Shown: positions 1 through 64,000 of the stretch, piece by piece
Layout: each line of letters opens with the position of its first letter
Position numbering within the stretch: position 1 is the first letter of the stretch
Assembly: GCA_963721735.1 (NCBI GenBank)
Contig: CAVRKX010000003.1
Location: 18,027 to 82,026, forward strand
Direction: 5' to 3'
From: an uncultured Actinomycetes bacterium
Lineage (GTDB): Bacteria; Actinomycetota; Thermoleophilia; Solirubrobacterales; 70-9
Length of the DNA stretch: 64,000 nucleotides
Program-made: the position numbers and the translations under genes
Notes under the pieces: generated by a model
What the model saw: only the letters and a program-made list of their open reading frames with translations
The model's database searches: none
Told to the model about the DNA's origin: nothing

Positions 1-56
1 CGCATCACCTCGCCGCTCTCGTTCCGCAGCTGTCGTTGGGTGATCCTCCGGCCCAT
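1..56 (-). CDS. 5' fragment of a possible Phd/YefM-like antitoxin gene running off the left edge
   Basis: A reverse-strand ATG at 56-54 opens MGRRITQRQLRNESGEVMR. The QRxLRNxSGEVMR pattern resembles antitoxin N-termini. Only 18 codons are visible and the ORF is not in the ORF track. Confidence 0.25.
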   Translation of the reverse strand, partial: MGRRITQRQLRNESGEVM

Positions 57-158
57 CCTCGAAGCGTAGCACGCGTGCGACGGATGCGTCCTTTCAAAGC
101 CGTTTCCACGCAGTAGAGCGATCGGCGACCCCAGCCAGGGCACCATAGGATTGCGACC

Positions 159-560
159 GTGCCGTTCACGCTCAGGAACCTCAAGGAGGACCTGGAGGAC
201 CTCGGGTCCAGGTTCGACGGCGCGCCGGACCTGGAGTTCCGCTTGGCGACCGAGGCGCTCGAGCTTGAGCAATCCGGCCTGGGCTACCAGCGCGTCCCGC
301 CCGGCTATCGCTTTCCGTACGGCCACACGCACAAGAAGCAGGAGGAGGTGTACGTGGTCCTGCGTGGGAGCGGGCGGATGAAGCTCGACGACGAGATCGT
401 CGAGCTCAAGCAATGGGACGCGGTGCGCGTCCCGCCCAGTATGTGGCGAGGCTACGAGGCCGGGCCGGAGGGCCTCGAGATCATCGTCATTGGCGCTCCC
501 AATCTCGGCGAGGCTCCGCGCGAAGACGTCGAGGGCCAGCGCGACTGGTGGGCTGACTAG
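159..560 (+). CDS. cupin domain protein
   Basis: 133-aa ORF. GYRFPYGHTHKKQEEVYVVLRGSG...WDAVRVPP fits the two-motif cupin barrel. The GTG start lies 7 nt after a TAGGAT -10-like hexamer (146-151), so the mRNA may be leaderless. Confidence 0.8.
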   Translation: MPFTLRNLKEDLEDLGSRFDGAPDLEFRLATEALELEQSGLGYQRVPPGYRFPYGHTHKKQEEVYVVLRGSGRMKLDDEIVELKQWDAVRVPPSMWRGYEAGPEGLEIIVIGAPNLGEAPREDVEGQRDWWAD

Positions 561-728
561 CGCAGGTAGGTGAACATGAAGCGAGGAGAGGTAACTCACT
601 CAGCCCGAGGGCAGTGCACGCTCCCCCTTCTAGCCAGTAGACCAGCCAGAAGGTTAATGACGGGTTGCGTTTCGAGTGAGCTGGATGCGAACGGTGTGAA
701 GAAACCAGCCCCGGCGGCCATGCTGAGC

Positions 729-880
729 ATGGGCGCGGCTGGTTTCGAACCAGCGACCTCTCGCGTGTCAAGCGGTGGTCCGTCAGGCACGGATGGGCGT
801 CGTTTTGCGCCTCTGGATGTGCGTCGATGTGCGCGGATGTACGCGCTAACGGGCACCAGAGCCGCTCTGGTGCCCGTTAG
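729..880 (-). repeat. tRNA-Val 3'-half copy A plus type-1 arm
   Basis: Core 729-774 has 1 mismatch, at 769, which changes the anticodon position from CAC to GAC. It is followed by GGATGGGCG, three GATGTGCG-like repeats, and a perfect 14-bp hairpin (846-859 pairing with 867-880). Confidence 0.85.
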
Positions 881-953
881 CGTCAGGGGGCCGAGCCGAC
901 CGCTGTTCAGCTAAGTGCCCCGACGGCGACCAACCCGCTTTCGGATTGGAACG

Positions 954-982
954 TTGACCGCCCGAGGCTCCGGTAGTAGGCT
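954..982 (+). promoter_or_regulatory. sigma-70-like promoter candidate for the delta-60 gene
   Basis: TTGACC (954-959), 17-nt spacer, TAGGCT (977-982, TAnnnT type), about 24 nt upstream of the 1006 start. AT-containing hexamers like these are rare in this GC-rich sequence. Confidence 0.4.
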
Positions 983-1005
983 CGCGAGGAAGCCCCGAGG
1001 CGGGG

Positions 1006-3477
1006 ATGAGAGGAGTGAGCCCGGAGCGGATGAGCGTGCGAAGGCCCGTAAGGAGCGCCGCCGCCCTCGTCGCTGCCCTAATGATCGGCGTCCTCTTCTC
1101 AGCGGGGGCGCAGGCCGCTCCGGGGGACCTCGACCTCACGTTCTCCGGCGACGGCAAGCAGAGGACCGACTTCGGCTTCGGTTCCAGCGGCGCGGCAGCG
1201 ACCGTGCGCCAGCCGGACGGCAAGATCGTCGCGGTCGGCGCCGTCGTCACCAGTTTTGGCGACGACTTCGCGCTCGCCCGCTACAACCCCAACGGGTCGC
1301 TCGACACGAGCTTCTCCGGCGACGGCAGGCAGAGGACGAACTTCGGGGGCGACTCCGACGGGGCGACTGCGGTGGCGCTCCAGACCAACGGCAAGATCGT
1401 CGTGGTCGGCGACACCGGCGCCAGCGACGAGAGTATCGGCGACTTCGCGCTCGCCCGCTACAACCCGAACGGGTCGCTCGACACGAGCTTCTCCGGCGAC
1501 GGCAAGCAGACGACCGACTTCGGGGACTTCGACTTGGCGAACGCGGTGGCGCTCCAGGGCGACGGCAAGATCGTCGCGGTCGGAACCGACTTCAGCGGCT
1601 CGGGCGACTTCGCGCTCGCCCGCTACACCCCGAACGGGTCGCTCGACACGAGCTTCTCCGGCGACGGCAGGCAGACGACCGACTTCGTCGGCAACTTCGA
1701 CGGGGCGACCGGGGTGGCGCTCCAGGCGAACGGCAAGATCGTCGCGGTCGGCGGCGGCGGCACTGCCAGCCGCGACTTCGCACTCGCCCGCTACAACCCG
1801 AACGGGACGCTCGACGCGAGCTTCTCCGGCGATGGCAAGCAGACGACCAACTTCGGGGGCTTCGACCAGGCGAGCGGGGTGGCGCTCCAGGGCGACGGCA
1901 AGATCGTCGCGGTCGGCCACGGTGGCGCCGGCTTCGGCGCGTTCGCACTCGCCCGCTACAACCCGAACGGGACGCTCGACGCGAGCTTCTCCGGCGACGG
2001 CAAGCAGACGACCGACTTCGGGGACTTCGACTTGGCGAACGGGGTGGCGGTCCAGGCGAACGGCAGGATCGTCGCGGTCGGCGGGACCGGCAACGGCTTC
2101 GCCGGCGACTTCGCGCTCGCCCGCTTCAACCCGAACGGCTCGCTCGACACGAGCTTCTCCGGTGACGGCAAGCAGACGACCGAGTTCGGGGGCAACGACG
2201 AGGCGAACGGGGTGGCGCTCCAGGGCGACGGCAAGATCGTGGCGGTGGGCGGCGGGGGCGCCGGCGCCAGCGGCGGCTTCGCACTCGCCCGCTACAACCC
2301 GAACGGGTCGCTCGACGCGAGCTTCTCCGGCGACGGCAAGCAGACGACCAACTTCCCTGGCGGCGACGCGGCTGCCGGCGTGGCGCTCCAGACGGACGGC
2401 AAGATCGTCGCGGTGGGCGGCGCCGGCAGCGTCTTCGAGAGTCGCGACTTCGCGCTCGCCCGCTACAACCCGAACGGCTCGCTCGACGCGAGCTTCTCCG
2501 GCGACGGCAGGCAGACGACCGAGTTCGGGGACGGCGACCGGGCAAACGCGGTGGCGCTCCAGGGCGACGGCAAGATCGTCGCGGTGGGCCGCGCGGGCGG
2601 GGGCGGCTTCGACTTCGCGCTCGCCCGCTACAACCCCAACGGTTCGCTCGACACGAGCTTCTCCGGCGACGGCAAGCAGACGACCGACTTCGGGGGCGCC
2701 AGCACTGAGGCGAACGCGGTGGCGCTCCAGGGCGACGGCAAGATCGTCGTGGTCGGCGTCGCCGGTACCGACTTCGCGCTCGCCCGCTACAACCCGAACG
2801 GGTCGCTCGACACGAGCTTCTCCGGCGATGGCAGGCAGACGACCGACTTCGGGATGATCACCGACCATGCGAACGCGGTGGCGCTCCAGGGCGACGGCAA
2901 GATCGTCGCGGTCGGCGGATTCCCCGCGCTCGGCGTCGGCGACGACTTCTTGCTCGCTCGCTACAACCCCAACGGCTCGCTCGACACGAGCTTCTCCGGC
3001 GACGGCAAGCAGACGACCGACTTCGGGGGCTCCGAGGGGGCAAACGGGGTGGCCTTCCAGGACGGCAAGATCGTCGCGGTCGGCGGGGGCGGGGGCGGGG
3101 GCGACTTCGCGCTCGCCCGCTACAACCCGAACGGCTCGCTCGACACGAGCTTCTCCGGCGACGGCAAGCAGACGACCGAGTTCGGGGGCAACGACGCGGC
3201 GAACGGGGTGGCGCTCCAGGGCGACGGCAAGATCGTCGCGGCGGGCTTCACCGGCGAGTTCGCCACCCCCGGCGACTTCGCGCTCGCCCGTTACAACCCG
3301 AACGGGTCGCTCGACATGAGCTTCTCCGGCGACGGCAGGCAGACGACCAACTTCGGGGGCTCCGACGGGGCGCACGGGGTGGCGCTCCAGGGCGACGGCA
3401 AGATCGTCGCTGTCGGGGTCGGCCTCGGCGCCGACCTTACCTACGATTTCGCGCTTGCTCGCTATTTAGGGGGCTGA
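1006..3477 (+). CDS. secreted delta-60 repeat domain protein (about 14 repeats)
   Basis: 823-aa ORF. N-terminal signal peptide (AALVAALMIGVLFSAGAQA). About 14 copies of a unit of roughly 60 aa, DFALARYNPNGSLDTSFSGDGKQTTDFG..ANGVALQGDGKIVAVG, which is the delta-60 repeat pattern. The long ORFs overlapping it in other frames are GC-rich shadows. Confidence 0.85.
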   Translation: MRGVSPERMSVRRPVRSAAALVAALMIGVLFSAGAQAAPGDLDLTFSGDGKQRTDFGFGSSGAAATVRQPDGKIVAVGAVVTSFGDDFALARYNPNGSLDTSFSGDGRQRTNFGGDSDGATAVALQTNGKIVVVGDTGASDESIGDFALARYNPNGSLDTSFSGDGKQTTDFGDFDLANAVALQGDGKIVAVGTDFSGSGDFALARYTPNGSLDTSFSGDGRQTTDFVGNFDGATGVALQANGKIVAVGGGGTASRDFALARYNPNGTLDASFSGDGKQTTNFGGFDQASGVALQGDGKIVAVGHGGAGFGAFALARYNPNGTLDASFSGDGKQTTDFGDFDLANGVAVQANGRIVAVGGTGNGFAGDFALARFNPNGSLDTSFSGDGKQTTEFGGNDEANGVALQGDGKIVAVGGGGAGASGGFALARYNPNGSLDASFSGDGKQTTNFPGGDAAAGVALQTDGKIVAVGGAGSVFESRDFALARYNPNGSLDASFSGDGRQTTEFGDGDRANAVALQGDGKIVAVGRAGGGGFDFALARYNPNGSLDTSFSGDGKQTTDFGGASTEANAVALQGDGKIVVVGVAGTDFALARYNPNGSLDTSFSGDGRQTTDFGMITDHANAVALQGDGKIVAVGGFPALGVGDDFLLARYNPNGSLDTSFSGDGKQTTDFGGSEGANGVAFQDGKIVAVGGGGGGGDFALARYNPNGSLDTSFSGDGKQTTEFGGNDAANGVALQGDGKIVAAGFTGEFATPGDFALARYNPNGSLDMSFSGDGRQTTNFGGSDGAHGVALQGDGKIVAVGVGLGADLTYDFALARYLGG

Positions 3478-3628
3478 GCCGGTTGAGGTCGGGCGGCGGG
3501 GACGCAGCTCCAGGGACGAGTGGTGGAATCAATAGGGGCCTGTTTCAGATCGTTTCCAGCTCGTCCCCAATTGACTACTCACCGTTTGGCCCGAGTAGAA
3601 AAACCTCACGGGTAGCGGGCCTTCTCTG

Positions 3629-3790
3629 ATGGGCGCGGCTGGTTTCGAAGCAGCGACCTCTCGCGTGTGAAGGCGGTGGTCCCCCAGGTACGGATGGGCG
3701 TTGTTCAGCGCACCTGGATGTGCGCGGATGTGCGCGATGTGCGCGGATGTGCGTGCTAACGGGCACCAGAACGGCTCTGGTGCTCGTTAG
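3629..3790 (-). repeat. tRNA-Val 3'-half copy B plus type-1 arm
   Basis: Core 3629-3675 has one T-stem substitution and a 1-nt insertion. It is followed by GGATGGGCG, four GATGTGCG-like repeats, and a 14-bp hairpin (3756-3769 pairing with 3777-3790, one G-U pair). Confidence 0.85.
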
Positions 3791-3861
3791 CGCGGGGTGC
3801 CCCACGGCGACCCGCTTTCGCTCCTCGCGCTAGGGCGCCATACCTGTTTTCAGAGGCGGCG

Positions 3862-3892
3862 TTGACTGTGCCCCCAGCCTCGGTGGTACGTT
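3862..3892 (+). promoter_or_regulatory. sigma-70-like promoter candidate for the second delta-60 gene
   Basis: TTGACT (3862-3867), 19-nt spacer, TACGTT (3887-3892), upstream of the 3929 start. The region downstream of it is homologous to the 5' region of the 1006 gene. Confidence 0.35.
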
Positions 3893-3928
3893 CGCGCGGA
3901 AGGCGCCCGGAGGTGGGAGGCGAGAGGA

Positions 3929-5197
3929 GTGAGCCCGGAGAGGATGAGCATGCGAAGGCCCGTAAGGAGCGCCACAGCCCTCGTCGCTGCCATGTGGGTC
4001 GCCGCCGTCTTCTCAGCGGGTGCACAGGCGGCCCCGGGGGACCTTGACTTGACCTTCTCCGGGGACGGCAAGCAGAGGACCGACTTCGGGAATACCGACT
4101 TCGCGAACGGGGTGGCGATCCAGGCGGACGGCAAGATCGTCGTGGTCGGTATCGGCGGCGCCGGCGACGACTTCGCGCTCGCCCGCTACAACCCGAACGG
4201 GTCGCTCGACCCAAGCTTCTCCGGGGACGGCAGGCAGACGACGGACTTCGGGGGCTTCGACGCCGCGAGCGGGGTGGCGATCCAAGCGAACGGCAAGATC
4301 GTCGCGGTCGGCCGGGGCCGCGGGGATTTCGCCCTCGCCCGCTACAACCCGAACGGGTCGCTCGACCCGAGCTTTTCGGGTGACGGCAAACGGACGACCG
4401 ATTTCGGGGCCAACGACGCAGCGTACGGGGTGGCGATCCAAGCGGACGGCAGGATCGTCGCGGTCGGCCGGGGCCGGGGGGATTTCGCCCTCGCCCGCTA
4501 CAACCCGAACGGGTCGCTCGACCCGAGCTTCTCCGGGGACGGCAAGCAGACGACGGACTTCGGGGGCTTCGACGAGGGAAGGGGGGTGGCGCTCGGGGCG
4601 AACGGCAAGATCGTCGCGGTCGGCGACGCCGGCGCCGGCGACTTCGCGCTCGCCCGCTACAACGCGGACGGGTCGCTCGACCCGAGCTTCTCCGCGGACG
4701 GCAAGCGCGCCACCGACTTCGGGGGCGACGACGCAGCGTACGGGGTGACGCTCCAGGCGGACGGCAAGATCGTCGCGGTCGGCGGCGGCGGGACCGCGCA
4801 GGCGGGGGTGCTCTTGCATGGAAACGGCGAAAGCTTCGCGCTCGCCCGCTACAACCCGAACGGGTCGCTCGACCCGAGCTTTTCCGGGGACGGCAAGCAG
4901 ACAACCGACTTCGGGGGCTCCGACCGGGCGAGCGGGGTGGAACGTCAGGCGGATGGCAAGATCGTGGTAGTCGGCAACGGCGGCGCCGGCGACGACTTCG
5001 CGCTCGCCCGCTACAACCCCAACGGGTTGCTCGACCCGAGCTTCTCCGCGGACGGCAGGCAGACGACGGACTTCGGGGGCGGCGATGCGGCGCACGGGGT
5101 GGCGCTTCAGGCGAACGGCAAGATCGTCGCGATCGGGCACGGCCTCGGCAGCGATCAACTCCAGGATTTCGCGCTCACTCGCTATCTGGCGAGCTGA
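3929..5197 (+). CDS. secreted delta-60 repeat domain protein (about 7 repeats)
   Basis: 422-aa ORF. Its signal peptide and first repeat are nearly identical to those of the 1006 gene (MSPERMSMRRPVRSATALVAA...AQAAPGDLDLTFSGDGKQRTDFG). It has 7 DFALARYNPNGSLDPSF units. Confidence 0.85.
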   Translation: MSPERMSMRRPVRSATALVAAMWVAAVFSAGAQAAPGDLDLTFSGDGKQRTDFGNTDFANGVAIQADGKIVVVGIGGAGDDFALARYNPNGSLDPSFSGDGRQTTDFGGFDAASGVAIQANGKIVAVGRGRGDFALARYNPNGSLDPSFSGDGKRTTDFGANDAAYGVAIQADGRIVAVGRGRGDFALARYNPNGSLDPSFSGDGKQTTDFGGFDEGRGVALGANGKIVAVGDAGAGDFALARYNADGSLDPSFSADGKRATDFGGDDAAYGVTLQADGKIVAVGGGGTAQAGVLLHGNGESFALARYNPNGSLDPSFSGDGKQTTDFGGSDRASGVERQADGKIVVVGNGGAGDDFALARYNPNGLLDPSFSADGRQTTDFGGGDAAHGVALQANGKIVAIGHGLGSDQLQDFALTRYLAS

Positions 5198-5255
5198 GCC
5201 GCGCCCGGGTTGAGGCGCGGCGGGAAACCGCACCCGGCGGGCGGGAACCCCAATT

Positions 5256-5446
5256 ATGGGCGCGGCTGGTTTCGAACCAGCGACCTCTCGCGTGTGAAGC
5301 GGCGACTTCTTCGAGGTCTCCAAGTTGCCGAAATCCGCATTGCCAAGCGGAATACGCCGCTGTGCGGGATGGCGATCTGCTACTCGCGGATTACCAGGGA
5401 TTACGCACGATTACCTGGGATTCGGGCAGAAAGGCGGCCCTCTGCC
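5256..5446 (-). repeat. tRNA-Val 3'-half copy D plus type-2 arm
   Basis: Core 5256-5301 matches exactly. The arm contains a CCGC..GCGG hairpin, a duplicated GATTACC(N)GGGATT motif, and a GGCAGAAAGG..CCTCTGCC hairpin. Confidence 0.85.
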
Positions 5447-5543
5447 ATGTGGGGTTGGAAGGGATTCAACGCTGCAACCGATCGGGAGAGCGGGGGCTGA
5501 GCATTGACGAGACCGCAAGGCGACGGTCGTTTCGACGCAGGAG

Positions 5544-7121
5544 TCAATGGTGCTCGAATTCCCGCTGACGTAGCTCGATTCGCCGGATCTTGCCGGTCAA
5601 CGTCTTCGGCAGCTCATCGACGAATTCGATCTTTCGCGGATAAGCGTATGCCGACAGGTGCCCCCGGACGAACGTCTTGATCTCGCCGGCGAGCTGCTCG
5701 GACGGCTCCTTCCCTTCGCCCAGGACCACGAACGCCTTGACGACGTGACCGCGCGTCGGGTCGGGCGAGGCGACCGCCGCGGCCTCGCGTACGGCAGGAT
5801 GCTCGATGCAGGCCGACTCGACCTCAAACGGACCGATCCGGTAACCGGCAGAGATGATCACGTCGTCGGCCCGCCCGGCATACCAGTAGTAGCCGTCGTC
5901 GTCCTCCTGCGCGGCATCCTTGGTGTGGAACCACTCGCCGCCAAAGGTCTCCTCGGAGGCCTCCGGGTTTTTCCAATGACCGAGCGGGTAATGCGGGTTC
6001 GACCGCGCCCGGAGGCAGATCTCGCCCCTTTCCCCGGGCGCGACCGGCTGCTCATCCTCGTCGAGGATCCTCACCTCCCAGCCGGGCATCGGCCTTCCCA
6101 TGGAGCCCTCGCGAACCTCCATGAACGGGAAGTTCGCGCACAACGGGTAGGACTCCGTCAGGCCGTAGTAGTCGAGCACCGTGACCCCGTATTGCTCGCG
6201 GAACCAGCGGATCGCCTCGGGATTCAGCGGCTCGCCCGCGGAGCAGACGATGCGGAACTTCTGTGGGTAGCGCTCGCCGGCGTCGTCGATCGCCATCATT
6301 GCGCGCATCGCGGTGGGCGTGGTGAACACGTTCGTGACCCCGTGCTTCGAGAGCACCTCGAGCTGCTTCGCGGGGTCGAACCCGCCCTCCCGCGCATACA
6401 CGAACTGGGTGGCGCCGAGGCGCCATGGTCCCAGCAACGGGGCGATTCCAGCCGCCCAAGCCCATTCCCCCATTCCGTGGAAGAGCTCGCCGTCACGAAC
6501 GTCGTGGCAATAGACGAACTCCTCGTGGGCGAGGATGTAGCGGTGGGCGTGGAGGATCCCCTTCGCGAGCCCAGTGGTCCCGGAGGAGTAATAGAGCTGT
6601 GCCGGGTCGTCGGCGGCCGTGTCGACCGTGTCGGCGTAATCGTCGACGCCGGCCAGTAGTCCATCGTCGAGGATCACCACCTCGTCGACGAGGTCATCGG
6701 GCATCCGGTCGGCCTGATCGGGCGAGCAGACGATCAGCTTCGGCTGCGAGTCCGCCACCCGATGCCGGATGCCCTCGTCACCGTAGAGCACCGACATCGA
6801 AAGGAGGATCGCGCCGAGCTTCCAGGTCCCAAAGAAGATGGCCGCGGTCTCGGGCGAGGCCGGGGCGACGACGGCGATGCGGTCGCCACGCTGGACCCCG
6901 CGCGCGCGCAGGACGTTCGCGGCTCGCGCGGCGAGCGACTGCATCTCCCCCCAGGTCGCATGGCGCTCGGTGCCCCGGAAGTCCTCGAACACCATCGCCA
7001 GCTTGTCGCGGGGGTGCTTGTCGCAGACGTCCGCTGCGATGTTGTAGCGGGGCGGGACCTCCCATCGGTGACCCGCGCAAGCCTCCTCGTAGGACCTTGC
7101 TCTAGTCGTCGTAGTGGCCAT
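5544..7121 (-). CDS. AMP-dependent synthetase/ligase (acyl-CoA synthetase family)
   Basis: 525-aa ORF with the AMP-binding motif YYSSGTTGLAKGILH and the C-terminal TGKIRRIELR motif. A GGAGGAG RBS lies upstream of the ATG. Confidence 0.9.
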   Translation of the reverse strand: MATTTTRARSYEEACAGHRWEVPPRYNIAADVCDKHPRDKLAMVFEDFRGTERHATWGEMQSLAARAANVLRARGVQRGDRIAVVAPASPETAAIFFGTWKLGAILLSMSVLYGDEGIRHRVADSQPKLIVCSPDQADRMPDDLVDEVVILDDGLLAGVDDYADTVDTAADDPAQLYYSSGTTGLAKGILHAHRYILAHEEFVYCHDVRDGELFHGMGEWAWAAGIAPLLGPWRLGATQFVYAREGGFDPAKQLEVLSKHGVTNVFTTPTAMRAMMAIDDAGERYPQKFRIVCSAGEPLNPEAIRWFREQYGVTVLDYYGLTESYPLCANFPFMEVREGSMGRPMPGWEVRILDEDEQPVAPGERGEICLRARSNPHYPLGHWKNPEASEETFGGEWFHTKDAAQEDDDGYYWYAGRADDVIISAGYRIGPFEVESACIEHPAVREAAAVASPDPTRGHVVKAFVVLGEGKEPSEQLAGEIKTFVRGHLSAYAYPRKIEFVDELPKTLTGKIRRIELRQREFEHH

Positions 7122-7182
7122 TGCTCTCCTCCGGTTGCGCCCCCCTCGAAGTGTCCTACATGGAGCCGAGTTGACAAAGCGA

Positions 7183-7228
7183 AGGGGCGCGGCTGGTTTC
7201 GAACCAGCGACCTCTCGCGTGTGAAGCG
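7183..7228 (-). repeat. tRNA-Val 3'-half copy E (core only)
   Basis: 45 of 46 nt match the consensus block. No long arm follows, only a short GCGTTCCT similarity to copy G. Confidence 0.85.
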
Positions 7229-7328
7229 GTGCGTTCCTCGCGCGCCCGAGGCCCCGCCTTCGATGAGTTCAATGACCGCACCAGGTCTACCTGGCAGGGG
7301 CGCAGCTACCGACCAAAAGGAGACGATC

Positions 7329-7736
7329 ATGAATTGGACGCTCGAAGTTGTGGTGGTCCCGGTCTCGGACGTAGACCGTGCTAAGGCTTTCTATGCCGAG
7401 CAGCTCGGCTTCAAGGTGGATCACGACACAAAGGTCAGTGAGGGAAATCGGATCGTTCAGCTCACCCCTCCCGGGTCCAGCTGTTCGATCGTCGTGGGCG
7501 AGGGCATCGTCCCGGACATGCCAGCGGGCTCGCTCAAGGGCCTGCAGCTGGTCGTCCCCGACATCCATGCCGCACGTGGTCGGCTCAAAGAGCACGAGGT
7601 GGATGTCAGCGAGATCCAGGTCATGGGCGAGAGCCCCAGACGTCAGCCAGACCGACTCGACAATGTCGGATTCGTCTTCTTCAACGATCCGGACGGCAAC
7701 GGCTGGGCCGTGCAGCAGATATCGGCCCGTCGTTAG
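7329..7736 (+). CDS. VOC/glyoxalase family protein
   Basis: ATG at 7329 preceded by an AAGGAG RBS. MNWTLEVVVVPVSDVDRAKAFYAEQLGFKVDHD...FFNDPDGNGWAVQQ is typical of glyoxalase/bleomycin-resistance folds. The 324-aa track ORF is an upstream over-extension. Confidence 0.85.
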   Translation: MNWTLEVVVVPVSDVDRAKAFYAEQLGFKVDHDTKVSEGNRIVQLTPPGSSCSIVVGEGIVPDMPAGSLKGLQLVVPDIHAARGRLKEHEVDVSEIQVMGESPRRQPDRLDNVGFVFFNDPDGNGWAVQQISARR

Positions 7737-7940
7737 TCGGATCGGCCGCTCTACCGCTCGTGGGACGGGCGTCATCAGCCCTCGATGAGCTCGACCTCGG
7801 CGCCCGTCGGCGACGGCGCCACGAAGCTCATCGACATCCTCTCGCAGCTTGCCGTGCCGGGGCTCCCAGGGGCTCGCTGAGCGTGCTAGATGGGGCAGGA
7901 GCGCGGCTGGCTAACGACTACCTGCTTTCTGCGGAGGGGC

Positions 7941-7970
7941 TTGACCGCCCACGGCTTCCGGCTATAGGGT
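7941..7970 (+). promoter_or_regulatory. sigma-70-like promoter candidate
   Basis: TTGACC (7941-7946), 18-nt spacer, TAGGGT (7965-7970), about 55 nt upstream of the 8025 start. Confidence 0.4.
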
Positions 7971-8024
7971 CGGTGCAGAGAAGCCGGTGATGGACCGGAC
8001 AGCCCGAAAGCACGGGGGGATATT

Positions 8025-9785
8025 GTGCGATCACTCAGGTCCAGGCACGGGCAGCGCGCCAGCCGCACGGAGTGCAATCCCAAGACGGCCCGCAAGAAGC
8101 GCTCCGTCATTGGCGCATCCGCCGCGCTCGCGGCAATGTCCGCGCTCGTGGCGCTGATCGGCGCCGCGCCTGCATCCGCCGACTTGAACGGGTGTCAGCC
8201 CAGCCAGACGATTTCGAATCGCCTCCCGTCGGATCTCGTCGGCGCTTCGTTTACGACGAGCGTCAACACAGCGACCTACACGTTCGATTCGCTCGTCGAC
8301 CGCAACCCGGTGGATGGAGTACCGGGGCTGATCGAGTACTGCATCTACCCCGGCTCGCAGCCGCCGGACAGCGTTACGGTGTCGGCCACGGGCGACAACG
8401 GCTCTGCCTGGGAGGATCCACCCACATTCGAGAGCTTTTCGTTCGCTCGTCCCGACGGCAACCCGAGCAACATTGGGCTGGACGGCACCACGACGACGAT
8501 GGGTACCGCTACCTGGAGCGGCGGCGTCCCGCCGAACCAGATCATCGTGCTCCACATCAACGACGCCGCGGAGTGCGATGAGCTCTACGGCGGCAACCCG
8601 GGTACCTGTTGGGTCCTGCCCTCCGGCGCCGCGCCCCCTGAGACGCCCGACGTGACGACGGCTCCGCATTTCCAGGATCACTCGCCCGTGCCGATCGACG
8701 GGGCCTACCCGAACTTCCAGGCCACGGTGGGCGCGATCGTTCACGACTCGGCCACCGTCGGGGGCACCAGCAACGGGACCCCGACGGGCAGCGTGGAGTT
8801 CAGGAAATTCGACAACGGCGACTGCTCCGGGGAGCCGGCGGACACCGAGACGGTGAGTCTGAACAACAGCGGCTTTGCGGATCAGACGGACAACTACGGA
8901 CCGATCACGCAGCAGACGACGCTGTCGTTCCAGGCGTTCTACACGAGCGATAACACCTCGAAGTGGACCAACGAAAGCAGTGCCTGCGAGAAGCTGACCG
9001 TGGTGTGTCAGGTCGCCTTCGCGAGCAAGCGGACCGGCACCGGCGACATCTACCTGATGGAGGGCAGCGCCCAGACGCGGCTGACCACCAGCCCGGCGGT
9101 CGACGGCGAACCTGCCTTCTTCCCCGCGGCCGGCAAGATCGCCTTCGCGAGCAACCGCGCCGGCAACTCGGAGATCTACTCGATGAACGCCACCAACACG
9201 GCCCGGACCCGGCTGACGACCGACCCGGCGGTGGACACCGAACCATCCTGGTCGCCCGACGGGACGAAGATCGCCTTCGCGAGCAACCGGACCGGCGACG
9301 GCGACATCTACGTGATGAACGCCGACGGCACGGGCCAGATGCGGCTCACCACCAATGCGGGCGCCGACCGCTCTCCCGCCTGGTCGCCCGACGGCAATGA
9401 GATCGCCTTCGCGAGCAACCGGACCGGCGCCGGCGACATCTACGTGATGAACGCCGACGGCACGGGCCAGAGGCGGCTGACGGCGAACGCCGCCGTCGAC
9501 GCCGCCCCCGACTGGTCGCCCGACGGGACGAAGATCGCCTTCGCGAGCAAGCGGACCGGCAACGGCGACATCTACCTGATGGACGGGAGCGCCCTGACGC
9601 GGCTGACAACCAACCCGGCGGTCGACGGCGAGCCGTCCTTCTCGCAGCACGCGAGGATCGCCGGCAAGATCGACTTCGTGAGCAACCGCAACGGCGACTC
9701 GGACATCTACGCGATGAACGCCACCGGTGCCCAGTGGCGGCTGACCACGAACGCGGCCCCCGACAGCTCTCCGGACGCTCCTTAG
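8025..9785 (+). CDS. secreted protein with an Ig-like module and a C-terminal TolB-like PD40 beta-propeller
   Basis: 586-aa ORF with a signal peptide (AALAAMSALVALIGAAPASA). The C-terminal third is made of FASNRTGDGDIYVMNADGTGQxRLTTN...SPxWSPDG repeats (PD40/TolB type). It is paralogous to the C-terminus of the 10795-17747 gene. Confidence 0.85.
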   Translation: MRSLRSRHGQRASRTECNPKTARKKRSVIGASAALAAMSALVALIGAAPASADLNGCQPSQTISNRLPSDLVGASFTTSVNTATYTFDSLVDRNPVDGVPGLIEYCIYPGSQPPDSVTVSATGDNGSAWEDPPTFESFSFARPDGNPSNIGLDGTTTTMGTATWSGGVPPNQIIVLHINDAAECDELYGGNPGTCWVLPSGAAPPETPDVTTAPHFQDHSPVPIDGAYPNFQATVGAIVHDSATVGGTSNGTPTGSVEFRKFDNGDCSGEPADTETVSLNNSGFADQTDNYGPITQQTTLSFQAFYTSDNTSKWTNESSACEKLTVVCQVAFASKRTGTGDIYLMEGSAQTRLTTSPAVDGEPAFFPAAGKIAFASNRAGNSEIYSMNATNTARTRLTTDPAVDTEPSWSPDGTKIAFASNRTGDGDIYVMNADGTGQMRLTTNAGADRSPAWSPDGNEIAFASNRTGAGDIYVMNADGTGQRRLTANAAVDAAPDWSPDGTKIAFASKRTGNGDIYLMDGSALTRLTTNPAVDGEPSFSQHARIAGKIDFVSNRNGDSDIYAMNATGAQWRLTTNAAPDSSPDAP

Positions 9786-9885
9786 TCACGCGCATCGTCC
9801 GGATCTCGCACCCGATCCGGCGGTCATGCGGATCGATCCCAGCTTCCAGAGCGCGGCCGCGGCGGTCAGCGACCTGCAGCGACGG

Positions 9886-10012
9886 ATGGGCTGGTTTCGC
9901 GAGATCGAGCGCGCCATACCAAGGATGGGCGTCGTTCGGCGCATCGGATGCGCGCGGATGTGCGTCGATGTGCGCGCTAAGGGGCACCAGAACCGCCTTG
10001 GTGCCCAATCAG
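9886..10012 (-). repeat. degenerate tRNA-Val 3'-half copy C' plus type-1 arm
   Basis: ATGGGCTGGTTTCGCGAGATCGAGCGCG is an eroded core. It is followed by GGATGGGCG, three GATG(C/T)GCG repeats, and a GGGCACCA/TGGTGCCC hairpin, in the same order as copies A and B. Confidence 0.6.
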
Positions 10013-10071
10013 TTGCCGGCGCTTGGCGACACGTAGGTGGGACTTGCTTTCGCTGGCTAGAGTCTCGAGCG

Positions 10072-10524
10072 ATGACTGCGCAACCTGGCGGCTTGGCGCT
10101 CGATTTGAAATGCCGACTCCCGGTACCTCGCGCGCGCCTTTTCAAGGCTTTGACACGCCCGGATGAGCTGGCGAAATGGTGGGGCCCCCACGGATTCACC
10201 TCTCCAAGTATTGATTTCGACACCCGTGTCGGAGGTGGCTATCGGATCACTATGCAACCGCCAGATGGCGAGGTGTTCCATCTCTCAGGAGAGTTCCGTC
10301 AGGTCGACCCACCCGACCGACTCGCCTACACCTTTCGCTGGGAGGAGCCCGACCCGGATGATCAGGAGACAATCGTCACACTGACGCTCCGAGACTTGGG
10401 CGATGAGACTGAGCTGGTCCTCGCTCAAGGCCCGTTTGCCACCGAGGGGCGGCGCGCGTTGCACGAACAGGGTTGGACGGACAGCTTCGACCGCCTGCAG
10501 GCACTGATCTCGGCAGAAGCCTGA
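10072..10524 (+). CDS. SRPBCC (AHSA1/polyketide-cyclase-like) domain protein
   Basis: ATG at 10072. LFKALTRPDELAKWWGPHGFT...GGGYRITMQPPDGEVFHLSGEFRQVDPPDRLAYTFRWE is characteristic of the Aha1/SRPBCC family. The track ORF starting at 9826 is over-extended. Confidence 0.8.
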   Translation: MTAQPGGLALDLKCRLPVPRARLFKALTRPDELAKWWGPHGFTSPSIDFDTRVGGGYRITMQPPDGEVFHLSGEFRQVDPPDRLAYTFRWEEPDPDDQETIVTLTLRDLGDETELVLAQGPFATEGRRALHEQGWTDSFDRLQALISAEA

Positions 10525-10533
10525 GTATCCGGG

Positions 10534-10577
10534 ATGGGCGCGGCTGGTTTCGAACCAGCGACCTCTCGCGTGTGAAG
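10534..10577 (-). repeat. tRNA-Val 3'-half copy F (core only)
   Basis: Exact match to the consensus block up to GTGTGAAG, followed by unique sequence. Confidence 0.85.
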
Positions 10578-10713
10578 GGGCGAGTGATTCTCCCGCTGGA
10601 GGAGTAACCCGCGTGGCCTGCACGGGTCTTCACCCCCTGCGAGGCACCACGGCCGTCGGTTTGAGCGGGTCGAACACGGGCCGCTGACAAGTAGGAGAAC
10701 CAGGTATACGCAG

Positions 10714-10743
10714 TTGACGCCAACGATTTGACTGGCATAGGAT
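10714..10743 (+). promoter_or_regulatory. sigma-70-like promoter candidate for the giant repeat gene
   Basis: TTGACG (10714-10719), 18-nt spacer, TAGGAT (10738-10743), about 50 nt upstream of the GTG at 10795. Confidence 0.4.
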
Positions 10744-10794
10744 CGATCAATCCAAGACTGGCCACTTAGGGGGCTGGTCACTTAGGGGGGCCTT

Positions 10795-13700
10795 GTGGGA
10801 GATGCAGCGCCAGTTCGGACCACCGACGGTGCGCGAGGGCGGACTCGACGCAAGTTCGCGCCGATTCTCGTCGTCCTTGCAGCCATCGGGTGTGTTCTCG
10901 TCGGAGCTGTAGTCCAAGCACCGGCGGCGGGCCAGGCCTCACTGACTACGGACAAGTCGGACTACACGCCCGGCGAGGTCGTCCATATCTCCGGTACCGG
11001 CTTCGTGCCGGGTGACGAGTACGCCGTGCCGGTGAAACGACCGGACGGCAGCATCGTCCTGATCGATCCCGTTGAGCACACCGCGACGCAAGGGTGGGGT
11101 GCCGCGACCGCTGACGCCACCGGCAACCTGACCTACGACTACCAGCTCAACGGGGTGGCGGGCGTCTATGAGGCGCGAGCCTATCCGGCCAACTGGTCGG
11201 GCGAATGGAGCGAGACGCCGATTGCGAGCGTGACCTTCACGGATGCGTCCGCCAATCTCGACCAGTGCACGAATGGCGGCGTTGGCGACACACCGGAGCC
11301 CTGTAAGGGGTCCAATGGTTCCGAGATAGACGGCTTCAAGAACTGGGTGAACGGGAACGTGAATGCCACGAAGGCGCACTGGCGTGAAGGCGAGTTTCTC
11401 TCGTACCGCGACACGATCTCAATCGATGTGGCCGGGACACACGTGTTCCAGATCCACTACGACACGGTGCGCAGCGGAAAGCACGCGATCGATTACTTGG
11501 GATCGTTTGACGCTACTGAGACCACGTCCTCCACCGGATCGACTTTCCACGCGAATAACAACAATCCGTGTGCCGACAAACTTCCTGCCGCTAACTGCAG
11601 CCCGTCGTCTCCGGCTGACTCCTTCCCGGTTCCGGCAGCCACGCTCGTGAACTGCGCCACCTCAACGGGGACGCCGCCTGCTTCCCAGGTTTCCGGATCC
11701 TTCAAGATCTTCGGCGCCAACTCGCCCGATATAACCGCCGTCAACTACGTGAATCAGAACGTGGTGTCTGGCACCGGGCAGTGCAGCACGAGCATCGCGA
11801 TCACGTTCACTACGAGTGGAGCCGGCACAGTGGTGCTGGCTTGGGGTGGGCATATCGCCAGCGAGAGCGATTGGGGCGCCGGAAACTCTGCGTCCTTTAT
11901 CAGCGGGTCCCCGTACCACATGGCTCAGGACAGTCTCAAGTCGAACGGAGTGAACCAGAACGGCGTGGGATCCCAGGATCTCCCACTTGCCGCCTCGGCG
12001 GTTGTGTTTACGCCAAGCATCACGACCGACGTTAAGGACTCGAACGGGAGCTCGGTCACGAATGGCTCGGTCCCGATCGGGACGACGGTCCATGACACGG
12101 CGACCCTCTCCGGTGCCTCCAGCAACGCCGGAGGCACCGTCACCTACAAGCGCTTCTCCACCATCGATTGCACGGGTGGCTCGACGGATCAGAACGTCAC
12201 GGTGACGAACGGAAACGTGCCAAACTCCGCCAACTTCACGCCGACGACTCCCGGCTCCTATAGCTACAGGGCCGTGTACAGCGGGAACAACGGGCCCCCA
12301 CAGAACCTCGGAGCCACGGCTCCCTGCGAGCCGTTCACGATCACCAAGGCCACCCCGGGGATCACGACCACGGTCAAGGACGCCAACGGGGCCACGGTCG
12401 ACAACGACGCCAACAAGGCGGCCCTGGGGACGACCGTCCACGACACCGCCACCCTCTCCGGCCAGGTCGGCTCGCTGAGCCTCAACGGGACCGCCACGGT
12501 CACCTACAGCTTCTTCAAGACCGGCGACTGCTCGGGGACCGCCTTCTCGACCGAGGACAAGACCGTGGCCGCCAACGGCACCGTCCCCGACTCCTCACCG
12601 AACGGGCCCCTGGGAGCCGGCGACTACTCCTACCAGGCGACCTACAACGGCAACGCCAACTACAGCTCCAAGACCGGCGCCTGCGAGCCGTTCACGATCA
12701 CCAAGGCCAGCCCGGGGATCACGACCACGGTCAAGGACGCCAACGGGGCCACGGTCGACAACGACGCCAACAAGGCGGCCCTGGGGACGACCGTCCACGA
12801 CACCGCCACCCTCTCCGGCCAGGTCGGCTCGCTGAGCCTCAACGGGACCGCCACGGTCACCTACAGCTTCTTCAAGACCGGCGACTGCTCGGGGACCGCC
12901 TTCTCGACCGAGGACAAGACCGTGGCCGCCAACGGCACCGTCCCCGACTCCTCACAGAACGGGCCCCTGGGAGCCGGCGACTACTCCTACCAGGCGACCT
13001 ACAACGGCAACGCCAACTACAGCTCCAAGACCGGCGCCTGCGAGCCGTTCACGATCACCAAGGCCAGCCCGGGGATCACGACCACGGTCAAGGACGCCAA
13101 CGGGGCCACGGTCGACAACGACGCCAACAAGGCGGCCCTGGGGACGACCGTCCACGACACCGCCACCCTCTCCGGCCAGGTCGGCTCGCTGAGCCTCAAC
13201 GGGACCGCCACGGTCACCTACAGCTTCTTCAAGACCGGCGACTGCTCGGGGACCGCCTTCTCGACCGAGGACAAGACCGTGGCCGCCAACGGCACCGTCC
13301 CCGACTCCTCACCGAACGGGCCCCTGGGAGCCGGCGACTACTCCTACCAGGCGACCTACAACGGCAACGCCAACTACAGCTCCAAGACCTGCGCCTGCGA
13401 GCCGTTCACGATCACCAAGGCCACCCCGGGGATCACGACCACGGTCAAGGACGCCACGGGGCCACGGTCGACAACGACGCCAACAAGGCGGCCCTGGGGA
13501 CGACCGTCCACGACACCGCCACCCTCTCCGGCCAGGTCGGCTCGCTGAGCCTCAACGGGACCGCCACGGTCACCTACAGCTTCTTCAAGACCGGCGACTG
13601 CTCGGGGACCGCGTTCTCGACCGAGGACAAGACCGTGGCCGCCAACGGCACCGTCCCCGACTCCTCACCGAACGGGCCCCTGGGAGCCGGCGACTACTCC

Positions 13701-16700
13701 TACCAGGCGACCTACAACGGCAACGCCAACTACAGCTCCAAGACCGGCGCCTGCGAGCCGTTCACGATCACCAAGGCCACCCCGGGGATCACGACCACGG
13801 TCAAGGACGCCAACGGGGCCACGGTCGACAACGACGCCAACAAGGCGGCCCTGGGGACGACCGTCCACGACACCGCCACCCTCTCCGGCCAGGTCGGCTC
13901 GCTGAGCCTCAACGGGACCGCCACGGTCACCTACAGCTTCTTCAAGACCGGCGACTGCTCGGGGACCGCCTTCTCGACCGAGGACAAGACCGTGGCCGCC
14001 AACGGCACCGTCCCCGACTCCTCACCGAACGGGCCCCTGGGAGCCGGCGACTACTCCTACCAGGCGACCTACAACGGCAACGCCAACTACAGCTCCAAGA
14101 CCGGCGCCTGCGAGCCGTTCACGATCACCAAGGCCAGCCCGGGGATCACGACCACGGTCAAGGACGCCAACGGGGCCACGGTCGACAACGACGCCAACAA
14201 GGCGGCCCTGGGGACGACCGTCCACGACACCGCCACCCTCTCCGGCCAGGTCGGCTCGCTGAGCCTCGACGGGACCGCCACGGTCACCTACAGCTTCTTC
14301 AAGACCGGCGACTGCTCGGGGACCGCGTTCTCGACCGAGGACAAGACCGTGGCCGCCAACGGCACCGTCCCCGACTCCTCACCGAACGGGCCCCTGGGAG
14401 CCGGCGACTACTCCTACCAGGCGACCTACAACGGCAACGCCAACTACAGCTCCAAGACCGGCGCCTGCGAGCCGTTCACGATCACCAAGGCCACCCCGGG
14501 GATCACGACCACGGTCAAGGACGCCAACGGGGCCACGGTCGACAACGACGCCAACAAGGCGGCCCTGGGGACGACCGTCCACGACACCGCCACCCTCTCC
14601 GGCCAGGTCGGCTCGCTGAGCCTCAACGGGACCGCCACGGTCACCTACAGCTTCTTCAAGACCGGCGACTGCTCGGGGACCGCGTTCTCGACCGAGGACA
14701 AGACCGTGGCCGCCAACGGCACCGTCCCCGACTCCTCACCGAACGGGCCCCTGGGAGCCGGCGACTACTCCTACCAGGCGACCTACAACGGCAACGCCAA
14801 CTACAGCTCCAAGACCGGCGCCTGCGAGCCGTTCACGATCACCAAGGCCACCCCGGGGATCACGACCACGGTCAAGGACGCCAACGGGGCCACGGTCGAC
14901 AACGACGCCAACAAGGCGGCCCTGGGGACGACCGTCCACGACACCGCCACCCTCTCCGGCCAGGTCGGCTCGCTGAGCCTCAACGGGACCGCCACGGTCA
15001 CCTACAGCTTCTTCAAGACCGGCGACTGCTCGGGGACCGCGTTCTCGACCGAGGACAAGACCGTGGCCGCCAACGGCACCGTCCCCGACTCCTCACCGAA
15101 CGGGCCCCTGGGAGCCGGCGACTACTCCTACCAGGCGACCTACAACGGCAACGCCAACTACAGCTCCAAGACCGGCGCCTGCGAGCCGTTCACGATCACC
15201 AAGGCCACCCCGGGGATCACGACCACGGTCAAGGACGCCAACGGGGCCACGGTCGACAACGACGCCAACAAGGCGGCCCTGGGGACGACCGTCCACGACA
15301 CCGCCACCCTCTCCGGCCAGGTCGGCTCGCTGAGCCTCAACGGGACCGCCACGGTCACCTACAGCTTCTTCAAGACCGGCGACTGCTCGGGGACCGCCTT
15401 CTCGACCGAGGACAAGACCGTGGCCGCCAACGGCACCGTCCCCGACTCCTCACCGAACGGGCCCCTGGGAGCCGGCGACTACTCCTACCAGGCGACCTAC
15501 AACGGCAACGCCAACTACAGCTCCAAGACCGGCGCCTGCGAGCCGTTCACGATCACCAAGGCCACCCCGGGGATCACGACCACGGTCAAGGACGCCAACG
15601 GGGCCACGGTCGACAACGACGCCAACAAGGCGGCCCTGGGGACGACCGTCCACGACACCGCCACCCTCTCCGGCCAGGTCGGCTCGCTGAGCCTCAACGG
15701 GACCGCCACGGTCACCTACAGCTTCTTCAAGACCGGCGACTGCTCGGGGACCGCGTTCTCGACCGAGGACAAGACCGTGGCCGCCAACGGCACCGTCCCC
15801 GACTCCTCACCGAACGGGCCCCTGGGAGCCGGCGACTACTCCTACCAGGCGACCTACAACGGCAACGCCAACTACAGCTCCAAGACCGGCGCCTGCGAGC
15901 CGTTCACGATCACCAAGGCCACCCCGGGGATCACGACCACGGTCAAGGACGCCAACGGGGCCACGGTCGACAACGACGCCAACAAGGCGGCCCTGGGGAC
16001 GACCGTCCACGACACCGCCACCCTCTCCGGCCAGGTCGGCTCGCTGAGCCTCAACGGGACCGCCACGGTCACCTACAGCTTCTTCAAGACCGGCGACTGC
16101 TCGGGGACCGCGTTCTCGACCGAGGACAAGACCGTGGCCGCCAACGGCACCGTCCCCGACTCCTCACCGAACGGGCCCCTGGGAGCCGGCGACTACTCCT
16201 ACCAGGCGACCTACAACGGCAACGCCAACTACAGCTCCAAGACCGGCGCCTGCGAGCCGTTCACGATCACCAAGGCCACCCCGGGGATCACGACCACGGT
16301 CAAGGACGCCAACGGGGCCACGGTCGACAACGACGCCAACAAGGCGGCCCTGGGGACGACCGTCCACGACACCGCCACCCTCTCCGGCCAGGTCGGCTCG
16401 CTGAGCCTCAACGGGACCGCCACGGTCACCTACAGCTTCTTCAAGACCGGCGACTGCTCGGGGACCGCGTTCTCGACCGAGGACAAGACCGTGGCCGCCA
16501 ACGGCACCGTCCCCGACTCCTCACCGAACGGGCCCCTGGGAGCCGGCGACTACTCCTACCAGGCGACCTACAACGGCAACGCCAACTACAGCTCCAAGAC
16601 CGGCGCCTGCGAGCCGTTCACGATCACCAAGGGCGACACCTTGACTGCGACCCAGATCCACGACTCCGACCACAACGAGGTCCTCTCGGTCGGGCTCGGC

Positions 16701-17747
16701 TCCACCGTCCACGACCGGGCCGTCGTCTCCGGCAAGGTGGGCTCGATCACGCCGGGCGGCAACGTCAGCTTCACCTTCTATGGGAACGACAAATGCGAGG
16801 GCACCGGCAACGCCGCCGGCACCGTGGCGGTCGACTCCTCGGGCGTCGCCCATCCCTCCGATGACCAGGGGCCGCTGGCAGCCGGCGGGTTCTCCTTCAA
16901 GGCCACCTACAGCGGCGACGACAACTACAAGGGCTCGACCAGCGACTGCGAGCCCCTGAGCGTGGTGTGTCAGATCGCGTTCGCGAGCATGCGGACGGGT
17001 ACCGGCGACATCTACCTGATGAACGGGAACACTCAGATGCGGCTAACGACCAGCCCAGCGTTTGACGGTGAACCGGCTCTCTTCTCCCCGAGTGGCAAAG
17101 TCGCCTTCGCGAGCAACCGCCCCGGGAACTCGGAGATCTACTCGATGAAAGCCAGCGGCACCGCGCCGACCCGGCTGACGAGCGACCCGGCGGTGGACAC
17201 GGAACCATCTTGGTCCCCAGACGGGAAGAAGATCGCGTTCGCGAGCAAGCGAACCGGCGACGGCGACATCTACGTGATGAACGCCGACGGCACCGACCAG
17301 AGGCGGCTGACTACGAACGCCGCCGCCGATAGCTCTCCGGCCTGGTCACCCGACGGCAGTAAGCTCGCCTTCGCCAGCAGCCGGACTGGCAACGGCGACA
17401 TCTACGTGATGAACGCCGACGGCACGGATCAGAGACGGCTGACCACCGATGCCGCAGTTGACAGCTCCCCCGACTGGTCGCCCGACGGTTCGAAGATCGC
17501 GTTCGCCAGCAAGCGGACCGGCAACGGCGACATCTACGTGATCAACGGCAGCGCCCAGACCCGGCTGACGACTAGCGCGGCGGTGGACAGCGAGCCTTCC
17601 TTCTCGCAGCATGCGAAGGTAACCGGGAAGATCGACTTCGTGAGCACTCGCGCCGGCGATCCGGATATCTACGCGCTGAACGCAACCGGCGCCCAGTGGC
17701 GGTTGACCATGAACCCCGCCCGCGACAGCTCTCCGGACGCTCCTTAG
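10795..17747 (+). CDS. giant surface protein (unique N-terminal domain, 14 Ig-like modules, C-terminal PD40 propeller) split by a 1-nt frame break near 13456
   Basis: ORFs 10795-13548 and 13635-17747 are one gene. The repeat unit at 13451-13460 reads GCCACGGGG where all other units read GCCAACGGGG. N-terminal TM/signal sequence (ILVVLAAIGCVLVGAVVQAPAAG). If repaired, the protein would be about 2318 aa. The C-terminus is a TolB-like PD40 domain. Confidence 0.8.
12331..16613 (+). repeat. 12 tandem copies of a 357-bp (119-aa) coding repeat, nearly identical at DNA level
   Basis: The marker CCGTTCACGATCACCAAGG recurs at 12331, 12688, 13045, 13402, 13758 (356 nt after the previous one), 14115 and so on to 16614. 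Units differ only at a handful of positions (ACC/AGC, GCC/GCG, CCG/CAG, AAC/GAC). Confidence 0.95.
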
Positions 17748-17846
17748 TCACGCGCTTCGTCCGATCAGGAGGCAGCCGCCGACCCAGGGGTCTGAGGCCG
17801 GACACCGTCCTGGCGTCAAAGCGCCTTGTCCAGGCCGATTGCCCCG

Positions 17847-18019
17847 ATGGGCGCGGCTGGTTTCGAACCAGCGACCTCTCGCGTGTGAAGCGGCGCGTTC
17901 CTAGAGGTATCCGAGGGCCAGAATCCCGCATTGCAAAGCGGAATGCGCCCCTGGACGGGATGGCGGCCTGCGGCGCGCGGATTACCGGGGATTGAGGCAG
18001 AGAGATCGGCATTCTGCCC
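17847..18019 (-). repeat. tRNA-Val 3'-half copy G plus type-2 arm
   Basis: Core 17847-17892 matches exactly. The arm has a CCGC..GCGG hairpin, a single GATTACCGGGGATT motif, and a GGCAGAGAG..ATTCTGCC hairpin. Confidence 0.85.
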
Positions 18020-18123
18020 AACGGAGGTACAGGTCTACATGACCGTCGCGCCGCCCGTCAAGGGCGAGCCAACCTACGGGCCCCTTGCCACCAGGGCGAC
18101 GATTCGGGTCGCAATGTGACGTC

Positions 18124-18822
18124 TCACACTCGCTGGTCTGCCGCAAAGGGAGGGATGACGCGCGAAAGCCATTGCTTGGCCGCCGGGACGTGCGCGGAGT
18201 CGATTTGGTGGGCGACGTCGGACTCGTGGTAGCTGACCTCGAGTCCGCCGGCCTCGAGCAGGTCGCGGGCCCGGCGGGCAAAGCCGACCTCGATGACTGG
18301 GTCGCGGCGGCCGTGGGCGATGAAAACGCGGGCGCTGGTGCGATCGGCGAGATGCGGCTGCCAGCCCTCTACGGTGGGTATGAACCCCGAGAACGCGAGG
18401 ATGCCCGCCGGCACGGGCCGCTCGCCGGCCAGCCCCATCGAGTAGCACATCACGGACCCCATCGAGAAGCCGCCAAGGACGGTCTGATCGGGGCTGATTC
18501 CGGTGCGCTGCCAGAGCTCATCGTGAAAGTCGGCGAGCTTGCCGTACGCCGTGTGGAACGTCTCTGGATCCGGGTAGCCCACACGCGGGACCATGTACCA
18601 GTGGTTCCCTGGCCAGCCGCGAAGCGTGAGGGGGCCGCGCGGCGTTGCCACGTGCAGGTGGCGCTGCGGGTCGAGCGCGTCCGCCAGGCTGAGCAGGTCG
18701 TGCTCGTCGGTCCCGCGGCCGTGGTGAAGGACCAGCAGGCCGGCGGACTCGCCGGCCGCCGGGCGCTCTTGGTACACGAGCGAATTCACGTGCGCGACGA
18801 CTTTACGGCGACAGGCGCCCAT
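18124..18822 (-). CDS. phospholipase/carboxylesterase family alpha/beta hydrolase
   Basis: 232-aa ORF with the nucleophile elbow GFSMGS and the typical LVLHHGRGTDEHDLL and AHGRRDPVI segments of the esterase/dienelactone-hydrolase-like family. Confidence 0.85.
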   Translation of the reverse strand: MGACRRKVVAHVNSLVYQERPAAGESAGLLVLHHGRGTDEHDLLSLADALDPQRHLHVATPRGPLTLRGWPGNHWYMVPRVGYPDPETFHTAYGKLADFHDELWQRTGISPDQTVLGGFSMGSVMCYSMGLAGERPVPAGILAFSGFIPTVEGWQPHLADRTSARVFIAHGRRDPVIEVGFARRARDLLEAGGLEVSYHESDVAHQIDSAHVPAAKQWLSRVIPPFAADQRV

Positions 18823-18827
18823 CTGGG

Positions 18828-19017
18828 ATGGGCGCGGCTGGTTTCGAACCAGCGACCTCTCGCGTGTGAAGCGACAGGGCCAATGTCTTGCCGGGAGCCC
18901 AGAAACCGCATCACCATGCGGTATGCACCATCATGGGCAGTGGCGGCTCCGCGCAGTGGATTGCCGTGGATTACGCACGATTACCGGGGATTCAGGCAGA
19001 AAGGGCGATTTCTGCCC
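18828..19017 (-). repeat. tRNA-Val 3'-half copy H plus type-2 arm
   Basis: Core 18828-18873 matches exactly. The arm has hairpin ACCGCAT-CACC-ATGCGGT, GGATTACGCACGATTACCGGGGATT, and a perfect hairpin GGGCAGAAA-GGGCGA-TTTCTGCCC. It is roughly 85-90% identical to copy I by eye over about 190 nt. Confidence 0.9.
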
Positions 19018-19289
19018 AAAGGGAGCGCGCATGCATGACCACCCGAGAGTGCCGGCGGGCGCCATGCCTCGCCCGGCTATCGCAAGTGGTCAGGGCCCCA
19101 GCTGCCGGGAAGCTCGATCATCGCTCAAGCCTACGACTCATCGGCTGGCGGCCGACACCCGAACGGGCAGAAAGCCGCTTTCGGCGCGTGCCGGACCGGC
19201 TTCGTGCCTCACTTGTACAAGCCGTGAGCGAGCCCGGCGGCTCCGCCCGGCCGGTCACTTTTCGCGCCGGCCGGGAGGAGCCGATTCGC

Positions 19290-21449
19290 TCAGCCGGTAG
19301 CCGGGCTGCCGCGAAGCGTCCCCTGCCAGCGCAGGGCAACGGCGGCGCCGAGCGCGGCGCAGCCGAGACTGAGGACGGCGAGCGCCCAGAGCGGCGGCGA
19401 GGAGCCGCCATCGCCAGGCCCCGCGGCGGTGCCCGCCGAGGCATCGAGTCGGCGCTCAAGCGCCCGGACCTTCTCATTCAGCCCCTTGATTGCCGCCAGC
19501 GAGATCCCGTCAGCGTCGATCGAGGTGATGTGGCGCGAATCCTCGCCGACCCCGAAGGCGCGCCTGAGGTCCTGGGCCATCGGGCCGATGTGGCGGATCG
19601 AGGGTTCCTGAGCCCGGTAGCTCCACTCGGAGATCGGCACCGAGGCAAGCTTCCGCAGCACCTCACGCCCCGAGACCGGGGTGATCGCGGTCTTCGAGGC
19701 CTCATCCGAGAGGGAGGCCCAGGAGCCGCCGCCGGAAGCCAGGGTCACGCCGGCGGCCGGATTGCCACTGCCGTCGATCGCCGAGACGAACCGAGCCCCG
19801 CCGGTCGAGCGGACGCTGAACTCGTTGATCGCCGTGGAGGCAAAGCTGAAGGCGTTCGAGTCCGCCCAGACGAACGCCCCGTCATGGTTGGCCTCTGCTC
19901 GCACGCCGGCCGCCAGGCTGTTATTCCCTGCGGCGGTGTTGTCCTGGCCGGACGGAACCGTTGCGGCGAGGCCACTCGCGGTGTTGCCGTCGCCGCCGCC
20001 AACGGCCGCACCACTGCCGGTGGCGGAGTTGTCGACACCCCCGCCCACCGTGGCGTTGGACCCGCTGGCAGCGTTGTTGCGACCGCCGCCCACGGTGGTG
20101 TCGGTTCCGCTTGCAATGTTCGACTGGCCGCCGCCGACCGTGGCGCGCAGCCCGTTGGCGAGGTTGGCGAGTCCGCCGCCGACCGTGGAGCGCAACGCGG
20201 TGGCGGTGTTGCCCTCCCCCCCAGCGACGGTGGCGCTGCTCCCGCTGGCGGTGTTGCCGCCGCCGCCGCCGACGGTGGCGAGCGCCCGGTCGCTGACAGT
20301 GCCCGCGCCGTTGCCGGCCTGGTTGTTGGCACCGCCGCCGACCGTGCCCCGATGGTCGGTGACCCGGTTCGCGCTCGTCGGGAGCGACGGCGTGCCGCGG
20401 CCCCCGCCCCCGATCACCGCCGAGTGGACCCCGGCCGTGACCGAGTTGTCGGCGATCCCGCCGATCACGTTGGGACTTTGGTTGGTGCCGTCCGACGCGG
20501 GCGCGAGCCGCAGGCCGCGGGCATTGTTGACCCGCAGGTTGAGCGCCCGGTTGTCGGTCGTGCCGAGGAAATCGGTGGCCGGGTTGGTGCCCGAGTTGCC
20601 CGTGAGCGACCAGTCGCTACCGGTCGCATCGGTGCCGTCAGCGAAGCCGGCGGGGACCCCGTGGAGCACGTTCCAGTGGAGGAAGTTGGAGCCTATGTTC
20701 GGGGCGCTGCCATCCGAGGTCGAGAGCTCCGTCTCGGTGAGGTAGCGGTTGTCGTGATCATGCGCCGCCGTTGCGAAGTCGGCCGAGCTTTGGCCGTCGA
20801 GCAGGTCAGCGTCGAGGCCCGAACCCGAGCCGTCATCGTTGGCGATCTCGCTAATGGCGGCGCCGTCGGCGATGTCCGCGGCGTTCACGCAGCCAGAGCA
20901 ACTGACGTCAGAAGCGGTGCCCCCGGTGTCGTCGGTGCCGTCAGCAAAGCCGGCGGGGACCCCGTTGAAGAGGTCCCAATGGAGGAAGTTGTTACCGGAG
21001 TTCGGGGCGCTGCCGTCCGAGGTCGAGAGCTCGGATTGGGTGAAGTAGCGCCCGTCGTGGTCGGCCGAGGACTTGTGGGCGTCCAGCTCCGGCTGGGTAG
21101 CCGGGTCGAAGCCAAGTTTTGGGGTGGAGACGGCGCCATTGGCGAGCTCGCTGCTGCCGACGGAGTCCGGGGCCAGGTCGACGTCCCCGAGGCCGCCATT
21201 GGCCAGGGTGTCGTCTCGCACGTCGACGGATCTCACCCCGTCCGCGTTGCTGATATCCCCGGTCGACACAGCACCGTTGATGATGTCCACGGTGCTGATT
21301 GTGTCGGCGCCGCCGGGATGGGTGGCGTACGCCGTGCCGCCGAGGGCGATGAAGAGCGCGACCAACCCGAGGACGTTTGAGCGGATGAACCCGCTGGCTC
21401 GGCGTCCCACCGGATGCCCGCCTTCCGTAAACGAGTTCTCTGACGCCAT
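19290..21449 (-). CDS. tail-fibre-like protein with YadA-head-like repeats and a C-terminal S74-type intramolecular chaperone domain
   Basis: 719-aa ORF with an N-terminal TM (VLGLVALFIALGGTAYA) and two HDxRY..ELSTSDGSAPN..NFLHW..GVPAGFADGTD modules. About 8 GGGxxNxAxGxxATVGGG repeats follow. The C-terminus LSDEASKTAITPVSGREVLRKL..SEWSY...HIGPMAQD...DADGISLAAIKGLNEKV matches the endosialidase-chaperone (peptidase S74) pattern. Confidence 0.75.
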   Translation of the reverse strand: MASENSFTEGGHPVGRRASGFIRSNVLGLVALFIALGGTAYATHPGGADTISTVDIINGAVSTGDISNADGVRSVDVRDDTLANGGLGDVDLAPDSVGSSELANGAVSTPKLGFDPATQPELDAHKSSADHDGRYFTQSELSTSDGSAPNSGNNFLHWDLFNGVPAGFADGTDDTGGTASDVSCSGCVNAADIADGAAISEIANDDGSGSGLDADLLDGQSSADFATAAHDHDNRYLTETELSTSDGSAPNIGSNFLHWNVLHGVPAGFADGTDATGSDWSLTGNSGTNPATDFLGTTDNRALNLRVNNARGLRLAPASDGTNQSPNVIGGIADNSVTAGVHSAVIGGGGRGTPSLPTSANRVTDHRGTVGGGANNQAGNGAGTVSDRALATVGGGGGNTASGSSATVAGGEGNTATALRSTVGGGLANLANGLRATVGGGQSNIASGTDTTVGGGRNNAASGSNATVGGGVDNSATGSGAAVGGGDGNTASGLAATVPSGQDNTAAGNNSLAAGVRAEANHDGAFVWADSNAFSFASTAINEFSVRSTGGARFVSAIDGSGNPAAGVTLASGGGSWASLSDEASKTAITPVSGREVLRKLASVPISEWSYRAQEPSIRHIGPMAQDLRRAFGVGEDSRHITSIDADGISLAAIKGLNEKVRALERRLDASAGTAAGPGDGGSSPPLWALAVLSLGCAALGAAVALRWQGTLRGSPATG

Positions 21450-21813
21450 CTTGGGCCTCCCGTTCCGTCGATTGAGCGGAGGCCAGGGGCGTCGGCTAGT
21501 CGGCTAGGGCTGGTCGGCGAACCCGGCGACCGCCGGAAGGGGAAGCCTCTCATGTCGGGCAGACAGGGGCAACCTCACACCGACAACAGGGAAATCATCG
21601 AGGCGAACGTTCTCCTGCGACATCGCCTACTCCGAGAGCCCGGTGGCCTTGAAAGCCTCTCTCTTGTCACTGAAGATGTCGGCCCGCACGCACGTGCGAA
21701 GCGGGCAACCGCATCGAGGTCATCTCGCGCCAAGTCGAGCTGCTCCGGTGTAGCGGCCCGAGCGCCTCGTCTCAGAGAGTCCAAAAACCGAGCTGATAGC
21801 AGGCACTTTGCGA

Positions 21814-22002
21814 ATGGGCGCGGCTGGGTTCGAACCAGCGACCTCTCGCGTGTGAAGCGGGAGGGCCAATCTCTTGCTGGGAGCCCAGAAACCGCATCAC
21901 CATGCGGTATGTACCTCCATGGGCAGTGGCGGCTCCGCGCGGCGGATGCCGTGGATTACGCACGATTACCGGGGATTCGGGCAGAAAGGGCGATTTCTGC
22001 CC
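21814..22002 (-). repeat. tRNA-Val 3'-half copy I plus type-2 arm
   Basis: Core 21814-21859 has 1 mismatch, in the T loop at 21828. The arm is collinear with copy H, including both hairpins. Confidence 0.9.
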
Positions 22003-22050
22003 AAAGGGAGCGCGACCCATTGGGTCAGGATCGCAGCGCGACGTGCTGAG

Positions 22051-22903
22051 TCATGGTCCGCCAGCGGTGAAAAACCCGACGGAAATGGTCTGGTTGCCGC
22101 TTTCCTCGATGGCGAGGATCTCCAGCTCGTAGAGCTTGTCAGGCTCAGGAAGTCGTCGGGCACGTCCAGCCTTCTTACGTCCGGACCGACGTGGACGTCG
22201 TATTCGGGCTGGGAGAGGGCGTTTGGATTCGTGTACTCCTCGTCGGTAACGGTCACCTGGTAACCGGCGATCTCGGTCGGCTTGCCGTCCAGGGTCTCGG
22301 TCACGGGGCGCCAGCGAACGGTCGTCCCAGAGGCCGGGACCTCGTTCTGATCGGCCTTCTCCTCGTCGACGAGCTTGGGCGCGACAATCTTCGGTGGTGC
22401 CGGGATGTCGTGCGTGAGATCAGCGGTTGCCGTCCGTCGATTCCCCTCGAAGTCAACGCCACTGATTCGGTAGTCGCCCTCGGGAAAGTCCGCCTTGAGG
22501 TCGGCGATCGAGTACTCACTGTTGGGAGGCTCTCGGGACTCGAAGAAGAACTGGTTGATGCCGAGCTCGCCCAGCTGGTTCGTGGGGTCGACCAGCATGA
22601 TCTGGGTTCCGTCAGGCATTTGGAGACAGGCTTCTGCCAGGCCTTCCTGGTCGAACATGCCGTGCACGCCGGTGTCCTTGTCGGTGGCGTTGTGCTCGAT
22701 GTAAAGCCGCGTGTCGCCTTCGAAGCTTTCCCCTCGTCGAAGCAAACCTCCCCCGTGCTCTGCGGGGCCACGGCGGCGCCCTCGGTCGCCCCGGTGGTAT
22801 CGGAGGCGGCCGTGGTATCCGCCGGGTCGTCGCCGCCACACCCAGCGACAGCGATCCCAAGCGTTGCGGTCGTTGCGAGCAAAGTGATCCTCGGCTTGCT
22901 CAC
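22051..22903 (-). CDS. lipoprotein of unknown function, with two apparent 1-nt frame breaks
   Basis: GTG at 22903 after a GGAGGA RBS gives VSKPRITLLATTATLGIAVAGCGG (lipobox). The body (ESFEGDTRLYIEHNATDKDTGVHG...) is in a second frame and the tail (DKLYELEILAIEESGNQTISVGFFTAGGP*) in a third. The junctions lie at a G run (about 22735) and a C run (about 22160). Confidence 0.6.
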
Positions 22904-23234
22904 GCATTCCTCCTCGGTTATTTGCGTGCTCCGGCGACGCAGTCTTCCCGATTCGAGGTGAAAGGAGGGTGAAGGCAACGGATCGCGGCTGCACGGTGTC
23001 CTGACGGCCGCCTCCTCACATGGTTGTTACGCACGACTATTCGTGGATTTGCGCAGAGGGCCGGTTTTTGCCCGAGCACGTGCTGGCCGCCGATGTGGCT
23101 TTCAATTCGGTGAAGCGCTACCACTCGAGGGCCGGCGATTGCCGCTCTGCATCGGAAGCGCAGGGGGGCACCGCCCATGGAGCAAGGTGACCGACGGGAG
23201 CCTGTTGGCTCGTCTGTGGGCTTGAGGTCGCCCG

Positions 23235-23615
23235 TTATTCCTCGTCGACCTCGCCACCGACGACATTGAAGCTGCGATCGAGCTGCACGTCGACCTGAGT
23301 ACCGTCGTCGCGCGTGACCTCTACCTCGTAGTAGCTCTCCTCGTCGCCAACCTCGGTGTCGGTGACCTGACCGCCGCCCGTGTCCTGTAGCGCCGCGGCG
23401 CTGGCCTGGCCGAGGGCGCTACCCCCGATCGACTGATCGGGGCCCTCGCTGGCCTCCTGGTTCTCCGCTGGCACGGCGGACTGGGCCGCATTCGCGGGCG
23501 GCTGCTCGGAGGAGTTGCTGCTGTCCCCAGCCGCACCGGCTATCGCTGCGCCGCCGATGGCGAGGGCCGCAACGGCCGCCATCGCCGCGCCAACTCCCTT
23601 GACCTTGTTTTTCAT
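23235..23615 (-). CDS. PepSY domain-containing secreted protein
   Basis: Start MKNKVKG at 23615 after an AAAGGAG RBS, followed by a signal peptide. The C-terminus ALQDTGGGQVTDTEVGDEESYYEVEVTRDDGTQVDVQLDRSFNVV is a typical PepSY motif. Confidence 0.8.
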   Translation of the reverse strand: MKNKVKGVGAAMAAVAALAIGGAAIAGAAGDSSNSSEQPPANAAQSAVPAENQEASEGPDQSIGGSALGQASAAALQDTGGGQVTDTEVGDEESYYEVEVTRDDGTQVDVQLDRSFNVVGGEVDEE

Positions 23616-23711
23616 GTTGCTGCTCCTTTCTGGTCGATTGTTGACCTTCGACGGCAGCATAGGAACGACGGATGAGATAGCGGTGACAGCACTTAGCAGA
23701 CACTCTTACGG

Positions 23712-23757
23712 ATGGGCGCGGCTGGTTTCGAACCAGCGACCTCTCGCGTGTGAAGCG
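23712..23757 (-). repeat. tRNA-Val 3'-half copy J (core only)
   Basis: Exact 46-nt match. Its 19 nt of 5' flank (23693-23711) resemble the flanks of copy I and of the intact tRNA. Confidence 0.9.
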
Positions 23758-23888
23758 GCGAGGCCACTGCGGCTGGAAAGCACATCAGCAAGCCACCCTC
23801 GCGTCCAACTGGCGATTGCCAATTGGCAGCCGAGGCGGGTTTGGCGGGATGCCCGGACGCAGATGCCCGCGGCCCCTGCGGCTGAGCC

Positions 23889-24248
23889 TCAAAGCTCGAC
23901 GATCGCCTTGAAGCCCCCGTAGATCATCCGCGACATGTCCGCCGGCATGTCCTTCGGGTCGTAGTCGGCGAGCCGCGGGTCGGACATCACCTTCTTGTTG
24001 ACGGCGTCGCGGTGCTTGCGCGACCTGTAGACGATCCAGGAGAAGCCGACGACCTCGTTGCGCTTCGCCTTGACGCTCATCGCGAAATCGGTGACCTTTC
24101 CCTTCGGCACATCGTCGCCGATGCACTCGATGTACTCGAGCGCGCCGTGCTCCTTCCAGACCTTCCCGGCCTTACGGGCGACCTTGCGGTACTCCTCGAC
24201 CTTGTTCTTGGGGACTGCGAAGACGAATCCGTCGACGTAGCGGGCCAT
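23889..24248 (-). CDS. DUF1428 (YbaA-like) family protein
   Basis: Start MARYVDGFVFAVPKNKVEEYRKVARKAGKVWKEHGALEYIEC at 24248 after an AGGAG RBS. The sequence is collinear with the DUF1428 family pattern. Confidence 0.85.
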   Translation of the reverse strand: MARYVDGFVFAVPKNKVEEYRKVARKAGKVWKEHGALEYIECIGDDVPKGKVTDFAMSVKAKRNEVVGFSWIVYRSRKHRDAVNKKVMSDPRLADYDPKDMPADMSRMIYGGFKAIVEL

Positions 24249-24648
24249 CAGAACACTCCTGTAGCTGGTTGGCTTTGGTTGGTCCAACAGTTGAACCGGC
24301 GAATGGCATCAGACTATCGGCACCATGCGTTGAGGCTGGCTGCTCAGAAAGGACAAGCGAGGACGAGAAAGTTGTTGGGGAGGACGCGCTCGCCGCGATG
24401 CCGGACATTCGCCACGAGGTGCAGGAGGTCGCGCCTGACGGCGACGCCGAGCGGTGCATGGTTCGACCTAATAACCGGAGGAACGTTGTGCGGGCGCGCA
24501 ACCAAGCCCCCTCGTCGGAGGAGTAACTCTGCGAACGGAGTGGGAGATTCGAACTAAACGGGCAGAAAGCCGATTCGGCGCCGCCCTGGAGCAGCACCTT
24601 GCTTGCATCATCCTCCCAAAACCTGCCCAATAGCAGGCGTTTTGCGGA

Positions 24649-24720
24649 TGGGCGCGGCTGGTTTCGAACCAGCGACCTCTCGCGTGTGAAGCGAGCGCTC
24701 TCCCACTGAGCTACGCGCCC
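24649..24720 (-). tRNA. tRNA-Val (anticodon CAC)
   Basis: 72-nt cloverleaf read by hand. Acceptor GGGCGCG/CGCGCCC. D arm GCTC-AGTGGGA-GAGC. Anticodon arm CTCGC-TTCACAC-GCGAG. Variable loop AGGTC. T arm GCTGG-TTCGAAA-CCAGC. Discriminator A. CCA is not encoded. Confidence 0.95.
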
Positions 24721-24782
24721 GGTGGCCTGATGATAGGTCGCCGACCCGCCTCCGGGCGGCCTTGGCGAGGTAGGATGGCCGG

Positions 24783-25060
24783 TGGACCGTGCTAGGCGGG
24801 GAGGTAGCGGTGCCCTGTCACCCGCAATCCGCTCTAGCGGGGCTGAACGCCCGTCTGAGGGTCGCGGCCTTCGGGGTCGGTACGTCGCGGGCGGCGTTGA
24901 CGGCCAGGTCCCGCGCAATGCGCGCCCGCGAACCAGGTCAGATCCGGAAGGAAGCAGCCTTAAGCGGTAGCGGGCATGTGCCGCGGATCGGCCTGGCTCG
25001 AGCCAGCCACGACGCGAACGCCCGGGGACCGCTCTCGAAGGCGGGCCGCACGGTCCTGCC
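24783..25060 (+). ncRNA. ffs: signal recognition particle RNA, large (Bacillus-type, Alu-domain-containing) form
   Basis: The domain IV core CCAGGTCAGATCCGGAAGGAAGCAGCC lies at about 24933-24959. The Alu-domain block GTGCTAGGCGGGGAGGTAGCGGTGCCCTGTCACCCGCAATCCGCTCTAGCGGGG is collinear with B. subtilis scRNA as I recall it. Terminal helix GGACCGTGC (24784-24792) pairs with GCACGGTCC (25048-25056). A TAGGAT -10-like hexamer sits at 24771-24776. Ends are accurate to about 10 nt. Confidence 0.85.
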
Positions 25061-25063
25061 TGC

Positions 25064-25774
25064 TCAGTGCGCTCTCGGTAGACCCGCGGCGCGAGCTTCA
25101 CCCGAAGCTTGCGCGGCAGGTGAGGCACCGAGGTGCCTCCGGTGGAGGAGCGTCGCCGGGCCGACGGGGAGATGCCGCCCGTTCTCGGCTTCGCCTCGGT
25201 CGAAGGTGGCGGCGGCTCCTCGGGCGGCTCCGGGCACTTGCGCGTGTAGACGACGCGGGCCGGGTCCTCCGGCTTGGTCTCGGAGTGCATCCACGAGAGG
25301 TGGAGGTGGTTCTTGCGCCCGTGGTTCGGATCGCCGTTCCAGCCCACCCACCGCCAGGGCGCGATCGGCTGGTCCTGCTCGCGGCTCCGCCTTGCGGGCG
25401 AGGGCTCCGATGTCGCTCCAGGTGCCCCCCTTGTCCTTGTTCGGGACGATGTCGGCGGCGAGGCCGATCGGGTGCTCGCCGTTTCGGGCATGGGCCCGGT
25501 CGGTGGAGTAGCCGTCGGTGATGAAGATGTGGTAGCGGCGCTTCATCCAGCGGATGTCCGCCAGCAGCCGGCGGTCGATCTCCTCCCCCGGGAAGCCGGG
25601 GATGTCCACGAAGCGCCCTCCGCCGACGGTCTTGCAGAGATGGTCGTCGATCACCTTGCTCCGCATCCTGGCGGCCGCCGGGGAGGCGATCGCCCCCGCG
25701 AGCAGGGCAGCCAGGGCCAACGCGATCAAGGCGCGCGAGCGACGGCGGCGGATGAGGCCTGGGATGCCTGCCAT
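25064..25774 (-). CDS. secreted M15-type (VanY/Hedgehog-fold) peptidoglycan peptidase, apparently frame-broken
   Basis: The N-terminal part MAGIPGLIRRRRSRALIALALAALLAG...GEHPIGLAADIVP carries the HxxGxAxD motif and is in one frame. The continuation QPIAPWRWVGWNGDPNHGRKNHLHLSW carries the HxH motif and is in another, with the junction near 25370. The true 3' end is uncertain but must lie before the SRP RNA. Confidence 0.55.
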   Translation of the reverse strand: MAGIPGLIRRRRSRALIALALAALLAGAIASPAAARMRSKVIDDHLCKTVGGGRFVDIPGFPGEEIDRRLLADIRWMKRRYHIFITDGYSTDRAHARNGEHPIGLAADIVPNKDKGGTWSDIGALARKAEPRAGPADRALAVGGLERRSEPRAQEPPPPLVDALRDQAGGPGPRRLHAQVPGAARGAAATFDRGEAENGRHLPVGPATLLHRRHLGASPAAQASGEARAAGLPRAH

Positions 25775-25874
25775 TGAGTACAGGCGATCGGCACCAGGCG
25801 CCGGTCCTGAACCGGTCTCAACGAATGTTCGAGGTGCCCGGGCGGGCCGAACCCGTAGCTAGACTGGCTCCTTC

Positions 25875-27113
25875 GTGTCCGAGACCTCCCTGTATCGCCG
25901 CCACCGCCCGCAGGCCTTCGACGAGGTGGTCGGCCAGGAGCACGTGGTGCGCACGCTGCGAAACGCCGTCGAGCGCGACCGGGTGCACCACGCCTACCTG
26001 TTCGTCGGCTCGCGGGGAACGGGCAAGACCTCGGTGGCGAAGATCCTCGCCCGCTCCCTGAACTGCGTCAACGGCCCAACGCTGACGCCCTGCGGGGAGT
26101 GCGAGTCCTGCCGCACGATCGCCGCCGGCAGCTCGCTCGACGTGATCGAGATGGACGCCGCCTCCAACCGCTCCGTGGACGACATCCGCGAGCTCCGCGA
26201 GCGGGTCGGCTACGCGCCGGCGGCCGGGCGCTGGAAGGTCTACATCCTGGACGAGGCGCACATGCTCACCCGCGAGGCGTGGAACGCCTTCCTCAAGACG
26301 CTCGAGGAGCCGCCCCCCAACACCGTCTTCGTGCTCTGCACCACCGAGCCGCACAAGGTGATGCCGACGATCGTCGACCGCTGCCAGCGCTTCGACTTCC
26401 AGCGCCCCTCGCTCGAGCAGATCGCCGAGGTCGTGCGCCGGGTGGCGGGCACGGAGTCGATCGAGATCGAGGACGGCGCCGTGGCGGCGATCGCCCGCGC
26501 CGCCACCGGGAGCTTCCGGGACGCGCTCGGCACGCTTGACCAGCTGGTCGCCTACGGCGGCAAGCGGGTGGCCACCGATGACGTGCTGGCGGTGCTCGGC
26601 GTCGCCGAGGCCGAGCTGATCCTGGCCGCCGCCGACGCGATCGCCGCCGAGGACGGCAAGGCGGCGCTCGAGGCGAGCGAGCGCCTGGCGCGCTCCGGCC
26701 GCGACCTGTCGCAGTTCGGCCGCGATCTGCTGGCCCACCTGCGCCAGCTGCTCGTGGTCCGGACGATCGGCGAGCCGCCCGCCACGTTCAGCGTCACCGC
26801 CGCCGACCCCGAGCGGCTTCGCGTCCAGGCCGAGGCATTCTCCGACCTGGCCCTGACCCGGGCGATCGACGCGGTCGCCGCGGCTCTGGCGGCGATCAAG
26901 GAGGGCGACGAGCCGCGAATGACCCTGGAGCTGGCGATCCTGCGGGCCGCGCGGCCCGAGATCGACCCATCGCGCGCCGCCCTGGCGCAGCGGCTCGAGC
27001 GGGTGGAGCGGCTGCTCGAGGGCGGCGGCGTCCAGGCCCCCGCTGAAGGGCCCGAGGACGATCCGGGCCCCGCCGCGGTGGCCACCGAGACGAAACCCGA
27101 CCGCGGTGCCTGA
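25875..27113 (+). CDS. dnaX: DNA polymerase III subunit gamma/tau, N-terminal and central domains
   Basis: GTG start. LYRRHRPQAFDEVVGQEHVVRTLRNAV...YLFVGSRGTGKTS (Walker A), a Cys4 zinc module (NCVNGPTLTPCGECESC), and DEAHML. Confidence 0.95.
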   Translation: MSETSLYRRHRPQAFDEVVGQEHVVRTLRNAVERDRVHHAYLFVGSRGTGKTSVAKILARSLNCVNGPTLTPCGECESCRTIAAGSSLDVIEMDAASNRSVDDIRELRERVGYAPAAGRWKVYILDEAHMLTREAWNAFLKTLEEPPPNTVFVLCTTEPHKVMPTIVDRCQRFDFQRPSLEQIAEVVRRVAGTESIEIEDGAVAAIARAATGSFRDALGTLDQLVAYGGKRVATDDVLAVLGVAEAELILAAADAIAAEDGKAALEASERLARSGRDLSQFGRDLLAHLRQLLVVRTIGEPPATFSVTAADPERLRVQAEAFSDLALTRAIDAVAAALAAIKEGDEPRMTLELAILRAARPEIDPSRAALAQRLERVERLLEGGGVQAPAEGPEDDPGPAAVATETKPDRGA

Positions 27114-27121
27114 CGGAGGCC

Positions 27122-27514
27122 GTGGACGTCGAGCGGATCAGCGGCCTGTGGCCGGCGGTGCTCGACCAGGTCCGCGAGTCGGGCTCGGAGCTGCTCTCGA
27201 CCGTGTTCGCCGCCGCCCGCCCGGTGGCCGTGGACGTCGAGCGGGCGATGCTCGAGGTCGGCTTCCCGGCCAGCGCCGCCTTCAACAAGCGAAAGGCCGA
27301 GGCGCAGGAGGCGCGCGAGCGCCTGGCGGAGGCCGTGAAGACGATCGTCGGCGAGCGCCTGCGCCCGGTCTACGTGCTGCTGGAGGGCAAGGACGAGGCT
27401 GGGCAGGACGGCGCCGAGTCGTCGCTTAGCGATGAGGAGCTGATCGAGCTCCTTCGGTCCGAGTTCGACGCCGAGGAGTTCGGGGGCGACGACGCCAAGG
27501 AGGCCGAGGGATGA
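27122..27514 (+). CDS. DnaX (tau) C-terminal domain-like ORF, out of frame with dnaX
   Basis: ISGLWPAVLDQVRESGSELLSTVFAAARPVAVDVERAMLEVGFPASAAF...AEAVKTIVGERLRPVYVL matches the conserved C-terminal domain of actinobacterial DnaX. It begins 9 nt after the dnaX stop in a different frame. Confidence 0.7.
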   Translation: MDVERISGLWPAVLDQVRESGSELLSTVFAAARPVAVDVERAMLEVGFPASAAFNKRKAEAQEARERLAEAVKTIVGERLRPVYVLLEGKDEAGQDGAESSLSDEELIELLRSEFDAEEFGGDDAKEAEG

Positions 27515-27870
27515 CCCGGATGCCGAACCCGGGCCGCGGCCCCGGCGGACTGGACCTGAACGCGATGATGAAGCAGGTCCAGCAGCTTCAGGGCGAGATG
27601 GCGGAGGCGCAGGAGAAGCTCAAGGACGAGGTCGTCGAGGCGAGCGCCGGCGGCGGCATGGTGAAGGTGAAGATGAGCGGCGACCTGCGGCTGCTCGAGA
27701 TCGCCATCGATCCCGAGGCGATCGATCCCGAGGACGCCGAGCTGCTCCAGGACATGGTCACGGCCGCCGTCAACGAGGGGATCCGCTCCGCCCAGGAGCT
27801 GGCGACCAGCAAGCTGGGCGGCATCGCGGGCGCGGGCGGGCTGGGCGGCCTCGGGCTTCCCGGCGGCTGA
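27511..27870 (+). CDS. YbaB/EbfC family nucleoid-associated protein
   Basis: 119 aa. MMKQVQQLQGEMAEAQEKLKDEVVEASAGGGMVKVKMSGDLRLLEIAIDPEAIDPEDAELLQDMV is the family signature. It sits in the conserved dnaX-ybaB-recR context. Confidence 0.92.
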   Translation: MTRMPNPGRGPGGLDLNAMMKQVQQLQGEMAEAQEKLKDEVVEASAGGGMVKVKMSGDLRLLEIAIDPEAIDPEDAELLQDMVTAAVNEGIRSAQELATSKLGGIAGAGGLGGLGLPGG

Positions 27871-27902
27871 GCGCGCCGCCGCGCTCGATACCGTCAGCCG
27901 GC

Positions 27903-28505
27903 GTGCAACCAGCGCCGATCCAGCGACTGATCACCGAGCTCTCCCGGCTACCCGGGGTGGGGCAGCGGACCGCGCAGCGGCTGGCCTTCCACATCCTGCG
28001 CGCCGACGATGCGGAGGCTGTCGGCCTGGCCGAGGCGATCCGCGAGGTGAAGGAGAAGGTGGGGCTGTGCGAGGTCTGCTTCAACCTCGCCGAGGGGCCG
28101 CGCTGCCGCATCTGCGACGACGCCGGGCGCGACCGCTCGCTGATCTGCGTGGTGGAGGAGCCCTCCGACGTGATCCCGATCGAGCGCACCGGCGAGTACC
28201 GCGGCCTCTACCACGTGCTCGGCGGCGCCCTGTCGCCGATCGACGGCGTGGACCCCGAGGACCTGAGGATCGCCGAGCTGGTGCGGCGCGCGGACGACGG
28301 CGAGGTGAGCGAGGTTGTGCTCGCCACCAATCCGACCACCACGGGCGAGGCGACCGCGCTCCATGTCGCCGAGCTGCTGCGGGACCGGGTGACGATCACT
28401 CGCCTCGCCAGCGGGCTCCCGGTCGGCGCCGACCTCGAGCACGCCGACGAGGTGACGCTGGGGCGCGCCCTGTCGGGGCGCCGCGCCCTCGACGGCTCCC
28501 GCTAG
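27903..28505 (+). CDS. recR: recombination protein RecR
   Basis: 200 aa with the HhH motif LPGVGQRTAQRLAFH, a Cys4 zinc finger (CEVCFNL...CRIC), and a Toprim segment (ICVVEEPSDV). Confidence 0.95.
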   Translation: MQPAPIQRLITELSRLPGVGQRTAQRLAFHILRADDAEAVGLAEAIREVKEKVGLCEVCFNLAEGPRCRICDDAGRDRSLICVVEEPSDVIPIERTGEYRGLYHVLGGALSPIDGVDPEDLRIAELVRRADDGEVSEVVLATNPTTTGEATALHVAELLRDRVTITRLASGLPVGADLEHADEVTLGRALSGRRALDGSR

Positions 28506-30649
28506 GCCTCGGACACCCCGATCCGCGCGTACAGGCGGCGCAGCGGGCGGGGCGCCCACCAGTTCCACTTGCCGAGCAGCTCCATCAGCGAGGGCACGAG
28601 CAGGGCCCGAATGATGCTGGCGTCGATCAGCACCGCGAGCGCGGTGCCCAGCCCGTTCTGCTTGATGAAGATGATCTGCGAGGTCGCAAAGGCGCCGATC
28701 GCGATCGAGAACAGGAGCGCCGCGGCGGTGACGATCCGCCCCGTGCGCTCGAGGCCGATCGCGACCGACTCCGAGTCGCTCGCGCCCGCGTCGCGGGCTT
28801 CCTTGATCCGCGAAAGCAGGAACACCGCGTAGTCGGTCGAGAGCCCGAAGGCGACGGCGAAGAGGAGGATCGGCATCGTCTGCTCGAGCGCTCCCTGGCC
28901 TTGGTAATCGAGCAAGCCCTCGAGGTTTCCGTGCTGGAAGACGAGCACGAGGATGCCGAACACGGCGCTCAGGGTGAGAGCGTTCATGACCAGCGCCTTG
29001 ACCGGCAGCACCACGGAGCCGGTGAACAGGAACAGCACCATGAAGGTGGTGATGACCACGATCGCCAGCGCAATGGGCAGGTGCTCCTCGAGGCTCGACT
29101 GAAAGTCAGCGAAATGCGCCGAGGCGCCGGTGACGAGCATCGTCGTCACCCCGGGCGGTTCCGGAAGGTTGCGGAGTCGCCTCACCGTCGACTTGCTCCG
29201 CTCGGACATGAAAGGGCTCTTGACGGTTGCCTCGAGGACGGTCCACCCGCCCGAAAGCCGCTGAGGGGGATCGACCGCGGCGACGCCGGGATCGCGCCTG
29301 ACCTCGGAGGCCACGGCGGCCACCGCCTTCTGCCCACCGCCCTGTACGGCAAGCCGTACCGGCGTGTCGCGGAAGGGCGGGAAGTCGGAGCGCATCACGT
29401 CATCGACCTGGCGGGCGCTGGCGCTCTCGGGCAGCACCTGCGCGTCGACCGAGGTGAACTTGATGCTGAGGAAGGGGATCCCGAGGGCGATCAGAAACGT
29501 CGCGCTCAGGGTCGCGATCGGGATCGGTCGCCGCATCACGAAGCGCGAGAGCCGGTACCAGAACCCGGATTCGGTCGCTCTCGCGTCGCGCTCGGCGCGG
29601 CGCTGGAGAAAGCGTGGCGCGAGCGCGTTGACGCGCGGCCCCAGAATGCTCAGTACCGCGGGGAGGACGGTCAGGGCCACCGCGGCGGCCAGCAGCGCCA
29701 CCAGCGCCCCGCCGATTCCCATCGAGTAGAGGAAGCGCTGCGGGAAGACGATCAGGGATGCGAGCGCGGCGGCGACCGTGATCGAGGAGAACAGGACCGT
29801 GCGCCCCGCCGTCCGCATCGTCGCCCGGAGCGCCTCCCAGCGCTCGGTCCGGCCTCCCACTCCGGCGGAGTCGATGCCTCGCCTCGCGAGCTCCTCCCGG
29901 TAACGCGAGACAATGAAGAGGCTGTAGTCGATCGCGAGTCCGAGGCCAAGGCCGGTGGTCAGGTTGAGGGCGAAGATCGAGATCGACCCAAACTCGCTCG
30001 CGATCCGCAGCACGAGAAAGGTGCCGATGATCGCGAGGCCGCCGATCAGCAGCGGCAGAAGCGCGGCGACGAGGCTGCGGAAGAAGAGCAGGGACAGCAG
30101 GAAGAGGAGGGGGAAGGCGAGCATCTCGGCTCGGCGCAGGTCGGACTCGGTTTGCTTGTTCACCTGCTCCTCGGCGAGCGCCACGCCGCCAACCTCGATC
30201 CCGGGCTGCCCCTCCAGGTGGTCGGCGATGCTCGAGGCGGCGTCCTGCCTGGATTTGTCATCGGTCGGCCGCAGGGCGACCGCGATGTAGGTGTGGCTGC
30301 CGTCGTTGGAGACGAAGTCGCGAGAGCCCGTGTCGTAGTAGCCGGTCACCTTGGCCACGTCCGCGCGGGCGCGAAGCTGACGCTCGACCCCTTCGATTCG
30401 TGAGCGAGTCGCGGGATCGGCGATCGGAGCGTCCTTGACCAGCACGATCACCGCCGGCTCCCGGAAGCCCTGCCCCTGGAGCAGTTCGTCCGCCTTGACG
30501 CTTTCGGTGGCCGGGTCGTCGGCGCCATAGGGGTCGAGGTGGCTGGCGACCGAGCCGCCGATCGCGCCGGCGAGGATGAAGAACGCGGCTCCGCCGACCG
30601 CCACGAAACGCCGGCGGCGGTAGACGAATCTGGCCAGGGCGTCGAGCAT
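28502..30649 (-). CDS. MMPL family (RND superfamily) transporter
   Basis: The start MLDALARFVYRRRRF at 30649 overlaps the padR stop (ATGA). About 12 TM segments with two extracytoplasmic loops. Typical MMPL blocks are present (GLGLAIDYSLFIVSRYREEL, GLSTDYAVFLLSRIKE). Confidence 0.9.
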   Translation of the reverse strand: MLDALARFVYRRRRFVAVGGAAFFILAGAIGGSVASHLDPYGADDPATESVKADELLQGQGFREPAVIVLVKDAPIADPATRSRIEGVERQLRARADVAKVTGYYDTGSRDFVSNDGSHTYIAVALRPTDDKSRQDAASSIADHLEGQPGIEVGGVALAEEQVNKQTESDLRRAEMLAFPLLFLLSLLFFRSLVAALLPLLIGGLAIIGTFLVLRIASEFGSISIFALNLTTGLGLGLAIDYSLFIVSRYREELARRGIDSAGVGGRTERWEALRATMRTAGRTVLFSSITVAAALASLIVFPQRFLYSMGIGGALVALLAAAVALTVLPAVLSILGPRVNALAPRFLQRRAERDARATESGFWYRLSRFVMRRPIPIATLSATFLIALGIPFLSIKFTSVDAQVLPESASARQVDDVMRSDFPPFRDTPVRLAVQGGGQKAVAAVASEVRRDPGVAAVDPPQRLSGGWTVLEATVKSPFMSERSKSTVRRLRNLPEPPGVTTMLVTGASAHFADFQSSLEEHLPIALAIVVITTFMVLFLFTGSVVLPVKALVMNALTLSAVFGILVLVFQHGNLEGLLDYQGQGALEQTMPILLFAVAFGLSTDYAVFLLSRIKEARDAGASDSESVAIGLERTGRIVTAAALLFSIAIGAFATSQIIFIKQNGLGTALAVLIDASIIRALLVPSLMELLGKWNWWAPRPLRRLYARIGVSEA

Positions 30650-31197
30650 CAGGCGCTCCTCCTCTCGACGGCGGCCCCCTCCTCTTCGAGGGCCTGTCTG
30701 GTTCGCTCGCACCAGCCCGCCATCCACTCGTGGAACTCGATCCCGTAACGCAGGACGATGTACGGGAGGCCCTCCGGCGGCCCGGCCGCCTCGACCTCCC
30801 TCAACCGCTCGATCGTCCGCTCATGCGAGCGGCGCATCGCCTCGAGCGTCGCGGGGGCGGACTCGCCGCCGCCGCCGGCGTCGGCGAAGAACAGCTTCAG
30901 GAGCCCCTCGTCACGGAGCTCGAAGACCTCGGGCTCGGCGTCGAGCCAGGCGCGCAGCTCCCTGCGCCCGGCGGACGTGAGCCGGTAGACGTTGCGCCTC
31001 CGGCCGCCCTGCGGGCTGGCCTTGCCCTCGATCAGCCCGGCGGCGACCAGGCGGCGAAGCTCGGGGTAGATCTGGCCGTAGCTGGCCGTCCAGAAGAAGC
31101 GGGTCGACTTGTCGACGATCGACTTGATCTCGTAGCCGCTCATCGGCCGCCAGCCGAGCGTCCCCAGGATCACGTACGCGGTGGGAGAGAGGTCCAT
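30649..31197 (-). CDS. PadR family transcriptional regulator
   Basis: 182 aa. YVILGTLGWRPMSGYEIKSIVDKSTRFFWTASYGQIYPELRRLVAAGLIEG is a PadR winged helix. It forms an operon with the MMPL gene. Confidence 0.9.
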   Translation of the reverse strand: MDLSPTAYVILGTLGWRPMSGYEIKSIVDKSTRFFWTASYGQIYPELRRLVAAGLIEGKASPQGGRRRNVYRLTSAGRRELRAWLDAEPEVFELRDEGLLKLFFADAGGGGESAPATLEAMRRSHERTIERLREVEAAGPPEGLPYIVLRYGIEFHEWMAGWCERTRQALEEEGAAVERRSA

Positions 31198-31214
31198 ATA
31201 TCGGGAAGATATAT
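31196..31214. promoter_or_regulatory. AT-rich inverted repeat, candidate PadR operator
   Basis: ATATATC-GGGAA-GATATAT overlaps the padR start codon in the padR/lysC divergent region. It stands out against the GC-rich background. Confidence 0.4.
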
Positions 31215-31315
31215 CGCGCTGGCCGCGGCCCGTCTGTGCGCCGGGTCACAGACGCGTTTCGCTTGCCCTGAGCCGCCGCCGCCGTCCGCGTAATTCTCCA
31301 TATCCTCACTCGCCC

Positions 31316-32635
31316 ATGCCGGCGACCGACGAGACAGTGGTGATGAAGTTCGGCGGCACCTCCGTCGCCGCGGCGGAGGACATCAAGCGCGCCGCGCGGC
31401 GGATCGTCGCCGCCCGCGAGCACGGCAAGCGGGTGGTGGCGGTGCTCTCGGCGCGTGGCAAGACCACCGACGACCTGGTGGGCATGGCCCAGGAGGTGTC
31501 CGACACCCCTGCGGCGCGCGAGATGGACATGCTCCTGTCCACCGGCGAGCGGATCTCCTGCGCCCTGTGCGCGATGGCGATCCACGACCTGGGCCACAAC
31601 GCGATCTCGCTCACGGGGTCGCAGGCCGGGATCGTCACCGACTCCTCGCACACCAAGGCGCGCATCCTCGACGTGCGCGCCGATCGCATCCGCGAGGCGC
31701 TGGGCGACGACCGGATCGTGCTGGTTGCCGGCTTCCAGGGCATGTCCGGGGACAGCCGGGACATCACCACGCTCGGGAGGGGCGGCTCCGACACCACCGC
31801 CGTGGCGATCGCCGCCGCGCTGAGCGCCGACGTCTGCGAGATCTATACGGACGTGCGCGGGGTGTTCAGCGCCGATCCGCGCTTGGTGCCCGACGCGCGC
31901 CTGCTGCGCGTGGTCTCCTTCGAGGAGATGCTCGAGATGGCGGCCTCGGGGGCCAAGGTGCTCCAGCTGCGCTCGGTCGAGTACGCGCGAAACCACGAGA
32001 TCCCGATCCATTGCCGCAGTTCCTTCGAGGAGGGCCCCGGTACTCTCGTCGTCTCCGAGAGGGAGACGATGGAAAGGCCCTTCGTGACAGCCGTAACCCA
32101 TGCCGACGAGGCGCGCGTGACCCTGGCCGGGGTGCGCGACGAGCCGGGGGTGGCCGGGCAGATCTTCGGCGCCCTGGCCGGCGCCAACGTGAACGTGGAC
32201 ATGATCATCCAGAACGAGCCCGTGTCCGCCGACCAGAAGGCCGACCTCTCGTTCACGGTCGACCCCGGCGACCTGCGCGCGGCGACCGAGGCCCTGGAAG
32301 CGCTGGAGATCTGCGAGCGCCTCGAAACCGACGAGCGGATCGGCAAGGTCTCGATCGTCGGCGCCGGGATGCGCAGCCACCCCGGCGTCGCCGCCAGGGT
32401 CTTCCAGACGCTCGGCGAGAACGGGATCAACATCGAGATGATCTCCACCTCGCCGATCAAGATCTCCTGCGTGATCGCCGCGGGCGGTGTCCCGGCGGCG
32501 GTCAAGGCCCTGCATGAGGCATTCGAGCTGGGCGATGACGCCGTTCGTCGCGAGGAGCCGACCGGGGTGGAGCACCGGCCGGTCGTCAGGCCCGCCGGCG
32601 GCGGGGAGGAGGACCGGGCTCGCGATGGCGCCTGA
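31316..32635 (+). CDS. lysC: aspartate kinase
   Basis: ATG at 31316. VVMKFGGTSVAAAEDIKRAARRIV...GRGGSDTTAVAIAAAL...two C-terminal ACT domains. It is followed by asd. Confidence 0.95.
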   Translation: MPATDETVVMKFGGTSVAAAEDIKRAARRIVAAREHGKRVVAVLSARGKTTDDLVGMAQEVSDTPAAREMDMLLSTGERISCALCAMAIHDLGHNAISLTGSQAGIVTDSSHTKARILDVRADRIREALGDDRIVLVAGFQGMSGDSRDITTLGRGGSDTTAVAIAAALSADVCEIYTDVRGVFSADPRLVPDARLLRVVSFEEMLEMAASGAKVLQLRSVEYARNHEIPIHCRSSFEEGPGTLVVSERETMERPFVTAVTHADEARVTLAGVRDEPGVAGQIFGALAGANVNVDMIIQNEPVSADQKADLSFTVDPGDLRAATEALEALEICERLETDERIGKVSIVGAGMRSHPGVAARVFQTLGENGINIEMISTSPIKISCVIAAGGVPAAVKALHEAFELGDDAVRREEPTGVEHRPVVRPAGGGEEDRARDGA

Positions 32636-33683
32636 CGGCTACAGGGTCGGCGTCGTCGGGGCCACGGGCGCGGTCGGCTCGACCATGCTCCAGGTGCTGG
32701 GCGAGCGCGGCTTCCCCGCGGCCGAGGTGATCCCCTTCGCCTCCGAGCGCTCGGCGGGGCGAAAGCTCGCCGTGAACGGCCGGGAGCTCGAATGCCGGCC
32801 GCTGTCGGAGGAGACGATTCAGGGCCTCGACCTGGCCCTGTCCTCGGCGGGCGGCGAGGTCAGCGCGGAGTGGGCGCCGAGGCTGGTGGATGCGGGCGCG
32901 GTGGTGGTCGACAACACCAGCTACTGGCGAATGCACGACGAGGTCCCGCTTGTGGTGGCGGAGGTCAACCCGGAGGCGCTCGACTCTCACCGGGGGATCG
33001 TCGCCAACCCGAATTGCTCGGCCATGCAGATGGTCGTCGCCCTGGCGCCGATCCACCGCGCCGCGGGCATCGAGCGGATCGTCGTCTCCACTTACCAGCC
33101 GGTCTCGGGGACGGGCCGGCGGGCGATGCAGGAGCTTCGCGACCAGGCGCACGCGGTGCTCCACGACTCAGATCCGCCGGCCGCCGAGGTTTACCCGCAC
33201 CGGATCGCGTTCAACGTCCTGCCCCAGGTGGAGACGTTCAAGGGCGGCGACGACTACACGACCGAGGAGCGCAAGATGATGGCCGAGACGCGGAAGATCC
33301 TCGGCGTTGGCGAGCAGGAGCTGCGGATCTCGGCCACCTGCGTGCGGGTTCCCGTGCTCTACGGCGAATCGGAGTCGGTCAACGTGCAGACCCGCGAGCC
33401 GTTGTCGCCGGAGCAGTGCCGGGAGATCCTGGCGCGAGCGCCCGGCGTGGTCGTGGTCGATGCGCCCGCCGAGGGCGTCTACCCGCTGGCGAGCGACGCC
33501 GCCGGCCGCGACGAGGTCCTGGTGGGCCGCATCCGCCGCGACCCCTCGCACGAGCGCTGCCTCAATCTCTGGGTGGTCGGCGACAACCTCCGCAAGGGCG
33601 CGGCGACGAACGCCGTCCAGGTCGCGGAGCTGCTCCACCAGCGCGGGTTGATCCGCCGCACCGAGGCCCCGGCGCCCGCGTAG
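32625..33683 (+). CDS. asd: aspartate-semialdehyde dehydrogenase
   Basis: ATG at 32625 after a GGGGAGGAGGA RBS, overlapping the lysC end by 11 nt. GVVGATGAVGSTMLQVL...ANPNCSAMQMVVAL contains the active-site Cys. Confidence 0.95.
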   Translation: MAPDGYRVGVVGATGAVGSTMLQVLGERGFPAAEVIPFASERSAGRKLAVNGRELECRPLSEETIQGLDLALSSAGGEVSAEWAPRLVDAGAVVVDNTSYWRMHDEVPLVVAEVNPEALDSHRGIVANPNCSAMQMVVALAPIHRAAGIERIVVSTYQPVSGTGRRAMQELRDQAHAVLHDSDPPAAEVYPHRIAFNVLPQVETFKGGDDYTTEERKMMAETRKILGVGEQELRISATCVRVPVLYGESESVNVQTREPLSPEQCREILARAPGVVVVDAPAEGVYPLASDAAGRDEVLVGRIRRDPSHERCLNLWVVGDNLRKGAATNAVQVAELLHQRGLIRRTEAPAPA

Positions 33684-33724
33684 GCGCCGTTCTCGGACCG
33701 GACGTCCATCTACGATCACCGCCC

Positions 33725-36062
33725 TTGCTAGGCGCCTACGCATCCGTCGCGGTGCTGATCGCCGTTTCGCTCGCGGTCGGCCAGGCGATCCTCTCGCTGT
33801 GCGGGCGCCGCGAGTTCAGCTTGCTCGGCGGGCCGGTGGGGCTGGCGGCGATCCTGGTCGTCAGCGGGATCGCGATCAAGCTCCCGGGGCACGGGACGGC
33901 GGTGGCGATCGCCCTCTTGGCCCTCCTCGTCCTCTCACTCGCGAGCCTGGCGTGGCGAGGGCGAGTGGCAGGTGGGGAACCGGCGCTCGCCCTTGTCGCA
34001 GCGGCGGCTCGCCCTCCTCCTCGCCTCGATCCCCTTCATCGTCAACGGGCGCGTCGGGATCCTCGGCGTCGGGCTGGTCAACGACGACATGGCCTCCCAT
34101 CTGTTGATCGCGGACTGGCTGAACACGCGAGTGGGAGAGACGCCGGGGCTGATCGAAGGTGGCTACCCGGTGGGGCCGCACGCGCTCGCCGCCGGGCTCA
34201 GCGAGGGGCTTGGGACGGGCCTGATCGAGGCGTTCGCGGGCATCACGCTCGCCATCCCCGTGCTCACCGCACTGGTCGCCGTCGAGGTCCTGCGCGACCT
34301 GCGGCGGCTTCCCCGGGTGATCGCCGCGGCGCTGGTGGCGCTTCCCTATCTCGCTGCCGCCTACCTGGCGCAGGGCGCGTTCAAGGAGCCGATGGAGGCC
34401 CTGTTCCTGGTTGCCTTCGCGCTCCTCTTGCCCGGCGCGACGACCGTTCGCCGCGGCCTGCCGCTGGCCGTGATCGCGGCAGGCGCGGTCTACGCCTACA
34501 GCTTCCCGGGCCTCTTCTGGCTCCTCGGCGCGGCGGCGATCTACGCGGCGGTCGCGCTGGCGCGAGGGGAGCGTTCGTTTCAGGTGCGCCCGCCGGTTCT
34601 CTCGGGCATCGCGGTGGCGTTCGGCGTGCTCGTGGTGCTGACGGCCCCGGAGCTGGGCCGGATCGTCGACTTCACGAACTTCAGGGCGTTCCGCGACTCG
34701 ACCATCTCGAGCGGGCTCGGAAACCTGCGCCACCAGCTGTCGCCGCTCGAGGCGCTGGGCATCTGGCCGGCGAGCGACTTTCGGCTTTCGGCGAGCGCGG
34801 CCACAACGCCCGCGCCGGCCTTCTACCTCGGCGCCCTGGTGGCCGCCCTCGCCCTGGCGGTCGGGCTGCCGCGCTGGATACGCCGGCACGGTCGGGCGCT
34901 TCCCGCGGCGCTGGCCGCGGCGATCGTCATCTACCTGGGGGCACTCGCCTTCGGCACCGTCTACACGAGCGCCAAGGCCCTCGCGATCGCCGCCCCCCTG
35001 ATCACCCTGATCTCGCTCGGCGGGCTGCTGGGCCGCGAGCGCTCAGACCAGCGGGGTGGTGCGCGCATCTGGCGCCCCGCGCTCGCGCTCGCGCTGGCAG
35101 CGGGCATCGCCCTGTCCAGCTTCCCTGTCCTGCGCCAGGCGCCCGTTGCCCCTCAGGACCACGCGGACCAGCTCGCCGAGCTGCGGCCCTTGGTCCAGGG
35201 GCACGAGGTGCTGTTCCTCGGTCGCGACAACTTCATCGCCTACGAGCTGCGCGGCTCGCGGCCGTTCACGGCGGTGCGCAACTACTACGACCCGAACTAC
35301 GTCCGCCCGAACCTGCGGCTGAAGGACGTGTTCCGGAAGTTCGATTTCGACTCGGTCCCGCCCGCGACGCTCGGCCGCTTCCCCTACGTGATCACGACGC
35401 GTGCCGCCTACGCGAGCGGGCCGCCCCCCGCATTCGAGCCGCTTCGCGTGACCTCGGACTTCGCGCTCTGGAAGCGGACGGGACCGGTGGGCGAGCGGCG
35501 CACGCTGGCCGAGGGGGACCGGCCCGGCGAGCCGCTCGATTGCTCGAGCTCGCAGGGGCGGCGCCTTCGCCGCCGCGGCGGCACGGCAACGGCGTTCGCC
35601 GCGCCACCGGTGATCGGCGGCACCTGGTCGCCGAGCCCCACGGTGGAGAGCGGCTCGGAGTCCTCACAGGAGCTGACGCTGCCGCGGGGTCGCTGGCGGA
35701 TCTCGATCCAGTACGACTCCACCCGGGCGCTTCGGGTCCGCGCGCCGGGCATGGCCGCGACCCTGCCGCCGAACCTCGACTATCGCGGCTCGGTCCCCTT
35801 CCATGCCGGCGGCGAGCTCACCGTCCGCCGCCACGGCCCGGTTCGGTTCACGGTCAGCGTCGAGCGACCGCCGCTCGCGGGCCGCCTCCTGGGCGCCTAC
35901 TCGGTGGCCCATCTCGGGGCGATCGCCGCATCGCCCGCCGCCGGCGATCAATCCGGCGGGCCGCTTCCCGGGCCTGGGCGAGCGCCGCGTCCGACTACGG
36001 CGAGCCTGCGGCCGCTACGTGGACTGGTTCCGCCCGCGGGCCGCGCCCTGAAGCGTCTATAA
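33725..36062 (+). CDS. large polytopic membrane protein of unknown function with a C-terminal soluble domain; apparent frame break near 34000
   Basis: The N-terminal TM helices (LLGAYASVAVLIAVSLAVGQAILSL...LALLVLSLASLAW) are in one frame and the 696-aa ORF 33972-36062 is in another. The start codon (TTG at 33725) is tentative. Confidence 0.5.
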
Positions 36063-36070
36063 GCCCGGGC

Positions 36071-37277
36071 ATGGATATCGGGTTCGGCGAGGCGATCCTG
36101 CTGTTCGGCTCGCTGCTGGCGGTAGCCGCGGCGCTGTCCGGGCTGATGCGAGGCACGGTGCTGTCGATTTCGGTGCTCTCGGTGGCGACTCGGGATCGGC
36201 TTGGCGGCGACCGACGTCGTCTCGGTTGACGCCGGCGACCGGACGATCGTCAGCCTGATCGAGCTGGCCCTGATCCTGACCCTGTTCTCTGACGGGCTGT
36301 TCGTGGAGCGGGAGCTGCTGCGGGTCCACTGGGGGCCCGTGACGCGGGCGATCGTGCTGGCGATGCCGATCACGCTCGGCCTGCTGGCCCTGATGGCCTC
36401 GGGGATCTTTCCCCGAGCTGACCTGGGCCGAGGCGTTCCTGCTCGCGGCGGTGCTCACCCCGACCGACCCGGTCGTCACCTCCACCGTGGTCACCGCTCA
36501 GCGCGTGCCCCTCGACCGTTCGCCACACGCTGAATCTGGAGTCGGGGCTGAACGACGGCCTCGCGCTGCCCTTCGTGCTCTTCTTCCTCATCTTCGCCGA
36601 GCCGGGCGGCGACGCGGGCAGCGAGGCCGCCAAGGCTCCTCGGCGAGGCCGGCTTCGGCGCCTCGGTGGGCATCGCGCTAGGCGTCATCGGCGGTCGCTT
36701 CACCACCACCTGCCCGGGGGCGGGATCACCGCTCGCTACGAGGGGATCTACGCGATCGGCTTCGGCCTCGTTGCCTTCGGGCTGGCAGACGTGACGATCG
36801 GCAACGGCCTGATCGCCGCCTTCGTCGCCGGGATCGCGATGGGCGTTGCCGAGCACGAGATCCCGGACGCGTTCGTCGAGTTCGCCGAGAACATCAGCGC
36901 GATCTCGCAGGTGCTGACCTTCTTCGTCTTCGGGGCGCTGATCGTGGCCACCGGCTACGACGGGGAGGTCTGGCGGCTCGCCTTGTTCATTGCTGCCTGG
37001 CGCTGCTCGTCGTCCGGCCGCTCGCCATCATGATCTCCTTCGTCCGCAGCCGGCTGCCCGGGCCCCAGAAGGCATTCATCGCCTGGTTCGGGCCCAAGGG
37101 GGTGGCCTCGATGCTGTTCGCGCTGTTCGTCCTCAATCGGACGTGCGCGTTGCGTCGACGATCTTCGACATCGCCGCCTTCGTGATCCTGTCCTCGATCG
37201 TCGCCCACGGCCTGACCGATACGGTCGGCGCGGCGCTGGGTCGAGCGCCGCATGGGCGGCGCAGGGCAGGGCGCTAG
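36071..37277 (+). pseudogene. CPA1-type Na+/H+ antiporter with about 7 frame breaks
   Basis: Family blocks are present but scattered over all three frames: MDIGFGEAILLFGSLLAVAAALSG, LGIGLAATDVVS, LTPTDPVVTSTVV, LNLESGLNDGLALPF, FIAWFGPKGVASMLFALFVL, IFDIAAFVILSSIVAHGLT. Junctions lie near 36185, 36410, 36515, 36632, 36700, 36995 and 37140. Confidence 0.7.
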
Positions 37278-37449
37278 CCCGAGCTCGGAGGCGAGCTTTT
37301 CGACCACGGCCCGCGCCGTCTCCTCGTCGACGCCCGTGTGGGTGACGTAAAGGCCGACGGCCTCCTCGAGGTGCCCGAGCATCACCGCCTGCTCGACCTC
37401 CGGGGGCGGCGTCGGGGCGTCGGGGGTCTGGTCGCTCGCCTCCATCGGC

Positions 37450-38361
37450 TCAGGCGGGGACCGCATCGGCGAGGCGTCCCTCGACCCACTCGGTCGAGGC
37501 GATGTGCTTGCCCATCCCGAGCTGCTTCGGCTCGTACCCCAGCCCCAGCCCGACGAGCTGGGGCAGGTGCAGGACCGCCAGCCCGAGCTCGCGCCCCGTG
37601 ACCTTGGCCGCCTCCGGCTGCTGCATGTCCAGGTTCAGGTGGCAGAGCGGGCAGGGGGTGACCAAGCAGTCGGCGCCGGCGTCCAGCGCGTCTCCCACGT
37701 GGGTGCCCGCCTGGCGCAGGGAGGTGTCGCGGTTCATCGTGATCACGGGGAAGCCGCAGCACTTCCGCGCCCCGTCGTACTCGACCACCTCGCCGCCGAG
37801 CGCCTCGATCACCCGCTCCAGATAGAGGTCGCGGTCCGGGTGCTCGTCGTAGCCGATCCGGCTCCTGGGGCGGATCACGTAGCAGCCGTAAAACGGCCCC
37901 ACCCGCAGGCCAGAGAGCGGCCGAGTCACCTTCGCCCTCAGCTCGTCGAGCCCGTAGTCCTCGACCAGCACCCAGAGGAAGTTCTTGTTCTCGAACCCTT
38001 CCTTGTCCTTCGCGTACTCGAGCCCCTCGTCGGCGAGCGCCTCGTTGATGTGGGCGCGGTAGGCGGAGTCGGCGTCGAGGCGCTGCTGGCACTCCGACTG
38101 AGCGCCCTGGCAGGTGGAGCAGATGTTCATCATCGACAGCCCGGTGCCCTGGGCCAGGGCGAAGGTGCGCGCGTTGAGGGTGTCGGCGAGCTCCTGGTTG
38201 TGCTCGGCGATCACCCCCGCGCCGCAGCAGTTGGCGCGGTCGAGGGTCACCAGCTCGATCCCGAGCCGCTCGGCGACCAGCGCCATCGAGCCGTGCAGCT
38301 CGGGGGTGAAGCCGCGGGACACGCAGCCGGGCCAGTAGGCGAGCCGGAGCGGATCCGTCAT
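37450..38361 (-). CDS. HdrB-like CCG-domain protein, probable non-classical succinate dehydrogenase subunit (SdhE type)
   Basis: 303 aa with two Cys-rich CCG motifs (NCCGAGV and KCCGFPV). It is translationally coupled (ATGA) to sdhB. Confidence 0.75.
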
Positions 38362-39524
38362 CGCTCACCCACCTCGTCCGGCTCGGGCTCGATCGCCGCC
38401 GCGGGGGTCGGCGCCTCGTCGCCGGGCTCCATCTCCTCCTCGCCGGTGATGTAGAGGTTGAGCTCGGTGCGGTGCTCCTCGGCGTGCGAGTAGAGCCGCT
38501 TCACGTGGTCCTGGGCGCCGTCGGGGAGCTTGTGGTGGACGCCTGGGATCAGCTTCGGCAGCGAGCGCATCTTGCCGGTCCTCAGCCCCCGGATCGCGGT
38601 GGGGATCGAGCCGAAGAGGCCCTTCAGCGCGCGCGCGCGGGGTATCAGCTTGCCCTTGACCCCCTGCGCGTAGGACTCCTGGAGCAGCAGCGACTCGTCC
38701 AGCGTTCCCTTCTTCTCGATGATCTTCGCGAAGGCCGTCTCGTGGCGGCGGCCGTTGTTGACGTCGTCGATCTCGTGGTCGTGTCCGGCGATCCGGCGCA
38801 GCCGCATGATCTGGTCCATCGGCGCAACGTCCTTCGGGCACGCATCCACGCACGAGAAGCAGTGCGTGCAGTCGTAGATACCGTGCGGGTCCTGCGCAAG
38901 GTCGTATAGCCGCTCCTTGGTTTGTGAATCGCGCGGGTCGCCGACGAACCGATAGGCCTTGGCCAGTGCCGCCGGGCCGATGAAGCCCGGGTCGGCCTCC
39001 AGCGACAGGCAGGACGAGACGCAGGCGCCGCACTGGATGCAGCCCACCACCTGGGTGACGTCGATCATCGACTCGGGCGGCACCACGTACTCGCGCTCGG
39101 GCGGCTCGCCCTCGGGCAGAAGCCAGGGCGTGACCCGGCGGATCTTCGCCCAGTGCGTGGACTCCATGTCCGTGACCAGGTCCTTGATCACCGGCATGTT
39201 CGCCATCGGCTCCACCACTATCGGGCGCGTCCCCTCCTCGCCTCCGTCAGGCCCGGCCCGCCGGTTGGCGCGCTCGTGGGCCTCGCTGATCTGGGTCTTG
39301 CAGCCGAGCGTCGACTCCCCATTGATCTTCATCCCGCACGAGCCGCAGATCGCCGCCCGGCAGGAGCAGCGGACGACGAGCGTCCCGTCGGTGCGGTCGC
39401 GGACCTGGAGCAACCCGTCGAGCACCGAGAGGTCGGGATCGAGGTCGACCTTGAACTGCTCCCAATAGGGCCCGCCGCCCGTCTCGGGCTGGTACCTCCG
39501 AACCTTCAGCGTGTAGTCAGGCAT
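38358..39524 (-). CDS. sdhB: succinate dehydrogenase/fumarate reductase iron-sulfur subunit with a C-terminal extension of about 130 aa
   Basis: 388 aa. It carries a 2Fe-2S block ([23 protein letters not shown]), a 4Fe-4S block ([11 protein letters not shown]) and a 3Fe-4S block ([12 protein letters not shown]). The extra tail begins after RLRRIAG. Confidence 0.9.
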
Positions 39525-41214
39525 CAGTAAGTCCTCTCAGCCGGCTGCCACTGGGTGATCGTGACGGGCGAGTAGCTGATCTCCGGCGCCTCCGTGTCGC
39601 GGGTCATGTCGATGTGCTTCAGCCACTCCTCGTCGTTGCGCTCGGGAAAGTCGGTTCGGTACTGCGCACCGCGGCTCTCGGTACTGTGCAGCGCCGCGAT
39701 GCAGGTGCACTCCGCGCAGTCCAGCATGAAGCCGAGCTCGAACGCCGCGAGCACGTCCTGGTTGAAGACGGCGCCACGGTCGTCGATGTAGGCGCGTCCT
39801 GGCCTCCTCCTGGAGGCGCTTCACCGTCTCGAGCGCCGTCTGGATGCCCTCCCCGCGTGCGAAACACGGCGACGTGGCGGTCCATCGTCTCGCCGAGCTC
39901 AGCGCGGAGCTCCGAAACGCGGCGGCCGTTGCCCGGCTCGCGACCCATCAGCGCCGAGATCTGGCGCTCCGCGTCCGCGAGCGCGGCCCGCGACGGCCGG
40001 CCGAGCTCGACTTGCTTCGCGCGGGCGGCGGCGTGCTTTCCCGATCGGCGGCCGAAGATCAGCGTGTCGAGCAGGGAGTTCGCGCCCAGCCGGTTGCCGC
40101 CGTGTACCGAGACGCAGGCGACCTCGCCGGCGGCGTACAGGCCGGGGATCGAGGTCGCCCCGTCGGTGTCCGTCTTGACGCCACCCATCACGTAGTGGTT
40201 GCCGGGCTTGATGTGGATCGGCTCCTGGGTGATGTCCACCCCGGCGAAGTCTCGCCCCACCAGCACGATCTCGCGCAGCGCCTCGTGGATGCGCTTGCGC
40301 GGGACGACGGTGATGTCGAGCGCCACCGTGCCGTCGGGGAAGCCGCGGCCCTCGTTGATCTCCGACTGCTCGGCTCGCGAGACGACGTCCCGCGATGCCA
40401 GCTCCATCTTGTTCGGGGCGTACCTCTCCATGAACCGCTCGCCCTGTGCGTTCAGCAGCTGGGCGCCCTCGCCGCGGGCGCCCTCCGTGATCAAGAACCC
40501 CTTCTTGGCCAGCGTCGTCGGGTGGTACTGGATCATCTCCATGTCCATCAGCGGGGCCCCGGCGCGGTAGGCCATCGCGATCCCGTCGCCGGTGCAGATC
40601 AGGGCGTTCGTGGTCGGCTGCCAGACCTGCCCGTTGCCGCCGGTGGCCAGGATCACGTTCTCCGCCTCGAACAGCTCCATCGACCCGTCGGCGACGTTGC
40701 GCAGCACCGCGCCCACGCAGTTGCCGTCGTCGTCGAGCACCAGGTCGGTGGTGAAGTACTCCTCGTAGCGGGAGATCAGCTCGGAGTGCTTCATCAGCTG
40801 CTCGTAGAGCACGTGCATGATCGCCTGGCCCGTGATGTCGGCCACGTAGTAGGTGCGCGCCTGCGAGGCTCCGCCGAAGGCGCGGGTTCCCAGCCTGCCC
40901 TCCTCGTTGCGGTGGAAGGTCACGCCCAGATGCTCGAGGTGGAGGATCTCCTCCGGCGCCTCCCGGCACATGATCTCGATCGCGTCCTGGTCGCCCAGGT
41001 AATCCGATCCCTTGACCGTGTCGAAGGCGTGCGACTCCCAGCTGTCCCCCTCCTGGAGCGCGGCGTTGATGCCGCCCTGGGCGGCGTTCGAGTGCGAGCG
41101 CACGGGGTGGACCTTGGAGACGATCCCGACCGAGACGCCCTCCTCGGCCGCCGCGAGCGCCGCCCGCTGCCCGGCGAGGCCCGCTCCGATTACGAGTACG
41201 TCGTGCTTGGGCAC
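39524..41214 (-). CDS. sdhA: succinate dehydrogenase/fumarate reductase flavoprotein subunit; two frame breaks near the 3' end
   Basis: [23 protein letters not shown]...[13 protein letters not shown] (FAD attachment His region). The C-terminal 76 aa ([32 protein letters not shown]...) lie in ORF 39524-39754. About 18 codons between 39795 and 39850 are in a third frame. Confidence 0.9.
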
Positions 41215-41294
41215 CGGAGATTGATCCTATATGTCGCCGATGGGCGATTTGCGCTGGATGGGCGAGCGCAACTCGACCAGCGGCGGTTTCGGGC

Positions 41295-42500
41295 CTACGT
41301 CGCCGCCGAGCCGGGGGGCGTGCCCCCGCCGGCGCCGCCCAGCGCGTTGCGAAGCGCCCGGCCCACCTGGTCGGCCGTGATCACGCCCCGCAGGCGGCCG
41401 TCGGCGTCCACCGCCATCAGCGCGCCGAGCCGGCGCAGGGCGTCGTTGCCGAGCAGCGACTCGAGGGGCTCGTCGTCGCGCACCCGCAGCGTGCCGGTGG
41501 AATCCGCCTCGAAGACGTCGCGTACCACCGAGGAGGAGCGGCTCACCTCCGGGACCGCGTCGGCCGCGCCGCGCTCGATCAGGCCGCGAAAGCGCTGCGC
41601 CGCGTCCACGACTGGGAACCAGGGCCAGCGATATCGCAGGAAGTACTCGTCGAGGGCGCGCTCGACGCTGGCGTCCTCCGGGATCGCGACCGGCTCCGCG
41701 TCCATCACGTCCGCGACCCTGATGCCCTCGATCCTGCTCGCGAACTCGGTCTGCACGACGGCGCCCCGGGCCGACTGCCCGAGGATGAAGCCGATCAGCC
41801 CCAGCCAGATCCCGCCGACCACGTCGCCCTGCAAGAACAGCAGGATGCCGACGCCGATGAACAGGTAGGAGAAGGCCTGCCCGAGGCGCCCGGCGGCGCG
41901 CGTGGCCCGATTGCGGTCCCCGCTCACCCGCCAGGCAATCGCCCGTGCGATCCGCCCGCCGTCCAGCGGGAAGGCGGGGATCAGGTTGAAGACGAGGACC
42001 AGCAGGTTGATGCTGGCCAGCCAGGCGACCACGGCCAGGATCCCGGAAGTATCGGCTCCCTGGTCGAATCGCATCGCCCGCCAGAACTCGTCCGAGCCGG
42101 CGGCGGCGATCCCGATTCCGAAGCAGGCGAGCGCGATCGCCAGGGTGACGAGCGGGCCGCCGATCGCCACCTTGAACTCGGTGCCCGGCGAGTCGGAGTC
42201 ACGCGTCATCCGCGCGACGCCGCCGAACATCCACAGGGTGATGTCGGAGATGCCGATCCCTCGGCGCATGGCGACGAAGGCATGGCCAAGCTCGTGCAGC
42301 AGGATCGAGGCGAAGAAGGCGAGCGCGCTGACCAGGGCGAGCAGGTACGGCTCGAGGTCGCTGCTCGAGACGTCGAGCATGCTGCGGTAGTCCGCGGACA
42401 GCCAGAGGATGATCAGGAACAGAACGAGGAACCACGAGTAGTCCACCCCGATCCGGATTCCCCTGACCATGAAGAGGGTCAGCGCGCCGCGCCCAGGCAT
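41295..42500 (-). CDS. site-2 protease family (M50) membrane metalloprotease with CBS domains
   Basis: 401 aa with an HELGHAFVAMRRG (HExxH) motif in a TM region, a downstream NLIPAFPLDGGR motif, and a C-terminal CBS pair. Confidence 0.85.
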   Translation of the reverse strand: MPGRGALTLFMVRGIRIGVDYSWFLVLFLIILWLSADYRSMLDVSSSDLEPYLLALVSALAFFASILLHELGHAFVAMRRGIGISDITLWMFGGVARMTRDSDSPGTEFKVAIGGPLVTLAIALACFGIGIAAAGSDEFWRAMRFDQGADTSGILAVVAWLASINLLVLVFNLIPAFPLDGGRIARAIAWRVSGDRNRATRAAGRLGQAFSYLFIGVGILLFLQGDVVGGIWLGLIGFILGQSARGAVVQTEFASRIEGIRVADVMDAEPVAIPEDASVERALDEYFLRYRWPWFPVVDAAQRFRGLIERGAADAVPEVSRSSSVVRDVFEADSTGTLRVRDDEPLESLLGNDALRRLGALMAVDADGRLRGVITADQVGRALRNALGGAGGGTPPGSAAT

Positions 42501-42536
42501 GGGCCCATCTTATGTATGAGGCGGTAGGTTCCGCCG

Positions 42537-43757
42537 ATGGCCACCGGCGCAACGCGAGCCTCGGCCCACGCCCCGGCTCACCTCGACGGGGATTGGCTGC
42601 GCCATCTGGTTGAGACGCTGGCGGACATCCACCGTCCCACCGCGTCCCAAGGCGAGCGGGTGGCGGCGGAGTGGGTGGCCGGGCGCCTGCGCGAGCTGGG
42701 CGCGGCCAACGCGCGGGTCGAGCCCGAACAGGTGCACGGCACCTTCTGGTGGCCACTCGGCCTGGCCGCCGGCGCGGGCGTCGCCGCGGGGATCGCCGCC
42801 CTCCGCGGCCGGCGCGCGCTTGCCGCGACGGCGGCCGCCGTGGTCGGCGCGGCCGCCGCCGACGATCTCCCCCCGGGAGGCCGGCGGCTGCGCTCCCTCT
42901 TGCCGCAGCGAACTGCGACCACGGTCGTCGCCGAATGCGGGCCGCCCGATGCCGATCGCACCGTCGTCCTCGTGGCCCATCACGACGCGGCGCACGCCGG
43001 CCTGCTCTACCACCCGGCGATCCCCCAGGCGGTGTTCGGCCGCTTTCCGTGGCTGATCGAGCGAGTCGACACCAGCCCACCCTTGATGGCCCCCGTCGTG
43101 GCCGTCCCCCTGCTGGTGGGCGCCGGGGCGCTGACCGGCAGCCGCGGCCTCATCAAGGCGGGGACGGGCCTCGCGGCGCTCTCGGTGGCGGCGCTCACCG
43201 ACATCGCTCTGCGGGACGCGGTCCCCGGGGCGAACGACAACGCGACCGGCGTGGCGGCGCTGCTGGCGATGGCGCGCTCGCTCGCGGAACGACCCACCGA
43301 GAGCGTGCGGGTGATGCTGGTCTCCACGTCGGAGGAGGCGCTTTGCGAGGGAATGCATGCCTTCTCGAAGCGCCACTTCGGTGAGCTGCCCCTCGAGAGC
43401 ACGTTCTTCTTGAACCTCGACACGCTGGGCTCGCCGCACCTGCTCGTGCTTCGCGGCGAGGGGATGATCAGGATGCGCGAGTACCCCGCGCGCTCGCTGG
43501 CCCTGCTCGACGGGCTCGCCGACGAGCTGGGTATCCCGCTCTTTCCCAACCTGCGCCTTCGCAATGCCACCGACGGCGTCATCCCGCTCGCCGCCGGATA
43601 CGAGTGCGCCGCGCTTTGCTCCTGCACCCGCCTCAAGCAGCCGGCCAACTACCACTGGCCCACTGACACGCCGGAGAACGTCGACTACGGCACGCTCTCC
43701 GACGCCGTCCGCCTCACGGAGGCGGTCGTCCGCCGCTTGGACGAGCGCTGGCTCTAA
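42537..43757 (+). CDS. M28 family metallopeptidase, membrane-associated
   Basis: 406 aa. VVLVAHHDAAHAG, GANDNATGVAALLAMARSLAE and VMLVSTSEEALCEGMHAF fit the M28 zinc-ligand pattern. There are several TM helices. Confidence 0.7.
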   Translation: MATGATRASAHAPAHLDGDWLRHLVETLADIHRPTASQGERVAAEWVAGRLRELGAANARVEPEQVHGTFWWPLGLAAGAGVAAGIAALRGRRALAATAAAVVGAAAADDLPPGGRRLRSLLPQRTATTVVAECGPPDADRTVVLVAHHDAAHAGLLYHPAIPQAVFGRFPWLIERVDTSPPLMAPVVAVPLLVGAGALTGSRGLIKAGTGLAALSVAALTDIALRDAVPGANDNATGVAALLAMARSLAERPTESVRVMLVSTSEEALCEGMHAFSKRHFGELPLESTFFLNLDTLGSPHLLVLRGEGMIRMREYPARSLALLDGLADELGIPLFPNLRLRNATDGVIPLAAGYECAALCSCTRLKQPANYHWPTDTPENVDYGTLSDAVRLTEAVVRRLDERWL

Positions 43758-43782
43758 GGCCGCTGCCGCAACGAGCCGACGT

Positions 43783-45456
43783 TCAGATGCTGGGGCTGTG
43801 GCGCTCGATGATGCGGCCGAAGTCGGCGCCCGGCGGCAGGGTGCCGAACGCGAGGCCCGCGTCGCCCGCGAGGCGCGAGGCGCAGAACGCGTCGGCGACC
43901 GCCGGGTCGCCGTAACGGACCAGCAGCGAGGCCTGGAGCGCCAGGGCCATCCGCTCGACGACGCTGCGGGCGCGAACCTCGATCGCCTCGAGGTCCGCGA
44001 GCTCGTTACGCAGCGCGGAGGCTGCGGTGGCGACCCGAGGCTCCGCGCCACCGGCTTCCTCGATCTCCGAGAGGAACGCCTCCACCGACTCGGGGCTGCG
44101 CGCCATCCCGCGCAACACGTCGAGGCATTGCACGTTCCCCGACCCCTCCCAGATCGAGGCCAGCGGGGTCTCCCGATAGAGCCGCGGCATGCCCGACTCC
44201 TCGACGTATCCGTTGCCGCCCAGGCATTCCAGCGCCTCGACCGCGTGGACCGGGGCGCGCTTGCAGGTCCAGTACTTGAGCACCGGCGTTGCGAGACGCC
44301 GAAACTCGACCGCAGCCTGGTCGCCGGCGTGCGCCTGATCGAACGCGCGCGCGATCCGCATCGCGGCGACGGTCGCCGCCTCCGACTCGATCGCCAGATC
44401 GGCGAGCACGTTTCGCATCAGCGGCTGCTCGGCGAGCCGCTTGCCGAACGCCTCCCGATGGGTGCAGTGGTGGATTGCAGCCGCGGTGCCCCAGCGCGCG
44501 CCGGCGGCCACGCCCAGGACGCAGTCGAGGCGGGTGTGGTTGACCATCTCGATGATCGTCGGGACGCCCCGCCCCTCCTCGCCGACGAGCTGTGCCCAGG
44601 CGCCCCGGAACTCGACCTCGGAGGACGCGTTGGAGCGGTTGCCGAGCTTGTCCTTCAGTCGCTGGAGGTGGATGCGGTTGCGCTCCCCGTCGGGCGTGAA
44701 GCGCGGGAGCAGGAAGCACGACAGGCCGCCGTCGGCTTGGGCGAGGACGAGGAAGGCGTCGCACATCGGCGCCGAGAAGAACCACTTGTGTCCGGTGATC
44801 TCGTACTCGCCGCCCGGCCCGCCGCCGTTCAGGGGCCGGGCGGTGGTGGTGTTGGCGCGAACGTCGGAGCCGCCCTGCTTCTCGGTCATGCCCATCCCGC
44901 AAAGCGCCCCCTGCTTGTCCGGAGCGGGAACGAGCCGCTCGCCGTCGTAGGACAGCGACAGAAAGCGCGGCTCCCACTCGGCCGCCAGCTCGGGCTGCGT
45001 TCGCAGCGCCGGGATCACCGAGTAGGTCATCGAGATCGGGCAGCCCACCCCCGCCTCGACCTGGGCGAGGAGCATGAACTGCGCGCCGCGCGCGACGTGG
45101 GCCCCCGGCTGGGGTGAGCGCCAGGGCGACGCGTGCAGGCCGTGGCCGATCCCGATCCGCAGCAGCTCGTGCCACGCGGGGTGGAACTCGACCTCGTCCA
45201 CCCGGTTGCCGAAGCGGTCGTGGGTGCGAAGCTTCGGCGGGTTCTGGTTCGCCTCGACCCCCCAGCGGATCGTCTGCGGCAGGCCGCACAGGGCGCCCAG
45301 CTCGCGCGCCTCGTCCTCCGCCCAATCGGCTCCCTCGCGGCGCAGCGCCTCGACCAGGGCCGCGTCGTCCGCGAACAGGTTGTAGCCCTCCAGCGGCGGA
45401 GGCTGGTTGAAGACCCCGTGGGTCGCGTGAGCCTCGGCGCGTTCGACTGTGGCCAC
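43783..45456 (-). CDS. acyl-CoA dehydrogenase family protein (AidB-like)
   Basis: A GTG at 45456 gives VATVERAEAHATHGVFNQPPPLEGYNLFADDAALVEALRREGADWAE (AidB-type N-terminus). The central part has acyl-CoA dehydrogenase blocks (CGMGMTEKQGGSD, YRETPLASIWEGSGNV). Confidence 0.85.
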   Translation of the reverse strand: MATVERAEAHATHGVFNQPPPLEGYNLFADDAALVEALRREGADWAEDEARELGALCGLPQTIRWGVEANQNPPKLRTHDRFGNRVDEVEFHPAWHELLRIGIGHGLHASPWRSPQPGAHVARGAQFMLLAQVEAGVGCPISMTYSVIPALRTQPELAAEWEPRFLSLSYDGERLVPAPDKQGALCGMGMTEKQGGSDVRANTTTARPLNGGGPGGEYEITGHKWFFSAPMCDAFLVLAQADGGLSCFLLPRFTPDGERNRIHLQRLKDKLGNRSNASSEVEFRGAWAQLVGEEGRGVPTIIEMVNHTRLDCVLGVAAGARWGTAAAIHHCTHREAFGKRLAEQPLMRNVLADLAIESEAATVAAMRIARAFDQAHAGDQAAVEFRRLATPVLKYWTCKRAPVHAVEALECLGGNGYVEESGMPRLYRETPLASIWEGSGNVQCLDVLRGMARSPESVEAFLSEIEEAGGAEPRVATAASALRNELADLEAIEVRARSVVERMALALQASLLVRYGDPAVADAFCASRLAGDAGLAFGTLPPGADFGRIIERHSPSI

Positions 45457-45574
45457 ATGCGCATTCTCGCACCAGCCCCCACCGTTTTCAGCAGAGCGCT
45501 TGCGGAAGGGGCTTCGCCGCCCGCAGGATCCGCCAGAACCGCATCCCCGCCGCCCCGATAGCATCGCGCCGCCT

Positions 45575-47646
<2,072 letters not shown>

Positions 47647-47676
47647 ATAAGCGCGCTCCCGGCTAGCCACGAGCAC

Positions 47677-47811
47677 GGCCTGGGCTAGCGACGAAGTCGC
47701 GGAAGAGGCGGAGGTGCCTGCCGGGTCAGGTAGGCGCCCAAGCCGCCGCATCCGGCTTGCCGGATGAACGTCCTTCCTAGGCCGAAGGCCGAGGCTTCCG
47801 GCGGAGTTATT
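47677..47811 (+). repeat. intergenic repeat family B, copy 1
   Basis: It shares GGCCTGGGCTAGCGACGAAGTCGCGG...GCCTGCCGGGTCAGG...GGCGGAGT(A/G)TT with 53829-53944 and 54655-54800. It contains hairpins GCGAC-GAA-GTCGC and CATCCGG-CTTG-CCGGATG. Confidence 0.8.
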
Positions 47812-48176
47812 CAGGCCGCCGTGTAGGAGCGGCCGGACTTCTTCACCCGACCCTCCTTCTGCAGGTCGCCGAGCACGCGGTAGAGGTAGTTCGGCTTGAT
47901 TCGCATCCTCTTCGCCACCTCACTGGCGGAGATCCCGGGATTCGCCTTGATCAGCCTCACCGCCTGGTCGGCGCGGGTTCCACTCCGGCGCCTCCGCGTT
48001 GGGGCGGCCTTGCGCGAGGTTGCGCCCGATCCTCGCGGCCGGCCGGGACCACGACGTCCTTGGCGGCCGTCCGTGAGGCTGGACAGGGCGCGCTGGAGCT
48101 TCGAGAGCTCCCCCTCGAGCTCGCGAATCCGGGCCCTCAGCAGCTCTCTGGCTTGATCGACTGCACCGGTAACCAT
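47811..48176 (-). CDS. small DNA-binding protein (coiled-coil plus C-terminal winged-helix/HTH)
   Basis: Start MVTGAVDQARELL at 48176. The C-terminus RADQAVRLIKANPGISASEVAKRMRIKPNYLYRVLGDLQKEGRV is HTH-like. The upstream part of the 179-aa track ORF is translated repeat DNA. Confidence 0.6.
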   Translation of the reverse strand: MVTGAVDQARELLRARIRELEGELSKLQRALSSLTDGRQGRRGPGRPRGSGATSRKAAPTRRRRSGTRADQAVRLIKANPGISASEVAKRMRIKPNYLYRVLGDLQKEGRVKKSGRSYTAA

Positions 48177-48262
48177 CTTGATTGGTATTTCCTTCCTCTT
48201 TTGTGACGGTGTGCGGCGCGCACTGTAACAGTGTGCATCACACTCTGACCTCCGCGGCGGGC

Positions 48263-48353
48263 GTGTTGATCCTGCGAGGGGTGTTGATCCCGGCCCGGGG
48301 CGCGGTGATCCCCGCGGGGGCCGCGTCAACCCCACGGGGGGGCGTGTCAACCG
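48263..48353. promoter_or_regulatory. five iteron-like direct repeats spaced about 20 bp apart, upstream of the HTH gene
   Basis: GTGTTGATCC (48263), GTGTTGATCC (48281), GCGGTGATCC (48303), GCGTCAACCC (48323) and GTGTCAACCG (48344), each followed by a G-rich tract. Confidence 0.4.
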
Positions 48354-48366
48354 ACAGCCGCCGCTG

Positions 48367-48987
48367 CTACTTGCGCTTGCGCGGCAGAGTGCGGAAGACG
48401 ACGTCCCAGAGCGGGGAGGAGACGCCGTAGCCGTAGCGGTGGTCCTGGAAGTGGTGGCGCATGTGCTGTTCCCGCAGGCGCTTGCCGAGCTTCGTCTTCG
48501 GCGTGTGATGGTGCAGGTGATAGTGCGTGTAGTCGTAGGCGAGGTAGCCGACGATCAGGCCGGCGAAGATCGGATAGGCGGCCGGGGTGCCGAAGATCAA
48601 GGTGAACACCCCGAAAAAGAGCGCCGCGAGCGGCAGGCTGGCCGCCGGAGGCATCACCAGCCGCAGACGGTCGTTCGGGTGGTCGTGGTGGACGCCATGG
48701 ATGATGAAGTGGAGCCGGCTGCCCAGCGGGTGGTCCGGCTCCCAGTGGAACACGAGCCGGTGCAGCCAGTACTCGGTCAGCGTCCAGATCAGCAGGCCGA
48801 GCGCGACCAGCAACACGAGCTCGACCGCGCCGTAGCCGCGATCGGCGCCCAGCCACACCCCGGCGACGACCACCGGCACGAAGATGATCGCGGGCACCGA
48901 GGGGTGAATCCTCGAGAAGAGGTCGAGGAGGCGGTTCTCGAACAGGGGAGGCGAGGCGCTCAGCCGGGTGGTGCGCTCGTGGGCCAT
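48367..48987 (-). CDS. fatty acid hydroxylase/sterol desaturase family membrane protein
   Basis: Histidine boxes HRLVFH, HGVHHDHP and HYHLHHH..HMRHHFQDH, with four TM segments. The start MAHERTT is at 48987. Confidence 0.85.
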   Translation of the reverse strand: MAHERTTRLSASPPLFENRLLDLFSRIHPSVPAIIFVPVVVAGVWLGADRGYGAVELVLLVALGLLIWTLTEYWLHRLVFHWEPDHPLGSRLHFIIHGVHHDHPNDRLRLVMPPAASLPLAALFFGVFTLIFGTPAAYPIFAGLIVGYLAYDYTHYHLHHHTPKTKLGKRLREQHMRHHFQDHRYGYGVSSPLWDVVFRTLPRKRK

Positions 48988-49173
48988 CGGCGCAATTTTA
49001 GCCCGCCCGCCTTTCCGCAACTGCCGGGAAACCTGCCGGCCGCCCGATTCTCAAAAAGACGGGGATAGCGCGAATGCGCCCTCCGAGACCCGCGGCGCGG
49101 TGGGATCATGCCGCGCTCCAGCAGCAACGCGAGAGGGGTAGGAGTGATTCAGATCGAGCATCAGGCCGGGCAG

Positions 49174-49398
49174 ATGGCTGAGGCCATCGGGCTCGCCAAG
49201 CGCCGGGCAACCAAGCGGCGCAAGGGACGCCCGAGCTGCGAGGACTGCTTCTTTCACCGCCAGATGCTCTGCGCGCTCGACCTCGATGAGCCCTGCTCCA
49301 CCTTCCGGCCGAACAGCGCCGACGGCCTCGTCCCCCCCTCCAGCAGACCCTGCTCCTGCGCGGCCAGCCGGAGGAGCCGGTGGCCAAGACCGCCTGAC
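49174..49398 (+). CDS. small Cys-rich protein, with a probable frame break in a C7 run
   Basis: MAEAIGLAKRRATKRRKGRPSCEDCFFHRQMLCALDLDEPCSTFRPNSADGLVPP. After the run CCCCCCC (about 49331-49337) the next frame reads LQQTLLLRGQPEEPVAKTA and reaches a stop at about 49398. Confidence 0.4.
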
Positions 49399-49486
49399 GG
49401 TCGCGCCCGCTCACCCCGGGCAGGCGCTTGCAGGGCCAGCGATTGCGGGCGCCGGGGGTGACGCGGAGATAGAGTTGATCGTCACG

Positions 49487-50281
49487 ATGCGGATCACGGT
49501 GCTGGGGAAGTCGCCGTCGTGGGAGGACGCCGGAGGGGCCTGTAGCGGGTACCTGATCGAGGACGGCCCCACCTCGCTGCTGCTTGACTGCGGCAACGGC
49601 GTGTTCTCGAAGCTCCGCCTGTTTCGGGACTACACCGAGCTGGACGCGGTCCTCATCTCTCATCTGCACGCCGACCATTTCCTCGACCTCGTCCCCTATG
49701 CGTACGCGCTCACCTACGCGCCCCGCCAGCAGCCGGTCCCGGTCGGCGGCTATCCGGGCACCGACAACCCCGCCCGCCCCCGCCTGATCGCTCCGAGCGG
49801 CGCTCGCGAGTGCTTCCGCCGGGTGGTCGGTGCCTGGGGCGGGGAGGACCTGATCGAGAACGCCTTCGCGCTCGAGGAGTACGGCGCGGGGTCCACCGTC
49901 GAGGTGGGCACCCTGCGGGCCCGCTTCAAGGAGGTCCCGCACTTCACCACCACCTACGCGATCGACTTCAGCTCCACCAACGGCAGCGGGCGGTTCACCT
50001 ACGGGGCCGACTGCCGCCCGGGGGAGGAGCTGGTGGAGATCGCCCGGGACACCGACCTGTTGATCGTGGAGGCCACCCTGCCCCGCCCCGAGCGCACCGG
50101 GATCCGCGGCCACATGACCCCCGCCGAGGCCGGCGATCACGCCCGCCGAGCCGGTGCGGCTCAGGTGGTGCTCACGCACATCTCCGACGAGCTCGACTCC
50201 GACTGGGCCCGCGAGGAGGGCTCCAAGGCCTTCGGTGGGCCGGTGGAGATGGCGCGCGAGGGCGCCGTATACGAGATATGA
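49487..50281 (+). CDS. MBL-fold metallo-hydrolase
   Basis: MRITVLGKSPSWEDAGGACSGYLIEDG...LISHLHADHFLDL (HxHxDH motif)...VLTHISDE. Confidence 0.85.
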   Translation: MRITVLGKSPSWEDAGGACSGYLIEDGPTSLLLDCGNGVFSKLRLFRDYTELDAVLISHLHADHFLDLVPYAYALTYAPRQQPVPVGGYPGTDNPARPRLIAPSGARECFRRVVGAWGGEDLIENAFALEEYGAGSTVEVGTLRARFKEVPHFTTTYAIDFSSTNGSGRFTYGADCRPGEELVEIARDTDLLIVEATLPRPERTGIRGHMTPAEAGDHARRAGAAQVVLTHISDELDSDWAREEGSKAFGGPVEMAREGAVYEI

Positions 50282-50409
50282 GGAGCTTTAGCTCCGAAAC
50301 AGGCTGGTCAGGGCGCCGAAGGCGTCCGCAAGTAATTCAAGATATGAGGAGCTTTAGCTCCGAAACAGGCTGGTCAGGGCGCCGAAGGCGTCCGCAAGTA
50401 ATTCAAGAT
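50275..50409 (+). repeat. perfect 66-bp tandem duplication (2 copies plus 3 nt)
   Basis: GATATGAGGAGCTTTAGCTCCGAAACAGGCTGGTCAGGGCGCCGAAGGCGTCCGCAAGTAATTCAA occurs at 50275-50340 and again at 50341-50406. The first copy contains the stop codon of the MBL gene. The repeat lies just upstream of hsp20. Confidence 0.95.
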
Positions 50410-50437
50410 TTAGCGCAGCGGCGGCTAGGCTAAGGCC

Positions 50438-50890
50438 ATGCCACGAGACCGCGACTTGCTGGTCAACTTCGAGCGTATGCGCCGCGAGATGGACGAGCTG
50501 TTCGGCGACGTCTGGGGCGAGCACGGGTGGTTGTCCGGGCGGCCGCAGACCGGCTTCTCGCCGCGCGTGGACGTCTACTACTGCGGCGATCCGCCGAGAG
50601 CGGTGGTCAAGGCTGAGCTGGCGGGGGTCAGCCTCGACACCGTCAGCCTTGAGATCGTCGGGCGAGAGCTCGTGATCCGCGGCGAGCGTCCCGTGCAGGA
50701 GACCGAGGGCCGGGTCTACCAGCAGGTTGAGATCGAGGCGGGCCCCTTCCGCCGTGTCGTGGAGCTGAACGCCGACGTCGTCGCCGAGGAGGCCAGGGCC
50801 ACCTACGAGGACGGCGTGCTGCGGGTCGCGCTGCCCCTTCGCTCCAGCGGCCGGGCCAGCCGGCACGTCCCGATCGAGACGAAGGAGTAG
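50438..50890 (+). CDS. Hsp20/alpha-crystallin family small heat-shock protein
   Basis: 150 aa. FSPRVDVYYCGDPPRAVVKAELAGV...LVIRGER...GPFRRVVELNADVVAEEARATYEDGVLRVALP is the alpha-crystallin domain pattern. Confidence 0.9.
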   Translation: MPRDRDLLVNFERMRREMDELFGDVWGEHGWLSGRPQTGFSPRVDVYYCGDPPRAVVKAELAGVSLDTVSLEIVGRELVIRGERPVQETEGRVYQQVEIEAGPFRRVVELNADVVAEEARATYEDGVLRVALPLRSSGRASRHVPIETKE

Positions 50891-50895
50891 GGCGG

Positions 50896-53328
50896 ATGGC
50901 CCAGTCGGGTGATGGTGGGCCGACGATCGAGGTGGTCGAGACGCCCGATGTCGAGGCGGCGATCCTGGAGCGCCAGGGCCAGCCGCTGCCCGCGGCGCTG
51001 CCGGTGCTCCCCCTCAGGGAGATGGTCCCTTATCCGGATACCCTGACGCCGCTGGCGGTCGGGCAGCAGCGCTCGATCAAGCTCGTCAACGAGGTGCTCT
51101 CCGGGGAGCGGACGCTGGTCCTGGTTGCCTCCCGCGACCCGCAGGTGGATGAGCCCGGGCCCGACCAGCTCTACGACGTCGGGGTCGCGGGGATCGTCGC
51201 GCGGATGCTCAAGGTCCCGGACGGGACGATCCGAATCCTCGTCCAGGGCACCGAAAGGGTGCGGGTGGGCGACTACGTGACCGACGAGCCCTACCTGGTG
51301 GCGCGGATCGAGCCGCTGCCCGACGTGGTCGATCCAACTCCCGAGCTCGAGGCGCTGACCCGCAACGTGCAGCGCACCTTCACGGAGATCATCGAGCAGA
51401 TCCCCTACCTGCCCGAGGAGCTGCAGCTCGCCGTGACCAACGTCGACGACCCCTCGGCGCTCGCCCACCTGATCGCCGGCGCGCTTCGGATCTCGACCGA
51501 GGAGAAGCAGGAGCTGCTGGAGGAGGTCGACGTCGGACGGCGGCTGCGGCGCCTCTCGGAGATCCTGGCCCGCGAGCTGGAGGTGATCCAGCTCGGCACG
51601 AAGATCCAGTCGCAGGTCCAGTCGGAGATCGAGAAGGGCCAGCGCGAGTACTACCTGCGCGAGCAGCTGAAGGCGATCCAGCAGGAGCTGGGCGAGGGTG
51701 ACGAGCAGCAGGCCGAGATCAACGAGCTGAGAGAGAGGATCGAGGCGGCGAACCTTCCCGAGCATGCCCGCAAGCAGGCCGAGCGAGAGCTGGGACGGCT
51801 CGAGCGCCTCCCGCCGGCGGCCGCGGAGTACGGCGTCATCCGCACCTACCTGGAGTGGCTCGTGGAGCTGCCGTGGAGCGTCACCACCGAGGACAACCTC
51901 GACATCGCTCATGCGCGCGAGGTCCTGGACGCCGACCACTACGACCTCGAGAAGGTCAAGGACCGGATCCTCGAGTACCTGGCGGTGCGCAAGCTGATGC
52001 AGGAGTCCGGCGACCGCGCCGGCGGGGGAACGGCCGCAACCGCCCAGGGCCCGATCCTCTGCTTCGTCGGGCCGCCGGGCGTGGGCAAGACGAGCCTCGG
52101 CCGGTCGATCTCGCGAGCGCTCGGGCGCGAGTTCGAGCGCATCTCGGTCGGCGGCGTCCGCGACGAGGCGGAGATCCGGGGCCACCGGCGGACCTACATC
52201 GGGGCGATGCCGGGGACGATCGTCCGCGCCCTGCGCGACGCCGGCTCGCGCAACCCCGTGTTCATGATCGACGAGATCGACAAGATGGGCGCCGACTTTC
52301 GCGGCGACCCGTCGAGCGCCATGCTCGAGGTGCTCGACCCGGCCCAGAACGACAGCTTCCGCGACCACTACCTGGACCTCGAGTTCGACCTCTCCGAGGT
52401 GGTGTTCATCACCACGGCGAACACGCTCGACACCGTGCCCCCGGCGCTCACCGACCGGATGGAGGTGATCAGCCTCTCCGGCTACACGCTGGAGGAGAAG
52501 CTTCACATCGCGAAGCGCTACCTGGTGCCCCGTCAGATCGAGCAGAACGGCCTCGCGCGCGGCCAGATCTCGTTCAGCGACGCGGCGCTGCGGGTGGTCA
52601 TCGAGGAGTACACGCGGGAGGCGGGGGTGCGAAACCTGGAGCGCGAGATCGGCAGCGTCTGCCGCAAGGTCGCGCGGGAGGTCGCTGAGGGGAAGGTCAA
52701 GGGCAAGACGACGATCTCCGGCAAGCGGGCGCGCGAGCTGCTCGGCAGGCGCCGCTACTTCGCCGAGCAGCGGCGGCGCACCCAAGACCCCGGGGTGGCG
52801 ACGGGGCTTGCCTGGACGCCGGTCGGGGGCGAGGTGCTGTTCGTCGAGGCCACCGCCGTGCCCGGGGACGGCAAGCTGTTGATCACCGGCCAGCTCGGCG
52901 AGGTGATGCGCGAATCGGCCCAGGCGGCGCTGTCGTGGGTGCGCGGCAACGTCGCGCGGCTGGCGCCGGAGCTGGGCGACGACTGGTTCGCGAGCCACGA
53001 CATCCACGTCCACGTGCCGGCGGGCGCGGTGCCGAAGGACGGCCCCTCCGCCGGGGTGGCGATGGCGGTTGCGCTGGCCTCCCTGGTCTCCGGCAAGCCG
53101 GTCAAGGCGGACGTGGCGATGACCGGAGAGGTGACCCTGACCGGCCAGGTTCTGCCCGTGGGCGGGCTGAAGGAGAAGTCGCTGGCGGCCCAGAGCGCGG
53201 GGATCAAGCGGATCATCGTCCCGGGGCGCAACGAGGGGGACATCGCCGAGATCCCCGAGCACGAGCGCAAGGGCGTCAAGTTCGTCTACGTGGACCGGAT
53301 CGACGAGGCTCTCGCGGCGGCGCTATAG
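50896..53328 (+). CDS. lon: ATP-dependent Lon protease (endopeptidase La)
   Basis: 810 aa with a LON N-domain, Walker A GPPGVGKTSLGRS, and the proteolytic site PKDGPSAGVAM with a downstream Lys. Confidence 0.97.
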   Translation: MAQSGDGGPTIEVVETPDVEAAILERQGQPLPAALPVLPLREMVPYPDTLTPLAVGQQRSIKLVNEVLSGERTLVLVASRDPQVDEPGPDQLYDVGVAGIVARMLKVPDGTIRILVQGTERVRVGDYVTDEPYLVARIEPLPDVVDPTPELEALTRNVQRTFTEIIEQIPYLPEELQLAVTNVDDPSALAHLIAGALRISTEEKQELLEEVDVGRRLRRLSEILARELEVIQLGTKIQSQVQSEIEKGQREYYLREQLKAIQQELGEGDEQQAEINELRERIEAANLPEHARKQAERELGRLERLPPAAAEYGVIRTYLEWLVELPWSVTTEDNLDIAHAREVLDADHYDLEKVKDRILEYLAVRKLMQESGDRAGGGTAATAQGPILCFVGPPGVGKTSLGRSISRALGREFERISVGGVRDEAEIRGHRRTYIGAMPGTIVRALRDAGSRNPVFMIDEIDKMGADFRGDPSSAMLEVLDPAQNDSFRDHYLDLEFDLSEVVFITTANTLDTVPPALTDRMEVISLSGYTLEEKLHIAKRYLVPRQIEQNGLARGQISFSDAALRVVIEEYTREAGVRNLEREIGSVCRKVAREVAEGKVKGKTTISGKRARELLGRRRYFAEQRRRTQDPGVATGLAWTPVGGEVLFVEATAVPGDGKLLITGQLGEVMRESAQAALSWVRGNVARLAPELGDDWFASHDIHVHVPAGAVPKDGPSAGVAMAVALASLVSGKPVKADVAMTGEVTLTGQVLPVGGLKEKSLAAQSAGIKRIIVPGRNEGDIAEIPEHERKGVKFVYVDRIDEALAAAL

Positions 53329-53388
53329 CGGCTCCATATCGGGGTATATATGCTCCGAGGACGAGCGAAGCGGACGAGGGAGTTGGCG

Positions 53389-53827
53389 ATGGCAAAGAGC
53401 AGCGGCGCGAGAGCACAGCAAGCGCGTGAGGCAGCCCGTTCGGCGGGCTCCAATCCTTATGTGCGGCGTCTGATCGAGGACGAGGAGTTGAGAGGCAACG
53501 TTCGCGACGCCTTCGAGGCGGCGCGGCACGCGTATCAGCGGATGTCGAACGGCAAGGGGCCGGTAAAGGCGATCACCGAGGACAAGAAGGTGCAGCGCGA
53601 CCTGCGTTCCGCCGCCGAGTCGCTTCGCGAGGCGTCGGACCAGATCCGCGGCAAGCGCAAGCGGCGCCGCTGGGGCCGGCTGCTGGTGGTCGCCGTGCTC
53701 GGTGCCGCCCTCGCGATCGCGCTAAGCGAGGACCTGCGCAAGACGGTGCTCGACCGGCTGTTCGGTGCCGAGGAGGAGTTCGAGTACAGCTCGACGACCG
53801 CGCCCGCCGCCGAGACGGCACGCCTAG
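53389..53827 (+). CDS. hypothetical protein with one TM segment; 3' end uncertain
   Basis: MAKSSGARAQQAREAARSAGSNPYVRRLIEDEELRGNVRDAFEAARHAYQRM...RWGRLLVVAVLGAALAIAL, after a GAGGGAG RBS. There is no in-frame stop before repeat B copy 2. TAG codons occur in the other two frames at about 53825 and 53838, so a frame error is suspected. Confidence 0.5.
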
Positions 53828-53828
53828 T

Positions 53829-53944
53829 GGCCTGGGCTAGCGACGAAGTCGCGGTAGATACGGAAGGGCCTGCCGGGTCAGGGCTGCACCCTCGCCCGAG
53901 GGGCCGGAAACGTAGCCGTAGGCGAGGCTTTCGGCGGAGTATTC
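53829..53944 (+). repeat. intergenic repeat family B, copy 2 (shorter variant)
   Basis: It has the same 5' block (GGCCTGGGCTAGCGACGAAGTCGCGG..GCCTGCCGGGTCAGG) and 3' block (GGCGGAGTATTC) as copies 1 and 3, with a different central hairpin. Confidence 0.8.
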
Positions 53945-53946
53945 CC

Positions 53947-54649
53947 ATGCACAGCGTCCACGTTCTCGTCCGCCCAGCGCCACGTCTTCTCGCTCGACGG
54001 GGGCGGTGGGGCATCGGTCGAGGCCCTCGAGAGCTCGGCGGACGGCTTTCGCCGCTACAAGGAGCTGCAGGCGGAGGGCAAGCCGACCGGCATGGTCGCC
54101 TTCCCCAACACCTGCCTGATCCGGGCAGACCGCGACTATCTCGTCGACCCGGGCCTAGTGATGCAGGGCGGGCCCGTGTTCGGGGCGCTCGAGGCGCTCG
54201 GGGTCGAGGCCGCCGCGATCAAGGACGTCATCCTCACCCACCTGCATTTCGACCACGCCGAGGGGCTCGCCGCCTGGCCCCAGCGCCGCGCCTTCGTCCA
54301 CCGGCTCGAGACCGAGGCCCCATATGCGCAGATCGTCTCCGGGGTGCTGGAGATGGTCCAGCTCGAGATCCTCGACGGCGAGCAGGGCGAGATCGAGCCC
54401 GGCCTTCGGTGGATCCGCACCCCCGGCCACTCCGACGGCCTGATCTCGCTGCTCGTGGACACCGACGACGGCCTGGTCGTGATCGCCTCCGACTGCGTCG
54501 GGCCGCTGCCGGAGTACTTCGAGCAGATGGACCTGCCGGACGACTTCGGGCCGGAGCGGGACGAGCTGCTCACCCAGTGGCGGAAGATCCGCGAGCTGGA
54601 GCCGGCGATCGTGATCCCGGGCCACAACCCCCCGGTCCGACTGCGCTAG
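53947..54649 (+). CDS. MBL-fold metallo-hydrolase; probable frame break near the 5' end
   Basis: ORF 54092-54649 contains ILTHLHFDHAEG (HxHxDH) and TPGHSDG. The same frame is open upstream (HVFSLDGGGGASVEALESS...) but the only start (ATG 53947, MHSVHVLV) is in another frame. Confidence 0.6.
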
Positions 54650-54654
54650 ACCCC

Positions 54655-54800
54655 GGCTTGCACTAGCGACGAAGTCGCGGTGGTGACGCGGGGCCTGCCG
54701 GGTAAGGTACGCGCCCAAGCCCGGCGCATCCGGCTTCGCCGGATGACCGGTCGCCTTCGGCTCCCTGGTAGCCGAAGGCGGGGCTGTCGTCGGAGTGTTC
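54655..54800 (+). repeat. intergenic repeat family B, copy 3
   Basis: Collinear with copy 1 (CTAGCGACGAAGTCGCGG..GCCTGCCGGGTAAGG..GCGCCCAAGCC..CATCCGGCTTCGCCGGATG..GTCGGAGTGTTC). It contains a 10-bp hairpin GCCTTCGGCT/AGCCGAAGGC. Confidence 0.8.
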
Positions 54801-54809
54801 AGAAGGGAG

Positions 54810-55445
54810 ATGCCGGTGGAATCGAAGACCGTCGAGGCGGGATTCGGCAACCGAGAGCGCCAGCTGAGCGGCGAAAAGGTCCAGTGGATCGTCGACGCGA
54901 TGCGTCACTGCGTCGCCGAGCGGGGCATCGCCGGCGCCACGTTCGAGCAGGTGTCGCAGAAGGCGGGCGTCAGCCGCGGGCTCCTCCACTACTACTTCGG
55001 GACCAAGGAGCGCCTCCTGATCGAGGTGCTTCGCAACGACGCGGAGACCAGGATCGGGATGCTCGACGAGCCGCTGGCGGCGGCCAAGACCGTGGACGAC
55101 GTGATCGCCGTGCTCGTCGCCGGCGCGGAGGAGCTGCTGCGGGAGGACCCCGGCTTCTACGTGATCCTCTACGAGCTGTTCACCGCGGGCCGCCAGAACC
55201 CGGACATCCAGGCCGAGCTCGCGGAGCTCTATCAGCGCTCCCGCGAGCACGTCGCCAGGGCGCTGCGCCAAAAGGAGGCGGAGGGCGTCCTTTCCCTGCG
55301 CTTCGACGCGGAGTCGGCGGTCACCTACATGTTCGCCGCCGCCGACGGCGGCGCCCTCCAGCGCCTCACCGATCCCCCGCGCGACTACTCGGCGACGATC
55401 GAGATCGGCGCCCAGGTGGCGCGCTTCCTGCTCACCTCGGAGTGA
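54810..55445 (+). CDS. TetR/AcrR family transcriptional regulator
   Basis: ATG at 54810 after a GAAGGGAG RBS. The HTH is GIAGATFEQVSQKAGVSRGLLHYYFGTKERLL. Confidence 0.9.
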   Translation: MPVESKTVEAGFGNRERQLSGEKVQWIVDAMRHCVAERGIAGATFEQVSQKAGVSRGLLHYYFGTKERLLIEVLRNDAETRIGMLDEPLAAAKTVDDVIAVLVAGAEELLREDPGFYVILYELFTAGRQNPDIQAELAELYQRSREHVARALRQKEAEGVLSLRFDAESAVTYMFAAADGGALQRLTDPPRDYSATIEIGAQVARFLLTSE

Positions 55446-55472
55446 GCCCCAACGCGTCGAGGCCGCACGGCC

Positions 55473-56778
55473 TTACGACGTCGAGGCCCCCCGCGGGAAG
55501 ATCCGCTGCATCTTCCACAGCAGCTTGAGCGAACCGTGCGGCCGCAGCCTGCGGCGCAGCATCGCCCGCCGCGGGTCGCCGCCGTAGGTCGAGACCTCCA
55601 GGAAGTCTCGCCATGAGGTGTCCAGGGTCAGGCTCGGCCGCGGGGCCTCGCCCCGGACCGCCTCCGTGGCGCCGTTGTCGATCCTGATGTGCCACGGGTC
55701 GGCGTCCGAGAAGCGCCACTGGATCGTCACCGGTCGGCCGTTGACGGCATCGGTCTGAGCCGAGCGCGCGATGACGTCGAAGAGCAGCGCCTGCGTCTCT
55801 GGAGACGAGTCGGGGCTGGCCACGGGCTCGCCGACGACGCCCGCGCGCAGCAGGGTGATCGCCCGCTTGGCGCGTTCCACGTGGGGCTGTGTGAGGTCGA
55901 ACGGGAAGATGTCGGAGGGCATCTCGTCGATCGGGTAGCCGGCCGCCTTCCACTTCGTCTCCACCGAGCGAATGCCGAACGCATAGATGTCCTCGAGCTC
56001 GAAGCCCCAGCAACGGGTGTACTCGAGATCCCAGCCCGGCGGCACGAACACCGACATCGACCAGGGCAGCACCTCGCGCAGGATCTCGTCGACGGCCGCC
56101 TTGCACTCATCCGTCTCACGGAAGCAGTCCGAGAGCACCTTCACCCCGAAGCCGATGTGGCGCTGCTCGTCCCGCGAGACGTTGTGCATCCCCTCGCTGA
56201 ACCCGGGCATCGTCCCCGACTTGTTGAAGAAGTCCTCGATGAAGTGCTGTCCCGGCTGGGCGAGCGCGGCCTCGACGACCAGGTGATAGAGGGCGATCGC
56301 CTGGGCGAACTTGGGGAGCGAGCGGTCCTTGCGAAGCTCTTCGCCCATGCGGTCGAGGCGGTCGAACACGTTTCGGTAGCCCCACCCGAGCTGCGCCTCC
56401 GTGTAGGCCAGCGTCGACCCGATCGTGTCGCCGGCGCCGATCACCTCCTTGAAGAAGCGGTGGAAGAAGACCGCGTGGCGGGCCTCGTCGACCTGCTGCG
56501 TGGCGAGGAAGTACTTCTGCTCCTCCAGTCGGCGCGGCGTCGATGTAGGGAGACAGGTTGTCGGTGACCGAGTCCTCCCCGTAGAAGAACATCGAGTAGG
56601 TCCACAGCGCCGACTTCCGCTGGATCTCGCTCAGCGCCTCCCAGCCCTTGCGGTCCTCGGTCAGGTCGATCTCGGTCGCCTTCCAGTTCCCGTCCTCCCA
56701 GCGCCCGTAGAGATCGTCATACGAGATCTGGTCGACGAAGGAACCCCGGTCGATCCCGTCCTTCTGCGCAACGCTCAT
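55473..56778 (-). CDS. ferritin-like di-iron protein of the ribonucleotide reductase R2 superfamily fused to a C-terminal SCP2-like domain; one frame break near 56530
   Basis: The N-terminus (ORF 56116-56778) reads DLTEDRKGWEALSEIQRKSALWTYSMFFYGEDSV. The continuation has the metal motifs VDEARH and SRDEQRHIGFG. The C-terminal 110 aa or so (VTIQWRFSDADPWHIRIDNG...DPRRAMLRRRLRPHGSLKLLWKMQRIF) are SCP2-like. Confidence 0.7.
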
Positions 56779-57108
56779 CTGTCTCTCCTCCGCTCAGCCG
56801 CCGTTCACGCTTCCACCAATCGATGACATGGTTCGAGCATAATGCCCCGCGGAAGCTCGCCAACTGTGCGCGCGTACTAGCCGCGGGCAAGTGGACGGCC
56901 ATGTCACAGTGCCGATGCCGGAGGCTTCGCGGCACTCTCGCACGGAACTGGTCTGCCGGTAGGGAATGGAGGGCGATCCGAAGGAAGCGGTCCGCCAGAT
57001 GCTCTTGGTGTGATGCACCGGTCGCGATCGGTTGCCCTTGCCGACACGCTCCGCGGGTGCGCCGGCGCCGAGCCTGCTCCGTGCACGCCAGCGCCGACTT
57101 GCCCTGCC

Positions 57109-58503
57109 CTAAGTGCCCAGCTTCGGGCTCCGCCACGGCTCGGCGAGCTTGGCGGCCAAGCGGTCGGCCAGCCCCTCGGCGGGGACCCGTTCCTGCTCGA
57201 GGCTGTCGCGGTCGCGCAGCGTCACGGTGCCGTCCTCCATCGTCTGGCCGTCCACGGTGATCCCCCAGGGTGTGCCGATCTCGTCCTGGCGCCGGTAGCG
57301 CCGGCCGATGGATCCGCCCTCGTCGTACTCGGCCGGGACAGCGGCGCGCACCTGCTCGTAGATCTCACGCGCCCTCTCGGGCATCCCGGCCTTGGAGACC
57401 AGGGGCAGCACCGCCGCCTTGACCGGCGCCAGGCGCGGGTGAAGGCGAAGCACGGTGCGCTTTCGGCCCTCGACCTCCTCGGTGTCGTAGGCATCGACCA
57501 GGAACGCCAGCAGCGAGCGATCAACGCCCAGCGAGGGCTCGATCACGTGCGGGACGTACGCCTCCTCCTTGTCCGGGTCGAAGTACTCGAGCTTCTCGCC
57601 CGAGAACTCGGCATGGCGCGAGAGGTCGAAGTCGCCGCGGTTGGCGATCCCCTCGAGCTCCGACCAACCCATCGGGAACAGGTACTCGATGTCGGAGGTC
57701 GCCGAGGAGTAGTGCGAGAGCTCGTCGGGCCCGTGCTTGCGGAGGCGCAGGTGGTCAGGGCGGATGCCGAGGTCGGTATGCCAGCGCATCCGGTCCTCCA
57801 TCCAGCGCTGGTGCCAGTCCTCGGCATCCGCGCCGGGGACGAAGAACTCGATCTCCATCATCTCGAACTCGCGGGTCCGGAAGATGAAGTTGCCCGGGGT
57901 GATCTCGTTGCGGAAGGCCTTGCCGATCTGCGCGATCCCGAACGGCGGCTTCTTGCGCGCGAACTGAAGCACGTTCTTGAAGTTGACGAAGATGCCCTGG
58001 GCCGTCTCGGGTCGCAGAAAGACCCTGGCGGCGTCGTCGCGGACCGGGCCCATGAAGGTCTCGAACATCAGGTTGAACTGGCGAGGATCGGTGAGGTCGC
58101 AGTCGGTGTGCTCGCCCGGATGCACGGATGGCTTTCGCCCGCACTCGGCGTCCTCGAGCTTGTCCGCCCGAAAGCGAAGCTTGCAGGTGCGGCAATCGAC
58201 CATCGGGTCCGTGAAGCCCTCCAGGTGGCCCGACGCCTCCCAGGTGCGGGGATGCATGAGGATCGCCGCGTCGAGGGCCACCATGTCGTCCCGCTCCTGG
58301 ACCACGGCGCGCCACCACTGCTGCTTGACGTTGTTCTTGAGCTGGACGCCGTAGTGCCCGTAGTCGTAGGTGGACGCGAGCCCCCCGTAGATCTCCGAGG
58401 ACTGGAAGATGAAGCCGCGCCGCTTGCACAGGGCGACCACCTCGTCGAGCGACAGCTCGGGGGCGCGGCTGGTCTCGTTCGGCTGCTCCGCGGTGCCGGT
58501 CAT
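57109..58503 (-). CDS. glyQS: glycine--tRNA ligase (homodimeric GlyQS type)
   Basis: Start MTGTAEQ at 58503. CKRRGFIFQSSEIYGGLASTYDYGHYGVQLKNNVKQQWW...FRNEITPGNFIFRTREFEMMEIEFF (class II motifs), with a C-terminal anticodon-binding domain. Confidence 0.95.
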   Translation of the reverse strand: MTGTAEQPNETSRAPELSLDEVVALCKRRGFIFQSSEIYGGLASTYDYGHYGVQLKNNVKQQWWRAVVQERDDMVALDAAILMHPRTWEASGHLEGFTDPMVDCRTCKLRFRADKLEDAECGRKPSVHPGEHTDCDLTDPRQFNLMFETFMGPVRDDAARVFLRPETAQGIFVNFKNVLQFARKKPPFGIAQIGKAFRNEITPGNFIFRTREFEMMEIEFFVPGADAEDWHQRWMEDRMRWHTDLGIRPDHLRLRKHGPDELSHYSSATSDIEYLFPMGWSELEGIANRGDFDLSRHAEFSGEKLEYFDPDKEEAYVPHVIEPSLGVDRSLLAFLVDAYDTEEVEGRKRTVLRLHPRLAPVKAAVLPLVSKAGMPERAREIYEQVRAAVPAEYDEGGSIGRRYRRQDEIGTPWGITVDGQTMEDGTVTLRDRDSLEQERVPAEGLADRLAAKLAEPWRSPKLGT

Positions 58504-58615
58504 CGTCTGGCGCAGGCTAACGGCGGCAGGCGACCCAGCGCCGGCCCGAGGCCCTGGCACTCCTGCATTCCGAGTGCCAGGGAGCGCCGGGGCTGGCTGC
58601 GATAATCGGTTGGCG

Positions 58616-58927
58616 ATGCCGATCTACGAGTACCGCTGCCCCAACGGGCACCAGTTCGAGGTCTTCCAGGCGATCGCAGACGAGCCGGTGTCCGCCTGCC
58701 AGGAGTGCGGCGAGCCGGTCGAGCGGGTCTTCCACCCGGTCGCCGTCCACTTCAAGGGCTCGGGCTTCTACACCACTGACTACGCGCGGAAGACGGGCGC
58801 CAAGGCGTCGGAATCGCGCGACGGCAAGGAATCGAAGGACGCCGGCTCGGACTCGAAGCCGGAGAGCTCGGACTCGAAGCCGGAGAAGAAGACCGAGAGA
58901 GCGAGCTCGTCCAGCAAGGACGAGTAG
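58616..58927 (+). CDS. FmdB family zinc-ribbon protein
   Basis: MPIYEYRCPNGHQFEVFQAIADEPVSACQECGEPVERVFHPVAVHFKGSGFYTTDY is the CxxC..CxxC FmdB signature, followed by an acidic/Ser-rich tail. Confidence 0.9.
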   Translation: MPIYEYRCPNGHQFEVFQAIADEPVSACQECGEPVERVFHPVAVHFKGSGFYTTDYARKTGAKASESRDGKESKDAGSDSKPESSDSKPEKKTERASSSSKDE

Positions 58928-58939
58928 GCAGCATCCAGC

Positions 58940-60215
58940 TCAGCCCGGGGAGCACGCTGGGTCTCTCGGCGGGTCCTGCGCCGAGGAAGCTGCTTCGACC
59001 GCGCGGGCGGCACTCCTCCTCGGACGCCGCGAGCTCCCGATGGGGCCAGGCCGCCGGGGCTCGAGGACCTCGCTCTCGGTGCTGAAGCCGAGCGGCCGCG
59101 GAGAGCACGAACTGGGGCATCGGTCAGCATTCCCATGCTGGAGACGAAGGCCTTGGGCGCGTTCCAGCCGATGATCGGGCCCTTGATGAAGTTGTAGGGG
59201 AGGCGCGCGTGATGCTGGTCATCCGGCCCTTGATCCCGACAGGACGTCCTGCTGGAACTGGGCGCGCTCGAGGTCGTCGATGGGCGGGCACGGATTGCCC
59301 TGCGGGTCCGCGGGCAGGTTCGAGCGGGTGCGCGCAGGCTCAGCGCCTGGTCCGCGTTCAGGTCGTGCTCGCCCTGGATCAGGAAGAGGCTGAAGCCGCC
59401 GTTCTCAGCTCCGCCCGAGATCTCCGAGCAGACCTTCGGTCGATGTCCACGGTCACACCGCCGATCGCGTCGATGAAGTCGCGAAAGCCGTCGAAGTCGA
59501 CCACGGCGACCTGGTCGACGTCGATGCCCAGGAACTGCTCGACGGTCTGGACCTTGAGCTTGGCGCCGCCGAACGCGTAGGCGGCGTTGATCTTCTGGGC
59601 GTCCTGGCCCGGGATCGCGGCGAAGCGTGTCGCGCGGGATCGACAGCTTGCGGAAGGCGAACCGGCCCGCCCGGACGAGCATGATCGTGTCGGCGCGGTA
59701 GGGGGCTGCAGGCCGAGGGCGGGCGTCTGCCCTCTCCGGCGGCGTCGATGCACTTCTTCGGCGTGTCCTCGCCCGTCGCCGCCAAGGCCCGAGGGGCGAA
59801 CGTCGGTCCCGAGCACGAGGATGGTCTGCGGGAAGCCGAGCATGAACGGGTTGCCGCCGAGCGTGTCGCCCATGTCCGCCAGCTTCCCCTTCTGGATCTG
59901 GGAGGAGACCGCAAAGGCAAGCAGGCTGAGCGCGAGCCAGACCAGCGCCGCGATCCCCACCCACTTGAGGGCGCGCCGCCACGGCGGCCGCTCCTTGGCG
60001 CGCCGGCCTTCGGCCTCTCCTCGGTCGCCGGGCGCGCCCGGGCCCTTGGCCCTGAGTCGCTCCCGGAGCTTGGCCAGGTCGGGCGACCGCAGCCGGCTCA
60101 GGAGGCCGGGGCGCGAGCGATAGACCTTGTAGTCGGGCCGCTCGGGTGGGCCCTGCTCGCCGCCGGCTGGGCCCTGATCCCCGTTGGCTGGCATGAGCGG
60201 GTAATACTGCCGCAT
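58940..60215 (-). pseudogene. LytR-CpsA-Psr (LCP) family protein with at least 4 frame breaks
   Basis: LCP blocks are spread over three frames: TM anchor ALKWVGIAALVWLALSLLAFAV, QTILVLGTDVR, DTIMLVRAGRFAFRKLSIPRD, INAAYAFGGAKLKVQTVEQFLGIDVDQVAVVDFDGFRDFIDAIGGVTVDI, NFIKGPIIGWNAPKAF. End coordinates are approximate. Confidence 0.6.
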
Positions 60216-60278
60216 GGCCCAGATCCCTCCCGCCCGGGACATCGTGCCCAGCTCGGCTGGGTTCCCGGGTTGAGCTCC

Positions 60279-61247
60279 GTGGAGGCGATCGGGGTCGACC
60301 TGGGGGGGACGAAGATGCTCGTGGGGGTGGTGGACTCCGAGCGCCGGGTCGTCTACCGCTCCACGGCGCCCAGCCACGGCCTCCGCCAGGAGGAGCTGCT
60401 GGAGACGCTGGAGCGCGAGCTGCGGGCGGCGCGCGAGGCGCGCCCCGACGTGGTGGCCGCCGGGCTGGGGATTCCGTGCACGATCGACCGCCGGCGGGGG
60501 GTGGCGATCGTCGCCGTCAACCTGGAGCTCGCCGACGTGCCGATCCGGGAGCTGATGACGGAGCGACTCGGGCTTCCGGTGCTGGTCGACAACGACGCCA
60601 ACGTCGCCATCCTCGCCGAGCACCGCTTCGGCGCCGCCCGCGGAGCGCGGAACGCGGTGATGCTGACGATCGGCACCGGGATCGGCGGTGGGCTGATCAT
60701 CGACGGCCGGGTCTATCGGGGCTCGACCGGCGCGGGCGCCGAGCTCGGCCACACGGTGATCGACGCCGACGGCCCGCGCTGCCAGGGCAACTGCCCCAAC
60801 CGCGGCTGCATCGAGGCGCTGGCCTCCGGCACGGCGATCGCCCGCGAGGGCCTGGCCGCGGCCAGGGCGGCCCCGGACTCCGCGCTGGGACGAGCGCTGG
60901 CGCAGGGCGCCGAGCTGGACGGCAAGGAGGTCACCGACGCGGCGCTCGCCGGTGACGAGACCGCTCGAGGCGTGCTCGAGGAGATCGGGAGGCGGCTGGG
61001 GGTGGCGTTCTCCAGCTTCGCCAACATCTTCGACCCGGACGTGATCGTGATCGGCGGCGGCGCGAGCAGGGCGGGGGAGCTGCTGGCAGCTCCGGCCCGC
61101 GAGGAGCTCGCCTCCCGCGCGCTGCCGCCGATGAGCCGCACGCCGGTGGCGACCGCTGAGCTGGGGCCGGAGGCGGGCATGATCGGCGCCGCGACCATGG
61201 CCCTGCTGGAGCCGGAGGGGGGAGGGGTTGGATGGCCGGACGGCTGA
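60279..61247 (+). CDS. ROK family sugar kinase (glucokinase-like)
   Basis: GTG at 60279. IGVDLGGTKMLVGVV, DNDANVAILAEHRFGAARG, GTGIGGGLIIDG, and the zinc motif GHTVIDADGPRCQGNCPNRGCIEALASG. Confidence 0.85.
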   Translation: MEAIGVDLGGTKMLVGVVDSERRVVYRSTAPSHGLRQEELLETLERELRAAREARPDVVAAGLGIPCTIDRRRGVAIVAVNLELADVPIRELMTERLGLPVLVDNDANVAILAEHRFGAARGARNAVMLTIGTGIGGGLIIDGRVYRGSTGAGAELGHTVIDADGPRCQGNCPNRGCIEALASGTAIAREGLAAARAAPDSALGRALAQGAELDGKEVTDAALAGDETARGVLEEIGRRLGVAFSSFANIFDPDVIVIGGGASRAGELLAAPAREELASRALPPMSRTPVATAELGPEAGMIGAATMALLEPEGGGVGWPDG

Positions 61248-62056
61248 CCGTCTGCCCGACCCCGATCGGGAACCTCGAGGACCTCAGCCCTCGGGCGCGC
61301 CGGACGCTCGCCGAGGCGGACCTGGTGGCGTGCGAGGACACCCGGCGGGCGGGGAGGCTCTACGAGCGGCTCGAGATCCCGCGCCCGCGCCTGGTCTCCA
61401 ACCACGAGGGGAACGAGGCCGAGCGGGCGACGCAGCTGGCGCAGCAGATCGAGCGCGGGGCCAGGGTGGCGCTGATCTCCGACGCGGGGATGCCGGCGAT
61501 CTCCGACCCGGGCTACCGGCTGATCCGGACCTGCATCGAGCGCGACCTGGAGGTCGAGGTGCTGCCCGGCCCGTCGGCGGTGACCACCGCCCTGGTCGCC
61601 TCCGGGCTTCCCCTGGATCGCTGGCGCTTCGAGGGCTTTCTGCCGCGCCGCGCCGGGGAGCTCGAGCGGGTGCTGCGCTCGGCCGAGACCGTGGTGGCGT
61701 TCGAGTCGCCCCGGCGGCTGCCCGACTCGCTGGCGGCGCTCGCGGCGCTTGCCCCGAACCGCCCCGCCGCCGTCTGCCGGGAGCTGACGAAGCTCCACGA
61801 GGAGGTGGCGCGCGGCACCCTCGGCGAGCTGGCGCGGCGATTCCGCGACGAGGTCAAGGGCGAGATCGTGGTGGTGTTGGCGCCCACCGCCGCCAGCGCG
61901 AGCGCCCCGGACATCGGCTTCGCCGTCGATGCCCTGCGGCGCCTCGTTCAGTCCGGCGCCCGGCCGCGGGCGGCCGCCGGCGTGGTCGCGGCGCTGACGG
62001 GGACGCGGGCAAACGACCTCTACAAGGCGCTCACGGGCCGCGAGCCGCGCGAGTAG
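61232..62056 (+). CDS. rsmI: 16S rRNA (cytidine1402-2'-O)-methyltransferase
   Basis: 274 aa. LTVCPTPIGNLEDLSPRARRTLAEADLVACEDTR...ALISDAGMPAISDPGYRL...GPSAVTTALVASGLP. Confidence 0.92.
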   Translation: MAGRLTVCPTPIGNLEDLSPRARRTLAEADLVACEDTRRAGRLYERLEIPRPRLVSNHEGNEAERATQLAQQIERGARVALISDAGMPAISDPGYRLIRTCIERDLEVEVLPGPSAVTTALVASGLPLDRWRFEGFLPRRAGELERVLRSAETVVAFESPRRLPDSLAALAALAPNRPAAVCRELTKLHEEVARGTLGELARRFRDEVKGEIVVVLAPTAASASAPDIGFAVDALRRLVQSGARPRAAAGVVAALTGTRANDLYKALTGREPRE

Positions 62057-62294
62057 GGGGCCTGTGGGCGGGTAGCCACTGTGGCGACCAGGTCGTGGCG
62101 ACCGGGAGTCCGCGCCCAGTTTCGCGGTTACTGCGCCGTTTGCGACGGCGGAGCATTAGGATTCCGTGTGAGGTCAAGACCCTCGTGCTGGGGCGAGTGC
62201 CCGGCCAGGGAAGGAGAGAATGGATTTTCGCGGGCGAAAGCCTGACGCTTACCCGGTTTCGGATGAGGAGGGGGCGCGCTAAGCCCCTGGCACG

Positions 62295-63730
62295 GTGACG
62301 CCTGATCGGCAGTCCCTGAATCCCGGGCGCAGCCCATGGCTCGCGCGGGTCGCCGGCGGCGGGGCTCTCATCGCCGGCTTCGTGTTGGTGCTCGTGGTCC
62401 TGTTCGGCAGCGGCGACGGCCGCACCTACCACCTGCTGTTCGACAACGGCGGACAGCTCGTCTCCGGCAACGAGGTGCTGCGCGCCGGGCCAGTCGATCG
62501 GCACTGTGGACGACGTCACCCTCACCGACAGCGGCCAGGCCGAGGTGACGATCTCGGTCGACGAGCCGCTTCACTGAGGGAACGTCCGCGGTGATCCGCG
62601 CCACCTCGCTGTCCGGGATCGCGAACCGCTACGTCTCGATCGCGCCGGGCCCCGACAACGCCCCGGAGATGGAGGACGGAGCGACGGTGTCTGGTGAGAA
62701 GACCACCTCGCCCGTCGACCTCGACCAGCTCTTCAACACCTTGGGGCCGCGGACGCGCAAATCGCTTCGGAACGTGATCCAGGGCTCCGCCTCGCTCTAC
62801 GCCAGTCACCCCGAGGGCTCGCGGAGGACCTACAAGTACTTCGCGCCCGGCCTGTCGACGGCCCGGACGCCTGTTCGCCGAGGTGAACCGCGACAGCCGG
62901 GACGCTCAGCCAGTTCCTGGTCCAGGGCTCGCGGGCGCTGGGGGCGATCGCGGAGCGCCGCGACGACCTCTCGGCGCTGACCCAGAACGCGAACGAGTTC
63001 CTGGGCGCGATCGCGCGCGAGCAAAGCGCGCTGGAGGCCTCGCTCGAGGCCTTCCCCCCGGCGCTCCGCCAGGCGAACACCACCTTCGTCAACGTCCGCG
63101 CGTTCCTCGACGACCTGACGCCGCTGGTCAACGAGTTCAAGCCCGCCACCGAGGACCTGGCTCCGTTCCTGCGCAAGCTGCGCCCGGTCGCCGAGCGGTC
63201 GGTCCACGTTTTCCGCGACCTGCGGCTGGCGATCAACCGCAGCGGGCCCACCAACGATCTGACCGACTCCCTGCGCGAGAGCGCCGCGGATCGAGCGCAA
63301 GGCGAGCAGGTCGGTGCCGCGGACGATCGCCGGCTTCGACGCCTCCCAGCCGGTGATCGAGTTCGCCCGCCCCTACATGCCCGACCTGATGGGCTTCCTC
63401 TCCAAGTTCGCCGAGGTGACGTCCTTCTACGACGCCAACGGCCACTACGCGCGCGTCTCCACCGCGCAGGCGAATCTGTTCCACTACTGCGAGGCGGGCG
63501 GACCGAATCCGACCATGCGCGTCCCGGGCGGCTATCGCCGGGCGAGCTCGCGCCCGATCCCGCCCAGCCAGCAGTTCGACGACCTGGAGTTCGGGAACTT
63601 CATCCGCTGCCCGGGCGGCGCCACCCAGCCGATCACCGGCTCCAACCCGTTCACGGATGACGGCAGCCTGCTGAGCGGCGGCGAGCCTCCGAACCCGAAG
63701 TGCAACCCCTCCGACGTGCCCCCCGGATAA
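62295..63730 (+). pseudogene. MCE (MlaD-domain) family protein with about 5 frame breaks
   Basis: TM anchor GGALIAGFVLVLVVLF, then YHLLFDNGGQLVSGNEV, SIGTVDDVTLTDSGQAEVTISVDEPL, VIRATSLSGIANRYVSIAPG, LSQFLVQGSRALGAIAERRDDLSALTQNANEFL and IAGFDASQPVIEFARPYMPDLMGF. These lie in alternating frames, with junctions near 62480, 62575, 62865, 62900 and 63290. Confidence 0.65.
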
Positions 63731-64000
63731 TGAGGAGGATCGCCGCCATAGCCGCGCTCCTGGCCACGGCCGTGCTGGCCGTCTTCGGCCAGGCGGCGAG
63801 CGGGGACGGGGACGAGTACGAGGTCCGGGCGATCTTCGACAACGGCGGCTTCCTGGTCCCCGGCGAGGAGGTGCGGGTTGCCGGCGCCACGGTCGGCGCG
63901 GTGTCGTCCGTCGAGGTGACGCTGCCGGGCGAGCGGGTGCACCGCGACGGCTCGCCGGACCCCGGCAAGGCGGTGGTCGTGATGAAGATCGACGACGCCG
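63730..64000 (+). CDS. MCE family protein, 5' part (runs off the right edge)
   Basis: The ATG overlaps the previous stop (TAATG). MRRIAAIAALLATAVLAVFGQAASGDGDEYEVRAIFDNGGFLVPGEEVRVAGATVGAVSSVEV is a typical MlaD/Mce N-terminus. It is absent from the ORF track because there is no stop in the window. Confidence 0.7.
   Translation, partial: MRRIAAIAALLATAVLAVFGQAASGDGDEYEVRAIFDNGGFLVPGEEVRVAGATVGAVSSVEVTLPGERVHRDGSPDPGKAVVVMKIDDA

What the first reader, a model, noticed from the sequence alone, without database searches (positions are those of the whole stretch)
775..880. Type-1 arm next to tRNA halves A, B and C': reiterated GGATG(G/T)GCG motif plus a conserved 14-bp hairpin
SEEN: three modules (729-880, 3629-3790, 9886-10012) continue beyond the tRNA block with the same architecture. 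First comes a second GGATGGGCG, which copies the junction of the tRNA 3' end with its flank (GCGGATGGGCGCGG at the intact gene). Then come 3-4 tandem (G)GATGTGCG(C) units. Last is the hairpin CTAACGGGCACCAG-N7-CTGGTGCCCGTTAG, which is perfect in A, has one G-U pair in B and is shortened in C'. That gives 5-6 copies of one 9-mer within about 130 bp.

KNOWN: attP arms of tyrosine-recombinase elements carry reiterated arm-type binding sites.

INFERENCE: these could be arm-type recombinase sites of one element family. The hairpin could be a terminator insulating the cassette, or a folded single-strand recombination substrate.
Basis: partly seen in the sequence, partly recalled or inferred. Interest (0 to 1): 0.6.

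Follow-up and report, generated by a model that had tools for sequence, protein, structure and literature searches.

The report
Integrase docking arm beside tRNA-Val halves
This roughly 110-base stretch is the protein-docking arm of a recombination (attachment) site left by small mobile elements that insert into the valine tRNA gene; the mechanism is an ordinary one, but here it survives on gene cassettes that have lost their integrase and are stacked ten deep.

Summary
Three modules (730-880, 3630-3790, about 9884-10010) each carry a tRNA-Val 3' half, a GGATGGGCG box, 3-4 GGATGTGCG units one helical turn apart, and a GGGCACCAG-N7-CTGGTGCCC palindrome. A model built from 32 copies finds exactly these three strong copies in the 2.6-Mb genome. 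About 65 copies occur in roughly 25 related genomes. Nearly all lie directly after a tRNA half: Val-CAC, or Ala-CGC in two other genera.

The "hairpin" is an inverted pair of a 9-bp site. The same site occurs as a direct pair, 10 bp apart, 100±3 nt on the other side of the tRNA half. In autonomous relatives that pair lies inside the 3' end of a three-domain tyrosine integrase gene. The variable letters of the site (CACC, CAGA, CACT, CAGC, CAAA) agree between the two arms in 10 of 11 complete integrase-bearing elements and in 6 of 6 integrase-less cassettes. So the palindrome is a sequence-specific protein site, not a terminator or a single-strand fold.

The GGAT units are phased sites for an unidentified partner. 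No integrase of this family was found in this genome, so the cassettes are non-autonomous leftovers.

The parts
730..774 (-). tRNA-Val 3' half, copy A (anticodon stem to 3' end; anticodon position reads GAC instead of CAC): the core or crossover duplication
   Evidence: identical to 24649-24693 of the intact gene except for one base
775..799 (+). linker with the conserved box CAGGCAC-GGATGGGCG (box 791-799)
   Evidence: >=90% conserved in 32 aligned arms; reads GGATAGGCG or GAATAGGCG in other genera
815..843 (+). three phased units (815-823, 826-833, 835-843), 10-bp period; the conserved core is GGAT(G)
   Evidence: GAT is invariant at a 10-bp period; copy number is 2-5, and insertions or deletions come in whole 10-bp units
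851..875 (.). inverted pair of the 9-bp site GGGCACCAG (851-859 and 867-875) around a variable 7-nt spacer; the extended palindrome is 845-881
   Evidence: the same word occurs as a direct pair 100 nt left of tRNA halves in relatives
3630..3675 (-). tRNA-Val 3' half, copy B
3676..3790 (+). type-1 arm B: box 3692-3700; four units at 3716, 3726, 3736, 3745; inverted pair 3761-3769 / 3777-3785 (one C>T change)
   Evidence: model R1 scores 114 bits
9884..9921 (-). degraded tRNA-Val half C'
9923..10010 (+). type-1 arm C': box 9923-9931; units at 9946, 9956, 9967; inverted pair 9982-9990 / 9998-10006; then AATC
   Evidence: model R1 scores 88 bits
24649..24720 (-). intact tRNA-Val(CAC), the head of the array and the integration target
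24560..24569 (+). single GGGCAGAAAG word 89 nt from the tRNA 3' end: a remnant of the integrase-proximal arm of a type-2 (CAGA) element

Best explanation
The stretch is the integrase-distal arm of an attachment site. In lambda terms it is a P'-like arm, now part of the outer junction of an integrated cassette. The site belongs to a family of tyrosine integrases with an arm-binding domain, a core-binding domain and a catalytic domain. These integrases insert small elements at the anticodon-loop region of tRNA genes in this actinobacterial family.

The 45-nt tRNA-Val 3' half is the core duplication left by strand exchange. The 'hairpin' is two inverted copies of a 9-bp arm-type word, GGGCACCAG. 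Two direct copies of the same word, 10 bp apart, sit 100±3 nt on the other side of the core, and the integrase reading frame runs through them. In the circular form both sets flank one core, and the integrase N-terminal domains would bridge them to the core.

The GGATG(T/G)GCG units (2-5 copies, one helical turn apart, ending at the inverted pair) are a second set of sites. They are most likely where an excisionase-type directionality factor, another bending protein or further integrase subunits line up on one face of the DNA and fold the arm back onto the core.

No integrase of that family was found in this genome, and the three type-1 cassettes lack the integrase-proximal pair. They are therefore non-autonomous remnants (like cis-mobilizable elements, CIMEs) that could move only with help from an incoming element.

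Shown here: the anatomy, the distribution, the association with tRNA halves, the co-variation between the arms, and the integrase family with its domains. Inferred: which protein binds which word, and whether these copies are still active.
For: 1. Specificity of place. In the whole genome only three strong copies exist (114, 108 and 88 bits), all directly after tRNA-Val halves. The next best hits score 24-32 bits: the palindromes of A and B matched again on the opposite strand, and arms beside a tRNA-Gly island.
2. Distribution. I collected 65 copies from about 25 related genomes or contigs by searching within 150 nt after a tRNA half. Searches that did not use the half confirm the association. 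The half is Val-CAC in the window's genus and Ala-CGC in two other genera, and the arm begins at the same GAAGCG junction.
3. Phasing. GAT is invariant at a 10-bp period. Copy-number changes come in whole 10-bp units. Where the last unit lies further from the palindrome, the extra distance is 11 nt.
4. Sequence, not structure, is conserved. The 9-bp core is 96% paired, but only 2 of 9 pairs show any change on both sides, and the spacer is variable.
5. The word recurs on the other side of the core. Of 19 loose hits to GGGCAnnnnnGGGCA in 800 kb, 8 lie 99-102 nt left of a tRNA half.
6. A cognate integrase family exists. It is found in 86 of 301 genomes of the family. In 21 of 30 loci its 3' end runs through such a pair, and wherever a tRNA was detected next to the pair it lies 100-105 nt away. 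Its domains are Phage_integrase, Phage_int_M/SAM-like and, for one member, Arm-DNA-bind_2.
7. Co-variation between the two arms. In 11 complete integrase-bearing elements the variable letters agree fully in 7, are consistent in 3 with a shortened palindrome, and one element has only a single site. In 6 of 6 integrase-less cassettes with both ends known, the proximal pair matches the distal arm type.
8. An integrase running through exactly GGGCACCAATGGGCACC, 102 nt from tRNA-Val(CAC), exists at G477:C5:77416-78696.
9. Published precedent. Lambda Int bridges arm-type and core sites with bending proteins in between (PMC4880445). ICEMlSymR7A attP has five arm-type sites, and winged-helix directionality factors line up one DNA turn apart (PMC11963761).
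Against: There are no binding or recombination data.

No autonomous element was found with a canonical type-1 distal arm. The G477 element has a shortened palindrome (GGGCACTAGTGCCC) and a different proximal part.

Type-1 arms are well kept in complete genomes whose only tyrosine recombinases are XerC/XerD-like and which have no serine recombinase (G114, G159). They therefore persist without a resident cognate enzyme.

No excisionase gene was found among ORFs of 90 aa or more in the one complete element I searched, so the partner of the GGAT units is unknown.

In other genera many cargo genes converge on the palindrome and stop 20-40 nt before it, so it may also stop transcription.

The window's genome is 85% complete, so the absence of the integrase is not proven.
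Confidence: 0.72

Rival explanations
1. The arm is a relic with no present function in this genome. It began as an attachment-site arm but is now inert DNA, kept only because the cassettes are young or were recently transferred.
For: No integrase of the family was found in G000. The three cassettes lack the integrase-proximal pair. Copy C' has a degraded half and a weak palindrome. Complete genomes with type-1 arms have only XerC/D-like recombinases.
Against: Arms stay 75-95% identical across four genera and at least 14 unrelated cargo groups, while the sequence right after the palindrome is unrelated. Copy-number changes keep the 10-bp phase. Arm A is closer to arms in other species (up to 91%) than to arm B (83%), which points to spread or selection rather than local decay.
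Confidence: 0.3
2. The palindrome is mainly a factor-independent transcription terminator or insulator between cassettes, and the repeats are incidental.
For: The stem is strong. In other genera, cargo genes on the opposite strand stop 20-40 nt before it. The same stem sequence appears in two unrelated viral contigs at intergenic places.
Against: There is no T-run on either strand. Sequence, not pairing, is conserved. The same word occurs as a direct pair that cannot fold, at a fixed 100 nt from the core, and it co-varies with the palindrome. In the window the cargo genes start after the palindrome rather than ending at it.
Confidence: 0.1
3. The palindrome is a folded single-strand recombination substrate, like an integron attC site.
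For: The setting is an array of single-gene cassettes, each with a palindrome at a fixed end. The predicted single-strand fold is strong.
Against: No integron integrase and no recombinase at all lies at the array. Cassette borders are 45-nt direct repeats of a tRNA half, as expected for double-strand exchange. The stem sequence is invariant and there are no conserved extrahelical bases. The direct-pair version on the other arm cannot fold.
Confidence: 0.04
4. The module is a structured RNA, such as a leader, a small RNA or a tRNA-like 3' element.
For: It lies next to a tRNA fragment and ahead of plus-strand cargo genes in the window. Its overall fold z-score is about -5.5 on both strands.
Against: There is no Rfam match. 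RNAalifold finds only 12 pairs, mostly in the palindrome. There is almost no covariation. Cargo orientation relative to the arm varies among cassettes. An earlier follow-up of the sister type-2 arm also found no RNA support (an unchecked note).
Confidence: 0.03

Closest known systems
Arm-type sites of lambda-like (heterobivalent) tyrosine integrase attP sites (lambda P and P' arms; PMC4880445)
   Same: Short words lie outside the core on both sides of the crossover region, and the integrase has a small N-terminal arm-binding domain. A region between the core and the arm words has phased sites where a bending protein would act.
   Different: The distal pair is a perfect inverted repeat with a 7-nt spacer, not tandem direct sites. 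The proximal pair lies inside the open reading frame of the integrase tail. The words come in at least five specificity variants. Binding is untested.
ICEMlSymR7A attP with five IntS arm-type sites and the filament-forming winged-helix directionality factor RdfS (PMC11963761)
   Same: A tRNA-targeting element with several arm-type words. The directionality factor binds between arm sites, and related proteins sit one DNA turn apart.
   Different: No directionality-factor gene has been identified here. The GGAT units have a clear consensus, whereas RdfS sites have none.
Cis-mobilizable elements (CIMEs) and tandem accretion at tRNA genes (reviewed in PMC5704250; Pavlovic 2004 and Bellanger 2011 are cited there)
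   Same: The elements have lost their integrase but keep att junctions. They sit stacked in tandem at the 3' end of one tRNA gene.
   Different: The stack is up to ten units deep, and most units carry a single gene and are 0.6-3 kb long. Most keep only the distal arm. There is no integrase debris. The pattern is seen in dozens of species of one family.
Tycheposons and tRNA-flanked islands of Prochlorococcus (bioRxiv 10.1101/2020.12.28.424599)
   Same: Successive integrations at one tRNA push older elements outward. Partial tRNAs separate cargo modules, and degenerate remnants remain.
   Different: The host phylum and the integrase family are different. That paper does not describe a conserved arm module retained on integrase-less units.
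Integron attC sites
   Same: A palindrome is associated with each cassette in an ordered array of mostly promoter-carrying single genes.
   Different: There is no IntI and no attI. Cassette borders are tRNA-half direct repeats. The word sequence rather than the fold is conserved.
Mycobacteriophage L5 attP, with pairs of arm-type sites and four tandem Xis sites between the core and the P1/P2 pair
   Same: The order is core, then about four phased tandem sites, then a pair of arm-type sites, in an actinobacterial tRNA-targeting system.
   Different: The sequences are unrelated, and the L5 pairs are direct repeats. This resemblance is a lead only.

Membership tests
attP/att-junction arm of a heterobivalent tyrosine integrase | Lies directly beside the core (crossover) duplication | tested here: met
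   All three window copies, and all 13 strong model hits in genus relatives, start right after a tRNA-Val 3' half.
attP/att-junction arm of a heterobivalent tyrosine integrase | The same short word is reiterated on both arms of the site | tested here: met
   In relatives, a GGGCAnn inverted pair lies on the distal arm and a direct pair lies 100±3 nt on the proximal side. The variable letters agree in 10 of 11 elements and in 6 of 6 cassettes. The window copies themselves have only the distal arm.
attP/att-junction arm of a heterobivalent tyrosine integrase | The cognate integrase has an extra N-terminal arm-binding domain | tested here: met
   PF00589 and PF22022/PF14659 match all three integrases tested. 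PF12167 (Arm-DNA-bind_2) scores 22.4 bits against a cut-off of 22 for the G004 member. The N-terminal 70 residues are alike in all three by eye. Support is marginal for the other two.
attP/att-junction arm of a heterobivalent tyrosine integrase | The integrase is encoded in the element or the genome | tested here: not met
   There is no tyrosine or serine recombinase on the contig and no member of the family in G000, which is 85% complete. So these are copies of the arm without their enzyme.
attP/att-junction arm of a heterobivalent tyrosine integrase | Physical binding of the integrase N-terminal domain to the word, and a requirement for it in recombination | not testable with these tools
   This needs gel-shift (EMSA) or footprinting experiments and recombination assays.
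Cis-mobilizable element (CIME) | [quoted passage not shown] | tested here: met
   The cassettes are bounded by direct tRNA halves and their cargo genes include no recombinase.
Cis-mobilizable element (CIME) | Both junctions are still usable, and the element is mobilised with a helper | tested here: inconclusive
   The proximal pair is absent at 3637, 5264 and 10542. Arrays differ between species by whole cassettes.
Integron attC | An integron integrase and attI at the head of the array, and a fold-dependent site with a variable sequence | tested here: not met
Intrinsic terminator | A G+C-rich stem followed by a T-run | tested here: not met
   The terminator scan of 600-4100 does not report the 846-880 stem, and there is no T-run on either side.
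REP-like dispersed palindrome | Many copies at gene ends across the genome | tested here: not met
   There are five palindromes in 2.58 Mb. Three are at tRNA-Val halves and two are in a tRNA-Gly island.

The most novel reading that the evidence does not exclude
The type-1 and type-2 arms mark a non-autonomous gene-cassette system resembling an integron in function. Single accessory genes are joined to a roughly 160-bp module (tRNA half plus arm). Integrases of one family whose arm-word specificity matches (CACC, CAGA and others) capture, stack and reshuffle these cassettes at tRNA genes in trans. The array acts as a family-wide reservoir of accessory genes, and the arm words act as a recognition code that can be retargeted from one tRNA to another (Val to Ala).
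Probability: 0.25. Interest if true: 0.7.

Novelty: new member of a known kind. Interest (0 to 1): 0.4.

Why it matters
The finding turns an unexplained repeat-plus-hairpin into a testable site map for an undescribed integrase family of uncultured soil Actinomycetes: a core, phased GGAT sites, and paired GGGCAnn words on both arms.

The words exist in at least five natural variants that co-vary between the two arms, and the same arm is found joined to two different tRNA cores. The family therefore offers a natural series for asking how arm-site specificity and target choice evolve in tyrosine integrases. Such a series could also be of use for orthogonal integration tools.

It also explains the anatomy of unusually long arrays of integrase-less cassettes. 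Those arrays appear to be a main place where these small genomes (2-3.5 Mb) keep variable secreted and accessory genes.

Tried and rejected
- Looking for an integrase in cis: none on the contig, and none in any type-1 cassette of about 25 genomes.
- Joining G022:C4 (a type-1 arm at the contig end) to G022:C42 (an integrase next to tRNA-Val): no overlap.
- The integrase next to a type-1-like box in G004 at 587 kb: its homologues elsewhere show no link to type-1 arms.
- Plasmid and phage collections: only the tRNA part matches.
- Viral contigs: only unrelated tandem repeats or terminator-like stems.
- Metagenome contigs: five more array pieces and no autonomous element.
- Xer recombinases as the enzyme: considered because some genomes have nothing else, but rejected. 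The palindrome does not resemble what I recall of a dif site, and the arm words match a different integrase family.
- Iterons of a replication origin: rejected, because no replication gene is present and the position relative to a tRNA half is fixed.
- Promoter: no sigma-70-like site lies in the arm.
- Far ends of the G019:C37 and G452 elements: not found within 20 kb.

Full report
**What is in the sequence.** The window is G000:C3:18027-82026 of a 2.58-Mb, 70% G+C, 85%-complete metagenome-assembled genome. Its close relatives are deposited as uncultured Actinomycetes or Solirubrobacterales bacteria from the Microflora Danica survey. One intact tRNA-Val(CAC) lies at 24649-24720 on the minus strand, next to the SRP RNA (24787-25053) and dnaX. 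Downstream of its 3' end there are nine more copies of its last 45 nt (anticodon stem to 3' end), all in the same orientation, plus one degraded copy. They start at 737, 3637, 5264, 7191, about 9886, 10542, 17855, 18836, 21822 and 23720. They cut the region into cassettes of 0.65-7.3 kb. The cargo is ordinary: DUF5122 propellers, an AMP-binding enzyme, PD40 proteins, an AHSA1-family protein and an esterase. No tyrosine or serine recombinase lies on this contig.

**The observation.** Module A has the half at 730-774, GGATGGGCG at 791-799, three units at 815, 826 and 835, and a perfect palindrome at 846-859 / 867-880. Module B has the box at 3692, four units and one C>T change in the palindrome. 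Module C' has a degraded half, three units and a 9-bp palindrome only. The 9-mer occurs 14 times in the window against 2.5 expected. Stems A and B fold far better than shuffled sequence (z -9.1 and -7.1), while C' does not (z -1.8). Three points need correcting. First, the likeness to the tRNA junction is only ATGGGCG and is not kept in other genera. Second, the 14-bp stem is specific to one lineage. Third, the three modules are a subset of ten.

**Is it a generic repeat?** It is not. Exact and near-exact searches of all 21 contigs find the unit clusters and the stem only at these three places, plus two palindromes on contig C2. One of those ends an arm next to an extra tRNA-Gly(GCC) half. In the whole genome it gives three strong hits (114, 108 and 88 bits for B, A and C'). 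The remaining hits score 24-32 bits: A and B matched again on the opposite strand, and the two C2 arms. In genus relatives all 13 strong hits (56 bits or more) are places I had already seen directly after a tRNA-Val half.

**Comparative picture.** The arm occurs in many species of the same genus, with up to four or five copies per array. At 70-86% identity it also occurs in three further genera of the family. I collected 65 distinct copies lying within 150 nt after a tRNA half. In two of those genera the same arm follows a 3' half of tRNA-Ala(CGC) instead of tRNA-Val, and it begins at the same GAAGCG junction in the anticodon loop. A few decayed copies lack the half.

The alignments show four things:
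- The box CAGGCAC-GGAT(G/A)GGCG is conserved.
- GAT is invariant every 10 bp, while the rest of each unit drifts between genera.
- There are two to five units, and insertions or deletions come in whole units.
- Conservation ends sharply at CTGGTGCCC plus AAT(C/G) or GTTAGC, after which the cargo sequences are unrelated.

Type-1 arms are joined to at least 14 unrelated cargo groups, and array content and order differ between species. For example, the AHSA1 cassette with arm C' directly follows the AMP-binding cassette in G031. In this window a two-gene cassette (7191-9886) lies between them.

**The palindrome is a pair of protein sites.** Across 57 distinct copies the 9-bp core is 96% paired, but it is almost invariant in sequence. 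Only 2 of 9 pairs show any change on both sides, the 7-nt spacer varies freely, and the 6-bp extension pairs in only 45% of cells. That pattern fits two sequence-specific half-sites better than a fold under selection.

The decisive observation is that the same word occurs on the other side of the tRNA half as a direct pair 10 bp apart. GGGCACCAATGGGCACC(AG) lies 100-102 nt left of the tRNA 3' end in G031 (Val) and in G238 and G118 (Ala). The sister type-2 arm, whose palindrome is GGGCAGAGAG...CTTTCTGCCC, has GGGCAGAAATGGGCAGAA at the same distance in five places. Of 19 loose hits to the pair motif in 800 kb, 8 lie 99-102 nt from a half. In every integrase-less cassette where both ends are known (six cases), the variant of the proximal pair matches the type of the distal arm.

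**The enzyme.** An integrase abutting the intact tRNA-Val in G019:C37 has its open frame running through GGGCAGAATTGGGCAGAAAT. Its family is present in 86 of 301 genomes of the bacterial family. In 21 of the 30 best loci the 3' end of the gene runs through such a pair. Wherever a tRNA was detected beside the pair it lies 100-105 nt away; the tRNAs are Val-CAC, Val-GAC, Ile, Gly, Arg and Met. The variable letters read CAGA, CACT, CAGC, CACC/CACG or CAAA. The proteins have catalytic and core-binding domains, and the G004 member also matches the arm DNA-binding domain PF12167 just above its cut-off.

Eleven complete elements with both junctions were recovered. In seven, the distal arm carries an inverted pair of the very same word: G004 CACT, G333 CAGC, G280 CAGC, G262 CAGC, G435 CAAA, G008 CAGA, and G594 with CAGT plus CAGA in both arms. 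In three (G250, G446, G477) the palindrome is shortened to GGGCAC..GTGCCC but is consistent with the proximal pair. One (G522) has a single site. All of these distal arms also carry GAT(T) repeats 10-11 bp apart that end at the inverted pair. An integrase running through exactly the type-1 word, 102 nt from tRNA-Val(CAC), exists at G477:C5:77416-78696. A near variant is at G598:C1.

**Mechanism proposed.** By analogy with lambda Int, the N-terminal domain binds arm-type words and the rest of the protein binds the core, with bending proteins in between (PMC4880445). I therefore read GGGCACCAG as the arm-type word of a CACC-specific integrase. I read the tRNA half as the core, with exchange in the anticodon-loop region where the identity between copies ends. 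The phased GGAT units are then the place where a bending or directionality factor, or further integrase subunits, line up on one face of the helix. Winged-helix directionality factors and their relatives bind head to tail, one DNA turn apart (PMC11963761). Which protein binds the GGAT units is inferred, not shown. No excisionase gene was found among ORFs of 90 aa or more in the one complete element I searched.

**Status of the window copies.** No integrase of this family was found in G000, and the three cassettes lack the proximal pair. They match the published notion of decayed, cis-mobilizable elements stacked by accretion at a tRNA gene (PMC5704250). They also match tRNA-flanked islands built by successive integrations (bioRxiv 10.1101/2020.12.28.424599). 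What is unusual is the depth of the stack, the single-gene size of the units and the good conservation of the distal arm. That conservation holds even in complete genomes whose only recombinases are XerC/D-like (G114, G159).

**Rivals.**
- Terminator or insulator role: no T-run, and it cannot explain the direct pair or the co-variation. It may still be a side effect where cargo genes converge on the stem.
- Single-strand attC-like substrate: contradicted by the tRNA-half direct repeats and by the invariant stem sequence.
- Structured RNA: no Rfam match, almost no covariation and variable cargo orientation.
- Inert relic: this concerns present activity rather than identity. I give it 0.3.

**Verdict.** The feature is a new member of a known kind: the attachment-site arm of a tRNA-targeting tyrosine integrase family. 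It now has a concrete, testable site map and a natural series of specificity variants. Interest is moderate (0.4). The more novel reading, an integron-like cassette system served in trans, is not excluded (0.25).

Noticed in passing
window 729-24720: Ten same-orientation copies of the 45-nt tRNA-Val 3' half, plus one degraded copy, divide 24 kb into cassettes. At least three arm types occur: type 1; type 2 (GGATTAC units plus a GGGCAGAGAG palindrome); and others. Arrays of 3-10 such units are common across the genus.
   Followed up: partly
window 3542-3559: GTTTCAgatcGTTTCCAg is a direct pair 10 bp apart, about 80-88 nt left of half B. Similar GTTTCCA or GCTTCCA pairs flank tRNA-Val in G114, G238 and G211, and occur in 'other' arms (L041 near 6544, L052 near 6303). 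This may be the arm word of another integrase family.
   Followed up: no
window about 655-728; also L051 (G004:C1 587.0-587.25 kb, tandem), L031, L035, L053: A mini-element lies just left of some halves. It consists of part of the acceptor and T-arm sequence, an insert of about 25 nt, and GAAACCAGCCCC, which can pair back to the T-arm piece.
   Followed up: no
L105, L107, L101, L102, L109 (genera g17 and g25): The same type-1 arm follows 3' halves of tRNA-Ala(CGC) instead of tRNA-Val, with the shared junction GAAGCG. The core has been swapped while the arm was kept.
   Followed up: partly
L191, L192, L194, L195, L197: For integrases of the same family next to tRNA-Arg(TCT/CCT) and tRNA-Met, the integrase 3' end faces the tRNA 5' end. 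The duplicated piece at the far junction is the tRNA 5' half, so insertion is on the upstream side of the gene.
   Followed up: partly
G000 contigs C2, C5, C9, C11, C15: Extra 3' halves also exist for tRNA-Gly(GCC), Cys, Pro(GGG), Met, Arg(CCG), Arg(ACG) and Lys(CTT). Contig C11 holds a 2.6-kb element with a 305-aa integrase abutting tRNA-Arg(CCG). The Lys and Met arms carry their own short direct repeats (GTTGCCCA).
   Followed up: partly
L148, L149, L154, L157: The proximal arm words lie inside the open reading frame of the integrase tail (..DWAELGRN.., ..EWALTGTN.., ..DWAPMGTS..). The frame stays open into the tRNA.
   Followed up: partly
L043 16123-17400 (G008:C8): The integrase of the complete type-2 element next to tRNA-Val is interrupted by an in-frame stop. 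It is also inverted relative to the usual orientation.
   Followed up: no
window 730-774: Half A reads GAC at the anticodon position where all the others read CAC. The genome also has a separate tRNA-Val(GAC) gene on contig C2, but its 3' half is different.
   Followed up: partly
L061-L092 (unrelated taxa): Tandem GATGTGCG-NN repeats occur sporadically in unrelated bacteria and viral contigs without the stem or a tRNA half. These are simple repeats and are not this module.
   Followed up: yes

Follow-up and report, generated by a model that had tools for sequence, protein, structure and literature searches.

A conserved arm beside tRNA-Val halves in Solirubrobacterales as the probable P arm of an integrative element attachment site

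Is the DNA that follows four tRNA-Val halves in an uncultured member of the Solirubrobacterales the template of a structured RNA or a site at which DNA is recombined? The initial annotation of this locus had proposed both: a second family of elements with its recombination arm sites, or an RNA of roughly 190 nt whose 3' domain is tRNA-like. We addressed the question in a window of 64,000 nt (the whole stretch of DNA analysed; contig C3, positions 18027-82026), which belongs to a MAG of 2.58 Mb that is 85% complete.

The tRNA-Val cassette array and its type-2 modules

The 3' part of tRNA-Val(CAC) is present in 10 copies, all on one strand, in the first 25 kb of the window. One copy lies in the intact gene (24649-24720, minus strand; identified with ARAGORN and Rfam), which adjoins an SRP RNA and is the primary attachment site. 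The other nine are halves spread over 729-23758 on the same strand as the intact gene, each comprising its last 47 bases; they start with the 5' strand of the anticodon stem and end one base beyond the discriminator. These halves split 24 kb into cassettes with one or two genes apiece, for which Pfam recognised DUF5122 and PD40 propellers, an AMP-binding enzyme, an alpha/beta hydrolase, an S74 tail-fibre-like protein, PepSY and DUF1428. No recombinase was found by Pfam among the cassette genes of the window, PF00589 had no match on contig C3 and no integrase adjoins the array; nor did PF00589 match near arrays in this genome or in those of the same genus. The window cassettes are att-bounded and carry no integrase or transfer genes (Pfam), which is the structural definition of a CIME.

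Several other features of the array were observed. Within a giant Big_3_5/PD40 surface-protein gene lie 12 near-identical tandem repeats of 357 bp (12323-16670), and because one repeat has 356 bp the reading frame of the gene is split at about 13548/13635. Directly 3' of the tRNA end (24600-24648), and at many other loci (e.g. L070, L072 and L077), the sequence AAAAC-CTGCC..GCAGG-TTTT forms a terminator-like hairpin that would act in both directions and apparently arrives with the incoming element, as does the tRNA 3' part. On the minus strand, the alpha/beta-hydrolase gene has its first in-frame start at 18822-18828, 6 nt from the tRNA half of module H, which implies either that any promoter lies within the neighbouring module, in its core or arm, or that the gene is transcribed by read-through from upstream.

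Four modules consist of the 47-bp tRNA-Val(CAC) 3' copy followed by the type-2 arm of about 145 bp. As the initial annotation had reported, this arm follows the halves at 5256, 17847, 18828 and 21814, and modules H and I are close while D and G have diverged further. Measured against H, module I (21814..22002) is 94% identical over 190 nt and module D (5256..5446; delimited by alignment and BLAST) is 74% identical over 177 nt, whereas the match of module G (17847..18019) in the alignment is limited to the tRNA half and the distal block, two of the four decamers described below being absent from its arm. The similarity of the modules is far above chance (BLAST E values from 1e-25 to 1e-78).

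In module H, the tRNA-Val(CAC) 3' part that forms the att core (18828..18874, minus strand) is identical to 24648-24694 of the intact gene, and the type-2 arm extends over 18875..19017 as delimited by three alignments (A1, A2 and A3) and external copies. The arm contains a first, short inverted repeat near the core, IR1 (ACCGCAT-CACC-ATGCGGT, 18905..18922), of which only ACCGC/GCGGT is general. Farther from the core come four decamers of the GATT(G/A)C type (GATTGCCGTG GATTACGCAC GATTACCGGG GATTC, 18959..18993), with starts at 18959, 18969, 18979 and 18989, and then a second inverted repeat, IR2 (GGCAGAAA-N6-TTTCTGCC, 18995..19016), whose stem is invariant in 39/39 copies and which we propose as a pair of arm-type integrase sites. 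The earlier count of GATTACC(N)GGGATT was right for D (twice) and G (once), but the first copy reads GATTGCCGTGGATT in H and has a 1-nt deletion in I; a better description of the repeat is a series of four GATT decamers spaced at exactly 10 bp. Neighbouring modules have a type-1 arm, which is laid out like the type-2 arm but with other sequences, namely four GGATGTGCG decamers and then a long hairpin.

Conservation of the arm and integrases at tRNA-Val

Genomes and metagenomes of soil Solirubrobacterales yielded more than 100 further copies of the arm, and nearly all of them adjoin the same tRNA-Val half. The arm is present in genomes of the same genus and the same family. Among genome contigs it was found at 34 loci, all but one of them assigned to Solirubrobacterales, to Actinomycetes/Actinomycetota or to an uncultured bacterium, and it was found on 38 metagenome contigs and on none of the viral contigs. 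Sequencing runs that contain the arm stretch were DNA soil metagenomes only, with short contigs on which no usable joint from an excision was seen.

A recognisable Val core adjoins 80 of these copies, 69 of which are distinct and were used to compute conservation. The order core, IR1, decamers, IR2 is kept in one orientation in all 69, and in these as in the four window copies the arm adjoins, in fixed orientation, a core with the same sequence as the target tRNA has in its 3' part; the few arm copies that lack a core have truncated ones. Across the 69 copies, column identity is 90-99% in the first 10 bases past the anticodon loop, in CAGAAACCGCAT..AAGCGGTA, in the full decamer block and in both arms of IR2. 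It is 40-70% in both spacers, which are saturated, and in the IR2 loop. Such block-wise conservation fits discrete binding sites at a fixed spacing.

The cassettes behave as units, in which arm and cargo have separate histories. Cassette D (5256-7230) recurs in another genome (L077) at 92.8% identity, and the homology stops exactly at both cores, beyond which the neighbours differ. Between the two, the third codon positions of the gene are 93% identical and the arms 76% identical, but the 97 nt that separate arm and gene only 36%, and the arm in this pair thus appears to have been exchanged or to be under a different evolutionary regime. The same gene is therefore found with arms of 76% identity, while H and I have 94%-identical arms and unrelated genes. 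We also observed, in comparing window 5303-5543 with L077, that the genes of these orthologous AMP-binding cassettes are 93-99% identical.

In three genomes of the same genus or related ones, an integrase gene reads into an intact tRNA-Val gene. One such integrase, P0122 (447 aa, encoded on contig G201:C37), founds a family and has about 80 residues ahead of a SAM-like core-binding domain. Most of its best 20 matches in 201 sampled genomes have tRNA-Val(CAC) or tRNA-Val(GAC) as a neighbour; the remainder adjoin other tRNAs or have none within the locus. Four relatives with 50-56% identity (in G144, G093, G100 and G185, from related genera) are each part of a complete element of 6.7-9 kb with the tRNA gene at one end and a distal copy of the tRNA 3' part at the other, the order in window orientation being core, arm, cargo, integrase, P' and tRNA.

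The distal arms of these four elements align with the type-2 arm block by block (alignment A3): AAACCCGCATTCCCAAGCGGAAT of the integrase-bearing elements aligns with IR1, GATTGCCG.AGTTTGCGG.CGAT with the decamers and the inverted repeat TTGGGCAC..GTGCCCAA with IR2. The half-site of that last repeat, GGGCAC, also occurs twice in the P' arm of all four elements, inside the 3' end of the integrase reading frame. The closest relatives of P0122 (P0123, 100%; P0124, 84%; P0125, 72%) form a group with mutual identities of 72-100%, and all have GATTGGGCAGAA(A/T)TGGGCAGAAATCGCC about 100 nt before the tRNA-Val core. This stretch consists of two GGGCAGA sites 10 bp apart, and GGGCAGA is the half-site of the type-2 IR2. 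These placements point to a heptamer that is common to both arms and switches with the integrase subfamily: GGGCAC in the four complete elements, and GGGCAGA in the type-2 IR2 and in the P' arm of the P0122 group. Such switching would be expected of arm-type integrase sites.

In the window itself, a single GGGCAGA (24560..24566, plus strand) lies within GGGCAGAAA, 88 nt before the intact tRNA core, and is a possible remnant of a P' arm site; for comparison, the paired GGGCAGA of L179, L208-L213 and L215 lies about 100 nt before the core. Another GGGCAGA (19165..19171, plus strand) was found by motif match in AACGGGCAGAAAGCCG, a motif shared with 24555-24581.

Complete elements of this kind encode a small HTH protein besides the tyrosine integrase. 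In the closest P0122 relatives, an HTH protein of 134 aa and a TrwC relaxase (292 bits) are encoded just ahead of the integrase gene, and the master elements of P0125 and P0126 likewise encode a TrwC relaxase and a small HTH protein.

We made further observations at these loci. The P0122-type integrase reading frame (L179, i.e. G201:C37, 6950-8290, minus strand; L208-L213) has no stop before the att site and reads through the P' arm into the tRNA-Val gene, which implies that attL encodes its last 70 or so residues and that excision would alter them. Another integrase type, of 435-441 aa and unrelated to the first (L178 on G117:C5 and L180 on G196:C42), also reads into an intact tRNA-Val(CAC) and has a P' region with CGGATG-like motifs that recall the type-1 decamer, and it may be the partner of the type-1 arm. 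In L215 (2036-2366), a tRNA-Val half comes after a P0122 relative (84%), together with an arm of a third type that has TGATGCCCA twice as a direct repeat and a different hairpin.

The P arm reading and its alternatives

We consider it probable, from these comparisons, that the type-2 arm works as DNA and is the P arm (the attR side, distal to the tRNA) of integrative mobilizable elements that use the 3' part of tRNA-Val(CAC) and a tyrosine integrase of the P0122 subfamily. Of the two initial proposals, that of recombination arm sites of a second element family is favoured in three respects: the arm is tied to an att core, complete elements with an integrase at tRNA-Val have a homologous distal arm, and the heptamer of its IR2 is found again on the integrase-proximal side in elements of the matching subfamily. 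Some observations weigh against the P arm reading. The co-variation of the heptamer amounts to a single switch, from GGGCAC to GGGCAGA. Both element ends were seen on one molecule for the GGGCAC subfamily only, and no single contig carries a GGGCAGA-type integrase and a type-2 arm at opposite ends of an element; both ends of the GGGCAGA subfamily occur in one genome only, G201, in which P0122 lies at the intact tRNA-Val and several type-2 arms lie on other contigs.

In lambda-type systems, attR consists of the P arm and the core and attL of the core and the P' arm, and at excision the two are joined by integrase, Xis and bending proteins. By analogy, the GGGCAGA sites would be arm-type sites bound by the N-terminal domain of the integrase, while the phased GATT decamers and the core-proximal inverted repeat may bind integrase, the small (Xis-like) HTH protein or a host bending factor. 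Each type-2 cassette keeps the core and the P arm and usually has no P' sites, a lack that also counts against the P arm reading. The integrase-less cassettes may keep the arm because core and P arm make up a complete attR. An element that integrates at the tRNA would bring attL, integrase, HTH protein and relaxase, and recombination of its attL with the attR of a resident cassette could excise the element and the cassettes as one circle, which would explain why only the P arm is kept. This route of accretion and cis-mobilization has been described for CIMEs (PMC5704250).

It is also possible, if unlikely, that the arms are inactive remnants used by no recombinase, fossil scars that resemble one another through common descent or gene conversion only. 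A P0122 homologue was found neither in the 85%-complete genome of the window nor in four same-genus genomes with arrays (G138, G169, G183 and G196), and the only two PF00589 matches in G138 are both XerC/D-like in score. This absence of the cognate integrase weighs against the P arm reading too and suggests that the arms may be idle at present. The lack of conserved P' arms on the cassettes and the one to three mismatches in the distal-most cores would likewise be expected of scars. The blocks of the arm, however, are conserved in 69 distinct copies from many genomes despite the saturated spacers, and the arm of cassette D has kept its decamers and IR2 stem at an overall identity as low as 76%. 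Cores that are 98-100% identical and identical cassettes in different array contexts also argue against decay.

We think it very unlikely that IR1 and the bases following it are an oriT for the TrwC-type relaxase of the master elements, by which excised cassettes would then become mobilizable. In MOBF oriTs a nic site follows a hairpin, and IR1 is conserved across both integrase subfamilies with no co-variation with the integrase, in agreement with such a role for the relaxase that the master elements encode. Nevertheless, the arm has no sequence match to a known oriT, the IR1 stem has just 4-5 bp in most copies and the position beside the att core is already explained by recombination.

A different integrase, P0001, directly follows a type-2 arm in G201:C15, where the order is core, arm and integrase gene, with the gene starting about 250-400 nt past the arm. 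This order speaks against the P arm reading and raises the possibility, of very low probability in our view, that the arm is instead the integrase-proximal arm of the P0001 family; a 78%-identical relative (L176), whose integrase gene is likewise preceded closely by a tRNA half in reverse complement, adds to it. Yet G201:C15 is a single case among about 110 arms, relatives of P0001 with 69-80% identity lack the type-2 motif, and the relative with a recognisable tRNA half uses a different tRNA and has its integrase promoter about 25 nt from the core. The P0001 family would also leave the GGGCAGA match unexplained, and no cassette has kept a fragment of the P0001 integrase gene: a search past the arms detected no integrase-gene remnants, and homology to the G201:C15 copy stops 0-55 nt after IR2.

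P0001 was examined as a candidate cognate enzyme in the 201 genomes and the protein database and was set aside; its relatives lack the type-2 motif and, where a tRNA is recognisable, use other tRNAs, and it is treated as a neighbour. On one metagenome contig (L175), a P0001 relative (80%) is flanked by genes for a large terminase, a ParB/methylase and an HTH_17 protein, which indicates that the P0001 integrase family also serves prophage-like elements.

For an RNA reading, we examined covariation and folding of the arm. The two hairpins had been described as conserved with compensatory changes, but among 17 pairs in 39 distinct arms (alignment A2) there is one double change, a number also attained in 478 of 500 shuffles. 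Covariation scored 0.059 in the arms and 0.052 in shuffled alignments, and 62/500 shuffles reach 0.059. When all pairs of columns were scanned for covariation, the hits were scattered, reflected mostly subfamily splits and formed no helix. Hairpin 1 has its extended upper stem in H and I only (pair 52/59 is paired in 2/39 copies), whereas the seven core pairs of the IR2 stem are invariant or nearly so. The earlier statement that structure is conserved despite sequence drift is thus wrong in detail: the stems and repeats are themselves conserved sequence, and the drift is confined to loops and spacers. Stems conserved as sequence neither support nor refute a fold.

RNAalifold gave -10.5 kcal/mol with a covariation term of 0.07 for the 39 arms, and IR2 was the sole element predicted on both strands, for the 39 arms as for 69 arms. 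Single sequences are not more stable than their shuffled versions (z from -0.4 to -1.4 on the minus strand and from +0.3 to -1.4 overall), and Rfam was empty both at gathering thresholds and at E<=1. No promoter-like or terminator-like site was found in the arms by a consensus scan. The initial annotation had named the remnant of a known gene's UTR as an alternative; the first gene past the arm is a minus-strand gene at 24 loci and a plus-strand gene at 22, so that the arm is not a UTR of its neighbour. Thus, although the four type-2 cassettes of the window all have a gene on the tRNA strand that ends just before the arm, and although IR2 folds into a stable hairpin on either strand, a minus-strand transcript with two hairpins and a tRNA-like 3' domain, or a structured 3' UTR, is extremely unlikely given these folding, covariation and neighbour-strand results and an eighth IR2 stem pair that is mostly G.U on the plus strand, i.e. 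C-A on the proposed minus-strand RNA.

Meaning and likeness to known systems

Read as a P arm, an apparent structured-RNA candidate becomes an interpretable recombination site with named candidate partners (the P0122-type integrase, the small HTH protein and the TrwC relaxase), and the integrase-less cassette array at tRNA-Val gains a concrete, testable mechanism. The combination of a tRNA-Val half, phased GATT decamers and a GGGCAGA inverted repeat also provides a signature for cataloguing such cassettes in soil metagenomes. As a tentative extension, soil Solirubrobacterales might run a tRNA-Val-anchored cassette system in which attR-only single-gene cassettes are spread conjugatively by TrwC-relaxase elements of the matching integrase subfamily, with two arm types for two integrase specificities and with arm and cargo reassorted. 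Provided that mobilization of the cassettes still goes on, abundant and uncultured Actinomycetota of soil would have in it a means of exchanging accessory genes. The setting of the arm is unusually cassette-rich, but the arm itself is an ordinary kind of feature.

Like integron attC sites, the arm belongs to a recombination site that is repeated along an array, with one copy at an end of every single-gene cassette. In attC, structure rather than sequence is conserved, and the site recombines with IntI as a folded single strand. In contrast, the type-2 arm has conserved sequence blocks with no covariation and a core made of a tRNA half, and there is no IntI or attI platform. An integron cassette/attC assignment was therefore rejected, no integrase adjoining the array and the arm being conserved as sequence.

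In the tycheposon islands of Prochlorococcus, successive integrations at one tRNA push older elements outward (bioRxiv 10.1101/2020.12.28.424599), and partial tRNAs between elements and degenerated elements scattered through the islands resemble the array examined here (bioRxiv 10.1101/2020.12.28.424599). Tycheposons, however, belong to another phylum and have another integrase and relaxase complement, whereas the cassettes here are much smaller and their arms sharply conserved.

The CIMEs and tandem accretion described for ICESt1/ICESt3 of Streptococcus thermophilus involve att-flanked elements without integration or transfer genes (PMC5704250). They share with this array the tandem stacking at the 3' end of a target gene and the proposed mobilization in cis by an incoming element of the same specificity. 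Differences are that up to nine cassettes, mostly of single genes, are stacked here, that only one arm is conserved, that the same arm is found on more than 100 cassettes with unrelated cargo and that mobilization is predicted only. At present, the arm fits the definition of att sites retained on CIME-like cassettes.

The layout of the arm also has parallels in the attP/attR sites of lambda-like systems (phage lambda, mycobacteriophage L5 and pSAM2). Shared features are a core that equals the 3' part of a tRNA gene, short repeats in helical phase 100-170 bp from the crossover region, and the presence of one motif in both arms. The extra N-terminal region of heterobivalent tyrosine integrases and the gene for a small HTH protein beside the integrase gene are also shared. 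The sequences here are unrelated to those sites, one predicted site pair is inverted rather than direct, and the arm copies lie mostly on integrase-less cassettes. By this analogy, the type-2 arm would work like the P arm of a lambda-type attachment site.
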